Assembly (NCBI GenBank): GCA_963726245.1 | Contig: CAVSBT010000038.1 | Location: 1-64,000 of the forward strand | Length of the DNA: 64,000 nucleotides | From: an uncultured Chloroflexia bacterium | GTDB lineage: Bacteria; Chloroflexota; Dehalococcoidia; DSTF01; JALHUB01 | Direction: 5' to 3' | Shown: one piece after another, positions 1 to 64,000 of the stretch | How the letters are laid out: each line of letters opens with the position of its first letter | Position numbering within the stretch: the first letter of the stretch is position 1 | The notes under the pieces: model-generated | Database searches by the model: none | What the model was told of the DNA's origin: nothing | The model's input: the letters and a program-made list of their open reading frames with translations, nothing else | Program-made: the position numbers and the translations under genes

Positions 1-183
1 CCCGGGCGGCGTGGGACAGCCGCGGGACGGCGATCCCCGCGCTTCCTACGCTGTCGTACGATACCAAGGCCCGCACCATCACCCTGCACCGCGTGAGCTA
101 CGATCTGGAGAGGGCCCAGCGCAAGATACGGGAGGCCGGCCTGCCTCCCTACCTGGCCGAGCGGCTGGCGCTACGGCCGGTAG
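1..183 (+). CDS. Metallophosphoesterase family protein, 3' part (runs off window start; apparent frameshifts)
   Basis: PGGVGQPRDGDPRASYA ... HRVSYDLERAQRKIREAGLPPYLAERL is the typical C-terminus of calcineurin-like phosphoesterases; pieces lie in ORFs 11 and 93; TAG at 181-183. Confidence 0.75.
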
Positions 184-201
184 GCGTGCGCTGGGGAGGT
201 G

Positions 202-3200
202 TTACTGGAGGCTTTCCGCCCGCTTGGTCCAGCCGGTCATGCCGAGGGCACGGAACTGCTGCAGGGCGGCGTCCAGCAAGGGAGAAGCCCGCTCCCTATC
301 GCCGGGGGCGCCGCGGCGTATGTACATCAGCGCCTCGTCGAAGTCGGTGATGGCGCGAAGAGGGCGGGCGCCCTGCTCTTCGAGGACGGCGCGGGCCCTG
401 GCGAACCACTCGACCGCCTCGTCGTGGCGGCCCTGGAGGGCGCAGAGACATGCCATGGACCGCCGCGAGTCCTGCATGGGGTAGCGAAAGTCGGGCTCAA
501 TAACCTTCTCTCGCAGGCTGCGCTCGATGACCTCGATGTGGTCGACGCGCTCCAGGAGCCAGAGGGTCTCGGCGGCGAGACAGGCGACCATTGTGTAATT
601 CACTGCCCAGCCCGGTGCCCGCTCCAGCGGGGCGGTCAGCGTTCCCAGCCAGTGCAGAGCCTCCTCTGTTCGTTCCAACCAGGCGCAGACGGCGGCAGCG
701 ACGCTCGAACGGCGCCAAAGACCCACTGGTTCTCTGGCGCCCGCTGTTGCAGAGTGATTTGCACCGCGGGGAGGTAGTCCTCCCACTTGACTTCCAGCCG
801 GGCGGTGGCCATCTCAAACCTGGCACCGGCCAGTTGTATGACCTGCACGATGGACCGGCCAGCCGTCCGGCCAGCGCTGTTCCTCGATCGTACGCGGTCT
901 GCGCCGCAGCGAAGTCGCCGAGAGCATTGTGGCAGCGGGCCGCCTGCGCCCAGTGAGACACAGCCGAAGCGATCTGCCCCTGTTGCTCCGCCCGGACGGC
1001 CTGCTCTTGCCAGAGGGGCAGGCTACGGCGGAACTCGCCCGCCCAGGCCATCAGGAACACCGGGTCATCACTGGCTAGGACATCTTCTCTCGAAGAGAAA
1101 GGCGTGAAAGACCCGAGGGCTACGCGCTCCTCGGCTGGCAAATCCGGCACGATGCGCGCCACTTCACGGCGCTCGGGTCCATCCAGCGGGATGCCAAGGT
1201 CGTCGGGGTTCTCTGCCTCCTGACGCACAAGATCCGCCGCCGTCAGCCAGGCCCATGTGCGGTCCCGGCGCGCCGCCGCGTACCCCACCCCCTGTTCGGC
1301 CAGCGCCCACCCACCACGCATGAACCCGGCAAGAGTCATCACCCGTACTGCCTCCGCCAGGTAGTCGGCCGCCGCGTCCGCGCCCTCAGATTCAGCGATG
1401 AGGTGGCCGGCCTTGCTCGCCGCCCTTAGAGCCTCGTCGAAGTCGAGCGCCCAGCCCAAAGCCAGCCCGAGGCGACCAAGCAGGCGAGGTCGCCGCTGAT
1501 CCTGCGCCGGCAGCAGATCCAGGGCGATACGCAGGAAGACGGCTGACTCGTCGCAAGCGTAGGCCGCCTCCGCCCGGTCGGCCGCCGCCAGGGCGTGGAC
1601 GACGCCGCGTTCAGCGCCGGGGAGGGCCGCGCTGCGATGATATTGATAGGCCACCTCCGCCGCGTGGTCAGCCGCCTCAACACCGTAGGAACGCTCCATC
1701 GCCTCGGCAATCTGGCGGTGCAGCCGCACCTGCCGTGAGGGGCTCAGCTCGCCGTAGAGGGTGTGGCGGATGAGGGCATGGGTGAAGTCGTAGGTGTCTG
1801 CTTCGCCGCCCGGCCTCAGGAGCTGCGCCGCCAGGGACTCGTCGACGGCGTCGAGGGCCGCTGTCTCCTCAAGACCCGCCACGCTCGCAGCGATGTCGAA
1901 GGGGAAGAGACCATTGAACGCCGACGCCACGGTGAGCAGACGGTTTGCGTCCTTGGAGAGGCGTGAGACACGCCGGCCGATGACCTGGCGCACGCCCTCC
2001 GGTATGCCCATCTCGGCGATTGATAGGCTTGTCGTCCACTGGCCCTTTTCGCGGTAGATCTTCCCCTCCTCCACCAGGTGCGCCAGGACCTCGCGGATGA
2101 AGAAGGGGTTGCCGTCGGTCTCGGCGCTGATGGCGCTCACGAGGGCGTCCGGGACATCCTGTTCCGCCACACTCGCCAGGAGCTGACCTACCTCATGCGT
2201 GTCAAGGCCCTTGAGCAAGATGCGCTCGTAGTTCGTCTCTCGGCGCAGGGCGCCCAGGGCATCGGCCAGCGGATGCTGGCGGTCCAGCTCCACGTCCCGG
2301 TAGGCGCCGAGGAGCAGGATCCGGTTGCGGGGCGCGAAGCGGGCCACGTGCCGCAGCATGGCGATAGTCCCCCTGTCCGCCCAGTGCAGGTCGTCCAGCA
2401 CCAGCACCACTGGCGCCCGCATCGACGCCCCGATGAGGAACTGGGAGACGGCGTCGAGCAGGCGGAAGCGCTCCTCGTCGGGTTGGAGGCTTGCGGGCTC
2501 TGGGATGTCGGGCAGGCTGTTGCGCAGCTCCGGCACCACGCGGGCGATGGGACCTGCGCCGGCGCCCAGGTCGTGGCGCAACTCACGGGGACCGGCAGAG
2601 CGGCTGTACTCGCTGATGGCCTCGGCGAAGGGGCCGTAGGGCGGCGCCCACTCGCCTTCGTAGCAGCGGCCCCAGAGGATGACTGTGCCCTCCTTGCGGG
2701 CGGCCTCGGCGCACTCCTCGGCGAGGCGTGTCTTGCCGATGCCCGGCTCGCCAACCAGCATCACCAGCCCGCCGTGGCCGGCGCGGGCCTCTCCGAGCTT
2801 CTGGCTCAGCTTCCCGACTTCGGCGGACCGGCCGACGAACGGCGTATGGACCAGCAGGGCCGCCGGCTGGTCGACATCGTACAGGACCTCGCAGGCGGCA
2901 ACAGGCTCAGCGATCCCTTTCAGCTCCAACTGACCGCAGTCGCGGAACCTGAAGGCCTGGCGGCCCGAGAGCAGACCTGCTACGAGAGAGCTACACAGGA
3001 TCTGCCCGGCCTCGGCGCGGTCGCACAGGCGCCTGGCGACAACGACGGGCGTCCCGAAGTAGTCGGTCTCCTCCCGCAGCGCCTCGCCCACGTTCAGGCC
3101 CACCCTGACCTCGAGGCGCTCGCCGAGGGTGGGCCGGCGGGCGGCTTGCTGCATGGCGATAGCGCAGCGTACCGTATCTGCCGCCGAAGGGAAGGCCACC

Positions 3201-3388
3201 ATCAGGCCATCGCCGAGCCACTTCACCTGGTGGCCACCGCTGGCGGCGACGGCGTCTTGGAGCAGCCTGTGATGGGCCTGGAGTATGCGCTGCGCGCTCT
3301 CGTCCCCGACCCTCTGGAGCAGCTCGGTCGAGCTGACGAGATCGGTGAAGAGGATGGTGGTCGTGGCCGTATGCGGCCGGGTAGTCAT
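202..3388 (-). CDS. Class III adenylate/guanylate cyclase fused to AAA ATPase (STAND-like) and TPR-like helical region; two apparent frameshifts near 850 and 690
   Basis: FTDLVSST, VKWLGDG, RVGLNVGE and DYFG cyclase motifs; Walker A GEPGIGKT; Walker B LVLDDLHWAD; GNPFF; C-terminus continues in ORFs 636..848 and 202..786. Confidence 0.88.
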
Positions 3389-3625
3389 GGTGAACGGATT
3401 ATAGCAGGTGCAGGGATGCTCGTGTGTTGCGCTCGGGAATCTCGCGCCTCAAGTCCGTCCGTTCTTGTCAGAGACGGCCCTGTTGTTGAATGAAAGCGCG
3501 GTCCCAGTCTCGACCCATCGTGGCAAGACGGGCCGTGGCGCGCTACACTGTGAAGGCTGCCGACGATGACGGCATTGGGGCGCTAAGGAGCTGGGCTGCG
3601 ACTTCAAGGCATAAGAGGGCCCGCC

Positions 3626-4652
3626 GTGAAGGTGTTGATAGCCATCGGGCTGGAGGAGGCGCTGGTGGAGCAGGTGCGCGCCGTCGACCCGCGCCTGGAG
3701 GTGGAGCGTCCTCGACCGTGATGCGATCCCGCTCATTTACGGCCGGCCGGTGCCGCCCGGGGCGGACGCCGAGGCCGCCCGCCGACGCCTGGACGCGGCC
3801 CTGGCCGAGACCGAGGTGCTCTATGGCTTCCCTCCTTCGCCGGAGCAAGCCGGCGAGCTCCTGACGCGGGCGCCGCGGTTGCGCTGGTTCCAGGCAGCCA
3901 GCGCCGGCGTCGACCGGCTGGAGGAGAGCGGGTTCTTGGAGCGACAGGTGGTGATCACCAACTCGAGCGGCGTTCACGCGACGCCCGTCGGCGAGTACGT
4001 GCTGATGGTGATGCTGATGTTCGCCAAAGGGGCGCATCGCCTTGTGCGCGCCCAGGCCGAGAGGCGCTGGACCCATCCGCCGATGCCCGCTGAGCTGCGC
4101 GGCGCGACGGTGGGAGTCGTGGGCATGGGTCGCATCGGGACTGAGGTGGCGCGACTGTCGCGGGCCGCCGGCTGCCGCGTGCTGGCCATCCGGCGCTCGG
4201 CGCAGGAGCGGCGCCCCGGCCGGTCGCGGGCGGACGAGGTGCTGCCGCCTTCCGACCTCCCGTACCTGCTTTCGGAGAGCGACTACGTCGTGCTGGCGGT
4301 GCCCCTCACCCGGCAGACGCGGCATCTCATCGGCCGCGACGAGCTGCGGGCCATGAAGCCTGCGGCGGTGCTCATCAACATCGCGCGCGGCGCTGTCGTG
4401 GACGAGGAGGCGCTGGTGCAGGCGCTGAAGGAGGGCTGGATCGGCGGTGCCGGTCTGGATGTCTTTGAGCGGGAGCCCCTGCCGGAAGACAGCGAGCTGT
4501 GGGGCCTGGAGAACGTAATCCTCACGCCACACATCTCCGGCGGGACGGAGCTCTACTTCGAGAGGGCGGTGCCCATCTTCTGCGAGAACCTGCGCCGCTA
4601 CCTGAAGGGCCGCCCGCTGAGAAACGTCGTGGACCCCCGGCGGGGCTACTAG
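3626..4652 (+). CDS. D-2-hydroxyacid dehydrogenase (frameshift near 3708)
   Basis: GMGRIG, LINIARGAVVDE, GAGLDVFEREPLP, TPHISG; N-terminus VKVLIAIGLEE starts at GTG 3626 in another frame. Confidence 0.9.
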
Positions 4653-4668
4653 CGAGGGTTGGAGGCAG

Positions 4669-5313
4669 ATGGTAGCTGAAGAGAAGGCAGGCGAAACGGC
4701 ACCGGTCGCAGCGACAGGGAGCCTTGTGCCGCTGCCGGCCCGCTTCTTCTACTTCACGCGCGGGCTCTGGAACCTGCTCTCCCTGGGACTGGCCCTGACG
4801 TTGAAGGCGTTCGCCGACGCGTCGGTGCCGCCGTGGGCCTACGGGCTGCTGGGAGCGGTGGTGCTGGCTGCGCAGGGCTGGCGTGTCTGGGGAGCGGGCT
4901 ACATCGGCCGGCCGGCTCGCGGTGGCACGCCTGCCGGCGAGGCCCTGATTGCAGCCGGTCCCTATGCCTATCTGCGCAATCCGATGTACCTGGGCACGTT
5001 CCTCACCATGCTGGCCTTCTCGAGCATGTCCGGCCTCTGGTACGCCGTCCTCGCCGTCGCGGCCATCCTCGCAGTGGTGTACACGAGCTCAATCGCCTAT
5101 GAGGAGGCCTTTCTCTCGGCCCGCTTCGGCGAGGAGTACCGCCGCTATCGGGAGGCTGTCCCCCGCTTCCTACCGTCGCTGCGTGCGCTCGCCGGCAGGC
5201 GGGCCCGCCCTCCGGCCCAGGGTCGCTTCCGGCTGGCCGACGGCCTCCTCAACGAGAGCGGCTCGCTGATCCTCTTGCCGCTCTTCTTCAGCCTCTTCTG
5301 GTTCGTGGACTGA
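4669..5313 (+). CDS. Isoprenylcysteine carboxylmethyltransferase / PEMT-like membrane protein
   Basis: GPYAYLRNPMYLG and EEAFLSARFGEEYRRYREAVPRF motifs; hydrophobic helices. Confidence 0.85.
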   Translation: MVAEEKAGETAPVAATGSLVPLPARFFYFTRGLWNLLSLGLALTLKAFADASVPPWAYGLLGAVVLAAQGWRVWGAGYIGRPARGGTPAGEALIAAGPYAYLRNPMYLGTFLTMLAFSSMSGLWYAVLAVAAILAVVYTSSIAYEEAFLSARFGEEYRRYREAVPRFLPSLRALAGRRARPPAQGRFRLADGLLNESGSLILLPLFFSLFWFVD

Positions 5314-6386
5314 GCGACAGGAACAGGGGGCAAGCAACAGGGAACAGGGCATAGGGAACAAGGAGCGGGGCCTGCTGGCCGCTTCCTTGCTGCTTTGTTG
5401 CTGGTTGCTTGTTGCCTGCTTGGGATGATGCGGTCGAGCCGCTCGCGGACCTGCAGGGCCTGCTCCACCATGCGGTCGAAGAGCTCCTGGACGGTTGGGA
5501 TGTCCCGCACGAGGCCGACCGCCTGCCCCATGCTCGCCAGGGTGTCCTCCATGCGCCCCTCTTCGACGGCGGCGTTGGCGTGGGCGGTGATCAACGGCAG
5601 CAGCTCCTCGATGGTGGTGCCGCGGGCCTCCATCTCCAGCACCTTGTCGGTGAGGGGGGTCCTGGCCGACCGTGTGGCGTTGCCTATGGAGCGCATGACG
5701 TAGGCGGTGTCCACCTCCGTGGCCTTGACCAGGTACTCCTTCCAGGCAGGGTGGCCGTAGCACTCCTTGGTGGCCATGAAGCGGGTGCCCATCAGGACGG
5801 CGTCGGCGCCCAGGGCCAGGGCGGCGGCGAGGCCGCGGCCGTCGGCGAAGCCGCCGGCGGCTACCACCGGGATGTTGACGGCGTCCACGCACACAGGCAC
5901 CAGCACCAGGGTGGTGACCATGTCCACCCCCGGACTGCCGCCGCACTCGTAGCCGACGATGCAGACGGCGTCGCAGCCGAGCCGCTCGGCGGTGCGGGCG
6001 TAGCGCACGCCGGGCACCTTGTGCATGACCTTGACGCCCCCCTTGTGCAGGGTCTCGATGATGCCCTCCGGGCTGCGCCCCGAGGTCTCGACCACGGGGA
6101 TCTTCTCCTCCAACGCTATCTGGACCCACTCCTCGACGGGCTGGCGGCGCACGGCGGGGAAGAGGTTGATGTTGAGGCCGATGGGGCCGTCGGTCAGGTC
6201 GCGGGCCTTGCGGATCTCGGCTCGCAGGGCGTCCAGGTTCTCGTCGAACGTAGAGCCGACTATGAAGCCGAGGCCGCCGGCGTTGGCCACCGCGGCGACG
6301 AGCTCCGCCCGGCCGACCCAGAACATGCCGCCGCAGATGATGGGGTAGCGGATGCCGAACATCTCGGTGATACGGGTCTGGAACAA
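5145..6386 (-). CDS. Nitronate monooxygenase / FabK-like flavoenzyme; homology ends near 5420 and the ORF reads on through the repeat
   Basis: TRITEMFGIRYPIICGGM, IPVVAAGGFADGRGLAAALALGADAVLMGTRF, MGQAVGLVRDIPTV; AAGGAG RBS before TTG. Confidence 0.88.
   Translation of the reverse strand: MFQTRITEMFGIRYPIICGGMFWVGRAELVAAVANAGGLGFIVGSTFDENLDALRAEIRKARDLTDGPIGLNINLFPAVRRQPVEEWVQIALEEKIPVVETSGRSPEGIIETLHKGGVKVMHKVPGVRYARTAERLGCDAVCIVGYECGGSPGVDMVTTLVLVPVCVDAVNIPVVAAGGFADGRGLAAALALGADAVLMGTRFMATKECYGHPAWKEYLVKATEVDTAYVMRSIGNATRSARTPLTDKVLEMEARGTTIEELLPLITAHANAAVEEGRMEDTLASMGQAVGLVRDIPTVQELFDRMVEQALQVRERLDRIIPSRQQATSNKAARKRPAGPAPCSLCPVPCCLPPVPVAQSTNQKRLKKSGKRISEPLSLRRPSASRKRPWAGGRARLPASARSDGRKRGTASR
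5314..5422. repeat. Degenerate heptamer repeat with inverted arms
   Basis: gaacagg/gcaacag/gcatagg units followed by ttgttgc/ttgctgc units. Confidence 0.65.
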
Positions 6387-6422
6387 GTCAGTCTCCTTTG
6401 CCTGTGCAGGGACCGGTCAATA

Positions 6423-6554
6423 GGGTCTGTTGACAAACCCAAGCGGGCCGCTCGTGGTTCGAAGCCGCCGCCGGCAGGCTCACCATGAGCGGAATCTGAG
6501 AACCGCTCGTCCTGAGCCAGTCGAAGGGCGGGCGGCTGCTTTCTCAACAGACCC
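6423..6554. mobile_element. MITE-like element with 15 bp terminal inverted repeats and two internal palindromes
   Basis: GGGTCTGTTGACAAA (6423-6437) and TTTCTCAACAGACCC (6540-6554) match 14/15 as inverted repeats; the core recurs near 32931-33026. Confidence 0.7.
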
Positions 6555-6584
6555 AATGGCTGGCTCGCCACGTCATCAGAGTGG

Positions 6585-9008
<2,424 letters not shown>

Positions 9009-9012
9009 CGCT

Positions 9013-9459
9013 TCATGCCTTCTGCGGGCGGACGGTCACCCGCACCCGGTGTTTTTGTCCCTGACGCTTGGGCAGCGTGATCTTGAGGAAGCCGTCCCGA
9101 TAGGAGATCTGGACCGCTTCCGGGTCCACCTCGGCCGGCAAGTCCACGGTGCGCTCGAAGGTGCCGTAGCAAATCTCCATCTGGTTGTGGCGATGGCCCG
9201 GGGCGGCGTGACGGTCGATCTTCTCGCCGTAGAAATGGAGGCGGTCGCCGTGCAGGTCGAGCTGCACGTGCTCGTCGCCGATGCCGGGGATTTCGGCCAG
9301 GATGACCACCTCCTCGGCCGTCTCGTACACGTCGACGGGCGGCTCCAGGATGGGCGGGCAGAAACGGGGATGCCCGCCTTTGCCGCCGGTGAGGCGTTCC
9401 CACATCTCATCCATCTCCTGGCGAAGGTATTCGAAGTCGGCGAAGAGCCTTTGTGTCAT
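9013..9459 (-). CDS. Hsp20/alpha-crystallin small heat shock protein
   Basis: PPVDVYET, AEIPG, EICYGTFERTVDLP, YRDGFLKITLPK; directly upstream of lon. Confidence 0.93.
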   Translation of the reverse strand: MTQRLFADFEYLRQEMDEMWERLTGGKGGHPRFCPPILEPPVDVYETAEEVVILAEIPGIGDEHVQLDLHGDRLHFYGEKIDRHAAPGHRHNQMEICYGTFERTVDLPAEVDPEAVQISYRDGFLKITLPKRQGQKHRVRVTVRPQKA

Positions 9460-9492
9460 GGGAGTCCCCCAGTGTCGGTTGGCGGCCGCCGG

Positions 9493-9946
9493 CTAGAGCG
9501 AGAAGCGGAATCCCTCGTGGGTGGCGGCGAAGCCCATCTTCTGGTAGAAGCGGTGGGCCTCGACCGCGGCGCTTGTTGCTGGTGAGGGAGACCTTGTAGC
9601 AGCCGGCGCGTCGCGCTTCTTCTATAGCATACCGCAAGAGGGCTTCGCCATAGCCCTTCCGGCGCGCCGAACCGTCAACGACGATGTTTTCGACGAAGGC
9701 CCAGGGCCTGCCCCGATACGAGAGATTGGGGACGATGCCTAGGGTGGCGGTCGCCATCACACGCCCGCCAACCTCCGCGACCAGTATCCGCTGACGGGGG
9801 TCGGCTTCGATGTCGCGGAAGGCGGCGTGGTAGCTCTCCGGGAGCGGCTCGGCAGTGGCTTCCCGGTCGCCATCCAGGGAGAGCTGGCTCAAAAGCGCGA
9901 CAATGCGAGGCAGGTCCGCCTCGGTGGCGCGGCGGATCGTTGGCAT
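9493..9946 (-). CDS. GNAT N-acetyltransferase (frameshift near 9565)
   Basis: IRRATEADL, VENIVVDGSARRKGYG, GCYKVSLTS; EAHRFYQKMGF in the shifted frame, TAG at 9493. Confidence 0.85.
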
Positions 9947-9975
9947 CCGTCTATCCGTTCGCCATCCGTTGTGGG

Positions 9976-10010
9976 ACCGCTGCGGACGGAGCTGAAGCTC
10001 CGTCCCTACA
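9976..10010 (-). repeat. GTAG-type REP-like palindrome
   Basis: Minus strand reads GTAGGGACGGAGCTTCAGCTCCGTCCGC. Confidence 0.65.
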
Positions 10011-10047
10011 GTGCGATCCACTTGCCCGCCCGCCGAGAGAAACCTCT

Positions 10048-12780
<2,733 letters not shown>

Positions 12781-12883
12781 AGTCCCTCCTGCGGGGCATC
12801 GTACCATTGCGCGAAGCCGAAATCAAAGCGGAAGCGATGGGTGGTCAGGGGCGTACGCTCATCTGGCCAGAGGCGTAGCGCAC

Positions 12884-12952
12884 AGAGCATAGAACATAGG
12901 GCAAAGGGCAAGGTCGTGCTCCTATGCCCTGTGCCCTATGTTCTATGCCCTG
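12884..12952. repeat. Inverted heptamer repeat hairpin (possible terminator)
   Basis: agagcat agaacat agggcaa agggcaa ... ctatgcc ctgtgcc ctatgtt ctatgcc. Confidence 0.7.
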
Positions 12953-12971
12953 ACTTCCCTGTCGCCCGTTG

Positions 12972-13754
12972 CTACCTGATGAGCCTTCTCCGCATGAGGA
13001 AGATGGCCAGCCGGAAGAAGAGCGCTGTTACCACCACCACCCAGACGAGGTCGCCCAGGTGGCTCCAGTGAAGGTTGCCCTCCACCAGGGCCCGGTCGAT
13101 GGCTGCCACGTGGGAGACAGGGAGAAACCAGGCCAGCACCTGGAAGCCTCGGGGCAGGCTGTCGAGGGGAAAGAAGACGCCGCCCAGCCAGAACATGGGC
13201 GTCACCACCAGGCTGAAGAAGTAGTTCAGGGAGGCCAGCGAGACGGCGGTCGACGTGTAGGACATGGAGATCGACGCGAACATGACCCCCTGAAGGGCCG
13301 CCACGATGGGGACAAGGATGACCAGAGGCGAGTCCACCAGGCCGTAGGAGGGCGTGAAGGCCAGCATGACCAGGAGGATGTACATGGTGCTGATCAGGCC
13401 GCGCGTGGCGCCCCAGAAGATCTCAGCGGCGATGACGTCTTCCAGGTTCACCGGCGTGGCGATGATGGCGTCGAAGGTGTGCTGCATGGACATCCGCACG
13501 TAGGAGCCCCAACCGCACTCGCCGACCGACGCCCACATCGGGTAGACAGCCAGGATGCCGGGCGCCAGGAACTGCATGTAGGTCTGGTCGCCGCCCACCT
13601 CCACGAAGGTGCCCAATCCCAAGCCCAGGGCGAGGAGGATGAGAATGGGCTCGACGACGGGCCAGACCAGCTCGGCGTGCCACAGGCGCAGGAACACGTC
13701 GCCGTTGCGCTGCCAGACGCGAAAGGTCCGGTAGGAGACGCCGCCGAAGGTCAT
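12972..13754 (-). CDS. ABC-2 type exporter permease (NodJ-like)
   Basis: YMQFLAPG, TFDAIIATPV, PMFWLGGVFFP, LPVSH; multiple TM helices. Confidence 0.88.
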   Translation of the reverse strand: MTFGGVSYRTFRVWQRNGDVFLRLWHAELVWPVVEPILILLALGLGLGTFVEVGGDQTYMQFLAPGILAVYPMWASVGECGWGSYVRMSMQHTFDAIIATPVNLEDVIAAEIFWGATRGLISTMYILLVMLAFTPSYGLVDSPLVILVPIVAALQGVMFASISMSYTSTAVSLASLNYFFSLVVTPMFWLGGVFFPLDSLPRGFQVLAWFLPVSHVAAIDRALVEGNLHWSHLGDLVWVVVVTALFFRLAIFLMRRRLIR

Positions 13755-14692
13755 TCCGTGAGCCCCCTTCCGGTCAGTCGCAGGAAGACGTCCTCCAGGG
13801 TCGCGCGACGCAGGCGGGCGTCCTGCCCCTGGCGCACCAGTTCGGCGGCGACCCCGGAGCCGCGCGGGCCCAACCCCAGCACGAAGACGACGCCCTCCAC
13901 GTCCTCCACGGTTATGCCGTCGAGGCCGGCCAGGCCCTCCAGGACCCGTGCGGTCTCCTCCTGGCCGGTGGTCTCCAGCTCGAGCACCTCCTCGCCCACG
14001 TGGCGCGCGACCAGGTCGGCCGGCGAGCCCTCGGCGAGGATGCGGCCCAGGTGCATGATGACGATGCGGTCGCAGAGATGGGCAGCCTCTTCCATGTTGT
14101 GGGTGCTGAGGAGCATGGTGACGCCCTGGCCCTTGAGGAGGCGGAGCTTCTGCCAGACGAGGTGTCGCGCCTGGGGGTCCAGTCCGGTTGTGGGCTCGTC
14201 GAGCACCAGGATGCTGGGCTGATTGAGCAGGGCCCTGGCGATGCTGAGGCGGCGCTTCATGCCGCCCGATAGGTTGTCGACCACCTCAGCCGCCCGGTCC
14301 TGGAGCTGGAAGAGGGCCAGCACCTCATCGATGCGCTGCCGTGCTACAGGGGCCGGAATGTCGAAGTAGCGGGAGTAGACGAAGAGGCTCTGCCTCACCG
14401 GCAGATCAGGGTCCAGGTTGTCCTCCTGAGGCACCACGCCAAGGTGGGCCTTGATGCGCCGCCCGTCGACCCGCACGTCCAGGCCGTCCACCAGCAGCTC
14501 GCCGTCGGTGACGGGGGAGACGCAGGTGATCATGCGGATGGTGCTGGTCTTGCCGGCGCCGTTGGGTCCGAGAAAGCCGAAGCACTCACCGGCGAAGACG
14601 TCAAAGTCGATGCCGTCGACGGCGGTAAGCGAGCCGAAGCGCTTCACAAGCCTTCGGGCGCTGATGACAACGGTTGCGTCTTTGTCCATCAA
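13751..14692 (-). CDS. ABC exporter ATP-binding protein (NodI-like)
   Basis: GPNGAGKTS, LSGGMKRR, LDEPTTGLDPQARHLVW, TLEDVFLRLTGRGL. Confidence 0.92.
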   Translation of the reverse strand: MMDKDATVVISARRLVKRFGSLTAVDGIDFDVFAGECFGFLGPNGAGKTSTIRMITCVSPVTDGELLVDGLDVRVDGRRIKAHLGVVPQEDNLDPDLPVRQSLFVYSRYFDIPAPVARQRIDEVLALFQLQDRAAEVVDNLSGGMKRRLSIARALLNQPSILVLDEPTTGLDPQARHLVWQKLRLLKGQGVTMLLSTHNMEEAAHLCDRIVIMHLGRILAEGSPADLVARHVGEEVLELETTGQEETARVLEGLAGLDGITVEDVEGVVFVLGLGPRGSGVAAELVRQGQDARLRRATLEDVFLRLTGRGLTE

Positions 14693-14760
14693 CCTGCCTT
14701 GGTCAAAGAAATAGGGCGGAGGTGATCCTCCGCCCTAAGCCGTCGCCGCGCGGTGGAGGA

Positions 14761-15609
14761 CTACTCCTCGGACTCCTCGTCGTTGTCGCCCTCGGTGGCA
14801 CGCTGGAGGTCGTAGAGGCGGACATCGCCTTCCTGGGCTTCGGTCTCCCCTTCCCACTCCTCGCGGGCCCCTTCGGCCTCCTCGGTGGTCTCCTGCTCCT
14901 CCTCACCCTCGTGCTTGAGGATGCTCTGCTTGATGTAGGGGCGGACCACTTCGGTGCCGATGGCGGGGAAGGATGGTCTGCCGGCCTGGCTGGGATGCTG
15001 ATAGACCTCTTTTATGATAACGCGTCCCGTCGTGTCGGCCAGACTGGCCAGAGCGGCGGCGTACTGGTTGCCGCCCTGCATGAGCTTCAGCAGGCGTAGC
15101 GCCAGCTTCGGCTCCACCTCACCCAGGTGTTCGCCGCGGGCGGTCTCTATATGCAGGACGTTGCCTTCCGCACGCAGCTCCAACCGGTCGCCGGCCGCCA
15201 TGCGGGCCAGGACCTCCTGGTCAGCGCGCTGGAGGCTGGTGATCCCCGTCTTGCCTGTCTCCTCGATAAAGATCTGCGGGTCGAGCTGCTGTTTTGGTTC
15301 GGTGTTGACTGGCACGACCTCACCAAGGGCGGTTAGACGCGCCAGGTTCTTACGGGCGATCGTGTTGGTGGAGTCCGCCTCCAGCGTCTTGGCGTAGGCC
15401 TCGCGGGCCTCGTGATAGTGCCCCAGCTCCGCGAGCGCCTTGCCCAGGCGGTTCCAAGCATCCACGTCTGACGGGTACAGCGACAGGATCTCGCGGTTGA
15501 TGGTGACGGCGTCTTCCCATCGGCTCTGCAAAGCCAGCCGGATCGCCTGGTCAGCCTTCTGACGGCGGATACCGGCCCCTTCCTCGGTTTGATACGTCAC
15601 TTCCCTCAC
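14761..15609 (-). CDS. Tetratricopeptide repeat protein with acidic tail
   Basis: TPR (DAWNRLGKALAELG ... NTIARKNL), FIEETGKT motif, Glu-rich C-terminus. Confidence 0.8.
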   Translation of the reverse strand: MREVTYQTEEGAGIRRQKADQAIRLALQSRWEDAVTINREILSLYPSDVDAWNRLGKALAELGHYHEAREAYAKTLEADSTNTIARKNLARLTALGEVVPVNTEPKQQLDPQIFIEETGKTGITSLQRADQEVLARMAAGDRLELRAEGNVLHIETARGEHLGEVEPKLALRLLKLMQGGNQYAAALASLADTTGRVIIKEVYQHPSQAGRPSFPAIGTEVVRPYIKQSILKHEGEEEQETTEEAEGAREEWEGETEAQEGDVRLYDLQRATEGDNDEESEE

Positions 15610-15914
15610 CTCTCTCCAAGAGACATGCGCCAGAGACCGTAGGATTTTATCGTCTCAAGTGAAGTCCTTCAAGATGGGCAAGCCCCTTTATTCTGAGACT
15701 TGACTCCCCGTTTTTCGATTTTGACGTTGTCGTGTACTATCTCTGAGGGTCGGCGCCTCAGGCCGTCCCCAAAGCCGGATGTCCGGCCCTTCGTCATGGG
15801 CATGATCGACAGGCTGGCGTCAAAGAACAGCCCCGATCAAGTATATGTACGAAGATTGTCCCGCGGCGGATGGAATGTGAGGCTCTGGTCTCTCTTGGAG
15901 AGGGTAGAAGAGGA

Positions 15915-15992
15915 TGGTCGGGGTGGGCAGATTCGAACTGCCGACCTCACGGTCCCGAACCGTGCGCTCTAACCAGGCTGAGCTACACCCCG
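15915..15992 (-). tRNA. tRNA-Pro (anticodon CGG)
   Basis: Minus strand CGGGGTGTAGCTCAGCCTGGTTAGAGCGCACGGTTCGGGACCGTGAGGTCGGCAGTTCGAATCTGCCCACCCCGACCA; cloverleaf, TTCGAA T-loop, encoded CCA. Confidence 0.96.
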
Positions 15993-16136
15993 TTCGTAGC
16001 TGGTTTGCAGGTGCCGCTTGAGGCGGGCTGATCATAGCAAATGGCACCTCCGCTGTCGAGGCGACAGCGTTCGACCGGCCCCCGCGGCGGGCGCCGCATG
16101 GGGCCTCGGCGTCAAGACAGGCGGCGCGGCAGCGCG

Positions 16137-17399
16137 ATGAATATTCTGATGGTCTGTGCCCTGGACCTCTGGTCGCTCTCGGAGGGTCGGGGCGCCCCCA
16201 CTCTCTACCGCACGCTGGAGGCCTACGGCGGGCGGGGCCATCGCGTCTTCTGCGTAGGGCCCACGATTGGCGCCAACCACTCCTACGAGCCACTGGCGAA
16301 GGCCGTCCCGATCGAACTCCCGGCCATCGCCAATGTGAGCTTCTCTCGCTTCCACATGCCCAGCCTGAGTGAAAGAGGATGGCCCCTGCCCGGTCTCGTG
16401 GACAAGACCGACCAGAAGCTGCGCTTCGCCCTCCTCTTCCCCTGGCTGGCCGCTCGACAGGCCGAGGGCATTCTCCGCAGCCAGCGGATCGACGTGCTCT
16501 ACGGCTACGAGGTGCACGGCGTCCTCGCCACTCGCCGGCTGCGGCGGCGCTGGAAGCTGCCGACTGTCTCCCGATTCCAGGGCACCGTCATGCACCCGGC
16601 GCTCTCCAGTCGCCTCGCCTACCTCCGCAAGTACGAGGAGGTCCGAGCCCTGCGCGCCCCGGCCGACCTCTATATCATGACGGACGACGGCACTCGCGGT
16701 GACGAGGTGCTCGCCCGCTGGAACCCCGGCTCGGAGGGCCGGATGCGCTTCTGGCGCAACGGCCTTGACTTGGAGCGGCTGGTTCCCGTATCCGCCGAGA
16801 AGGCACAGGAGGAGCGACAGGCCCTGGGCATTCCGGAGGATGCCCTGGTGCTGGTGATGGCCACCCGCCTGGCGCTGTGGAAGCGGGTCGACCGCGCCAT
16901 CTCCGCCATGCCCCTGGTGCGCGCGGTGCTGCCCCAGGCGCTGCTGCTGGTACTGGGCGACGGCGAGGAGCGGGCCGCGCTGGAGGCTTTGAGCCACCGC
17001 CTCTCGCTGGGCGACGCGGTGCGCTTCCTGGGGGCCGTGCCTCAGAGCGAGGTGGCGCGCTACATGTGGGCCGCCGACCTCTTCTTGAGCCTGAACGACC
17101 TATCGAACGTTGGCAACCCGCTCCTGGAGGCTATGGCCTGCGGCAAGGCCATCATTACCGTGGATACCGGCGATACCCGCGACCTCATCCGGGACGGCGA
17201 GACGGGCCGCCTCCTCTCGTCGGGCGACGACGAGGCGGTGGCGGCGGCTGTGGTAGACCTCGCCCGCGATCCGTCGCTGCGACGGCGACTGGAGGAGGGG
17301 GCGCGGCAGTACGCGCAGGAGAACTTCTGGACCTGGGAGGAGCGCATGGCCGCCGAGATGACGGAGGTGGAGCGGCTGGCGGCCGCCGTCGAGCGGTGA
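16137..17399 (+). CDS. Glycosyltransferase family 4
   Basis: RLALWKRVD, LGDGEE, NPLLEAMACGK, DGETGRL; start MNILMV. Confidence 0.9.
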   Translation: MNILMVCALDLWSLSEGRGAPTLYRTLEAYGGRGHRVFCVGPTIGANHSYEPLAKAVPIELPAIANVSFSRFHMPSLSERGWPLPGLVDKTDQKLRFALLFPWLAARQAEGILRSQRIDVLYGYEVHGVLATRRLRRRWKLPTVSRFQGTVMHPALSSRLAYLRKYEEVRALRAPADLYIMTDDGTRGDEVLARWNPGSEGRMRFWRNGLDLERLVPVSAEKAQEERQALGIPEDALVLVMATRLALWKRVDRAISAMPLVRAVLPQALLLVLGDGEERAALEALSHRLSLGDAVRFLGAVPQSEVARYMWAADLFLSLNDLSNVGNPLLEAMACGKAIITVDTGDTRDLIRDGETGRLLSSGDDEAVAAAVVDLARDPSLRRRLEEGARQYAQENFWTWEERMAAEMTEVERLAAAVER

Positions 17400-18739
17400 G
17401 CTTCGTCTTCAACGTCAACCTGGTCTTCCTCACCTACGTCGCCAGCTATCTGCTCGCCTTTGTGATGCGGGTGCTGGTGACGCGCGCCGTCGGCGCCGAC
17501 GGCCTGGGCTCCTATACCGTCTTCCTGCTGACGGTGTCCATCACGGCGGCCATTCTCGGCCTGGGCCTCAACGTATCGAGCATCTATCACATCGGGAAGC
17601 GGACCTTCGGCCTGCGCGACATCGTCTCCAACAGCCAGTTGATCGTGCTGGTCTCGCTGCTGGTGAGCGCTGCCCTGGTGGGGCTCACCGCCCTCACCTT
17701 CGGCGACCGGTTGGACAGACAAGGCGTGCCCTACTGGCTCTTCGTCTTCGCCGTGCCTCTCTTCGTCAACTTCAACATCCTCACCGCTATCCTCCAGGGC
17801 GCCAACCGGTTCCTCGCTATGAACATGCTGGTGCTCTTGCGACCCCTGGTCGTGGTCTGTCTCCTGGTGGCCGGCATGGCCGCGGGCGGCCTCGACCTGA
17901 GGGGCGTACTGGTCTTCTGGACGATCTCCAGCTTCATCACCATGGCTGTTGGTCTGGCCTTGGTGGGCCTGCGGCACCTGCACCTGCCGACGGTCCTGCG
18001 GCCCCGCTGGCCGGTTCTCAAGGAGCAGGTGCGCTTTGGCATGCAGGGGCAGGCTGGCAACCTGCTCCAGTTGCTGAACTACCGGCTCGACTCGTTCCTG
18101 GTGCTGGCGTTCGTCAATAGAGCCGGTGTCGGCCTCTACGCCGTGGGGGTGGCTGTCACCGAGAGCGTCTGGTTCGTGGCCAACGCCGTGGCTGTGGTGC
18201 TCCTGCCGCGCCTGACCCACGCCGCGGCCGAGGACGCCGCGCGCCTCACGCCGGTGGTCTGCCGGAATACGCTGCTGGTGAGCCTGGCGGCGGCGACGGG
18301 CGTGGGGGTCCTCTCGCCGGTGCTGATAAAGCCCATCTTCGGCGCCGAGTTCGGGCCGTCGGTGACGGCCGTCTACTGGCTCCTGCCGGGCACCGTCGCC
18401 CTCGCCGGCACGAAGATCCTGGCCAGCTACATCTTCAGCCAGGGGAAGCCGCTCATCAACAGCTACATCACCATCGCCATCCTGGCTGTGACGGTTCTCT
18501 TCGACCTCGCCCTGATCCCGCCTTTCGGCGTGGCAGGGGCGGCAGCCGCCTCCTCCATCGCCTACAGCCTGTCGCTGGTACTGAGCCTGGCCGTCTACAG
18601 CCGCATGTCGGGACGGGGCGCCTGGGAGGCCGTCCTGGTGCGCGGCAGCGACCTCCGGATGTACCTGGAAGCCGCCCGCAGCCTGCGGGCCCGCCACGCC
18701 CTCTCCGATGGCGGCCCGGGGCCATCGTCTGGGGTCTGA
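17396..18739 (+). CDS. Oligosaccharide flippase (Wzx/MOP family)
   Basis: About 12 TM helices, LNYRLDSFLV, VGLYAVGV, LIPPFGVAGAAAASS; GTG overlaps the upstream stop. Confidence 0.88.
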   Translation: MSFVFNVNLVFLTYVASYLLAFVMRVLVTRAVGADGLGSYTVFLLTVSITAAILGLGLNVSSIYHIGKRTFGLRDIVSNSQLIVLVSLLVSAALVGLTALTFGDRLDRQGVPYWLFVFAVPLFVNFNILTAILQGANRFLAMNMLVLLRPLVVVCLLVAGMAAGGLDLRGVLVFWTISSFITMAVGLALVGLRHLHLPTVLRPRWPVLKEQVRFGMQGQAGNLLQLLNYRLDSFLVLAFVNRAGVGLYAVGVAVTESVWFVANAVAVVLLPRLTHAAAEDAARLTPVVCRNTLLVSLAAATGVGVLSPVLIKPIFGAEFGPSVTAVYWLLPGTVALAGTKILASYIFSQGKPLINSYITIAILAVTVLFDLALIPPFGVAGAAAASSIAYSLSLVLSLAVYSRMSGRGAWEAVLVRGSDLRMYLEAARSLRARHALSDGGPGPSSGV

Positions 18740-18740
18740 A

Positions 18741-19938
18741 GTGACGATATCCTCTCCTCTCCGCATCTGCGTGGTCGCCGACCTGGACAGCGTGCACACG
18801 CATCGCTGGGTCCGCTGGTTCGTGGAGCGAGGCCACGACGTCCACGCCGTCTCCTACTATCAGCCGCGACGGCCGCCGCCGGGGGTGACGATCCACACCC
18901 TGGTGGGCGGCGGCGCTTCGACCAGCCACCTCGGGCGGCTCCGGCCGGACAGCGGCGCGCCGCCTGGTCGAGGCGGCCTCGCCCTCGCTCTGGCGGCTGG
19001 TCAACGGGCTCCGTTACCGGCGCCGGGGCCTGGGCGCGGCCATCGAGAGCCTGGAGCCGGACGTGGTGCATGCCCATTACGTCGTGGAGTACGGTTTCTA
19101 TGCCGCGTTGACCGGTCGCCGGCCCCTGGTGGTGACAGCCTGGGGCTCCGACGTGCTGGTGGCGCCGCGTCGCTCACCGTTGACGCGGGCCATCGCCCGC
19201 TACGCACTGCGAAGGGCGGACCTGGTGACCTCGAGCAACGAGTACATCTCCCAGCGGCTGGTCGAGCTGGGTGCGCCGCCCGATCGGGTGGCCCTGGTCG
19301 TCCTGGGGGTCGACACGTTCTTTCTCGAAGCGCCGGAGGCCTCCGTCAACCTCCGGCCCGACGGCGAAACGCCGCCCACGGTGATCAGCGTTCGTTCCCT
19401 GGACTCACCCCTGTACAACGTGGACGTCATCCTGCGGGCGATGGCCCTGGTACGCAAACGCATGCCCGACGCCCGGCTGCTGGTGGCGGGCGAAGGCCGC
19501 TTGCGGGCCGGGCTGGAACGCCTCGCCCTTCGCCTGGGGCTCGCGGGAGGGGTGACCTTCCTTGGCCACCTGGATCGCGAGGCCCTGCGCGACGCCCTCG
19601 CCTCGTCCCACGTCTACGTCTCGGTGCCGCGCTCCGACGGCACGTCGGTGAGTACTCTCGAGGCCATGGCGGTGGGCTGCTTCCCCATCCTCTCCGACCT
19701 GCCAAGCCAGGAGGAGCTGGTGCAGGACGGCGAGAACGGATTTCGCGTCGCGGTGGGGGATGCCGGCGCCCTGGCGGAGCGCATCGTGGACGCCCTGTCG
19801 CAGCCGGACTTGCGCCAGCGGGCGCTGGAGCTGAATCGGGACCTGGTGAGGCGAAGGGGTCTGCTGGAGGAGAACATGGCCCGCATGGAGGAGCTGTACC
19901 GGGGTCTGGCCGGCCGTCCTGGGGCCTCTTCCGGTTGA
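18741..19938 (+). CDS. Glycosyltransferase family 4 (frameshift near 18940-19000)
   Basis: SVHTHRWVRWFVERGHDVH, VTAWGSDVL, SDGTSVSTLEAMAVG. Confidence 0.87.
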
Positions 19939-19991
19939 CGGCCGCCGCCAGGCTAGATATGATGCCCGCTGGCGGGGGTCAGGGGAGGCGG

Positions 19992-21575
19992 ATGTTGTTA
20001 GGTAGCGTGCGTAGCTTCTCTCGGGGACTGCGTCGCCCGTGGAGGGTGTATCTCGGGGTCGCAGTCCTTTTCTTCGCTATGGTGAGCGGAACAGGCGGCG
20101 CCCGTCGCGTCGAGGCTGCCTATACCTTCGGCGTCGAAAACTCCTGGATCCGCGTGCAGAACATCGGCCAAGCGTACGCCAGCGTCGAGGTGGACTACTA
20201 CGACGAGAGCGGCGCCTTCGCCGGCCGCGATGTTTGCCCCACGCCCGGCATCTGCCCATCGCTGGCGCCGGGGAGCGGCTGGACGTTCTTTACCCGCGAC
20301 AACCCCTCGTTGCCGATCGGCTTCAAAGGCTCCGCCGTCATCACCACCGACCAGCCTATCGCCGCCATCCTGGCGAAGGAGGTCTTTCGAGGCGATAAGT
20401 TCCTCATCGCGGGCGACTCGGTGACGGTGGGAGCGGGCTCACACCGCCTCTACTTGCCGCTGGTGAGCAATCAGGACGGCGCCTTAGGCGACTGGAACGG
20501 CCGCTTCGTCATCCAGAACCTCAGCGACACGACGACAGCCTGCGTCACCATCACCTACCTGAGCAACTACACGGATTCGGAGGTCTTCTGGGACCCCTAT
20601 CGGCCCACCGATTCCACGGTGACGCGCCAGCCGGGCTGCCCTCAGGGAGGGATGCCGTTGCCGCCGCGGGGCAGCATCTTCCGCGACCCCGACAACATGG
20701 GCGTCGGTCCCGGCTTCACCGGCTCCGTCCGCATCGACCTCAATGCCAACGGCCAGGGGGTGCCCGCGAGCCGCCAGTTCGTCACCGCCAGCGCTGAGAC
20801 CTGGAACAAGCTCTTCAACCCCTTCTCTTCCTACCGGGGCCTGGACGAGAGCGAGCTGGACGCGACCATCCTCCTGCCCTTGGTAGATCGAGAGGTGGGG
20901 CCGGAGAACCAGTGGAGCACCTACTTCCAGATCGAGAACAAGGACCCATCGCGGCCGGCGGACCTGACGCTGCGCTTCGAAGGCTGGGACCTGAGCAAGC
21001 CTGTCCCTGAGTTGGTGGTCAAGCAGAACACGTTGCACATCGTCGGCGCCCGCATGTGCTTCCAGAACCGCGACGATTTCGCCAACTGCCTGGCGCCGGG
21101 CGACCGCCTGCCGACCAACTTCGTAGGCACGGCGCGCCTCACCTCCTCGCAGCCCATCGGCGTCATCGTCAACCGTAGCTCCAAGCTCATCGACGTCTTT
21201 ACCAGCTATCGGGGCGTGCGACCCGCCGACTCCGCTCAGAAGGTGCTGCTGCCCGTCCTCAACAAGAACTATGGGCCCTACAACGGCCACAACGGTTGGA
21301 ACTCCTGGTTCCGGGTGCTGGTGGCTGACGGCGGCCAGGCCAACGTGACGGTGCACTACTACGGGATGGACCTGCCAGGCGGCAGCATCTCCTACACGAA
21401 GACCGCTTTCCGCGAGTTTACCGTCTTCCAGGATCAGGAGGGGTTTCTGCCCGACGGCTTCGCGGGTTCAGCCATCCTGGAGTCCGACCGGCCTATCGTC
21501 GCCCTGGCCAACCTCACGACCGACGTCTTCGAGGGCGATACCGACCTTCTCTACAACGGTATCCCGCTGCCCTGA
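19992..21575 (+). CDS. Secreted/surface protein with four ~125 aa beta-rich repeats
   Basis: Signal-like N-terminus ending VEA; repeats starting WIRVQN, FVIQN, FQIEN, WFRVL with recurring GFxGSA and LPL motifs. Confidence 0.75.
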   Translation: MLLGSVRSFSRGLRRPWRVYLGVAVLFFAMVSGTGGARRVEAAYTFGVENSWIRVQNIGQAYASVEVDYYDESGAFAGRDVCPTPGICPSLAPGSGWTFFTRDNPSLPIGFKGSAVITTDQPIAAILAKEVFRGDKFLIAGDSVTVGAGSHRLYLPLVSNQDGALGDWNGRFVIQNLSDTTTACVTITYLSNYTDSEVFWDPYRPTDSTVTRQPGCPQGGMPLPPRGSIFRDPDNMGVGPGFTGSVRIDLNANGQGVPASRQFVTASAETWNKLFNPFSSYRGLDESELDATILLPLVDREVGPENQWSTYFQIENKDPSRPADLTLRFEGWDLSKPVPELVVKQNTLHIVGARMCFQNRDDFANCLAPGDRLPTNFVGTARLTSSQPIGVIVNRSSKLIDVFTSYRGVRPADSAQKVLLPVLNKNYGPYNGHNGWNSWFRVLVADGGQANVTVHYYGMDLPGGSISYTKTAFREFTVFQDQEGFLPDGFAGSAILESDRPIVALANLTTDVFEGDTDLLYNGIPLP

Positions 21576-21593
21576 CGCCAGGCCGCTGGCGGG

Positions 21594-21613
21594 CCTGCCT
21601 GCCGGCAGGCAGG
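21594..21613. repeat. Perfect 20 bp palindrome CCTGCCTGCCGGCAGGCAGG
   Basis: Read directly in the intergenic gap. Confidence 0.75.
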
Positions 21614-21622
21614 GAGAAGAGG

Positions 21623-22712
21623 TTGCGCCTCTGTTATCTGGCCGACGCGCCCTACATACACACCCGTCGCTGGGTACGCCACTTCGTCGACCGGGGTTGG
21701 GAGGTGCACGTCATCTCCTTCCGCCCGGCCGAGATCGAAGGGGCCACCGTCCACTACGTGTCAGGCCTCGAATGGCTGGGCAAGCTTCGCTACCTGCTGC
21801 GCATCCCGCGCGTGCGGCGACTGGTCCGCGACCTGCGGCCTGACCTTCTGCATGCCCTCCACCTGACCAGCTACGGCTTCCTCGCGGTCCTCTGCGACGT
21901 GCACCCTACCCTGGTCTCGGTCTGGGGCACCGACGTGCTGGAGGCGCCTCGCCTCAGCCCTTTCCACAACTTCATCACCCGCCACGCCCTGCGTCGGGCC
22001 GACCACATCACGGCCACCGGCCTCCGGCTGGCCGAGGCTACTGCTCGCTATGCGCCCGCCGGCAAGACGGTGACGGTCGTGCCCTACGGCGTGGACCTGC
22101 GGGACTTCCAGCCCCAGCCGAGAAAGGAACGCCCCGAGTTGGTCGTGGGAGCGGTGACCCGCCTCTCGAAGGAGAAGGGGCTCCACTACCTGCTGGAGGC
22201 CTTCGCGATGGTGGCCGGGCGGCACCTCGAGGCCCGCCTGGTGCTGGCCGGAGAGGGCCCCGAGCGCCGGCGCCTGGAGCGGCTGGCGGCGCGACTGGGC
22301 CTGGGAGAGCGAGTGCGGTTCCTGGGCGAAGTGCCTCACGAACAGGTGCCGCGAGGTCCTCCAGCAGATCGACGTCTTCGCCATGCCGTCCACCTACGAG
22401 GGCTTTGGCGTGGCCGCCCTGGAGGCGGAGGCTATGGAGGTGCCGGTGGTCGCCTCCCGCATCCACGGCATCCCGGACGTGGTGCTGGACGGCGAGACGG
22501 GCCTGCTGGTGCCTCCTCGCGACCGGCAGGCGCTGGCAGCGGCCCTGGACCGCCTGGCCAGCGACGGCGGGCTTCGGCGGCGACTGGGGCACGCCGGACG
22601 CGCCTTCGTCGCCGAGCACTACTCCTGGGAGGACAACGTCGCCCAGATGGAGGCGCTGTACGAGGAGGCGATGAGGGAGCTGTCAACGGATGGCGAACGG
22701 ATTAACGGATGA
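21623..22712 (+). CDS. Glycosyltransferase family 4 (frameshift near 22350)
   Basis: HTRRWVRHF, VSVWGTDVL, RLSKEKG, then PSTYEGFGVAALEAEAM in ORF 22383..22712. Confidence 0.88.
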
Positions 22713-22752
22713 GGTTTCGATAGCCATCCGGTAATCCGTTCCGTATCCGTTG
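22686..22752. repeat. Inverted AACGGAT/ATCCGTT repeat
   Basis: aacggat three times, then atccggt, atccgtt, atccgtt. Confidence 0.65.
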
Positions 22753-22845
22753 ACAGGCCGTCTCCACCGGTGCCATCCCCGTCGGTTGCCACAAGCCAAG
22801 CCCCATGCTAACTTTTTAATCGCCAAACAAGGCGGGGGATTCAGA

Positions 22846-23944
22846 GTGACCAAGCGACATCCCAACGGGCGGGCGCCGCTGCCCTTCGTATCCGTCATCG
22901 TGCCCATGCGCAACGAGGAGCGGTTCGTCGGAGGGCTGCCTGCGCAGCCTCGCCGCCCAGGACTACCCCAGGGACCGCTTCGAGGTGCTGGTGGTGGACG
23001 GCGGGTCGACGGACGGCTCTTGTCGGGTGGCGGAGGACGTGGCGCGCGAGACGGGCCTTCCCCTGCGGCTCCTCACCAACGCAAGGCGGAGCACGCCCTG
23101 CGGCCTCAACCTGGGCATCGCCCAGGCCCGGGGCGAGGTCATCACCCGCGTCGACGCCCATGCCCAGGTCGATCCCCGCTTCCTGTCTGAGAGCGTCTCC
23201 GCTCTCCTGGAGAGCGGCGTCGACGCCGTGGGCGGGCCGATCCGCAGCGCCGGCGACGGGCTACTCGGCGGCGCCATCGCCCTCGCCATGTCGTCGCCCT
23301 TCGGCGTGGGGAACGCCGCCTTCCGCTACAGCCAGGAGGAGCAGTACACGGACACGGTGGCCTTTCCGACCTACCGCCGCGGCGTCTTCGAGCGCCTCGG
23401 CCTCTTCGCCGAGGACCTGGAGTGGGGCGAGGACGACGAGTTTCACTACCGCGTTGGCGATGCCGGCGGCCGTCTCCTGCTGACGCCGCGCGTTGGCTCC
23501 ACCTACTTCACGCGCTCGTCGCTGGGGGCGCTGGCGCGCCAGTACTTCCGCTACGGACGCGTCAAGGTGGAGGTGCTGCGCCGCCACCCTCGCCGGACGC
23601 GGCTGCGGCAGTTGGCGCCGGGCGCCTTCGTGCTGGGGCTGGCGGGCACGGGCGTCCTGGCGACATTGCGCGGGCTCTTCGTGCTGCCTCTGGCGGCGCT
23701 GGCGGGCGCCTATGGCCTGGCGTCGCTGGCCGCGTCGCTGCGGGCGACGGGCCGCGGCAACCGGCGTTACCTGCCGGTCCTGCCGGCCGCCTTCGCCTGC
23801 CTGCACCTCAGCTATGGTCTGGGCTTCCTGGTCGGTGTGGCGCGGATGGGCGCCAAATTAAACCTTAGAACCATTGAACCTTTGAACCCGAAGAGTGGGG
23901 CGGTGGTTCCAAGGTTCCCAGGTTCCAAAGTTCCGGAGAGCTAA
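22846..23944 (+). CDS. Glycosyltransferase family 2, ExoA-like (frameshift near 22930)
   Basis: VSVIVPMRNEE, VVDGGSTD, RVDAH, GEDDEF, QYFRYG, HLSYGLGF. Confidence 0.88.
23860..23936. repeat. Inverted octamer repeat (GAACC/GGTTC) within the 3' end of the GT2 gene
   Basis: aaccttag aaccattg aacctttg aaccc ... ggttccaa ggttccca ggttccaa agttcc. Confidence 0.65.
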
Positions 23945-23945
23945 G

Positions 23946-25107
23946 ATGGACGAGACCTTCCTTCCCTATTGCCGGCCCGACCTGGGTCCCGACGAAATCG
24001 ACGAGGTGGTGGAGACGCTGCGCTCCGGCTGGCTGGCCACCGGGCCGCGCTGCAAGCAGTTCGAGGAGCGCTTCCGGGAGTACGTGGGCGCCGGCCACGC
24101 CGTCGCCGTTTCCTCCTGCACGGCGGGGATGCACCTGGCCCTGGCCGCCGCCGGCATCGGCCCCGGCGACGAGGTCATCACGACGCCCCTCACCTTCTGC
24201 GCCACCGTCAATGTGATCGTTCACCGGGGTGCCACCCCCGTCCTGGCCGACGTCTGCCTCGACGACTACAACCTCGACCCGGAGGACGTCGAGCGCCGAA
24301 TCACGCCCAAGACGCGGGCGATCATGCCGGTGCACTATGCCGGCCAGCCCTGCCGCATGGACGAGCTGCTGGACATCGCCCGTCGCCACAAGCTGCTGGT
24401 CATCGAGGACGCCGCCCACGCTGTGAGCGCCCGCTACCGCGACCGTCCTGTCGGCTCGCTGGGGGACGCAACCGTATTCAGCTTCTACGTGACGAAGAAC
24501 ATGACCACCGGCCAGGGCGGCATGGTGACTACCGAGAATGCGGATCTGGCGGCTCAGGTCCGCCAGCTCAGCCTGCACGGCATGAGCCACGACGCCTGGC
24601 GCCGCTACGAGGCGCGGGGCTCCTGGTACTACGAGGTAACCGCTCCCGGCTTCAACTTCGCGATGACGGACGTCCAGGCCGCCCTGGGGCTGACGCAGCT
24701 CTCGCGCCTGGAGGGCTTCCAGGAGCTGCGGGCCACGCTACGCCGCCGAGTACCAGCGGCTTCTGGGCGACCTCGAGGAGCTCATCCTGCCGTCGGCGCG
24801 TCCGGAGGTGCGGCACGTGTGGCATCTCTACCCGGTGCGCCTGCGCAGCGAGCGGCTCACCATCGGGAGGGACGAGTTCATCGACGCTCTGCGGGACCGG
24901 GGCATCGGCACCTCGGTGCACTTCATCCCCATCCACTATCACCCTTACTACCGGGAGGGCTTCGGCTTCCAAAAGGGCGACTTCCCCCGTTGCGAGCAGA
25001 TCTTCGAAGGGCTGCTCTCCTTGCCGCTCTACCCCTTGATGTCCATGGACGACGTGGCCCGAGTGGCCGGCGCCGTGCGGGAGATCGTCGGCGCGCACCG
25101 GCGATGA
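23946..25107 (+). CDS. DegT/DnrJ/EryC1/StrS sugar aminotransferase (frameshift near 24735)
   Basis: SGWLATGP, SCTAGMHLAL, IEDAAHA, FSFYVTKNMTTGQGG, HVWHLY, LSLPLYP. Confidence 0.92.
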
Positions 25108-25709
25108 GCGATCGACTGAAGACCCGCCTCTTCGACAGCACGGTGGCCGTGTTGATGCTGTCGGTCTTGAGCCCGCTGCTGTTCCTTATCTCCGTCCTCA
25201 TCAAGCTCAGTTCGCCGGGGCCGGTCCTTTTCCGTCAGAAGCGAATCGGCTTCGCGGAGAAGCCCTTTCTCATGTACAAGTTCCGGACCATGAGGGCTGG
25301 ATCGGAGAATCAGAAGGGACACCCTCAGCGAGTGAAAGACATCGCCTCCCTCGTGTTCAGCCCGCCGCAGCGCGACCTCCGGGTGACGCCCATCGGGCGG
25401 GTGCTGCGCAACACCAGCCTGGACGAGTGGCCTAACCTGCTGAACGTAATCAGGGGTGACATGCGGCTGGTCGGCCCCCGCCCCGACGAGCCGTACCTGG
25501 TCGAGCAGTACCTCCCCCTCTATCACCTCCGCCACTGGGTGAAGCCGGGCATGACCGGGCTGGCCCAGGTGAACGGCCGCTCCAATTTGACGTACCATCA
25601 GATGATGACTTACGATCTCGACTACGCAATGCATCACTCTCGGCGCCGGGACCTGTCCATCCTGGGCCGAACCCTAGCCGTGGTACTGAAGAAGGAAGGA
25701 GCGCGCTAG
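25104..25709 (+). CDS. Priming sugar (phosphoglycosyl) transferase
   Basis: GPVLFRQKRIG, YKFRTM, TSLDEWPNLLNVIRGDMRLVGPRP, KPGMTGLAQV. Confidence 0.92.
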   Translation: MSDRLKTRLFDSTVAVLMLSVLSPLLFLISVLIKLSSPGPVLFRQKRIGFAEKPFLMYKFRTMRAGSENQKGHPQRVKDIASLVFSPPQRDLRVTPIGRVLRNTSLDEWPNLLNVIRGDMRLVGPRPDEPYLVEQYLPLYHLRHWVKPGMTGLAQVNGRSNLTYHQMMTYDLDYAMHHSRRRDLSILGRTLAVVLKKEGAR

Positions 25710-25773
25710 CGGCCGGAGGAGTGGCCGCCGGCCCCTCATGGGCGGCGGGTGCGCCCTCGACCGTGGTTTGTCC

Positions 25774-27653
25774 ATGCCTAGCTCGACTGGGCAGATCCTC
25801 CGCCGACTACCTGCCATTGGCACGGACGCCGTCATCGTCCTGGCAAGCTACGCCCTCGCCCTCGCCCTGCGCTTCGACGGCAGCGTCCCCCGCGAGTCCT
25901 GGACCTGGTTCTCCTGGGCCGTCCCCCTCATCGCGCTCGGCTACATCTTCGCCAATGCCGTGTTTGGCGTTTACCGTACCGCCTGGCAGTACGGCGGCAC
26001 CCTGGACGCCGTGTACCTTGGGTTGGGCGTGAGCCTGGTCACGATCATCGCCTTTGTCGTCAATTGGACGTTAGAGCACCGCCCCATACCGCTCAGCGTC
26101 AACCTGATAGCCGGCGCCTTCATCTTCCTCTTCATGGGCCTGGTGAAGCTGTCGCCCCGTCTCATGGTCAAAGGCGGGCTTCCCTTCGTGGGCTGGACGG
26201 AGGAAGGCGCGCAGCGGGTGCTCATCGTCGGGCGCCGGGAACACCGGCCAGCTCCTGGCGCGGGAGATGCGCCAGAACCGTGAGTGGAGCTACCGGCCCG
26301 TCTGCTTCGTCGACGACGACCCGCGCAAGAAAGGGATGCGCGTCCACGGCGTGCCGGTCATGGGCGCTCGACAAGACATACCCGCGCTGGTCGAGAAGAT
26401 GGGCGTCGATCTGGTGGCGCTGGCCATACCCTCGGTCCATGCCACCACCATCGAGGAGGTCCTGGCCCTCTGCGAGGCGACGGGGGTGCGGGTGCGCATC
26501 GTGCCGGGGGTGCCGGAGATCGTCAGCGGCCGGGCCCGCGTGGGCGAGCTGCGCGAGGTGACGACGGACGACCTGGTGGCCCGCGACCCGGTGGAAGTGG
26601 ACCTTGACGGCTGCCGCCGGGCATTGCACGGCCGTTCGGTGCTCATCACGGGGGCTGCCGGCTCCATCGGGTCGGAGCTGGCGCGGCGAGTGCTGGACTT
26701 CGGGCCCTCGGCTGTCCATCTCTTCGATGCCAGCGAGGGCGGCCTGCACGAGCTGCGACTGCGCCTCATGCAACTGAACCAGGAGTGCCAGGTGCGGCCC
26801 TGGCTCGGCAGCATCGCCGACGGGGCCAAGGTCTCGCAGGTGTTTGCGGCGGCCCGGCCCCAGGTGGTCTTCCATTGCGCCGCCTACAAGCACGTGCCCC
26901 TCATGGAAGAGCACCCTGACCAGGCCTTCCATGTCAACGTGCTGGGCAGCCAGCACGTCTTCCAGGCGGCGCAGCGCTGCGGCGCCGAGAAGGTGGTGTT
27001 CCTCTCCAGCCACACGGCGGTGAACCCTTCCAGCGTCATGGGGGCGAGCAAGCGCGTCGGGGAGCTGATGGTGAGGGCGATGGGGCGCGAGGGCAGGACA
27101 GCGCTCGCTGCCATCCGCCTGACCAACGTCATCGATAGCCGCGGTGGCGTGGTGAGCATCTTCGCCCGCCAGATCCAGAAGGGCGGTCCGCTGTCGGTGA
27201 CCCACCCCGATGTCGCGCGCTACTTCCTTACCCTCCATGAGGTCGCCACCCTCATCATCCAGGTGGCGGCCCAGGCCAAGGGCGGCGAGATCTTCATACT
27301 GGACGTGGGCGACGAGATCCGCATCGTTGAGCTGGCGGAGCGGATGATCCGCTCCCAGGGGATGGAGCCGGGTCGGGACGTGGAGATCGTCTACACGGGG
27401 CTGCGCCCCGGCGAGAAGCTGCGTGAGAACCTGGCCGCCCCGGACGAGGTTCTGCTGTCGACGGCGCATTCCAAGGTGTTCGAGGTCCAGGGCGGCGGCA
27501 CGCTGTCTTCGGCGGAGCTGCTGGCAGAGATCAGCGCCCTCGAAGCGCAGCTCCCCGAGAGCGCCGAGGCGATCGGCTGCTCGCATCCACGCCCTGGCCC
27601 GCCTGGACCTGCGCCGGACGCCCGCTCCCACGCCCTCCGAGCCGCTCACTTAG
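25774..27653 (+). CDS. Membrane-anchored nucleoside-diphosphate sugar 4,6-dehydratase (CapD/PglF-like); frameshifts near 26232 and 27575
   Basis: Four TM N-terminus, ITGAAGSIGSEL, HCAAYKHVPLME, MGASKR, GLRPGEKL; catalytic TDK replaced by SHT. Confidence 0.85.
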
Positions 27654-27663
27654 GGTTCGCGCC

Positions 27664-28779
27664 GTGAAGGTTGTCTCCATCGTCGGGGCGCGACCCCAGT
27701 TCATCAAGGCAGCGGTCCTCAGCCGCGCCCTGAGCCTGCCTGCCCTGAGCACAGCCGAAGGGCCGAAGGGCCGCGTCCTCCGCCGGAAGCACCGCGAGGT
27801 GCTGGTGCACACCGGCCAGCACTACGACGAGCCCATGTCCCAGGTGTTCTTCGAGGAGCTGCTCCTGCGCGAGCCCGACTACAACCTGGGGGTCGGCTCC
27901 GGCAGCCACGGCGAGCAGACGGGCCGCATGCTGGAGCGCATCGAGGAGGTGCTGCTGCGGGAGCGGCCCGACTACGTCCTGGTCTACGGCGACACCAACT
28001 CCACGCTGGCCGGAGCCCTCGCCGCCGCCAAGCTGGGCGTCCGCCTGGGCCACGTCGAGGCCGGCCTGCGCAGCGGCAACCGCCGCCTGCCGGAGGAGAT
28101 CAACCGCATCGTGGCCGACCATTGCTCAGACCTGCTCTTCTGCCCGACGATGACGGCCGTCAACAATCTGGAACGCGAGGGGATCACGGCGGGCGTGCAC
28201 CCGGTGGGCGATGTCATGTGCGATTCCCTCCTCCAGCAACTGCCTGCGGCCGAGGAGAAGAGCGACGTGCTGAAGCGGCTGGGCGTATCGCCCGGCGGCT
28301 ACTACCTGGCGACCATCCACCGCGCTGGCAACACCGACGACCCGGCACGGCTGGCTGACATCCTGGCGGGCCTCCGACGCCTCGATGCGCCGGTGGTCTT
28401 CCCCGTTCACCCGCGTACGCGCAAGGCCGCGGAGGCGGCCTCACTGGCCATCGGCGATGGTATGCTGGCGGTGGACCCGGTCGGCTACGGCGATATGCTG
28501 GTGCTTCAGAAGAACGCCCGCTGCGTGCTCACCGACTCCGGGGGCGTGCAGAAGGAGGCGTATCTCCTGGGCGTGCCCTGCGTCACCCTGCGCGAGGAGA
28601 CGGAGTGGCCGGAGACCCTGGAGGGCGGCTGGAACGTCCTCGCTGGGGTGGACCCGGCGAGCATCGCCGAGGCTGCCACACGGCCCGCTCCGAAGGGCAG
28701 GCCCGTCGCTTGCTTCGGCGACGGCCGGGCGGCGGAGCGCATCGTAAAGGCGCTGGAAGATGATTCATCCCACCGCTGA
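27664..28779 (+). CDS. wecB: Non-hydrolysing UDP-N-acetylglucosamine 2-epimerase (WecB/WbpI-like) with a 16 aa repeat-derived insertion
   Basis: VGARPQFIK, HTGQHYD, GDTNSTLAG, HVEAGLRS, TDSGGVQKEA. Confidence 0.93.
   Translation: MKVVSIVGARPQFIKAAVLSRALSLPALSTAEGPKGRVLRRKHREVLVHTGQHYDEPMSQVFFEELLLREPDYNLGVGSGSHGEQTGRMLERIEEVLLRERPDYVLVYGDTNSTLAGALAAAKLGVRLGHVEAGLRSGNRRLPEEINRIVADHCSDLLFCPTMTAVNNLEREGITAGVHPVGDVMCDSLLQQLPAAEEKSDVLKRLGVSPGGYYLATIHRAGNTDDPARLADILAGLRRLDAPVVFPVHPRTRKAAEAASLAIGDGMLAVDPVGYGDMLVLQKNARCVLTDSGGVQKEAYLLGVPCVTLREETEWPETLEGGWNVLAGVDPASIAEAATRPAPKGRPVACFGDGRAAERIVKALEDDSSHR
27728..27775. repeat. Nested REP-like palindromes inserted in frame in wecB
   Basis: ccctgagcctg[cctgccctgagcacagccgaaggg]ccgaaggg flanked by a duplicated ccgcg. 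Confidence 0.75.
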
Positions 28780-29344
28780 GGTCTCGCCCGAGGCCCGCAT
28801 CGGACGCGGGGCGCGCATCTGGCATGAGGCGCAGGTGTGTCCGGGGGCCGTCGTCGGGGCTGGCTGCAACATCGGCAAGGGCGTCTACATCGGTCCCGGC
28901 GTCGTGGTCGGCGAGCGGGTCAAGATCCAGAATCGGGCCTCGCTGTACCCGGGGCTGACCGTCGAGGACGGCGTCTTCATCGGCCCCCACGTGGTCTTCA
29001 CCAACGACCGCTACCCGCGCTCTATCACCCCCGAGGGGCGTCTCCTCACCGACGCCGACTGGCAGCCGGAGGCCACGCTGGTGCGACACGGCGCCTCCAT
29101 CGGCGCCGGCGCCGTCGTCATCTGCGGCGTGACCATCGGCCGCTGGGCGCTGGTAGGGGCGGGGGCCCTGGTGACCCACGACGTGCCCGACCACGGCCTG
29201 GTGATCGGGACGCCGGCCCGCCTGGTGGGCTACGTCTGCGAGTGCGCCCGCAAGCTGGAGTCCGAAGGCCCGTCGGGGCGCTGGCGCTGCCCAGCCTGCG
29301 GCCGGAGCTTCGAGCTGGCGGCTCTCACGGTAAAGGGCGCATGA
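28760..29344 (+). CDS. Hexapeptide-repeat N-acetyltransferase (WbpD/WlbB-like)
   Basis: IHPTAEV, IWH, KIQN, FTNDRYPRS, GTPARLVGYVCECA, C-terminal CPAC. Confidence 0.9.
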   Translation: MIHPTAEVSPEARIGRGARIWHEAQVCPGAVVGAGCNIGKGVYIGPGVVVGERVKIQNRASLYPGLTVEDGVFIGPHVVFTNDRYPRSITPEGRLLTDADWQPEATLVRHGASIGAGAVVICGVTIGRWALVGAGALVTHDVPDHGLVIGTPARLVGYVCECARKLESEGPSGRWRCPACGRSFELAALTVKGA

Positions 29345-30412
29345 TCCGCATCGCGCAGCCCCTCCTGGGTGAGGAGGAGGAGCAGGCCGTCCTCGCCGTG
29401 CTGCGCTCGGGGCAGCTATCACAGGGCCCGGTCGTACGGCGCTTCGAGGAGGCCTTCGCCCGCTACATCGGCGTGCGGGAAGCGGTGGCCGTCTCGTCGG
29501 GGACGGCGGCCCTGCAGGTCGCTCTCCTGGCCCACGGCATCGGCGCCGGCGACGAGGTCGTCACGAGCCCCTTCACCTTCGCCGCCACCGCCAATGCCGT
29601 CCTGGCGACGGGCGCGCGGCCCGTCTTCGCCGACGTGTCGGAGGAGGACTTCAACCTTGACCCCGCGCGCGTCGCAGAGAGCATCAGCGAGCGGACGCGG
29701 GCTCTGCTGCCGGTGCATCTCTACGGCCAAGCGGCGGACATGGAGGCCTTCTCGGCGCTGGCGCGTCGTCATGGCCTGGCCCTCATCGAGGACGCCGCTC
29801 AGGCGGCGGGAGCTTCCTTCGGCGGACGCAAGGCCGGCTCCTTCGGCACCGGCTGCTTCTCCTTCTACGCCACCAAGAACATGACGACCGGCGAGGGCGG
29901 CATGATCACCACAGACGACCCCGAGCTCGCGGCGCGGGCGCGCCTCCTGCGCGACCACGGCCAGCGGCGCCGCTACGTGAGCGAGGTGCTGGGCTACAAT
30001 CTGCGCCTGACGGAGGTGGCCGCCGCCCTGGGCCTGGCGCAGCTCCAGAAGCTGGACGATTTCAACGAGCGGCGGCGCGCCAACGCCCGCTACCTGACGG
30101 AGCGGCTGTCCGGCGTCGATGACGCCGCGAGAGCTGCCCGGCCGCCATCACGTCTACCACCAGTACACGATACGGGTGAGGCGGGGCCGCGACGCGCTGC
30201 TGAGACACCTCCGCGATAACGACATCGAGGCGGCGGTGTTCTATCCGCTGCCTGTCCACAAGCAGCCGCTGTATCGGGACCTTGGCCGCCGCCAGCGGCT
30301 GCCGGTGGCGGAGCGACTGAGCCGCGAGGTGCTGTCGCTGCCGGTGCACCCGGGCTTGAGCCGGGACGATCTGGACGCTGTGGTGTCGGCCGTGCGAGAG
30401 GGCCTGGCCTGA
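29341..30412 (+). CDS. DegT family aminotransferase (WbpE/WlbC-like; frameshift near 30118)
   Basis: SGTAAL, PVHLYGQ, IEDAAQA, SFYATKNMTTGEGG, HVYHQYTIR, LSLPVHP. Confidence 0.9.
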
Positions 30413-30426
30413 TGAGAGAGACGGGC

Positions 30427-30477
30427 CTGCGGATTGAAATCCGCAGCTTGTCCGAAGCTGAGGGTTTCAACCCTCAG
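30427..30477. repeat. Pair of REP-like hairpins
   Basis: CTGCGGATTGAAATCCGCAG and CTGAGGGTTTCAACCCTCAG. Confidence 0.7.
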
Positions 30478-30541
30478 GGGGCAAAGGCGACACAACTGAT
30501 GACCGATTTGTTGTTCATCGGCGCTTTGGTGGGAGGCGCCG

Positions 30542-31596
30542 GTGGCTAGCGACGGCGGGAGGCCCCTGGCGGCCGGCGTCATCGGCCTGGGGGCGATGGG
30601 CATCAACCACGCCCGCGTCTACGGCGAGATGGCGGGCGTGGAGCTCGTGGCCGTCGCCGACCCGGCGCCCGACAGGCGGCAGCCTGGCCGCCCCTGGCGG
30701 CAGCCCGCGCGCCTATGCTGACTACCGGGAGATGCTGGCCCGCGAGCGGCTGGACCTCGTGTCGGTGGCGGCGCCCACCCGCCTGCACGCTGAGGTGGCG
30801 CAGGCCGCCCTGGAGCGCCGCGTGGCCACCCTGGTCGAGAAGCCCATCGCCGGGGAGCCGGAGGAGGGACGGGCGATCCTGGCCGCCGCTCGGGAGGCCG
30901 GCTGCCTGCTCATGGTCGGCCACGTCGAGCGCTTCAACCCGGCGGTGCAGGAGCTGAAGCGCCGCCTGGAGGCGGGCGAGCTGGGCCGCGTCTTCCTGGC
31001 CCGCGCCGAGCGGGTGGGGCCCTTCCCTCAACGCATCCGCGACGTGGGTGTCGTGCAGGACCTGGCCACCCACGACATCGACGTCATGCGCTTCCTGCTC
31101 GGCCTCGGAGGTGGAGCGCGTCTACGCCGAGACGGAGGCGGGCCTCCGCACCGAGCACGAGGACCTGCTCTCGGCGGTGATGCGCTTTCGCGGCGGCGCC
31201 GTCGGGCTGCTGGAGGTGAACTGGCTGACTCCCACCAAGGTGCGGCGGCTGGCCCTCGTGGGCGAAGCGGGCATGTTCGTCGCGGACTACCTGACCCAGG
31301 AGCTCGTCTTCTACGAGAGGGAACCGGCCGGGGCAGCCTGCCTGCCCGCACAGGGGCCCAGTCTGGCTCCCCTCACCGCCGGCGGCGAGGGGACCCGAAT
31401 CCCCGTCGAGAAGAAGGAGCCCTTGCGGGCGGAGCTGGAGGCCTTCGTGGCGTCGGTGGCCCGGGGGTCGCCCTCGCCGGTGCCGGCGGAGGAGGCGCTG
31501 GCCGCCCTGGAGGTGGCGACCTGCCTGGTGGAGTCGGGCCGGACGGGGCGCGTGGTGCAGGTGGGCACCCAGCCCGCCGGTCAGAGCGAGGTTTGA
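30542..31596 (+). CDS. Gfo/Idh/MocA oxidoreductase (WbpB/WlbA-like; frameshifts near 30690 and 31100)
   Basis: GVIGLGAMGINHARV, LVEKPIA, VGHVERFNPAV, DVGVVQDLATHDID, NWLTPTKVR. Confidence 0.88.
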
Positions 31597-32868
31597 GAGC
31601 CTTGAGGGTGTGCGTCGTCGGTCTGGGCAAGATTGGGCTGCCCCTGGCGGCCCAGTACGCCTCTAAGGGGCTCTCGGTCATCGGCTGCGATCCGGACGCC
31701 GAGCTGGTATCGGACGTGAGCCGGGGGCGCTGCCCGCTGGCCGGCGAGAGAGGGCTGGCGCGCTCGATCCGTACGTCGGTAGCCGCCGGGCTCCTCGACG
31801 CGACCACCGACACGGCGGCGGCCGCGCGGGAGGCGCAGGTGGTGGTGGTCATCGTCCCCGTGGGCCTGACGGCGGAGCGGCAGCCGGACTTCTCGCGCCT
31901 CGACGAGGCGGCGGCGGCCGTGGCCCGCGGCCTGCGGCCCGGCGCGCTGGTCATCCTGGAGACGACGGTGCCCGTGGGCACCACGCGCGGCCGCCTGGGG
32001 CCGGCGCTGGAGGCCTCGGGGCTGCGCATGGGCGTGGACTTCCGCCTCGCCTACAGCCCGGAGCGCGTGTCGGTGGGGCGCATCTTCGCCGACCTAAAGC
32101 GTTACCCGAAGATCGTGGGCGGCATCGACGAGGCAAGCCGGGACGCCGCCGTCGCCTTCTACCGCCGGGCGCTGGATGCCAGCGTGATGACCGTGCGAGA
32201 CACGGAGACGGCCGAGTTCGTCAAGCTGGCGGAGACCACCTATCGCGACGTGAACATCGCCCTGGCCAGCGAGCTGGCCGTCTACGCCGACCAGCGCGGC
32301 CTTGACGCCGTCGAGGCCTTCGCCGCCGCCAACACCCAGCCCTACTCGCACCTGCACCAGCCCGGCGTCGGCGTCGGCGGCCACTGCATCCCCGTCAACC
32401 CGCACCTGCTGATGGGCGGGGCTTCCTCCCTGGGCCTGCCGGCGATGGCCCGCCGGGTGAACGACGGCATGGCGGCCTACGGCGTCGGCAAGCTGGAGGA
32501 GGCGCTGGGGGGCCTGCGAGGGCGCACCGTGCTCATCCTCGGGCCTGGCCTACCGGCCCAACGTGAAGGAGGCCGCCGGCTCCAGCGCCTTCGCCCTGGC
32601 CCGCGAGCTGGAGGCGCGCGGCGCTCGGGCGCTGGTGCACGACCCGCTCTTCAGCGCCGGTGAGGTGGAGGCGGCGGGCCTGCGACCGGCGTACCCCTTC
32701 CCGCCGCGTCGGGTGGACGCCGTGGTGATCCAGGCCCTGCACGACCAGTACCGTGACCTGGACCTGGGCGGCTTCGCGGGCTGCCGCGCGGTGCTGGACG
32801 GACGCAACGTCCTTTCGCGGGCCGAGGTGGAGGCGAAGGGGATGCTCTACCTGGGGATCGGCAGGTAG
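31593..32868 (+). CDS. Nucleotide sugar 6-dehydrogenase (WbpA/WecC-like; frameshift near 32542)
   Basis: GLGKIGLPLA, ETTVPVGTT, SPERV, KLAETTYRDVNIA, GVGGHCIP, DGRN. Confidence 0.9.
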
Positions 32869-32930
32869 GCGCAGGCGGACCGCGAGCGCCTCGAGGGCTG
32901 GGTCAAGCAGAGTGCCGACAAGCCAGAGTA

Positions 32931-33026
32931 GGCCGCTCGTGGTTCGACCGGCTCACCACGAGCGGAATCTACGAACCGCTCACCCTGAGCCTGTCGAAGG
33001 GCGAGCGGCGACTTTCTCAGCCGTCC
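32931..33026. repeat. Second, degenerate copy of the 6423-6554 element
   Basis: ggccgctcgtggttcga..ggctcaccacgagcggaatct..gaaccgctc.ccctgagcctgtcgaagggcg..ctttctca. Confidence 0.75.
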
Positions 33027-33088
33027 GAGGACAAAGCAACCGCCCAGGCGGGCGGTTGTCTTGTTGTCTGGCGGGGAACTCTACCGCT

Positions 33089-33301
33089 CTAGCGGTAGCG
33101 GGGGCTGTGCAGGGCCCCACTCGTGATGGGCTCGTCGATGTAGAGGTCGCCGTTGCGGATCTTGATGTTAAAACCGCATTCGGGATTGGTGCAGGCCCAG
33201 GCCTTGAAGTGAATCGCGGCCCCCTGGCTCCCGAAGTCTGAGAGGGGGACCAGGTCGCCTAGCTTGCACTTCTGACACTTAGGAAAGTTTCCGATCTCCA
33301 C
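33089..33301 (-). CDS. Small Cys-rich (Zn-finger-like) hypothetical protein
   Basis: CQKC...LVPLSDFG...KAWACTNPECGF; GGAGG RBS before GTG. Confidence 0.75.
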   Translation of the reverse strand: MEIGNFPKCQKCKLGDLVPLSDFGSQGAAIHFKAWACTNPECGFNIKIRNGDLYIDEPITSGALHSPRYR

Positions 33302-33417
33302 TAGCCACCTCCCCGTCCATCAGTCGGCAGGAGTATAGCAGAGGCTTCCCGTACTGACAACACGACTAGTCCGCTTCTGCTGGTCGATTGTTAAGGTTTG
33401 CCTCGCCCAGTATGCGG

Positions 33418-35772
33418 CTAGTGGGGGCGAGGGATCGCCTGAGTCGAAGTCGACGGCCCGCCGTAGAGGGCCCGATAGGCGGCGAGGTTCTCTGTTACCC
33501 TCTCCACGTAGGTTCGCGTCTGATCAAAAGAGATCTCCTCGACGAAGAGGTCTTCGTCATCTGCCGCTGCCTTGAGCCAGCGGCTGGCGTTGCCGGGGCC
33601 ACCGTTGTAGGCGGCCAGGGCCGGCGCCACACGCCCGTCGAAGGCCTCTAGCTGCTTCGAGAGGTAGTGAGCGCCGAAGAGGATGCTGACGGAGGGTCGC
33701 ATGAGGTCATCCGTTGAGAAGTTGCCAGCAAGGTCAAGGTCGGCCGCGATCTCCTGGGCGGTGGAAGGGATGACCTGGGTTAGGCCCAGCGCGCCGGCCG
33801 ACGAGCCGGCCCGCGGGTCGAAGAAGCTCTCCTGTCGAATGAGCGCCGCCAGGAGCAGTGGCGAGGTGTGGGTTTGCCCGGCGGCGGATTGGAGAAGAGG
33901 GGCGTAATCAACGGGATAGGCCAGCCGCAGCAAGTCGGCGGGTGCGGCATCAACTGCTGGTTGCGACAGAGCAGCCAGCAGCCGGCTGGCCGCTCGAGCC
34001 GAAACGTGCGTGATGCCCAGAGGATAGGTGGCCTTGGTCAGGGCGTAGAGGGCGGCAGAAGTTGTCCCATAGGCCTCCAGCAGACTGTCATACTCCGCCG
34101 AGGCTTCGTCGAGGAGCTGGAGGTCCAGCAGCTCGCCGGCCCGCGCCCACCGCGGGTCGCTGAGGAAAGCCTGCGGCGAGGCGGAGGACGATGAAGGCAG
34201 CCAGGCGCCGGCCCAGGCGTCTAGGGCTGCCCAGTCGATCCCTGGGGCCTTTGTGAGATCGACTGTACCCAGGTTGCCCGAGGGCAAGGGCTGGCCCAGC
34301 AAGGCGGCGGCGCGCAGGCTGTAGTAGTCGGGCGGTTCAGCGTCCGCCAACTCCTTCAGGATGGTGGAGGCCTCGCCGGCGTGGCCGGCAGCCTTCTCCG
34401 CCTTGCCCAGCCAGAGACGCGCGCGGTCGACATCATCGGGGGCGGTGGTCAGCGAGCGGGCCTCGTCGAAGGCGGAGACAGCGTCGTCGTACTTCTTCTG
34501 CTTGTAGAGTAGCAGGCCGCTGCGGAAGAGGGCCTCTGGGGCCCAGGTCGAGTTCGGATACCGGCCGGGAAAGTCGCGGTAGGCGCTGACGGCGGAGTCA
34601 TAGCGAGCGAGGTCTTCCAGGAGGCGAGCCCTCCACCAGGCGGCGTCGTCGGCGAGGGGCCCGCTCGGGTCACGGCGGAGGGAGTCGTCATAGGAGTCGA
34701 GGGCCGCATCCTCATCGCCGCGCTCCTCGTGGACGGCGGCCAGGTAGTAGGCAGCCTCGGCGTCGTGAGGTCCCGGCGGCTCATCCTGAAGATATGACTC
34801 GAAGGCATCCTGCGCCTCCTTGTCCTTGTGGTGGCGGTAGTAGACGAGCCCTTCAAGGTAGCCGTCAACCTTCACGCCCGCCTCTTGCAGCTCGGCGAGG
34901 GCGTCGAGCGCGGCGGGTGCCGCCGGGTAGTCCTGGATGACGGCAAGGTGGTTCTCGGCCCAGTTGGCGTCTCCGCGAAGGCGGCTCAGGGCGCCGACCC
35001 GCCAGCGGGCCAGCGCTTGGTCGGCCGAGGACTGGCTTTCTGAGAAGAGGCGCTCGTACCAGACGATGGCGTCGTCCAGGGAACCGGCGTTTTCGAAAGC
35101 GCGGGCGATGTCGAGCAAGGCGCCGGCGGCGACAGTGGGCGGGAGGCCGGCGCCGAGGGCCAGCTCCGCCTCGGCGGCCGCCTCCTGGGAGCGCCCGAGG
35201 GAGGCCAGCAGCCGGGCGCTGGCGAGGTGAGCGTAGGGCGCGGCAGGGCTGCCTTCCTCGGCGAACTGCTGGTAGAGATTCAGGGCCTCCTCCTTCTGAC
35301 CGAGACTCTCCAGAGCCTCCGCCAGTAGGAAACGACCAAGGTGTCGCTCGCTGTCAGACACAGCCTGCGACAGCAACGACTCCAGTTCGCGGCGAGCCTC
35401 CAGGTCGCGGCCGTCGTCCAGGTAGGTGCGCGCCAGGGACAGTTGGGCCAAGGGGCGTTCGGACTCAGGCGAGTGCGTGATCACCTGCTGGTAGACGGCG
35501 ATAGCCTCCTCGTACTGCCCGTTGCGCTGGAGTTCGTGGCCGAGGACGGGGTCCGCGGGCACAGGAGTTGGGCTGACGGCTGCCGCCGTCGGCGATTCGA
35601 TGGCGGGTTGAGGCGTGGCGGGCGCGCTTCCGCGACAGGCCGCCAACAGGAGAGCAGCGCCGAAGGTGAGGACGGCGCATGTTGGGAGGCCGGCGCGAAG
35701 GGCGCGGTGGGACCGGGGGTTTGTGGCGGGCATCGCGATGAGTCCGTCGTCGTTGACGCGCAGTTGAACCAA
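33418..35772 (-). CDS. TPR-rich lipoprotein with SLT lytic transglycosylase domain (true start may be downstream)
   Basis: LLLAAC lipobox, many TPRs, IRQESFF, GALGLTQVIP, ALAAYNGGPG. Confidence 0.9.
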   Translation of the reverse strand: MVQLRVNDDGLIAMPATNPRSHRALRAGLPTCAVLTFGAALLLAACRGSAPATPQPAIESPTAAAVSPTPVPADPVLGHELQRNGQYEEAIAVYQQVITHSPESERPLAQLSLARTYLDDGRDLEARRELESLLSQAVSDSERHLGRFLLAEALESLGQKEEALNLYQQFAEEGSPAAPYAHLASARLLASLGRSQEAAAEAELALGAGLPPTVAAGALLDIARAFENAGSLDDAIVWYERLFSESQSSADQALARWRVGALSRLRGDANWAENHLAVIQDYPAAPAALDALAELQEAGVKVDGYLEGLVYYRHHKDKEAQDAFESYLQDEPPGPHDAEAAYYLAAVHEERGDEDAALDSYDDSLRRDPSGPLADDAAWWRARLLEDLARYDSAVSAYRDFPGRYPNSTWAPEALFRSGLLLYKQKKYDDAVSAFDEARSLTTAPDDVDRARLWLGKAEKAAGHAGEASTILKELADAEPPDYYSLRAAALLGQPLPSGNLGTVDLTKAPGIDWAALDAWAGAWLPSSSSASPQAFLSDPRWARAGELLDLQLLDEASAEYDSLLEAYGTTSAALYALTKATYPLGITHVSARAASRLLAALSQPAVDAAPADLLRLAYPVDYAPLLQSAAGQTHTSPLLLAALIRQESFFDPRAGSSAGALGLTQVIPSTAQEIAADLDLAGNFSTDDLMRPSVSILFGAHYLSKQLEAFDGRVAPALAAYNGGPGNASRWLKAAADDEDLFVEEISFDQTRTYVERVTENLAAYRALYGGPSTSTQAIPRPH

Positions 35773-35810
35773 TGTTACACTCTCGCGATGATCGCGGTAA
35801 AGGCGACGCT

Positions 35811-36293
35811 GTGAACCTGCTTCGGTGCACTATCCTCGATGCCCAAGGGGGCGTTAGCTTCGTAGCTCATGCGGATATCTTGCCCGCTCTCGCCAGGGCG
35901 TGCGCGGATGACCCGCGAACACTGGAGCAATTGCTGGACGCCGCAACGCCCTACTACACAGGCCTGCGGGAGCAGGTCCTGAACGGCCTGGCCATGTTCG
36001 ACGAGAGGAACGTGGCGGGTCACTACGAGTCCATCCACCAGGCGCTGGACCTCTGCGCCCCTTTCGAGCAGCCGGTGTTCCGGGTGGTGGATGAACGCAC
36101 CCGCGAGGCGAGCCTGTCGCCCGTGAAAGCGGGGGCTGTGGTCTTCAATCTCCGCGCTAAGCGCATCATCCAGATCGAGAACACCTACCAGGAGATCACG
36201 CGCCGCGGCGCCGGCCGCGTCTTCGACGGGACGGGCATGACGAGCCGGGTCTTCAGCTACCAACTTCCCAACGAGTGGACTCTGGTCCCGTAA
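35811..36293 (+). CDS. Conserved-looking hypothetical protein
   Basis: GLAMFDERN, PVFRVVD, PVKAGAVVFNLRAKRIIQIENTY; coding-like composition. Confidence 0.7.
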   Translation: MNLLRCTILDAQGGVSFVAHADILPALARACADDPRTLEQLLDAATPYYTGLREQVLNGLAMFDERNVAGHYESIHQALDLCAPFEQPVFRVVDERTREASLSPVKAGAVVFNLRAKRIIQIENTYQEITRRGAGRVFDGTGMTSRVFSYQLPNEWTLVP

Positions 36294-36340
36294 GGCCGCC
36301 CTTCGAACTCACTGGTGCTCCGCCGGCTCCAGAGCGCAAC

Positions 36341-36368
36341 GTAGGGGTCGAGCATGCTCAACCCCTAC
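36341..36368. repeat. GTAG-type REP-like palindrome between convergent genes
   Basis: GTAGGGGTCGAGCATGCTCAACCCCTAC. Confidence 0.7.
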
Positions 36369-36418
36369 AGGCCCAGACGAAGACCGGGACCGCCGGGCGG
36401 CGGCGCCAAGCCTCGAGC

Positions 36419-37201
36419 CTACCAGTCCTCCCCCTCTTCTTCCTCTTCGCCTTCTTCGGGGGCGGCGGCAACCGCCTCGACTACGCGGGGAAGGATGACG
36501 TCGCCGCGTTCCTCCTTGCGTCGCCGGCGCGGCGGCAATTCGTCGATAACCTTGCGGAGCGAGGCGAGGGCATCGAAGCCGGCCTTGCTGTCCGCTTCCA
36601 CCGCCACGGCGATGACGGCGGCCTCGCGCAGAACCTGTAGTTCCCCGCTGGTGACCTGGGGCGACACGGGTAGGATCAGGGGTTTGTGGGCGAGGCCCGT
36701 GATGCGCTGGAGCTCCATCTGCTGGCGGACCGTCAGGGGTCCCTTCCAGTGCCGGAGGAGGATGGCGTCCAGGGGCAGGGCCTCCAGGGTGCGAAGGTAG
36801 ATGTCAGGCAGGTCGCTCTCCAGGGAGAGGACGAGGCCCAGGTTCGACTCAAGGAGCGTCGTGGCCAGGGCCGTGTCCGCCTCAAAGGCGGCGTAGTCAA
36901 TGCCCAGCTCAGCCAGGTGCGCGGCGGTCTCGCCGTCCAACCGGCGCAGATAGAGGCCACCGCACGCGTCACCGAGAGCCTCGACTACCCCCTTCACCTC
37001 CCGGTCCTTGACCTCGGAAGCAGTGAGAAGACAGGTGTCGGCGCCGCGGGCGACGGCCTCCTTAGCGGCCTCGGGCGCGAGGGAGGGCAGGAAAGCAGCC
37101 AGCAGGAGGGTGGGGTTGGAGACCCGGGCGGCGGCGCCGAATCCCATAGGTGGTGAGTCGAAGCGCATGGCCCTGCGTATACGTTCAGCCAGTTTGCTCA
37201 T
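36419..37201 (-). CDS. Hypothetical alpha/beta (TIM-barrel-like) protein with acidic tail
   Basis: PMGFG N-terminal motif, alternating beta/alpha pattern, EEGEEEEEGEDW end. Confidence 0.7.
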   Translation of the reverse strand: MSKLAERIRRAMRFDSPPMGFGAAARVSNPTLLLAAFLPSLAPEAAKEAVARGADTCLLTASEVKDREVKGVVEALGDACGGLYLRRLDGETAAHLAELGIDYAAFEADTALATTLLESNLGLVLSLESDLPDIYLRTLEALPLDAILLRHWKGPLTVRQQMELQRITGLAHKPLILPVSPQVTSGELQVLREAAVIAVAVEADSKAGFDALASLRKVIDELPPRRRRKEERGDVILPRVVEAVAAAPEEGEEEEEGEDW

Positions 37202-37404
37202 GAAGAGGAGTCCTCCAAGGGGTGAGAATGGGGTCGCTCTCGATGATAGGTTGGCCCGATGGCGCTGTCAATTCGAAGGGGCGCCGGGTGCTGATCGCTC
37301 GAGGCGCAAAGCCGGCCCGGCGGACCTGGCCCTGGTTGCAGGGCCTCCCTGGGTTCGGTAACATAATACTTCCGAAATCGTGCTTGCCGGGGGAGTGCGG
37401 CGCA

Positions 37405-39329
37405 GTGGAGATAGAGGCGATCCTGCGACAGGTGAGCAAGCCCGCCCGGTACACGGGCGGCGAGTGGAACGCCGTCGTCAAGGACTGGGACGCCCAGGCG
37501 GTCCGCATGGCCCTGGCCTATCCCGACGTCTACGACATCGGCATGTCCAACCTGGGGCTCGCCATCCTCTACGACATCCTCAATCGCCAGCCCGACGTGG
37601 TGGCGGAGCGCGTCTACGCCCCCTGGCTCGACATGGAGGCGCAGATGCGGGCGGCCGGCATCCCGCTCTTCAGCCTGGAGACCCGCCACCCCCTGGCCCA
37701 GTTCGACGTCATCGGCTTCTCGCTGAGCTACGAGCTCACCTACACCAACGTCCTCAACATGCTGGACCTGGCCGGCCTCCCGGTCCTGGCCGGCGAACGC
37801 GACGAAAGCTCTCCCCTGGTGGTCGCCGGCGGCAGCGGCGCCCTCAATCCCGAGCCCCTGGCCGACTTCATCGACGTCTTCGCGCTGGGCGACGGCGAGG
37901 AGCTGGCGCTGGAACTGGTGGAGGCGCTCCTAGAGTGGAAGCGCCAGGGCGGAGGCCCGCGCAAGGAGCTGCTGCGGCGACTGGCCGGAATACCTGGCCT
38001 CTACGTGCCCGAGCTTCTATGAGGTCGCCTACAACGACGACGGCACGATTCAGGAGATCCGGCCCAGCGAACCCGACGCGCCGGCCCGGCCGCGCAAGCG
38101 CTTCCTCGCAATCGCTGCCGCCGGCCCCAACGCGGCCCATCGTCCCCTTTCTCCAGATCGTCCACGACCGCGCCGCCATCGAGATACAGCGCGGCTGCAC
38201 CCAGGGCTGCCGCTTCTGCCAGGCGGGCATGATCTACCGTCCGCGGCTGGAGCGCACGCCGGAGGAAGTGGTGGAGACGGCCCGCGAGCTGCTGGCCAGC
38301 ACCGGCTACGACGAGCTGTCCCTGGTCTCGCTGAGCAGCACCGACCACCCGCGCATCCTGCCCATGGTGCAGGCCCTGCGCCGCGAGTTCGGCGACCGCC
38401 TGAAGCTCTCCCTGCCCAGCCTGCGGGTCGACAGCTTCTCGGTGGAGGTCGCGGACGGCGTGTCGGGGCGCGGCAAGCACTCCATCACCTTCGCGCCCGA
38501 GGCCGGCAGCCAGCGACTGCGCAACGCCATCAACAAGCGGGTGACGGAGGAGGACGCGCTGCGGGCCGTCGAGGCCGCCTTCGCCCACGGCTGGACCAGC
38601 GTCAAGATGTACTTCATGTTGGGCCTGCCCACCGAGACCCTGGAGGACGTGCAGGGCATCGTGGAGCTGGCGCGGCAGGTGAAAGAGAGGGGCCGTCGCT
38701 ACCACGGCGGCAGAGCGCGGGTGCGGGTGAGCACCTCGAACTTCATTCCCAAGGCCCACACGCCCTTCCAGTGGGCGTGCCAGATGGCGGCGGAGGAGCT
38801 GCGACCCCGCCACGAGCTGCTGCGGAGCCAGCTCAAGCGCTTCGGCGTCGCCTTCTCGTGGGAGGAGCCGGAGCAGAGCGCGCTGGAGGCGATCCTCTCC
38901 GGCGGCGACCGTCGCCTCGGGCGGGCGATCCACCGCGCCTGGCAACTGGGCGCCAGGTTCGACGCCTGGAGCGAAGGCTATGACTGGTCGCGCTGGCAGC
39001 AGGCGCTGGAGGAGTCAGGCCTGAGCCCTGCCTTCTACGCCTACCGGGAGAGAGGCCTCTTCGAGGTGCTCCCCTGGTCCCACATCGACGTGGGCGTGAC
39101 GGACGCCTACCTGCGCGGCGAGTGGCTGAAGGCGCAGCGCGGGGAGACCACGAGCGACTGCGCCCCTGGGAAGGGGACCTGCAACGTCTGCGGCGTCCAG
39201 AACCTGGGAGCGGAGGCCTGCCTCGCCAGGATCGCCGAGCTCATCGAGATAAGTAGGGGCGCACGGCCGTGCGCCCCTACGTTGGCCTCCCGTGCCGTTG
39301 CCCGCGGGCCAGGCCGCGCCTTAGAATAG
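37405..39329 (+). CDS. TIGR03960-type B12-binding radical SAM protein (frameshifts near 38015 and 38105)
   Basis: KPARYTGGE, YPDVYDIGMSNLG, YELTYTN, EIQRGCTQGCRFCQAG, TFAPEAG, FIPKAHTPFQW. Confidence 0.9.
39253..39280. repeat. GTAG-type REP palindrome inside the radical SAM 3' end
   Basis: GTAGGGGCGCACGGCCGTGCGCCCCTAC, a perfect palindrome. Confidence 0.75.
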
Positions 39330-39398
39330 ATCATAGCTAAGGAATCCAGCGAAGGAGCGGGCGCCCGTACGGGCGCTTCGAGCACTTGAGGGGGAGAG

Positions 39399-40160
39399 AT
39401 GGAAAGAACGTCAAGCCTGGAGGGTCTCGCCGTGCCTGACACGAGCACCGAGGCGACCGAGGAACAAGAGCATGAGGTGAAGCGCGCCCTGGTCATCGCC
39501 GCGCACCCGGACGACGCCGAGTTCGGCTGCGGCGGCACCGCCGCCCTCTGGTCGCGCATCGGGTGGGAGTTCTACTACCTGGTCTGCACCAACGGCAGCA
39601 AGGGCAGCGCTGACCCGGCGATGACGCCGGAGCGCCTGACGGTCCTGCGCCGCGAAGAGCAGCGGGCGGCGGCCCGCAGGCTGGGCGTGAAGGACGTCTT
39701 CTTCCTCGACTACGTGGACGGCGAGCTGACGTACACGCGGAAGCTGCTGGGCGACGTCGTGCGCCACATCCGTCTCGTCCGACCCCACGCCGTCTTCACC
39801 AGCGACCCCGAGTCGATCATCGTCCGCGACAGCTTCATAAACCATTCCGACCACCGCTGCGCCGGGCTGGTGGCCATCGACGCCGTCTATCCCGCCGCCC
39901 GCGACCGCTGGAACTTCCCGGAGCACCTGGAGGAAGGCCTGGAGCCCCACAACGTCAAAGAGATCTACATCTGGAGCATGGACCAGGGCAACTTCAGTGT
40001 TGACATAACTGAGATTGTCGATCTGAAGATCCAGGCGCTTCTGGAGCACAAGAGCCAGTTCGGCGAGGGCACCGAGTTCCTCCAGTTCGTCAAGGAGCGC
40101 TGGCGGGACGAGTCCGGCCGCTACCTGGAGCGCTTCCGCCGCGTCGTGATGTTCCGGTAG
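39399..40160 (+). CDS. PIG-L family deacetylase
   Basis: AHPDDAEFGCGG, TNGSKG, RREEQRAAA, NHSDH, HKSQ. Confidence 0.9.
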   Translation: MERTSSLEGLAVPDTSTEATEEQEHEVKRALVIAAHPDDAEFGCGGTAALWSRIGWEFYYLVCTNGSKGSADPAMTPERLTVLRREEQRAAARRLGVKDVFFLDYVDGELTYTRKLLGDVVRHIRLVRPHAVFTSDPESIIVRDSFINHSDHRCAGLVAIDAVYPAARDRWNFPEHLEEGLEPHNVKEIYIWSMDQGNFSVDITEIVDLKIQALLEHKSQFGEGTEFLQFVKERWRDESGRYLERFRRVVMFR

Positions 40161-40169
40161 CGGCACACT

Positions 40170-40955
40170 ATGAAGTACGTCCGCTTTCGCCACAAGGGAC
40201 GCGAGTCCTACGGCCTGCTAGAGGGCGAATGCCGTCCTCCCCTTCGCGGGGGACCTCCTCGGGAAGCGACGGCTCATGGGCGTCAGGCTGCCCCTGGCGG
40301 AGGTGAGCTGCTGGCGCCCGTCCGGCCTTCGAAGATCATCGCCGTGGCCTTGAACTACATGGACCACCTGGCCACCGGCAGCGGGTTCATCTCGGGCAAG
40401 CGGGACAGGGAGCCGCCTCGCGCTCCGGAGCTGTTCCTGAAGGCCGCCTCGGCCGTCATCGGGCCGGAGGAGGCCATTGTCATCCCCGCCGGCGCCGGAC
40501 GCGTCGACGCCGAGGGCGAGCTGGTGGCCGTCATCGGCCGCCGGGTGCGCAACGTCCCGCCCGCGGAGGCGCTGGGCTGCGTCCTGGGCTACACCTGCGG
40601 CAACGACGTCAGCGCCCGCGAGTGGCAGAAGGGCGACATCCAGTGGTGGCGCGCCAAGTCCAGCGACACCTTCGCTCCCGTCGGGCCCTGCATCGTCGAT
40701 GAGCTGGACGCATCGAACCTGAAGCTCCAGACCCGCGTCAACGGCGAGGTGAAGCAGAGCGGCAACAGCGGCCTTCTGATCCACGACGTGGCCCACCTCA
40801 TCAGCTTCGCCAGCCGGGTGATGACCCTGGAGCCCGGCGACCTCGTCTTCAGCGGCACGCCCGGCACCGCCCCCGCGATAAGCCCCGGCGACGTGGTGGA
40901 GGTGGAGATCGAGGGCATCGGCGTGCTGCGGAACCCGGTGCGAACCGAGGAGTAG
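40170..40955 (+). CDS. Fumarylacetoacetate hydrolase family protein (compensating indels near 40230-40300)
   Basis: PSKIIAVALNY, EGEL, GYTCGNDVSAREWQ, AKSSDTF, TLEPGDLVFSGTPG. Confidence 0.9.
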   Translation: MKYVRFRHKGRESYGLLEGECRPPLRGGPPREATAHGRQAAPGGGELLAPVRPSKIIAVALNYMDHLATGSGFISGKRDREPPRAPELFLKAASAVIGPEEAIVIPAGAGRVDAEGELVAVIGRRVRNVPPAEALGCVLGYTCGNDVSAREWQKGDIQWWRAKSSDTFAPVGPCIVDELDASNLKLQTRVNGEVKQSGNSGLLIHDVAHLISFASRVMTLEPGDLVFSGTPGTAPAISPGDVVEVEIEGIGVLRNPVRTEE

Positions 40956-41168
40956 GGGGAACAGACCCTTCCCTTGGTCGCGGGCGTTAAGAAAGGGCCG
41001 CGCTGCCCCCAATTCGCAAGTAAATTGCTGGTGGGTTGAGGTGCGCTGGCCCTACACAGATAACGACGAGGCGAGGGAACCCGTTACAGCGCGGGAGCAC
41101 AACGGCCCGGCCATCTGTCGAGGGCTGGCTATCGCCACGATGCGGCGAAGAGGGGAGGCCTCGGGACC

Positions 41169-42782
41169 TTGCTCCGCGTAGCCCTTGTCCAGCTCCGCGC
41201 CTTTGACCTCGAGGAGGCGGACGAAGGCCTCCGCCACACCCTGGAGATGGTCGACCGGGCGGCGGCGGAGCGACCCAACCTCATCGTCCTGCCCGAGGTC
41301 ACCTACCCCGCCTACTTCCTGCGCTCGCGGGAGGAGTACCGCCGCGCCGAGCCTCTCGACGCCGGCGCGCTGCTCCGCACCTTCGGGGGCAAGGCCGCAC
41401 AGCACGGCGCCTACCTGGCGGTGGGCGTCGCCTTCCCCTCAGATGAGGGGGAGGTGACCAACTCCGCCCTTCTCTTCGCGCCCGACGGCAGCCTGGCCGG
41501 CCGCTACGACAAGAGCTTCCTCTGGCACTTCGACCGCCGCTGGTTCACGGGCGGCGCCCACTACCCGGTGTTCGAGACGCCGCTGGGGCGGCTGGGCCTC
41601 CTCATCTGCGCCGACGGCCGCCTGCCCGAGATAGCCCGCTGCCTGGCCCTGGGCGGTGCCCAGGTCATCGTCGACCCGACGGCCTGGGTGAGCTGGGGCC
41701 GCGCGCCCAGCGAGCTCTCCAACCCCCAAGCCGAGTACATGATGCCGGCCCGCGCCCTGGAGAACGGCGTCTGGGTGGTGGCGGCGGGCAAGGTGGGTGT
41801 CGAGGCGGGCAGCATCGTCTACTGCGGCCGCTCCTGCGTCATCGACCCGCAGGGGCGGATGCGTGCCTCGGCCGGAACGGAGGAGGAGACCGTCCTCGTC
41901 TTCGACCTGGACCCTGCGGAGGCGACGGGCCCGCCCTTCGCCCGCCGACCTGCCCTCTACTCAGCCCTGACCGCTCCCACCGAGGAGCTGCCGGCGGCCC
42001 GACTCCTGGACGAGCCGCTGTCCGTGGGACCCGGCAGCCGGCGCCTGGCGGTCCTCCAGGCGAGCCTGCCGCCGTCGGGCGGCGCCTTCCTCGAGGACGC
42101 CCGGCGCTGGGTGGAGACGCTGCGCCGCCAGGACGCCGACCTGCTCCTCTTCCCGGCGACGCCGGTCGGACGGCTGGACGCCTATCCGGCGGGGGACCTG
42201 CTGCCGCCGTTGCAGGCGCTGTCGGGCGAGTCCGGGGTCATGCTGGGCGTAACGCTGCTGGAAGAAGCCGGGGGAAGCCGCTACCGGACCTTCTACCTGC
42301 TGGACGGCGGCGAGGTGCTCCTGGCCCACCGGCAGACCCATCATGGCGTCTTGACCGCGTCGGCAGGCCTGACGCTCGGCGGCGAGCCCTGCCCGGTGGC
42401 GCCCACTCGGGTGGGCAACGTCGGCGTCATGCTGTGCGCCGAGGGCGTCGTGCCGGAGGTGGCGCGCTCGCTCATGCTGCGTGGCGCCGAGGTGCTGCTC
42501 TGGGCGGCAGACGCCCCTCCATTCGACATAATGCCCGTGGCGCGCTGCCGCGCCGACGAGAACCGCCTCTACGTGGCCGTCGCCACGCCCCCTACGGCCG
42601 AGGGCGGCGCCTGCGTGGTGGACCCGACAGGGCGGGTGGTGGCATCGGCGCTGGCCGGCGAGGAGATGGCCTGCTCGGCGCAGGTGAACCGGGCGCTCTC
42701 CCGTTGGAAGGACATGGCCCCGGCCACAAACGTCGTGCTGGGCCGCCGGCCCGAGACTTACGGCGCGCTGGTGAGCGAGTAG
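41169..42782 (+). CDS. Double-domain carbon-nitrogen hydrolase (nitrilase superfamily)
   Basis: Domain 1 triad LPE, YDK, ICADG; domain 2 FPA, HRQ, LCAEG. Confidence 0.87.
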   Translation: MLRVALVQLRAFDLEEADEGLRHTLEMVDRAAAERPNLIVLPEVTYPAYFLRSREEYRRAEPLDAGALLRTFGGKAAQHGAYLAVGVAFPSDEGEVTNSALLFAPDGSLAGRYDKSFLWHFDRRWFTGGAHYPVFETPLGRLGLLICADGRLPEIARCLALGGAQVIVDPTAWVSWGRAPSELSNPQAEYMMPARALENGVWVVAAGKVGVEAGSIVYCGRSCVIDPQGRMRASAGTEEETVLVFDLDPAEATGPPFARRPALYSALTAPTEELPAARLLDEPLSVGPGSRRLAVLQASLPPSGGAFLEDARRWVETLRRQDADLLLFPATPVGRLDAYPAGDLLPPLQALSGESGVMLGVTLLEEAGGSRYRTFYLLDGGEVLLAHRQTHHGVLTASAGLTLGGEPCPVAPTRVGNVGVMLCAEGVVPEVARSLMLRGAEVLLWAADAPPFDIMPVARCRADENRLYVAVATPPTAEGGACVVDPTGRVVASALAGEEMACSAQVNRALSRWKDMAPATNVVLGRRPETYGALVSE

Positions 42783-42789
42783 AGCAGGG

Positions 42790-43386
42790 CTAGTTCGCCA
42801 CTCGGGCGCGATACGCGGCTGCCAGGAGAGGAGCAGGCAGCCAGCCGCCGTACGATTCCATGACCTCCAGCACCCCGTTGACCTCGCTGTCGCGCAGCGG
42901 GGCGTGAATCACGAACTCGGCCGTCGACCGTGCCTCAATCTCGGACTCACTCCAGTACGGAAGGACCACGGCGATAGGCACAGCGGGCGCCTGGGCTCGC
43001 AGGCGGCGGGCCAGCACCAGGGCGCCCCCGCCCCGATCAGCCTCGACGATGAGAAGCTCCGATTCAGAGAGGGCGGCTTCGTCGGCTGAGGAGAGATCGT
43101 AACGGAGGCAGACAACGCGGCAGCCGTGGCGGGCGCATGCCCCTTCGATAAGGAGGCGGCTCTCGGGCCGGACCTCCGCCAGCGCAACCAGAGGCGCCGG
43201 TGGAGTCTCGTGGACCCTTCGCGAATCCGGAGGAACAGCTCGTTTCGTGGAGCGCCTGGGGTGACCTCTAACCGGCCTGGGCGGCGGCTCGTGGTGGCCG
43301 CACTTCAGGCATGCCAGCGCTATGTCGGCGTAATCGGCGTAGAGGTCGCCGCCACACTGAGGGCAAACCTTGTCGCCCCACCTCAT
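42790..43386 (-). CDS. Zn-ribbon plus degenerate receiver-like domain protein
   Basis: CPQCGGDL...CLKCG; C-terminal LLIVEA...ARRLRAQAPAVPIAVV...FVIHAP resembles a REC fold lacking the catalytic Asp/Lys. Confidence 0.6.
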   Translation of the reverse strand: MRWGDKVCPQCGGDLYADYADIALACLKCGHHEPPPRPVRGHPRRSTKRAVPPDSRRVHETPPAPLVALAEVRPESRLLIEGACARHGCRVVCLRYDLSSADEAALSESELLIVEADRGGGALVLARRLRAQAPAVPIAVVLPYWSESEIEARSTAEFVIHAPLRDSEVNGVLEVMESYGGWLPAPLLAAAYRARVAN

Positions 43387-43553
43387 CTCGGGATTCCTTT
43401 CCTGGATGGCGCGACTGATGGTTTACAGGGCCCAGTACCAGTTTTCAGTGACGGGCTACCGGCCCGGCGGCCACCCGCGCCGTTGCCGAGCCGGAAATCG
43501 CCGTTGACAACTGAAGTCTAGCACCGGCGTCAAGTCGCATACAACCAGTGTGT

Positions 43554-45584
43554 CTACGACTGGCTTAGCTGGCGCTCCACTATCTCTCTGATCTCCTCCA
43601 CTTTAAAGGGTTTGACCAGGCACGGATTGCTTATCCGCTGGAGGAACTGGCGCGTCGCCACGTTCACAGTGTCACCGGTGATGAATACCATGCGTTCCGC
43701 CTGCTCCCGGTCTATCTCCCGCACCCGGCGGTAGAACTCCTGGCCGCTCATCTCCGGCATCTTAATATCGGTGATGATGAGGTCATACTGGCGGTCAAAC
43801 ATGCGTTGGAGCGCCTCGGCGCCGCTGCCGGCGACATCCACCTGGTGCCCGTCCATGTTGAGCACGTCATGGAGGAGCGTCTGGATGCTGCTCTCGTCGT
43901 CAACCACCAGGATGCTGCGGGCGCCGACCTCGAAGCGCGCCTCCTCCTCCTTCTCTTCGACGGCGGGCTGCTGCTCCGGCCCCTGCACGATAGGCAGGTC
44001 GACGATGAAGGTGGCGCCCTTGCCGGCCCGGCTCTCGGCGCGGATGCGGCCCCCGTGGTCCTCGATGATGCCGTAGGCGATGGTGAGGCCCAAGCCGGTG
44101 CCCTCGCCGACCCTCTTGGTGGTGAAGAACGGATCAAACACGCGGCGGAGGTTCTCCGGAGGCAGGCCGGGGCCGTCGTCGGCGAAGGAGAGGCGGATGT
44201 AGCCCCCTGCTGCGCCGGAATGCACGATGAGGCGGCCCTGGCCGTTAGCCTCCAGCATGGCGTGCTCGGCGTTGGTGATGATATTGAAAAAGACCTGCTG
44301 GATCTGGTCGGGGTCGGCCATCGTGCGCGGCAACTGGGGGTCCAGCTCCAGTTCCAGGGTGATGTTCTTCAGGCGCAGGTCGTAGTTGCGCAGCTCCAGT
44401 ACCCTCTCCAGGAGCGTGTTCAGGTTCACCAGCTCCTTCTCGGCCTTGTGGCGTCGGGCGAACGACAGCAGGTTCTGCACGATCTTGGCCGCCCGCTCTG
44501 CCTCGCCCTGTATGGTCTCCAACTCGTGGCGGGAGCGTTCGTCCATCTCTCGCGTGAGGAGGAGCTGCGCGAATCCCATGATGCCGGTCAGCGGGTTGTT
44601 CAGCTCGTGCGCGACGCCGGAGACCAACTGGCCCACGCTGGCCATCTTCTCCGACTGCATCAGGCGCTCCTGGAGAAGCCGCTCTTCCGTCACCTCGCGC
44701 ATGACAACGACGACGCCGCGCTCGAAGCCGCCCAGGGGAAGCGCCTTCACCGAGAGGTGACGGCGCCGGCCGTCCTCCAGGGCGTAGTCTACCTGGCGGC
44801 GCTGTCCGGAGCTCCACACCTCTTCCACCAGCGAGGCGATCGGCGTCTCCTCCAGGGCAATCTCCTGATCCTCGGGACGGCGGCACAGCGCGGCCAGGAG
44901 GAGGCGGGCCGTCTCGTTCACAAGCGTATTGCCGCTATCCCGCACCAGCACGATGCCGTCGTCCAGGCTTGCGATGAGACCCCGCAGGCCGCCCTCGTCC
45001 GACGGGCGGACCTCCTCGACGCGCTCCAGCGCTGTCGACGCCAGGCTGGCCGCCGAGTAGAGGAGCCGCGTCTCGTCTGGAGCGAAGGCGCTGTCGCGCT
45101 CCGCCAGCACGCGGAGAAGCCCGACCGCCCGCCCCGAGACGATGAGAGGGGCGTCGGCGGCAATGCGTGGGGGCGCCGCTACGGGGGCTGCTCGTTCGCT
45201 ACCCCGCAGTTCCTCGAGCTGGAAGGGCGGACGCTGGCAGTCACGGTGGACGCCGCCGGAGAAGCGCAGGAAGGTGTCCATGAGGCCGGACGCCAGCCCG
45301 GAGGCCATCGCCTTCGGCAGAGGGGCAGCCGCATAGACCGTGGTCAGGTCGCGGCCATCGAGGCAGAGGACAGAGACAGCGACATCGAAGTGCAGATGAG
45401 GCTGGAGGGAGGTAAAGACACGGCGCAACACATCCTCAGGCGCCAGGCTGCGGGTCAGGCCTTGGATCAGGTCGTGAAGAGCGTTGACCTGGCTCCCTTG
45501 CTGTCCCGCCTCCCCTTCTGCCGCGGCCATGCCGGTGCCCGCGCCGTCGCCGCGCATCGCGCCCTCGGCCGCCGGTTGAGTCAT
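43554..45584 (-). CDS. Hybrid sensor histidine kinase (GAF-like, PAS-like, HisKA, HATPase, REC)
   Basis: GVAHELNNPL, QVFFNIITNA, DDGPG, FDPFFTTK, GTGLGL, receiver VVDDE...TDIKMP...KPF. Confidence 0.92.
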   Translation of the reverse strand: MTQPAAEGAMRGDGAGTGMAAAEGEAGQQGSQVNALHDLIQGLTRSLAPEDVLRRVFTSLQPHLHFDVAVSVLCLDGRDLTTVYAAAPLPKAMASGLASGLMDTFLRFSGGVHRDCQRPPFQLEELRGSERAAPVAAPPRIAADAPLIVSGRAVGLLRVLAERDSAFAPDETRLLYSAASLASTALERVEEVRPSDEGGLRGLIASLDDGIVLVRDSGNTLVNETARLLLAALCRRPEDQEIALEETPIASLVEEVWSSGQRRQVDYALEDGRRRHLSVKALPLGGFERGVVVVMREVTEERLLQERLMQSEKMASVGQLVSGVAHELNNPLTGIMGFAQLLLTREMDERSRHELETIQGEAERAAKIVQNLLSFARRHKAEKELVNLNTLLERVLELRNYDLRLKNITLELELDPQLPRTMADPDQIQQVFFNIITNAEHAMLEANGQGRLIVHSGAAGGYIRLSFADDGPGLPPENLRRVFDPFFTTKRVGEGTGLGLTIAYGIIEDHGGRIRAESRAGKGATFIVDLPIVQGPEQQPAVEEKEEEARFEVGARSILVVDDESSIQTLLHDVLNMDGHQVDVAGSGAEALQRMFDRQYDLIITDIKMPEMSGQEFYRRVREIDREQAERMVFITGDTVNVATRQFLQRISNPCLVKPFKVEEIREIVERQLSQS

Positions 45585-45724
45585 GGCAGGGCTCCTCAGC
45601 CACCTACGCAATTATGCACCAACACATTTGTTTGTCAAGGCAGGCGTTTGGGGGACCAAGACATCCTGTGCGCTCGGTGCGGGACGCTCGATCCATTAGA
45701 GTGGAGGCCGTGGTGGCCGTGATG

Positions 45725-45813
45725 AGGGGGCTATCCCCCCGAAAATGGGGCTTGCAGCGGGCTCATGCTAGGGGGATTCACCGATAGGTCTGTGGAGGTC
45801 AAAAGGCCGATAC
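45725..45813. promoter_or_regulatory. Phased GGGG-N-CCC palindromic boxes plus a GCCGATAC sigma-28-like -10 upstream of the sigma gene
   Basis: AGGGGGCTATCCCCCC (45725), TAGGGGGATTCACCGATA (45769), GCCGATAC (45806-45813). Confidence 0.5.
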
Positions 45814-45877
45814 TGAGCAAGACCACTCAGCCTGTGGCGGGCAAGACCACCCTCGGATTCGGATATCGAGGTGAAAC

Positions 45878-46666
45878 GTGTCCTCCTCCGAGCCTAGGGA
45901 GTCGGTTACCGGTCTGCGTCTCATCGTTCCACTGCCTTCAGAAGAGCGACACCTGGCCCAGGTCGTCCACGACTACATGCCTTTGGTGCGTCACGCCGTA
46001 AACCGTGTTGCGGTAGGCTCTTGCGGCGCCAGCATCCTCCAGTACGAAGACATGGTAAGTTGCGGTATTCAGGGGCTCATCGAAGCCTACCACTCGTTCG
46101 ACCCGAACAAGGGCGCCAAGTTCTCCACCTACGCCCTGCCTCGCATTCGAGGGGCCATCCTCGATGCGCTGCGCGCCGCCCATCCGCTGCCCCGCTCACT
46201 GCAGAAGTTCTCCTCGGATGCGGAGAAAGCCACCTCCGCCCTCCACGCGCGCTTGCGACGCGCCCCGAGCCACGAGGAGATAGCTCAGGAGATGGGTCTG
46301 ACCCAGAAGGACTATCTTACCTCTCTCAGTTCTGCCAGCGTACGCACCGTCTCACTGGAGAACCTGGCCGACACGGCCGTCGATGGCAACACAGAGAAGC
46401 TGTGGGAGATGGCCGATGACGACCCCACCGTGGACCCGGACGCGATGGTGGAGAAGACAGTCGTGAAGAGCAAGCTCCGGGAGGCCATGGAGGCGCTCCC
46501 CGATCGCGAGCGGAAGATCGTTCGCCTGTACTACCTGGAGTCCAAGTCTCTGAAGAGCATCGGCCAGAGTCTGGGCATCTCGGAGTCGAGGGCCTCGCAG
46601 CTCCGGCACCGGGCCATCCGGCGCCTGCGGACGGCCCTGATGAGGGAGCTGGAGGACGCCGCTTGA
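45878..46666 (+). CDS. FliA/WhiG family (sigma-28) RNA polymerase sigma factor
   Basis: YMPLV, GLIEAYHSFDPNKGAKFSTYALPRIRGAILDALR, LPRS, LYY..SLKSIG..LGISESRASQL. Confidence 0.92.
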   Translation: MSSSEPRESVTGLRLIVPLPSEERHLAQVVHDYMPLVRHAVNRVAVGSCGASILQYEDMVSCGIQGLIEAYHSFDPNKGAKFSTYALPRIRGAILDALRAAHPLPRSLQKFSSDAEKATSALHARLRRAPSHEEIAQEMGLTQKDYLTSLSSASVRTVSLENLADTAVDGNTEKLWEMADDDPTVDPDAMVEKTVVKSKLREAMEALPDRERKIVRLYYLESKSLKSIGQSLGISESRASQLRHRAIRRLRTALMRELEDAA

Positions 46667-46676
46667 GGCGTCATCG

Positions 46677-47783
46677 ATGCTGCGCCTGGGGCTAGTAGCG
46701 AGCGGTCCTTCGGGTGAGGCCTACGCCCGCGCCTTGACTCAGCTTCCCGAGGCAGAGCTGGCATGCGTGGCAGCAGTGCCTCCCGGCCGCAGGCTGGCGG
46801 TCCGAGCCAGCGCGCACGCCAGCCCGGCAGCCCTGACCGCCCTTCCATCATTGCAGGCTGTCGTACTGGCCAGCAGCCTGGTGGAGCCTTACCCTCTCAT
46901 CCGGCGCGCTCTCGTCCATGGCAAGCACGTTCTTGCCGCCGGCCCGTTTACGCTTACGGCCGCCCAGGTTCATCGTCTGTCCGCTCTGGCCAGGCGGCGG
47001 GGGAAGCTCCTCATGTTCGCCGAGGAGCGTATGCTGTCGCCCAGCTTCGCTCTGCTGGCGGACATGACGAAGGGCGCCACCCGGGCCAGCCTCCGCTACC
47101 TGCGGCTCCTGGACGTCCGCCCCCGCCATCGCGAGTCCGCCCGGCGTTTGGGCGCCGTCGCCGCCGAGGCGCTGGCTCTCTGCACACGGCTGGTCGAGCG
47201 GGCGCCCCATTCAGTCAGCGCCGTGGCCACCGGCCCAAGCGGAGGACCCGCGGAGGCGGCGTTCATCACCCTGGTCTATCCCGGAGGTCTGCTGGCCAGC
47301 CTGCAACTGAGCTTGAGTGAGGACTGGGAGGCCCGCCAGACGGTGGCCTCCATGGAGGGTCGCACCCTCATGCTGGACGAGCTCGACTACCGGACGCCTC
47401 TGCGCATCGTATCCACCAGCCACCGGACACGGCGAGAGGCCGCCGGCGCGGAGAGCTCAGATGGCGGGGCTTGGGAGACGGGCTCCCTCGCCCTGGCAGC
47501 CCTGCCGGGCGACCCTACGCTGGAGCAGTGCCGGGGCTTCCTGGAGGCCGTCGCCGGTAGGCGGGAAGGGCCGGTGAATGCGGAGTGGTGGGAACGGGTA
47601 GCGCAGTTATGGGAGGCAGCGGAGAGGTCGATGGCCCTGGCCGGCGCCCCGGCTTTGCTTGAGGCCGCGCCTCAGCGGTCTAGGGCTGACGACAGGACAC
47701 CACAGCTTCACGTCATTCGCGGTCGGGGGCAGACGGCGCCCTCGGCTTCGGCGAAGCCCGCGCTGACGCTAGTTACCGTTTGA
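46677..47783 (+). CDS. Degenerate Gfo/Idh/MocA-fold protein
   Basis: LRLGLVASG, ALVHGKHVLAAGP (canonical EKP lost), AAFITLVYPGG; 10 bp after the sigma stop codon. Confidence 0.65.
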   Translation: MLRLGLVASGPSGEAYARALTQLPEAELACVAAVPPGRRLAVRASAHASPAALTALPSLQAVVLASSLVEPYPLIRRALVHGKHVLAAGPFTLTAAQVHRLSALARRRGKLLMFAEERMLSPSFALLADMTKGATRASLRYLRLLDVRPRHRESARRLGAVAAEALALCTRLVERAPHSVSAVATGPSGGPAEAAFITLVYPGGLLASLQLSLSEDWEARQTVASMEGRTLMLDELDYRTPLRIVSTSHRTRREAAGAESSDGGAWETGSLALAALPGDPTLEQCRGFLEAVAGRREGPVNAEWWERVAQLWEAAERSMALAGAPALLEAAPQRSRADDRTPQLHVIRGRGQTAPSASAKPALTLVTV

Positions 47784-48062
47784 GGGCTTGGGGGAGGGGG
47801 CGCCGCCCGAGCGTCCACCGCCGGGCTTATCGAAGAAGCGGAAGTGCGTTGCCGGCGGGGCATCCTTCCCGCCGCTGTTCGGCGGGTCTTCCTCTCTGCG
47901 GGCGCCGGCGTCACGCAGTAAGAGCTCCTCGCGAAGCACCGTGATCTCCTCGGGGGCCGATATACCTAGCTTCACCCGGTCTCTTTCCACTCGCAGGACG
48001 GTGACCACGATGTTGCCCTGGATGATGATGCCCTGATCAACTTTGCGTGTGAGAATCAGCAT
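47769..48062 (-). CDS. csrA: Carbon storage regulator CsrA
   Basis: MLILTRK...IIIQGNIVVTVLRV..DRVKLGISAP..ITVLREEL. Confidence 0.93.
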   Translation of the reverse strand: MLILTRKVDQGIIIQGNIVVTVLRVERDRVKLGISAPEEITVLREELLLRDAGARREEDPPNSGGKDAPPATHFRFFDKPGGGRSGGAPSPKPSNGN

Positions 48063-48117
48063 ATTCCCTGCTCGCGGGCTATTCGATGTTAGCTGGCCTA
48101 TACCGGGCCATGGATAA

Positions 48118-48144
48118 TTATCGGCATTGGACAGCCGTAATTAG
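48118..48144 (-). promoter_or_regulatory. Putative sigma-28 promoter of csrA
   Basis: Minus strand CTAATTACGGCTGTCCAATGCCGATAA: perfect GCCGATAA -10 with a TAAT/CTAA -35 14-15 bp upstream, 56 bp before the ATG. Confidence 0.65.
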
Positions 48145-48326
48145 AGGGCTAGATGCCTCCTTCGTGTGAGCTCAGGAAAAACGCAGGAAGTTCGCCGCGC
48201 CGCCACGAAAATTCCTCCTTCTTGTTGGCCCGCTCCGCTTGACTCCGGCGCCGGAAATGTGAAGAATATTGCCGGACGCCTGAGGCCGGACAATAGCTGC
48301 GAGAAAGGAGTAACAAGAAAGATATA

Positions 48327-48346
48327 ACCAGTTAAACGTTACTGGT
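48327..48346. promoter_or_regulatory. Palindromic operator-like site upstream of the wHTH gene
   Basis: ACCAGT-TAAACGTT-ACTGGT in AT-rich intergenic DNA. Confidence 0.4.
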
Positions 48347-48392
48347 ATTCTACTTCCTTTGGTGTCATTGTCAAGCCGGGTGGAGGGGGAAA

Positions 48393-48713
48393 ATGGCTCA
48401 TTGGGATTTCCTTACCAATCACGCCCTCGTACTCATCCACGTCATCGACCACCCACGCTCAACCCTACGCGACATCGCTAGCGCCGTCGGCATAACGGAG
48501 AGAGCCACCCTCTCAATCCTTCGCGCCCTGGAAGAGGATGGTATCATCTCGCGCCAGAAGGAGGGACGGCGCAACCGCTACTGGGTGAACATCGGAGCCC
48601 TGCTGCAACACCGCCGGCAAGGCCCCTACAGCGTGGAGGAGATCGCTAACGCCCTTCTGCGGCTCGCTCAGAGGGTCGCCGAAAGCGTAGGTGCTCGGAC
48701 GGGCGAGGACTGA
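48393..48713 (+). CDS. Winged helix-turn-helix DNA-binding protein (MarR/AsnC-like)
   Basis: WDFLTNHALVL, TLRDIASAVGITERA, LEEDGIISRQKEGRRNRY. Confidence 0.88.
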   Translation: MAHWDFLTNHALVLIHVIDHPRSTLRDIASAVGITERATLSILRALEEDGIISRQKEGRRNRYWVNIGALLQHRRQGPYSVEEIANALLRLAQRVAESVGARTGED

Positions 48714-48728
48714 AAGGTCTGTTGGGGC

Positions 48729-49097
48729 TCAGGCGCTCTTGGCGCTGCCGAGGATGCTTTCCACTGTCGCTCGCAATGCGGCGGGACTGAACGGCTTCTG
48801 AACGATGCCGTCGGCTCCGACGCGCCGGGCATCCGACTCCTGCGCCAGCGCCGTCAGAAGAAGGATGGGCATGCTGGCCATCGACGCCTCTGCCTTCAGC
48901 CTCTGGCAAACGGCGAAGCCGTTCAAACGTGGCATCGCCACGTCCAACAGCACCAGATCAGGCTGATGCTGGCGGGCCATCTCTATGGCCTCGGGCCCAT
49001 CGGCTGCCTCCAGGGTGCGTATGCCCGGGCCATCCAGGATGGCATTCACCAGGGTCCGGATGGCGGGCTCGTCATCTGCGACCAGGACCGTTTTCAT
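48729..49097 (-). CDS. Single-domain response regulator
   Basis: VLVADDE, PDLVLLDVAMP, LLTA, QKPFSP. Confidence 0.92.
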   Translation of the reverse strand: MKTVLVADDEPAIRTLVNAILDGPGIRTLEAADGPEAIEMARQHQPDLVLLDVAMPRLNGFAVCQRLKAEASMASMPILLLTALAQESDARRVGADGIVQKPFSPAALRATVESILGSAKSA

Positions 49098-50509
49098 GCT
49101 ATCGCTCCTGAGGTGAGAGCAGCTCCCGAGGTGGAGCAGGAGGGAGGCTCCAGGGGCAGACAGAAGCCGAAGGTGCTTCCCTTCCCCGGACAGCTCTCCA
49201 CCCACATCAGCCCGCCGTGCCACTCCACCAGCCGGCGCGCGATGGTCAGGCCCAGGCCGGCGCCGCTTGACTTGCCGGACGGGCCGGCGGCGCCTTCTCC
49301 GTCCGGCTGGGCGGCTCGATAGAAGGGCTGGAAGATCCTCGCCTGGTCCTCCTGAGAGATGCCCACCCCCCGGTCTCGGACGGCGATGCTCGCCCCGGCC
49401 GGGCAGGGAGCACCCTCTGGCCCCGGCCGGCCGAGATGCAGCGTGGAGGGCCGGGCCAGACAACCGGGCGCCACCTCGATGCGGATCGGCGCGCCAGGTG
49501 GGGAGTAGTTGACGGCATTGCTCACCAGGTTGGCCAGCACCTGGGTTAGCTTGTACAGGTCTGCTATCGGGCGAGGCACGCCGGCTTGAAAGCGGATGGA
49601 GAAGCGTGAACGCCTGTGCTCATTGCCCCAGAGACTGACGACATACTCCGCTACCAGTCGAAGGTTGACGGGCTCCAGGTTCAGTTTGACGCGGCCCGAC
49701 TCCAGGCGTGTCAGGTCCAGCAGCTCGCCGATGAGGGAGCCCAGACGCACCGATTCCTGGTTGATTAGGCAGATCCAGCTCTTCTGCACGTCCGCGCTCA
49801 CCTCCCGCGAGAGGAGGAGCTCGCTGAAGCCCTGTAGGGCGGTGAGGGGCGTCCTTATTTCGTGGGAGGCGACGGAGACGAACTCCTGGGCTCGGCGCCC
49901 TTGCTCGGCCGCGGCCTCCATCACCCGCAGCTTCTCGAGGGCCATAGAGGTCTGGTCGGCCAGGCCCTGGAGAAGGTCGGTCTGGTCAGGGGAGAAAGGG
50001 AATCCAACCCGCCGGCCGACCACCAGCACGCCCAGGCCCTGGCTCGCCGAGCGGATGGGCGCTGCCAGCAGCGTACCGGCGGTCCGGGCGCCGTTGAAGC
50101 AGGAGGGGAGATCATCCAGGAGGGGATGCGGCGCCTCCACCATAAGGGGAGCGGTCGCCTCGAGGGCGGCGTCGGCGAAGGCGATGGTGGGCGACTCTGC
50201 GGCGTCGAAGACGGCCGTCGAGCGGCCGACGCGCAGGGCGCGGCAGGCAGGCCGCCCGTCGTCCGTGCGGACCAGGAAGAGGGCCGCCAGGTCCACTCTT
50301 ACGACCGCACAGACGGCTGATAGTACAGCTTCATAGAGGCTCTCCGGCGTGGTGGCGGCGAAAACCTGAACCGCGCTGCGGTACATCGCCTGGGCGCGGG
50401 CGGTCAGCCTGACCAGCTCGATGCGCTCTCGCCAGGGCTGGCTGTCAGCGTCCGGCGAAAGCGGCTCGAGGGGCCGGAGTGCGAGAATGGAGGAGGCCTT
50501 CGCACTCAA
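49094..50509 (-). CDS. GAF-domain sensor histidine kinase (no obvious TM helices)
   Basis: SHEIRTPL, NLVSNAVNYS, DRGVGI, FQPFYR, GAGLGL; N-terminal GAF. Confidence 0.9.
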   Translation of the reverse strand: MSAKASSILALRPLEPLSPDADSQPWRERIELVRLTARAQAMYRSAVQVFAATTPESLYEAVLSAVCAVVRVDLAALFLVRTDDGRPACRALRVGRSTAVFDAAESPTIAFADAALEATAPLMVEAPHPLLDDLPSCFNGARTAGTLLAAPIRSASQGLGVLVVGRRVGFPFSPDQTDLLQGLADQTSMALEKLRVMEAAAEQGRRAQEFVSVASHEIRTPLTALQGFSELLLSREVSADVQKSWICLINQESVRLGSLIGELLDLTRLESGRVKLNLEPVNLRLVAEYVVSLWGNEHRRSRFSIRFQAGVPRPIADLYKLTQVLANLVSNAVNYSPPGAPIRIEVAPGCLARPSTLHLGRPGPEGAPCPAGASIAVRDRGVGISQEDQARIFQPFYRAAQPDGEGAAGPSGKSSGAGLGLTIARRLVEWHGGLMWVESCPGKGSTFGFCLPLEPPSCSTSGAALTSGAIA

Positions 50510-50567
50510 GTGGATTCACCTTCGGTGGCAGGCCTGACGTCCATGGCCAGGCTGGCAGGTCCGCGTC

Positions 50568-50894
50568 CTACCGCTCACGCCGGTGGGCGCGTTCGCTGAG
50601 ATCGCCCGTCGTGCGGTGGGACTGCATTCCGCTCTGAGCGGAGAGGCGACGGATGACGCCCTGGGCCACGAAGCCCACGCCAAGCTCCACGCAGTCGCGG
50701 TAGGTGGTGAAGATGGAGCGGTCGAGGAGCCACAAGCCCTGTTCGTTGAGGTCTTCATGATGATCGGTTCGGAGTCGGAGGAGGCGGCGCAAGCGTCCCA
50801 GGTACGCGTTCTGCACCGCGGACACGTCATCCTCGTCCCTGAGGTCATCCTGGCAAGCGCTCAGCTCTACAGGATCACGAGCGAACTCGATCAC
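50568..50894 (-). CDS. Small helical hypothetical protein
   Basis: AYLGRLRRLLRLR...LNEQGLWLLDRSIFTTYRDCVELG; co-oriented between the response regulator and the kinase; GAGGG RBS. Confidence 0.7.
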   Translation of the reverse strand: MIEFARDPVELSACQDDLRDEDDVSAVQNAYLGRLRRLLRLRTDHHEDLNEQGLWLLDRSIFTTYRDCVELGVGFVAQGVIRRLSAQSGMQSHRTTGDLSERAHRRER

Positions 50895-50951
50895 GGTTAG
50901 GTCCCTCTTCCCGTCCTGCCTTCCTTGCCGAAAGGCAGTGCTCTGTCTCTC

Positions 50952-51734
50952 TTAGCCGGCCTGGCGCTCTTCGCCCGGCTCCGGCGCGGGCGCTACATCG
51001 ATGCCGACCAGCCCCTTCTGAAGGGCATAGCGAATAAGGTCGGTGCGCGTCTGGGCGTGGAGCTTGCTCATGATGTGGGCCTTGTGAGCCTCCACCGTCT
51101 TGACGCTGATGTAGAGCTCGTGGGCTATGCGCTGGTTGGAGTAGCCCTCGGCGATTAGCTGGAGGACCTCGCGCTCACGGCTGGTGAGCAGGCCATAACC
51201 TGACCTGCCCTCTTCGCTCCTGGCCTGGAGGAGGTACTCGCCGGCTGTGCCTGCATCGGAGATCGACGCGCTAAAGTAGGTGTTTCCCCGGTGGACGGCT
51301 TGGATGCCGAGGATAAGCTCGGCGGCGTCGGACTTCTTGACTATGTACCCGCAGGCGCCGGCGCGGAGGGCAGCCACTATTTGCTCGTCCTCCATGTAGC
51401 CGGTCAGGATGAGCACCTTGGTCTTGGGGAGGCGCCGGCGAATCTGGCGTGTGGCCTCCAGTCCGTTGAGGCCGGGCATCACCATGTCCATCAGGACAAC
51501 ATCGGGGAGCAGCTTCTCGGCTGTTTCCATGGCTTCGCGGCCGTTGCTGGCGTCGCCCACCACCTCGATCTCCTGGTGCACTTCCAGGAGAAGGCGGAGG
51601 GCCTGACGGAGAACGGCGTGGTCGTCGACGATGAGGACGCGGATCTTGCCGCTGGAGCCGCGGCTCCAGCCGCCGGCCTCGCTGGGTCGACGATTACGGT
51701 CCGCCATCTCCTCTGAGGATGCAGGCTCCTTCAT
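50952..51734 (-). CDS. NarL/LuxR family DNA-binding response regulator
   Basis: [50 protein letters not shown]. Confidence 0.94.
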
Positions 51735-51972
51735 AAGGGGCGCTCCTTGCCTTCCGCTCTCAGGGGCAGGGCCCTCAAGCCTAGAAGCCGGTCGCCAACC
51801 CACTGTGGCGACTCTTCGCCTGGAAGTTTCCCCACGCCATTGCTAGCCAGCAGTCCGCCCGGCGTTGCGTGATCCGCTCTTCCCAGCCAAGAGCGGCCCA
51901 AAGCCTACCATAACCTTCCAATTACCGGCAAGGATGTTCGCAACTCCGGGGCCAGGATGCCAGGAATTATCA

Positions 51973-52188
51973 CTACTCCTCCTGAACCTGCCGCTCTAGG
52001 AGATCCAGGGGGTGTCTTTCGCTTGCCGACAGGTCTTGGTGATCCAGGAAGCCGTCCATGCCCTCCAGCCCAGCCGGATACTCCCTTGTAGCGCGGCAGT
52101 TCTTGCAGATGCCATGAATGACACCGCGCTTCGGCCCGCTGAGGAGCCAGTGATGACGGCAACTTACGGCGCTGGTCTGAATCACCAC
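51973..52188 (-). CDS. Small CxHHW-CxxC Zn-finger-like protein
   Basis: CRHHWLL...GICKNCRATREY; GGAGG RBS before GTG 52188. Confidence 0.72.
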   Translation of the reverse strand: MVIQTSAVSCRHHWLLSGPKRGVIHGICKNCRATREYPAGLEGMDGFLDHQDLSASERHPLDLLERQVQEE

Positions 52189-52261
52189 GGAACCTCCTTG
52201 CTCCGGACCTGTCGGCACCTATCTCGGCTGCCACCGTGACAGGCGGGTGCATTCTAGTGCC

Positions 52262-52384
52262 GTTGGAGAACCCTGTTGTATTGGGGAAAACCCTTATGCG
52301 GGGCTGGGGATACCCCTAATTCGCAAGGCAGATAGGGCCATCTTGCTTAGGGAGAATCACGGCTTGTGGGGGTATAGCCCGCAT
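52262..52384. promoter_or_regulatory. Array of ~22 bp-phased GGGGA-N-CCC boxes upstream of the Zn-finger/NarL/kinase operon
   Basis: TTGGAGAACCCT, ATTGGGGAAAACCCTTAT, CTGGGGATACCCCTAAT, TTAGGGAGAATCAC, GTGGGGGTATAGCCCGCAT. Confidence 0.6.
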
Positions 52385-52415
52385 GCTCTCTCTGAAGGGC
52401 GATGGAAGGTGGACC

Positions 52416-52802
52416 CTAGCCAGATGGCCGCAGGCTTTGCTCTGCCGCCGCTCGCTGCAGACAGAAACGCGTGTAGGAGTCGTAGGCGTTGCTGACAGCG
52501 GTCATGATGGCCCGCTGAGGCGGCCCCACGTAGCGCCTTTGGAGGGCGTCCAAGAGGACCCCCACGCTGGCATCGAGGTCGCCGTTCATCAGGATGTCGC
52601 GTACCAGGACCTCGGCACGGGGCAGGACGCCGCGTGTAGCGACCTCCACCGCCTGGTGGCGGCGCACGTCGACCTCGATCTCCACGGACACAACGGAGGG
52701 GGCGCCCACAGGCGCCAAGCTTTGGGGAAGGCGGGCATGGCCTACGAATATTACCGTGCCCTCTTCTTTGTCCTGTAATCCGTCGCCGCCATGTTGCCTC
52801 AT
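52416..52802 (-). CDS. DUF3870-like protein
   Basis: TVIFVGHARLPQ...VEIEVD...RRYVGPPQRAIMTAV; GGAGG RBS; family assignment from memory. Confidence 0.65.
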   Translation of the reverse strand: MRQHGGDGLQDKEEGTVIFVGHARLPQSLAPVGAPSVVSVEIEVDVRRHQAVEVATRGVLPRAEVLVRDILMNGDLDASVGVLLDALQRRYVGPPQRAIMTAVSNAYDSYTRFCLQRAAAEQSLRPSG

Positions 52803-52942
52803 GTCTGACCTCCCTGTACTGCTGCGGGCGGAATGCGTCAGGCGGGGGAAGAGCCTCAGCCAGAGCCAAACGACACCGGCCGCCCACGCTGCCCGCGGCG
52901 GCTACTGGCATGGTAGCCACGACTGTTACGCTTTCTCAAGAC

Positions 52943-52986
52943 AAGATCGTGAAAGATTCCGTGAAAGGTAAGATTACGTGAAAGGT
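52943..52986. repeat. Tandem 17 bp direct repeat AAGATT(C/A)CGTGAAAGGT plus a partial third copy
   Basis: 52953-52969 and 52970-52986 differ at one base. Confidence 0.7.
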
Positions 52987-53136
52987 GAGTAGCGAACGCT
53001 ATTCACGGGGTGGGGTGGGGTGGGGCGGGCCTTGTTGCTTCCTGCCTGTTGCATGTTCCAAGCAACAAGGAACAGGCTAACAAACGCCTACCAGCGCCAT
53101 ATGGGCTGGTCCTGCGTCAGGCCGTTGAGTCGATTC

Positions 53137-53343
53137 CTACAGGCGGAGCTTGCCGTGTGAAGGCTGGCGCCTGCGCTGACGGGTGTGGCCGTCTTCCTGG
53201 TCAAGGAGTTCGATGGCCGGGGGCGATACTGCCTCATGTACGTAGCCACAGCAAAGACACGTGCTGTAGACGCCGTACCAGTCTCTCTCCATGATCATGG
53301 ACCCCCGACAGCGGGGGCAGTTACGTGGCAGGGTGCCCTGCAT
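53137..53343 (-). CDS. Small Zn-ribbon protein with basic tail
   Basis: CPRCRGSM...CLCCGY, RQRRRQPSHGKLRL; AGGAGG RBS. Confidence 0.78.
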   Translation of the reverse strand: MQGTLPRNCPRCRGSMIMERDWYGVYSTCLCCGYVHEAVSPPAIELLDQEDGHTRQRRRQPSHGKLRL

Positions 53344-53407
53344 GTTTGACCTCCTGTTAAGGCGCAGAAACCCCCCGTCCAGATACATGCTGGCCAGATG
53401 CCTGTTC

Positions 53408-53515
53408 GCTGCCTCCGGGATTGACTGAGGGGTTCGGGCAGAAACCTCGCCCTACTCAATCGGGAGATTCACCCTAGCCGGGTGGTTCCCCGTCCCCAAC
53501 AGGGTTCCGGCAGAG
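53408..53515 (-). ncRNA. c-di-AMP (ydaO/yuaA-type) riboswitch, variant
   Basis: Minus strand CTGCCGGAACCC..GGGACGGGGAACCA..GGGTGAATCTC..GAGTAGGGC..GCCCGAACCCCTCAGTCAATCCCGGAGGCAG follows the ydaO block order. Confidence 0.8.
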
Positions 53516-53582
53516 CAGCTCTGGCCCCCCTCCCATCCGCCAAAACGCCTGTGCCAGCGCTGTCCTTTGTGATTTCGCCAAC

Positions 53583-53611
53583 AGGTTAGAATACTGCTCG
53601 GAGCTTGTCAA
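53583..53611 (-). promoter_or_regulatory. Sigma-70 type promoter driving the riboswitch leader
   Basis: TTGACA-17 bp-TAACCT on the minus strand. Confidence 0.65.
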
Positions 53612-53677
53612 CCCCCACTGTAAAGGAATATCCAGAAAATGATGCAGGCCCATCAGGGGCGCCCGCGGAGAAGTTGC

Positions 53678-54076
53678 CTAGCCAGCGCTTATCTTGTCAA
53701 TGGCCCGGCGCAGCCGCGCCTCCGCCTCCTGCGCCACTTCGCGCAGGGCAGGGTTATCCAGCACGCCCAACAGGCCCAGTGGGTCGACAGCGGCCACCAC
53801 GCTGCCGTCGCCCTCCTCGTAGACTATGACGTTGCAGGGCAGGAGCAGCCCTACGGAGGGGTCTGCCTCCAGAGCGCGGTGCGCCAGGGGAGGGTTGCAG
53901 GCCCCCAGAATAACGTAGCGCCGGAAGTCCTTGTCCAGCTTCGCCTTCAGCGTGGCCCTAACGTCGATCTCGGTGAGAACTCCGAAGCCTTCCTCCTGGA
54001 GAGCGGCTCGGGCCGCCTGCACCGCCTGCTCGTAGTCAAGCTTGAGCCTTGTCCGAAAGCCGATCTCCTTGGTCAC
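53678..54076 (-). CDS. DUF302 domain protein
   Basis: EGFGVLTEIDV, YVILGACNP, GLLLPCNVIV. Confidence 0.9.
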   Translation of the reverse strand: MTKEIGFRTRLKLDYEQAVQAARAALQEEGFGVLTEIDVRATLKAKLDKDFRRYVILGACNPPLAHRALEADPSVGLLLPCNVIVYEEGDGSVVAAVDPLGLLGVLDNPALREVAQEAEARLRRAIDKISAG

Positions 54077-54079
54077 TCC

Positions 54080-54529
54080 TCACCTCCCGCCGCTGCGTCG
54101 CCGGCCCCAGGCGAACCGGATGCAGAACGCTCCGGCCGTCGCCGCTGCCCCGCCGCCGACCAGCAGCCAAACCACCGGCATCCAGTGGAAAGCGCTATCC
54201 TCTGGCCCACTGCCCGTGCTCGGCAGCGCCGCGACCTCCGGTGCGGTCGACGATGGCAAAGGTAGCTGCGCCACCTCGCCGATAACCGGCAACTCTATGT
54301 AGGATGCGTGCTCGCTGTCCCTGTACATGCGTACGCCGTCGCGCATAGTGACGTACTGGGAGGTGACGGCGAAGCTCTTGTATTCGGGAGAGGTGTAGCC
54401 GGAGTACTGACCGGGGGCGCTGATCTTCTGGTCGGTCTGGGGCTGGGCGTGACCGGTGGTCACGGTAAGGCCGAGAAGGACCATGAGGAGGCCAAAGAGC
54501 AGGTAGAATCGACGTGTAGGCCCCTTCAT
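54080..54529 (-). pseudogene. Internally deleted CocE/NonD-family hydrolase with signal peptide and LPxTG-like anchor
   Basis: SQYVTMRDGVR joined directly to MYRDSEHASYIELPVI, then LPSTG, a TM helix and RRR. Confidence 0.6.
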
Positions 54530-54860
54530 GGCGTGTCCTCCTCAATCGCTGGTGCAATCGCGCGGGGAAACCGGCGACATGCTAGGCGGCTGGTCGTGCG
54601 ACTGTCAAGCGCGAGCGCTTTCCTCAAGGGCCGCTGGGGCTGGCGCAAGCTGGGGCAGGCCCATCATGCCCTGCCCTTGCCACCGGCGGCCCATTCCGCA
54701 CACTGGGCTTGTCGGACGGGCGGCGAGTGGCCCTCTGGGCGCAAAGGGGTTCATTTGGCTGTTGCGCCATCGGTCTTGATTGACTAGATTAGAGTCTTGT
54801 GGGTGTCTGTGACCGCAATACAGATCGCAGTACAGATCAAAGAGAAGGAGGTCTCTTACC

Positions 54861-55781
54861 ATGGGAGATAGGCTCAAGGGTCGCGTGGCGATCGTTACCG
54901 GCGCCGGCCGCGGCATCGGACGCGGCGAAGCTCTGGCCCTCGCCTCCGAGGGCGCCATCGTCATCATCAACGACATTGGTGGTGCGGTCGACGGTTCCGG
55001 GCAGGCTCGTGGCCCTGCCGACGAGGTGGTGGACGAGATCAAGAAGAAGGGCGGGCAGGCGGCGTCTAACTACGACAACATCGTCGATCACGCCACCGGC
55101 GAGAAGCTTGTCAAGCAGGCTCTTGACACCTTCGGCAGGCTGGACATCGTCGTCAACAACGCCGGCATCCTCCGCGACCGCATGATCTTCAACATGGCCG
55201 AGGAGGAGTTCGACGCCGTCATCGCCGTGCACGTCAAGGGCCACTTCAACCTGATGCAGGCCGCCTGCGTGTACTTCCGCCAGGCCCGCCACCCCGGGGT
55301 CATCATCAACACCTCCTCGACGTCCGGGTTGGGGAACCCCGGCCAGACCAACTACGCGGCGGCGAAGGAGGGCATCATCGGCATGACGCGGACGATTGCC
55401 CGGGAGATGGGCCGCTACGGCGTCCGCTGCAACGCCATCCGCCCCATGGCCGCCACGCGCATGACGCTGAGCGACGACATGAAGCAGCGCTACGCGCGGG
55501 CCGGCGAGGCGGGCCTGAAGATGCTCGCCGAGATGGAGAAGCAGGTGCCGGAGGAGATCGGTCCTTTCGTGGCCTGGCTCTGCACCGATGAGGCCGCCAA
55601 CATCAACGGCCGCAACTTCCTGATTCGCGCCGGCTACGTCGGCCTCTACTCCGAGCCGGAGATCGTAGCGTCCGTGGAGACGGACAAGCCGTGGTCAGTG
55701 GACCTGGTCTCCCAGCTCGTGCCCAAGCCGATGACGGCCAACCTGGTCAACGAGTGGCCGCTCCAGCCCCCGAAGGAGTAA
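54861..55781 (+). CDS. SDR family oxidoreductase
   Basis: TGAGRGIG, NNAGILRDR, NYAAAK. Confidence 0.93.
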   Translation: MGDRLKGRVAIVTGAGRGIGRGEALALASEGAIVIINDIGGAVDGSGQARGPADEVVDEIKKKGGQAASNYDNIVDHATGEKLVKQALDTFGRLDIVVNNAGILRDRMIFNMAEEEFDAVIAVHVKGHFNLMQAACVYFRQARHPGVIINTSSTSGLGNPGQTNYAAAKEGIIGMTRTIAREMGRYGVRCNAIRPMAATRMTLSDDMKQRYARAGEAGLKMLAEMEKQVPEEIGPFVAWLCTDEAANINGRNFLIRAGYVGLYSEPEIVASVETDKPWSVDLVSQLVPKPMTANLVNEWPLQPPKE

Positions 55782-55882
55782 GGCGACGTCGAACACCGAG
55801 CATCGAACACAGTGCAGAGAGCGGAGGCCGGGCGCCGCGCGCCCGGCCTCCGTTTCGTGCTCCGTGCGAGCTGCTGCTGTGT

Positions 55883-57361
55883 CTAGTTGAGCTTGATCTG
55901 GACGCTCTTGGTCTCCAGGAAGTTCTCCATCCCCTCCTGGCCCAGTTCCCTGCCGATGCCGCTCTGCTTGTAGCCGCCGTAGGGCATGTGGGGAATGCCG
56001 GCCGTGTGGTAGGAGTTCACCCACACGCTGCCCGCCTTGACTCCCTTGGCGAACTTCAGGGCGCGGTTCAAATCGTTGGTCCAGATGGCAGCGGCCAGTC
56101 CGTACATCGTCTCATTGGCGATGCGCAGGGCCTCCTCGGGCTCGCGGAAGGTGATGACCGAGAGCACGGGCCCAAAGATCTCCTCCTGGGCGATCCTCAT
56201 CCTGTTTTCCACCTGGTCGAAGAGAGTGGGCTCGTAGAAGAGGCCGCGGTCGAAGCCCTCGCCGGTGATGCGCCGGCCGCCCCTCAAAAGCTTCGCCTTC
56301 TCCTGTCGACCGGCCTCCACGTAGCCCTCCACCTTGTGCAACTGCTCTTCGGAGACCAGGGGCCCCAGGGTGGTCGACGGGTCCAGCGGGTCGCCGGCCT
56401 TCAGGGTTCCAGTGAAGGCTATGAACCTGTCGATGAAGGCGTCGTGGACCTCCTGCTGAACCAGCAGTCGAGAGCCCGCCTGACAGACCTGGCCGGCGTT
56501 CAGGTAGATGCCCAGGATGGCGCTCCCGGCGGCGGCGTCCAGGTTCGCGTCGGCGAAGACGATGTTCGGCGACTTGCCCCCCAGCTCCAGCGATATCTTC
56601 TTCACGTTGCTGGATGCCAGTTGCATGATGCGCCGTCCGGTCTCCGTGGAGCCGGTGAAGGCCACCTTGTCGACGGCCGCGCTGGCGGCGATCTTCTCGC
56701 CGACGACGCCGGCGGGGCCCGTCACCACGTTCACCACGCCCGGCGGCGCTCCCGCCTCCGTCACGATGCGCCCCAGCTCGTAGGTGCTGCAGGGCGTGAA
56801 GGTGGAGGGCTTGAGGACGTTCGTGCAGCCCACAGCCAGCGAGGGCGCCAGCTTCCAGGTGCAGAGCAGCAAGGGGAAGTTCCAGGGGGTGATGATACCC
56901 ACCACTCCCACGGGCTCCTTCAGCACCAGGCCTATCGCGTCCGGCACGTAGCCGGTGATGGCCTGCCCCTTCACGTCCAGGGCGAGACCGGCATAGTAGT
57001 CGAACACGTCGGCTGCCATCATCACCTCGGCGGCGGACTCGCGAAGGGGCTTGCCCACCTCCAGGGAGAGAAGACGGGACAGCGACGGCCTCTCTTCGCG
57101 GAGCTTGTCGGCAATCTTGCGGAGGACGGCGGCGCGTTCCTTGGCGGGCGCCTCGCTCCACTTGCCGCTGTCGAAGGCGCGACGTGCCGCCTGGATGGCG
57201 GCCTCGGTGTCTTGCTCGTCGGCGCTGGGGCAGACGGCGACGAGCTCCCCCGATGCCGGGCTGCGCCGTTCGAAGGTGCGGCCGCTGCCGGCGTCGCGCC
57301 AGTCGCCGTCGATGAGGAGCCGGTAAGTCTGAGCGGTGGCAGGTTCTGTGGCCGCGGTCAT
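55883..57361 (-). CDS. Aldehyde dehydrogenase
   Basis: ITPWNFP, FTGSTETG, LELGGKSP, GQVCQAGSR, EEIFGPV, GGYKQSG. Confidence 0.95.
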   Translation of the reverse strand: MTAATEPATAQTYRLLIDGDWRDAGSGRTFERRSPASGELVAVCPSADEQDTEAAIQAARRAFDSGKWSEAPAKERAAVLRKIADKLREERPSLSRLLSLEVGKPLRESAAEVMMAADVFDYYAGLALDVKGQAITGYVPDAIGLVLKEPVGVVGIITPWNFPLLLCTWKLAPSLAVGCTNVLKPSTFTPCSTYELGRIVTEAGAPPGVVNVVTGPAGVVGEKIAASAAVDKVAFTGSTETGRRIMQLASSNVKKISLELGGKSPNIVFADANLDAAAGSAILGIYLNAGQVCQAGSRLLVQQEVHDAFIDRFIAFTGTLKAGDPLDPSTTLGPLVSEEQLHKVEGYVEAGRQEKAKLLRGGRRITGEGFDRGLFYEPTLFDQVENRMRIAQEEIFGPVLSVITFREPEEALRIANETMYGLAAAIWTNDLNRALKFAKGVKAGSVWVNSYHTAGIPHMPYGGYKQSGIGRELGQEGMENFLETKSVQIKLN

Positions 57362-57762
57362 CCTTTTCTCCCTTGATCCGCCTGTGGTGGCTTTGCGAAA
57401 CTCAGCAGGGTCCGTTCTGCTGGACCTGTCATTTCTAGGATAACACTGTTTGCCGCGCGTCCGCGCTCGACGGTCTGTTCTCCTGAGACCGGCGGCGGCA
57501 GTGAGGCACCCTGCGACAGATGACCAATAGAGATTATAGAAATAGGTAATTGGCTTAAGGCAGGTGGGTGTTGTACACTGCGCCTGCATTCTGGAGGCCA
57601 CGGCTTCTAGGAGCAGTTCTCCCGACGCCGGTGGACCCGGCGGTCGCCCATATCTGGCCAAGACGGCTGGTCATGGAGTTCTGTCAGGCGCGGACGTTGT
57701 GACGCGCTGGGTTCCGTGTGCAGTGAGCGACTGCAGGCGGCGGAAACAAGGGGGTATGTCCA

Positions 57763-59096
57763 ATGTTAGCAAGATCCCGACGTGGATTCCTCATCGCGGC
57801 CATTCTGGTGGGCAGCCTTCTCCTAGTGAGCTGCGGTGGGGGAAATGGTGGGGGGAACAATAACGGGGCCGAAAAGACGGCCACCCCTCCCGACACTACC
57901 GGCGTCACCGCCACCGAGGTCAAGTGGGGTACCCACTACCCTCTGAGCCAGAACCCAGCTTCCGCCTACGCGCCCATCGCCTACGGCATGAAGGCCTTCT
58001 ACGACTATATCAGCGCCCAGGGTGGCGTGTATGGGCGGAAGCTCACGCTGATCATCGGTGACGACCACTACAACCCCGCGGACACGGTGGAGGTCATCCG
58101 GCAGCTCGTGGAGCAAGAGAAGGTGTTTGGGATCCTCAGCGGCCTCGGTGAGTCGACTCACCTCGCTGTCTATAAGTACCTTGAGGACCAAGGCATCCCC
58201 GACATGTATCTCTCCACCGGTCTCGACCTGTGGACCAACCCCGTGGCCAAGAACCGGTTTGCCGGCAACCCCGACTACGTCACCGAGGGCAAGTTCCTCG
58301 CGGAGTACCTAGTCAAGAACTTCAGCGGCAAGAAGGTGGGCTTCCTCCTCCAGAACGACCAGTTGGGAGTTGACGGCGAGAAGGGTCTGAGGGAGGGTCT
58401 GGCGGGCAGCGACGTCCAGATCGTCGCAAGGAGACGTACGAGTCAGCCAACTGGGACGCCTCGGCGCAGACGCAGCGGCTGAAGAACGCCGGCGCGGAGG
58501 TCCTCGTCGCCTTTGCCATCCCACCCCAGGCCGCCAGCATGGTCAAGACGGCCCGCGAGACCCTCGCCTGGGATGTCCCCATCTTCGTCAGCGGCATCAA
58601 TTGCAGCGATATCTTCATCGCCCTGGCTACGGCGAAGGACGCCGAGGGAGTGCTTAGCTTCACCTTTGGCCTCCAGGCGTACGCAACCGACGATCCGGGC
58701 GTCCAGAAATACGAGAAGATCTGGGCGAAGTACGGCAACGGTGGCCCGATGAGCAGCTTTGAGCTCTACGGCATGTTTGTCGCCGAGCTAGCCGTGTACA
58801 ACATGGAAGTGGCCGGGCCGGACCTCAGCCGTCAGTCGTTCCTCGACGCCGCTGAGAATACGTGCAAGTTCGATTGCACGACCTGTTTCCGCGGCGGGCC
58901 CGTCATGACGAGCCCGACCGACCACAAGATATCGGAGAACCTTGTCTACAATAAGGTTGTGAACGGCACCTGGCAGCAGATCAGCGATATGGTCAGCTTC
59001 GAATCGACCAAGGACTGCACGCCGCCGACGATGCCTGCTGACTTCGACAAGCAACCCAAGGTTGGGCGTGCCGCGGAGTTCGTGGAGGTTCCCTAG
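57763..59096 (+). CDS. ABC substrate-binding lipoprotein, LivJ-like family, copy A1 (frameshift near 58428)
   Basis: LLLVSC lipobox, GGVYGRK...DDHYNP; near-identical to 60814..62154. Confidence 0.88.
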
Positions 59097-59354
59097 CGCG
59101 CAGAACGCGGGGGTTGTGGTCAGCCGGGGGCGCCGCGAACGATTTCGAGTCCGCGCCGAGCATCGCCGTCGGCTGCAAGAACGGGGGCGAGACGGTCTCT
59201 AAGCAGTAATCAGGGCAGCGAGCCTCTCATCTGCCGGAATCCGCCCCGGCGGCCAAGGTTGAGTCCGGGCCTCCGGGAATCTGCGCCTGCAGGCGCCGGT
59301 GGTGGCGCCGCGCCGAGGGTCATTACGACTGTCGGAGCGGCGAAAGGGGGGTGT

Positions 59355-60674
59355 GTGTCAGTGGTGGCAAGGTTCCGGCCTCCTTTCCTTCTCGCGGTCA
59401 TACTCTTCGGTGGCCTGCTCCTCGTGAGTTGCGGCGGAGGCACCGCGGACGAGGGCGGCAAGACGCCTGAGGCGACCCAGCCGGCAGGTGCCGAGGCGCC
59501 GGATTCGGCGACGGTCCCCGGGGTAACCGACACCGAGATCCTGCTGGGGACCCACTTCCCCCTGAGTCAGAACCCGGCGGCGGCCTACGCGCCCATCGCT
59601 GACGGCATGCGGGCCTACTTCGCGTACGTCAACTCCCAGGGAGGTGTCTACGGCCGCCAGATCAAATTGCTGGTAGGGGATGACCACTTCAACCCGGCGG
59701 ATACCGTGGAGGTGGTACGCAAGCTGGTCGAGCAGGACAACGTCCTGGCCATCGTGGGCGGCCTCGGTGACGCGCCCCACAGCGCGGTCTGGAAGTACTT
59801 GGAGGAGCGCGGCGTCCCTGACATGTTCATATCCGGCGGTCTCGACAAGTGGACGGACCCGCTTGTGAGGACTCGCTTCCAGGGTAACCCCAACTACGGA
59901 ACCGAGGGCGCCATGCTCGCCAAGTATCTCATCGAGAACTATGACGGGAAGAAGCTGGCCCTGCTGCTGGAGAATGATGAGTTCGGCGAGAACGGCAAGA
60001 AAGCGATTCTCGACGGTATAAAGGGCAGTGACATCAAGGTTGTCGCGGAGGAAAAGTACGAGACCACCTCGTGGGACGTGACTGCCCAGACACAGCGGTT
60101 GAAGGCGGCTAACCCCGACGTCATCGTCGCTTACGCGGTGCCGCCACCGGCAGCCAGTCTCGTCAAGGCAGCCCGCGAGATCTTGAATTGGGATGTCCCG
60201 ATCGTGGTCACAGGCGTAGTCCTCACCGACATATTCATCCAGTTGGCCGGGGCGCAGAACGCCGAGGGTGTGGTCAGCGTGGTCTTCGGCAAGCAGATCT
60301 ACCAGACGGATGACCCCGGGGTCCAGAGGCACATCCAGATCATGAAAGACTTCGGCCAGGGCGTGGAGGCGAGCAACTTCACCCTCTACGGGGCCTTCGT
60401 AGCCGAGATTATGGTGAAGTCGCTTCAGAACGCGGGACCGGACCTCACCCGCGACAGCCTGATATCAGGCGCCGAGGCCATCCACGACTGGTGCTGCTCG
60501 ACCTGCCCGATGCCCATCAACATGAGCCCCACTGACCACCGGCCCGCCGAAATGGAAATGTATGCCAGAGTCGAGAACGGCAAGTGGGTGACGTTCGGCG
60601 AGCCGGTCTTCTCCGAATCGACGCCCGGAAAAGCCGTGGGCTGCAAGGGTTTGGACGAGCCCATCTATCCCTGA
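59355..60674 (+). CDS. ABC substrate-binding lipoprotein, copy B1
   Basis: LLLVSC, GVTDTEI, GGVYGRQI...DDHFNP. Confidence 0.9.
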   Translation: MSVVARFRPPFLLAVILFGGLLLVSCGGGTADEGGKTPEATQPAGAEAPDSATVPGVTDTEILLGTHFPLSQNPAAAYAPIADGMRAYFAYVNSQGGVYGRQIKLLVGDDHFNPADTVEVVRKLVEQDNVLAIVGGLGDAPHSAVWKYLEERGVPDMFISGGLDKWTDPLVRTRFQGNPNYGTEGAMLAKYLIENYDGKKLALLLENDEFGENGKKAILDGIKGSDIKVVAEEKYETTSWDVTAQTQRLKAANPDVIVAYAVPPPAASLVKAAREILNWDVPIVVTGVVLTDIFIQLAGAQNAEGVVSVVFGKQIYQTDDPGVQRHIQIMKDFGQGVEASNFTLYGAFVAEIMVKSLQNAGPDLTRDSLISGAEAIHDWCCSTCPMPINMSPTDHRPAEMEMYARVENGKWVTFGEPVFSESTPGKAVGCKGLDEPIYP

Positions 60675-60813
60675 CGAAACGAAGTGACGAAAGACGTTGA
60701 TCTGCAACCAGGGTCCGGCCCCAGCGCTCAGGGGCCTCCGCCCACGAGCGCTGGGTGGTAGTGTCCCGCAGAGGGAGAGGATGGCGGTCAAAGCGGCGTG
60801 AGCAAGGGGGTGC

Positions 60814-62154
60814 ATGAAAATGCTAGCAAAATCCCGACATGGATTCCTCATCGCGGCCATTCTGGTGGGCAGCCTTCTCCTGGTGAGCTGCGGTGGGGGA
60901 AATGGTGGGGGGAACAATAACGGGGCCGAAAAGACGACCACGCCTCCCGATACCACCGGCGTCACCGCCACCGAGGTCAAGTGGGGTACCCACTTCCCCT
61001 TGAGCCAGAACCCCGCCTCCGCCTACGCGCCCATCGCCTACGGCATGAAGGCGATGTTCGACTACGTCAGCGCCCAGGGGGGCGTCTATGGGCGGAAGAT
61101 CACGCTGATCATCGGTGACGACCACTACAACCCCGCCGACACGGTGGAGGTCATCCGGCAGCTAGTGGAGCAGGATAAGGTCTTCGGGATAGTCGGCGGC
61201 CTTGGTGAGTCGACACACCTCGCCGTCTACAAGTACCTTGAGGACCAAGGCATCCCCGACATGTATGTGTCCACCGGTCTCGAGATGTGGACCGACCCGG
61301 TGGTCAAGAGCCGGTTTGCCGGCAACCCCGACTACGTCACCGAGGGCAAGTTCCTCGGGCAGTACATAGCCAAGAACTTCAACGGCAAGAAGGTGGGCTT
61401 TCTCCTCCAGAACGACCAGTTGGGAGTTGACGGCGAGAAGGGTCTGAGGCAAGGCCTGGAGGGCAGCGACGTCCAGATCGTCGACGAGGAGAGGTACGAG
61501 TCGGCCAACTGGGACGCCTCGGCGCAGACGCAGCGGCTGAAGAACTCCGGTGCGGAGGTGCTCGTCGCCTTTGCCATCCCACCCCAGGCGGCCAGCATGG
61601 TCAAGACAGCCCGCGAGACCCTTGCCTGGGATGTCCCCATCCTCGTTAGCGGCATCAATTGCAGCGATATCTTCATCTCCCTTGCTACGGCGAAGGACGC
61701 CGAGGGAGTGATCAGCTTCACCTTTGGCCGCCAGGCTTATGCAACCGACCTTCCGCAGGTCCAGAAGTACGAGAAGATCTGGGCGAAGTACGGCAACGGC
61801 GGCGATCTGAACAACTTCGAGCTCTATGGCATGTTCGTCGCCGAGCTGACAGCGTACAACATGGAAGAGGCCGGGCCGGACCTCAGCCGGCAGTCCTTCC
61901 TCGATGCCGCTGAGAACACGTGCAAGTTCGATTGCTCGACCTGTTTCGACACCGGGCCTGTTTCGACGAGCCCCACCGACCACAAGATATCGAAGCACCT
62001 TGTCTACAATAAGGTTGTGAACGGCACCTGGCAGCAGATCAGCGATGTGGTCAGCTTCGAAACGACCAACGACTGCACGCCGCGGCAGATGCCTGCTGAC
62101 TTCGACAAGCAACCCAAGCTCGGACGCCTCATCCCGTACGTCGAGGTGCCGTAG
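60814..62154 (+). CDS. ABC substrate-binding lipoprotein, copy A2
   Basis: Same motifs as A1; intact ORF. Confidence 0.9.
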   Translation: MKMLAKSRHGFLIAAILVGSLLLVSCGGGNGGGNNNGAEKTTTPPDTTGVTATEVKWGTHFPLSQNPASAYAPIAYGMKAMFDYVSAQGGVYGRKITLIIGDDHYNPADTVEVIRQLVEQDKVFGIVGGLGESTHLAVYKYLEDQGIPDMYVSTGLEMWTDPVVKSRFAGNPDYVTEGKFLGQYIAKNFNGKKVGFLLQNDQLGVDGEKGLRQGLEGSDVQIVDEERYESANWDASAQTQRLKNSGAEVLVAFAIPPQAASMVKTARETLAWDVPILVSGINCSDIFISLATAKDAEGVISFTFGRQAYATDLPQVQKYEKIWAKYGNGGDLNNFELYGMFVAELTAYNMEEAGPDLSRQSFLDAAENTCKFDCSTCFDTGPVSTSPTDHKISKHLVYNKVVNGTWQQISDVVSFETTNDCTPRQMPADFDKQPKLGRLIPYVEVP

Positions 62155-62201
62155 CGAGCAGAACGCGAAGGTTGTGGCCAGAGGGGTCTTGGGCCGCCAG
62201 A

Positions 62202-63527
62202 GTGGTAGTGTCAGCACGATTTCGAAGCGGATTGCTCCTGGCAACGATGTTGCTCGCCGGGCTCTTCCTGATGAGCTGCGGCGGAGAAAAGGAGGGCGTC
62301 GGTAAGACGCCCACGGCGGCAACGCCAATAGCCGGCGAGACGCCGGGCGCCGATAAGGTGCCCGGCGTCTCGGACACGGAGGTGGTACTTGGGGCCCACC
62401 TTCCCCTGAGTCAGTCGCCGGCCTCCTCCTACGCTGTCGTAGCCGATGGGATGCGGGCCTACTTCGACTACGTCAACTCCTTGGGGGGCGTCTACGGCCG
62501 GAAGATCACCTTTCTAATAGGCGATGACCACTTCAACCCTGCGGATGCGGTCGAGGTGGTGCGAAAGCTCGTCGAGCAAGACCAGGTCTTCGCTATCGTC
62601 GGCGGCGTCGGCGACCCGACCCAACTCGCGGTCATGCAATACCTGGAAGACAAGGGTGTCCCCGATCTCTTCCTGGGCGGCGGCGTCGTTGAATTCACCG
62701 AGCCCGTGGTGAAGTCGCGCATCGGCATGACCTGTGACTATAAGACCGAAGCGGAGGTAATGGCCGACTACATCAAGAAGAATTACAGCGGGAAGAGGAT
62801 GGGGATCGTCTATCAGAGCGATACCGCCGGCACCACTGGTCTGGAGATGATGACCGAGGCACTCAAGGACAGCGACATCCAGATCGTCTCCACGCAATCG
62901 TACGATTGGGGCCAGTTCGACCTCACCGCGCAGATGCAGCGGCTGAAGAAAGACAATCCCGACTTCGTGGATCTGATGGCCAATGCGGGCGCGGCCGCCA
63001 GCGCCATCAAGGTGGCGCGAGAGCTTCTCGATTGGGACGTGCCCTTCATTACGAGCGCTGTTTCCGCCGTCGAGTTCACGATAGACCTGGCAGGCGCTAA
63101 GAACGCTGAGGGCACGGTCAGCGTGACCACCGGCAAGATGATATCGGAGAAGGATGACCCCGGCGTACAGCGCCATATCGAGTTGATGAAGCAGTTCGCC
63201 CCCACCGTAGCGCCGAGCTCTCTGACCGAGTACGGTATGACGGTCGCCGAGCTCATGGTTCAGGCGCTGAAGAACGCCGGCCCGAACCTGACCCGTGAAA
63301 GCATCGTGGAGGGTGCCGAAGCTATCCGCGACTACTGCTGCCTCGCCTGCCTGCTGCCCGCAAACCTCAGCCCAACCGATCATCGGGTGTCGGAGGCTCT
63401 GTGGTTCGAGAGGGTCGAGAACGGCCAGTGGGTGCGGTTCGGCGAGCCGGTGGTCCGTGAGTCGACGCCCGGCAAAGTCGTCGCCTGCAAGGGCACGGGA
63501 GAACCCGTTTACGCGAGCGGCGAGTGA
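62202..63527 (+). CDS. ABC substrate-binding lipoprotein, copy B2
   Basis: LFLMSC lipobox; shares the ESTPGKxVxCKG tail with B1. Confidence 0.9.
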   Translation: MVVSARFRSGLLLATMLLAGLFLMSCGGEKEGVGKTPTAATPIAGETPGADKVPGVSDTEVVLGAHLPLSQSPASSYAVVADGMRAYFDYVNSLGGVYGRKITFLIGDDHFNPADAVEVVRKLVEQDQVFAIVGGVGDPTQLAVMQYLEDKGVPDLFLGGGVVEFTEPVVKSRIGMTCDYKTEAEVMADYIKKNYSGKRMGIVYQSDTAGTTGLEMMTEALKDSDIQIVSTQSYDWGQFDLTAQMQRLKKDNPDFVDLMANAGAAASAIKVARELLDWDVPFITSAVSAVEFTIDLAGAKNAEGTVSVTTGKMISEKDDPGVQRHIELMKQFAPTVAPSSLTEYGMTVAELMVQALKNAGPNLTRESIVEGAEAIRDYCCLACLLPANLSPTDHRVSEALWFERVENGQWVRFGEPVVRESTPGKVVACKGTGEPVYASGE

Positions 63528-63582
63528 GGGCGGCGAGGGAACAAGCAACAAACAACAAGCAACAAGGAACAAGGGAGGGCGC

Positions 63583-64000
63583 ATGGATCCGAAGGGGAAG
63601 GTTGCAATAGTCTCGGGAGGCGCCTCAGGCATAGGGCTGGCGACTGCCAAGCTGCTGGCGTCAAACGGCGCTCGGCTGGTAATCGCTGACCTGCAATCCG
63701 AAGCCGGCGCGGCCGCGGCGCGCGACATCGAAGCGAGCGGCGGCGAGGCGCGCTTCATCCGTACGGACGTGACGAGGCGCGAGGACCTCCAGGGTATGCT
63801 GGACTACGCCGTGCAGCAGTTTGGGCGCGTCGACATCGTCGACAACAACGCGGGCATCTCCGAGATCGGCGAGGAGCTGTTCGGGCCCAGCTCAGACTTG
63901 TGGGAGAAGACGCTGGCGATTGACCTGGAGGCCGTCATTCGCGCCACCAAGCTCGAGGTCCAGCAGCTACGCCGTCAGGGCGGCGGAGGCGTGATCGTCA
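63583..64000 (+). CDS. SDR family oxidoreductase (runs off window end)
   Basis: MDPKGKVAIVSGGASGIG...TDVT...NNAGI; GGAGG RBS. Confidence 0.88.
   Translation, partial: MDPKGKVAIVSGGASGIGLATAKLLASNGARLVIADLQSEAGAAAARDIEASGGEARFIRTDVTRREDLQGMLDYAVQQFGRVDIVDNNAGISEIGEELFGPSSDLWEKTLAIDLEAVIRATKLEVQQLRRQGGGGVIV

Follow-up and report, generated by a model that had tools for sequence, protein, structure and literature searches.

That substitutions in the core of a riboswitch can exchange its ligand is illustrated by GEMM-I, in which c-di-GMP has been replaced by cGAMP, and the known switched riboswitch classes occur in many lineages and in front of many genes and are themselves conserved. Ligand-switched riboswitch variants are also mentioned in PMC5888326. 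For the c-di-AMP riboswitches, the leaders of kimA (ydaO) and ktrAB in Bacillus subtilis are described in the accessible text of PMC5575661 as c-di-AMP OFF switches that operate via transcription termination, and excerpts of PMC7288161 and PMC5575661 link the family to osmoprotectants. A crystallised ydaO sequence printed in an excerpt of PMC5393176 contains CCCGUCAGCUAACC and has the canonical junction and a complementary P7-loop/3′-tail pair, and the residues of both ligand sites are listed in a review (excerpts of PMC7288161).

The locus considered here lies in a 64-kb stretch of DNA, referred to as the window (L, G, X and f denote loci, genomes, sequencing runs and families), and comprises on the minus strand, in this order, a promoter, a leader, an RF00379 aptamer, an AGGAGG and a 68-aa zinc-ribbon open reading frame (Table 1). 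An earlier note on this DNA had listed a TTGACA-N17-TAACCT promoter, a ydaO-like aptamer, an AGGAGG and a small CxxC/CxxC protein with an Arg-rich tail, and all of these have been found on that strand as described. With canonical c-di-AMP riboswitches the locus shares a full-model match above the Rfam cut-off and the sense orientation in a 5′ leader. It departs from the family by four near-invariant junction bases, a G-run that is one base shorter, the loss of the pseudoknot between P7 loop and 3′ tail, a downstream gene for a zinc ribbon, which is neither a transporter nor a wall hydrolase, and an expression platform that looks translational, not terminator-type.

The covariance search that the earlier note had proposed has returned an RF00379 match of 53.1 bits (E 1.7e-9; the Rfam cut-off for this family is 38 bits) that extends over the full model (1-134), and the whole-genome search agrees; the only other Rfam match in the window is a tRNA. 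All helices P1-P7 have been aligned by cmscan, with seven non-standard pairs and with posterior probabilities that are lower around P2-P4. The aptamer is orthologous in position: its canonical relatives share the leader and the downstream gene, and close relatives can be aligned with it base by base. Descent and covariance model alike place it within the c-di-AMP riboswitch lineage as a true member, one that lacks two of the defining features of sequence and structure. The assembly (2.68 Mb in 46 contigs, 82.8% complete, 6.3% contamination) also contains the diadenylate cyclase that had been suggested as a check, namely one DAC-domain (PF02457) gene with 142.2 bits and a 316-aa open frame. Two canonical c-di-AMP riboswitches (96.6 and 83.3 bits) are located elsewhere in the genome ahead of trehalose-phosphatase and GT2 genes, and a sub-threshold RF00379 match (27.3 bits) precedes a TreT-type trehalose synthase gene. 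These copies constitute a compatible-solute regulon, which resembles the osmoprotectant link of the family as a whole, and the zinc-ribbon gene stands beside the trehalose genes in the same regulon.

Table 1. Features of the zinc-ribbon locus and their positions in the window
Feature	Position	Strand	Basis
Promoter: -35 TTGACA, 17-nt spacer, -10 TAACCT	-35 53611..53606; -10 53588..53583; whole 53583..53611	minus	sequence and relatives
5′ leader, starting with conserved AAUCACAA near the likely transcript start	53516..53578	minus	alignments of relatives
c-di-AMP (ydaO/yuaA) riboswitch aptamer, probably a degenerate copy	53395..53522	minus	RF00379 match (53522..53395)
Variant 3′ junction	53420..53429	minus	Rfam alignment, relatives, Logan contigs
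Shortened G-run, ACGGGGAACC against ACGGGGGAACC in relatives	53487..53488	minus	alignments; X6 contig with an extra base here
P7 loop GAGGUUUCU (canonical GACCUUUCC), 5′ half of the lost pseudoknot	53441..53449	minus	alignment, duplex energies
3′ tail AGCGAACAGG (canonical AGCGGAAAGG), pseudoknot partner; anti-anti-RBS in the model	53401..53410	minus	duplex energies
UUUCUGC box, putative anti-RBS	53364..53370	minus	pairing energies
Shine-Dalgarno AGGAGG, 6 nt ahead of the ATG	53350..53355	minus	sequence; conserved in relatives' alignments
68-aa zinc-ribbon protein with invariant C-terminal tail RQRRRQPSHGKLRL	53137..53343, ATG at 53343	minus	translation
GC-rich stem-loops past the stop codon, possible terminator, no clear U-tract	53030..53092	minus	fold

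The promoter is supported by its relatives, in which an invariant -35 TTGAC and a -10 TAnnnT are aligned in 7 of 7 and 13 of 13 aligned sequences; its absence from the list of a generic promoter scan is due to the -10 hexamer, which fits the consensus at only three of six bases. Within the leader, the RNAalifold consensus of 13 canonical relatives has shown a hairpin formed by CAGCGCUGGC (53562..53553) and GCCAGAGCUG (53525..53516) around a G-rich loop, and a TCACAA element is conserved in the relatives' alignments, riboswitch-less relatives included. The 68-aa reading frame has been taken as the gene because the alternative start at 53388, which would give 83 aa, is not conserved among relatives. 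Downstream of it, a terminator-like site has been found at 53092..53071, and the fold of 53136..53011 reaches -42.3 kcal/mol with the arms CCUUGUUGC and GCAACAGG(AAGG). The gene appears to be monocistronic. Its neighbours vary (DUF3870 downstream in f1, ABM in f4, DUF302 or SDR upstream), and consequently no operon partner can be inferred.

The pairing of riboswitch and zinc-ribbon gene extends far beyond this genome. A full-length orthologue of the protein is encoded in 56 of the 60 other genomes of the order (three are without a match, and G017 has a weak partial one only), a profile search across the class has matched 75 of the 201 genomes sampled (E<=1e-10), some 60 of these matches being full length, and the 140 database relatives, with 60-97% identity, carry source names that read 'Dehalococcoidia bacterium'. 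RF00379 is found directly upstream of the orthologous gene in 18/19, 16/20 and 9/17 loci, hence in 43 of 56 within the order, and the pairing follows families: 16/16 in f1, 2/2 in f3, 13/14 in f4, 12/12 in f5 and 0/12 in f2. Outside the order, 20 loci drawn from another 11 families of the class include 17 with the riboswitch ahead of the orthologue, and the three without it all belong to f26 (0/3). Without L013, which comes from a genome flagged as unpublished (G045), the counts become 17/18 and 42/55 here and 86/88 in the motif census described below, and no claim is affected. Judged by this distribution, the pairing is ancestral in the Dehalococcoidia-like class, and the class-wide unit is the durable finding and a more interesting lead than the variant core. 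Of the two alternatives that the earlier note had offered, an unusual c-di-AMP target is thereby supported. The searched literature has yielded nothing on a c-di-AMP riboswitch together with a zinc ribbon, although the gene lists of Nelson et al. 2013 lie outside that search and may already contain the pair, and nothing relevant on c-di-AMP riboswitches in Chloroflexi.

The protein itself carries the cysteines C9, C12, C29 and C32 in a CxxC...CxxC pattern and an Arg-rich tail. C29 and C32 are invariant in all 48 aligned sequences, and the 14-residue basic tail R55-Q-R-R-R-(Q)-P-S-H-G-K-(L)-R-L68 is invariant or nearly so in the same set. A dN/dS of 0.056-0.059 against L010 and L011 and a dN of 0 at a dS of 0.54 against L064, which encodes an identical protein, demonstrate strong purifying selection. 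AlphaFold2, provided with the 48 sequences, has predicted a three-stranded ribbon (strands 15-21, 24-29 and 35-39) with a pLDDT of 85-92 over about residues 8-40, a low-confidence tail and a mean pLDDT of 75.4; in this prediction, four cysteines in two knuckles sit on a three-stranded sheet, as in the zinc-ribbon superfamily. Small stand-alone zinc ribbons of the Rpb9/RPC10/TFIIS type and ZifS of Thermus thermophilus (PDB 8yoz) share the predicted three-stranded ribbon and the two CxxC knuckles, but the invariant basic tail of the window protein fits no named family, and no significant match has been obtained: Foldseek against the PDB has returned none at E<=0.001 (best E 0.066, generic ribbons such as Rpb9/RPC10, eIF2-beta and ZifS), and a sequence-profile search of the PDB has found no solved relative beyond a weak ferredoxin-like match to NuoI (E 0.004). 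All Pfam matches remain below cut-off (RUBY_RBDX 20.7 bits vs 26.5, Lar_restr_allev 21.2 vs 28.6), none of the named zinc-ribbon families RUBY_RBDX, Lar_restr_allev, Zn_Ribbon_TF and TFS4 has reached its curated cut-off, the best NCBIfam match scores 14.6 bits against a cut-off of 120, and the Atlas search has led to unnamed clusters only. For ZifS, the searched literature yields zeolite papers and none on the protein. Some longer proteins bear the zinc-ribbon domain at their C-terminus, and the sequence that precedes it contains no Pfam domain; these ORFs have probably been called too long, and a domain fusion has been dropped. The basic tail might, as a guess, serve binding to nucleic acid or to the ribosome or RNA polymerase. 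Overall, the protein looks like an effector that c-di-AMP controls and that serves osmotic or ion homeostasis.

The altered 3′ core to which the earlier note had drawn attention is confirmed, as the window reads CCCCUCAGUCAAU where the Rfam consensus has CCCGuCAGCUAAC. The conserved junction CCCG(A/U)CAGCUAACC is replaced by CCCCUCAGUCAAUC, with C53429 for the canonical G, U53424 for C, C53423 for U and U53420 for C. Further deviations, beyond those noticed before, concern GCCGAAA, which has become GCCGGAA, the P7 loop (CC to GG), the 3′ tail (GGAAAGG to GAACAGG) and the G-run, which has lost one base (ACGGGGGAA to ACGGGGAA); no change has touched GGGUGAAUC, the GAACCC strand or the A of CAG. 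In an alignment of 43 orthologous and two paralogous aptamers, CCCCUCAGUCAAUC and the shorter G-run occur in the window alone. The f1 aptamers score 86-104 bits (99.3 bits in G001, a genome of the same genus), save the window and L035, which lacks the P2 hairpin (51.9 bits). Among 80 surveyed metagenome loci that encode relatives, one contig, L092, holds a sister variant (CCCCUCAGCCAAU / CCCCUCAGCCAAUC, 60.6 bits), and twelve close relatives, L064 among them, are canonical with 87.1-101.8 bits. A motif census of 89 regex-matched aptamers (some duplicated between collections, with 69 distinct loop/tail combinations) has located the variant in two, the window and L092, and the canonical form in the other 87. 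In other orders, the four junction positions are still occupied by G, CU and C in all 15 aptamers matched by the regular expression, out of 17 Rfam matches, and 6 of these 15 read CAA for CAG. The altered core is real and lineage-specific.

How far these changes reach into the ligand sites depends on the numbering of the review, which is unclear, and any mapping onto it is tentative. If A9 of the list (excerpts of PMC7288161) is equated with the first A after the P1 strand GCCG and A93 with the A of CAG, the latter is kept and the A9-equivalent has become G in the window, as it has in L014 and L015 (66.9 and 64.0 bits). On the same tentative mapping, the four changed junction bases flank A93 and coincide with none of the listed contacts. 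Only one changed base, the A9-equivalent, is touched by the list, which speaks against decay. The mapping would neither prove nor exclude residual binding.

A draft assembly of many contigs with the contamination given above leaves room for an artefact of sequencing, assembly or binning, one change affects the length of a homopolymer, and the exact 31-nt variant core has 0 matches in metagenome_contigs. This zero is uninformative, because the sister variant of L092 is one base away from it and the collection may omit records that are nearly identical. Over 53100-53700, the window has been compared with Logan contigs of four runs, which belong to four studies. Record 1 of X1 covers the whole interval and departs from the window by 7 differences and 1 gap, which all lie outside the aptamer, and record 5 of X2 (53275-53662) and record 19 of X7 (53255-53496) are identical to the window. 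Record 11 of X6 represents a divergent strain with 29 differences, which is canonical at 53420, 53423, 53424, 53429 and 53507 and longer by the one base at 53487. One of the four runs could be the source sample, but all variant letters and the shorter G-run recur in contigs from studies P1, P2 and P4, and since the carrying runs come from different studies the variant is not an assembly error; the sister variant of L092, moreover, belongs to a separate metagenome assembly. The suspicion raised in the earlier note, that the substitutions might be private to this assembly, has accordingly not been borne out, and an artefact is hardly credible. Purifying selection on the variant, suggested by 0 aptamer against 6 leader differences in X1, has been considered and rejected: the X1 leader states equal those of L092, and the pattern has for this reason been attributed to a recombinant haplotype.

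The second departure from the family concerns the pseudoknot. Its canonical form, CCUUUCC:GGAAAGG, is maintained among relatives by compensatory versions that include CCCUUC:GAAGGG, CUUCUC:GAGAGG and AGCCCU:AGGGCU. In the window both strands have changed without compensation, and one tail position has gone from A to C in the window and from A to G in L092. In per-sequence duplex energies, which have been used because the MAFFT alignment shifts the tail register between genera, the loop:tail duplex amounts to -3.1 kcal/mol in the window and -2.8 in L092; the 87 others have a median of -10.4 and span -14.6 to -6.2, and shuffled tails average -5.3. The P7-loop/3′-tail pseudoknot is absent from the window.

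What this loss would mean for expression depends on how the canonical switch works. A terminator-like site has been sought between aptamer and ATG and none has been found. In L007/L064 the tail GCGGAAA pairs with the UUUCUGC box at -8.7 kcal/mol and the box with the ribosome-binding site GCAGGAG at -8.6 kcal/mol, and both competing folds come out as MFE structures, one in L064 and the other in L007 of the same genus. The lack of a terminator-like site and these alternative pairings together suggest a translational OFF switch, and in the canonical relatives of the genus the switch most likely acts on translation. We infer a mechanism of three elements. With c-di-AMP bound, the 3′ tail (GGAAAGG) would be held in the pseudoknot with the P7 loop (CCUUUCC); the tail being withdrawn, the UUUCUGC box would be free to mask the Shine-Dalgarno sequence, and the gene would be OFF. 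Without ligand, the tail would pair with the box and leave the ribosome-binding site free, so that the gene would be ON. The presumed logic, in which high c-di-AMP turns the gene off, is that of the kimA and ktrAB leaders as far as excerpts of PMC5575661 describe them, but the window lacks a terminator-like site before its start codon and has in its place the predicted alternative pairings of tail, box and RBS, in a weakened form (tail:box -3.7, box:RBS -4.9 kcal/mol). The model is not general, as it has been worked out on the one genus and the platforms of other genera are built differently.

The window lineage, represented by the window, the X1, X2 and X7 contigs and L092, has acquired about ten extra aptamer substitutions, four of them at otherwise invariant junction positions. 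Because of these substitutions, the lost G-run base and the uncompensated changes in both pseudoknot strands, the sensor is probably weakened or dead, and we infer a loss of binding together with the direction of the regulatory outcome. The platform of L092 is intact (-7.2 and -8.6 kcal/mol) and its pseudoknot lost, which predicts a constitutive ON state, and the weakened pairings of the window are consistent with further drift of a disused switch. The zinc-ribbon gene has thus probably escaped c-di-AMP control and would most likely be constitutively translatable in this lineage. Between window and L092, the aptamer differs at 6 of 128 positions, the leader at 5 of 118, the platform at 2 of 51 and the coding sequence at 3 of 165, all synonymous. 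Divided by dS, the aptamer distance between these two comes to 0.54, against a median of 0.18 and a maximum of 0.50 for 55 canonical pairs; the comparison is one of a single within-clade pair with small counts (6 aptamer and 3 synonymous changes). With L008 as outgroup, 12 aptamer changes and a deletion fall on the window branch vs 2 changes on the L007 branch, and the coding sequence has changed 8 times on the former vs 5 times on the latter. Loss of the riboswitch in front of the same gene has also occurred elsewhere, in f2 and f26, and L086 and L099 retain remnants recognisable by eye, e.g. GGGUGAAUC, with no Rfam match at E<=0.1. Taken as a whole, we assign a probability of roughly 0.6 to the reading that an ancestral c-di-AMP switch is present here as a degenerate copy at an early stage, decaying rather than ligand-switched.

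The decay reading has to be weighed against a variant that continues to work as a c-di-AMP riboswitch, its substitutions being tolerated or retuning the response towards lower affinity, one functional site or pseudoknot-independent signalling. The aptamer still exceeds the Rfam cut-off with its helices alignable over the full model, which favours a working sensor and counts against decay, and so do the retained motifs listed above and a genome that makes c-di-AMP. The haplotype persists across several environments and, against decay, is widespread, being present in runs of three studies, none of them the one behind L092, and it is therefore not strongly deleterious; in the same sense, run X1 differs from the window outside the aptamer only. 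Other natural versions also score low, namely L035 and L078, the latter with a different junction variant (CCCUCAAGCUAACC, 49.6 bits). However, four positions kept by 87 of 89 related aptamers, and by all 15 from other orders, have been altered together, the pseudoknot is down to the level of shuffled tails, the platform pairings are weakened as well, and the aptamer diverges within the clade at about the rate of the leader. A sensor still at work on c-di-AMP is an unlikely alternative, though one to be taken seriously.

Far less probable is a change of ligand, e.g. to another cyclic or linear dinucleotide. A few core substitutions alter specificity in other riboswitch classes, and the fold is broadly kept here. 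On the tentative mapping to the residue list in excerpts of PMC7288161, the altered bases are concentrated in the strand between the two pseudo-symmetric halves, beside a listed ligand-site adenine. The likeness to ligand-switched riboswitches such as GEMM-I lies in a small number of changed core positions within a recognisable aptamer, but the window variant is confined to one shallow clade and one gene, occurs in 2 of 89 aptamers and is still changing, as the clade members differ at the variant position 53424 (U vs C) and at the same tail position. Furthermore, the other riboswitch copies of the genome are canonical, the loss of the pseudoknot is uncompensated, and no matching changes have been found in the pseudo-symmetric half. 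Restriction to one lineage, loss of the pseudoknot and a leader-like rate of change are better explained by relaxed constraint than by a new ligand, and the second alternative of the earlier note, an aptamer with changed specificity, finds no support. Somewhat broader, and by a trace less improbable, is the view that the clade aptamer is a working sensor with new properties, which would either bind a different (di)nucleotide or respond to c-di-AMP through one site and without the pseudoknot. If true, the ydaO class would have in it a first natural variant of specificity or architecture, and this variant would control a class-wide zinc-ribbon effector.

For the biology of these bacteria, the locus points to a new c-di-AMP target, a small conserved protein that is tied to the riboswitch throughout a class of Chloroflexota-type organisms. 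The repeated loss of riboswitch control over one and the same gene, in f2, f26, L086, L099 and probably the window lineage, offers a natural experiment, in which the window lineage would represent a loss caught early and may help to judge which aptamer positions matter and how much depends on the pseudoknot. For scans of riboswitch variants it advises caution, as a core deviation in a single genome would far more often reflect decay than a new ligand.

Relatives of the zinc-ribbon gene that lack the riboswitch have been found to share a fixed promoter layout, TTTCACAA-N3-TTGACA-N17-TAAnnT-N8-TTTCACAA, which is present at loci L101, L111, L113, L116, L117, L120, L124-L126, L133, L134, L136-L138 and L140. 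In four of the five genomes of family f2, the TTCACAANNNTTGAC pattern has a single occurrence per genome, always at the zinc-ribbon gene, and its reversed control has returned 0 occurrences in the search of the f2 genomes. The window itself has kept the box at the leader start, together with a degenerate version 5' of the -35 element (table). The boxes flanking the zinc-ribbon promoter may be operator sites, and autoregulation is perhaps the role of these candidates.

Features at the zinc-ribbon gene, at loci of its relatives and elsewhere in the window's genome (L, locus; G, genome, with G000 the window's own; C, contig)
Feature	Location	Strand	Bits	Remark
c-di-AMP riboswitch match, L001	G000:C37:30112-30250		96.6	5' of trehalose-phosphatase gene
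c-di-AMP riboswitch match, L002	G000:C10:6005-6143		83.3	5' of GT2 glycosyltransferase gene
c-di-AMP riboswitch match, L004	G000:C15:252844-252958		27.3, below cut-off	5' of TreT trehalose synthase
AAUCACAA	window 53564..53571			leader start; kept in window
degenerate CTTTACAG	window 53612..53625			5' of -35; window version of box
aptamer, L035 (G003:C20)	338-458		51.9	f1 relative
aptamer, L078	465-626		49.6	junction variant CCCUCAAGCUAACC, unlike the window's
cobalamin riboswitch RF00174, L165	1-125	-	39.6	match cut off at locus end
tRNA gene	window 15918..15992	-	65.9	
(GGGGT)n-like run GGGGTGGGGTGGGGTGGGGCGGG	window 53003..53029	+		just past the zinc-ribbon gene's downstream stem-loops
DUF3870 protein gene	window 52416..52802	-		downstream of zinc-ribbon gene
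DUF302 protein gene	window 53678..54076	-		upstream of zinc-ribbon gene
GAF-histidine kinase and LuxR-type response regulator	window 49094..51803	-		farther downstream

A further natural low-scoring version of the aptamer has been observed at L035, upstream of the same zinc-ribbon gene; its P2 hairpin is absent, and the sequence there reads CCCUAACCCGAUAGCUAACC. Aptamer fragments such as GGGUGAAUC are retained in the upstream regions of L086 and L099, where an Rfam match at E<=0.1 has not been found. Together with the L078 junction variant, these two loci look like additional stages of riboswitch loss.

Around the gene, the position of the DUF3870 gene is conserved in family f1. The GGGGTGGGGTGGGGTGGGGCGGG run is of the G-quadruplex type and lies on the opposite strand to the zinc-ribbon gene. 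Besides the c-di-AMP riboswitch, the tRNA is the only Rfam match in the window; the RF00174 match of L165 lies close to the zinc-ribbon locus of genome G184.

Judging from the genes downstream of the L001, L002 and L004 matches, the window's genome may have a c-di-AMP regulon with trehalose at its centre.
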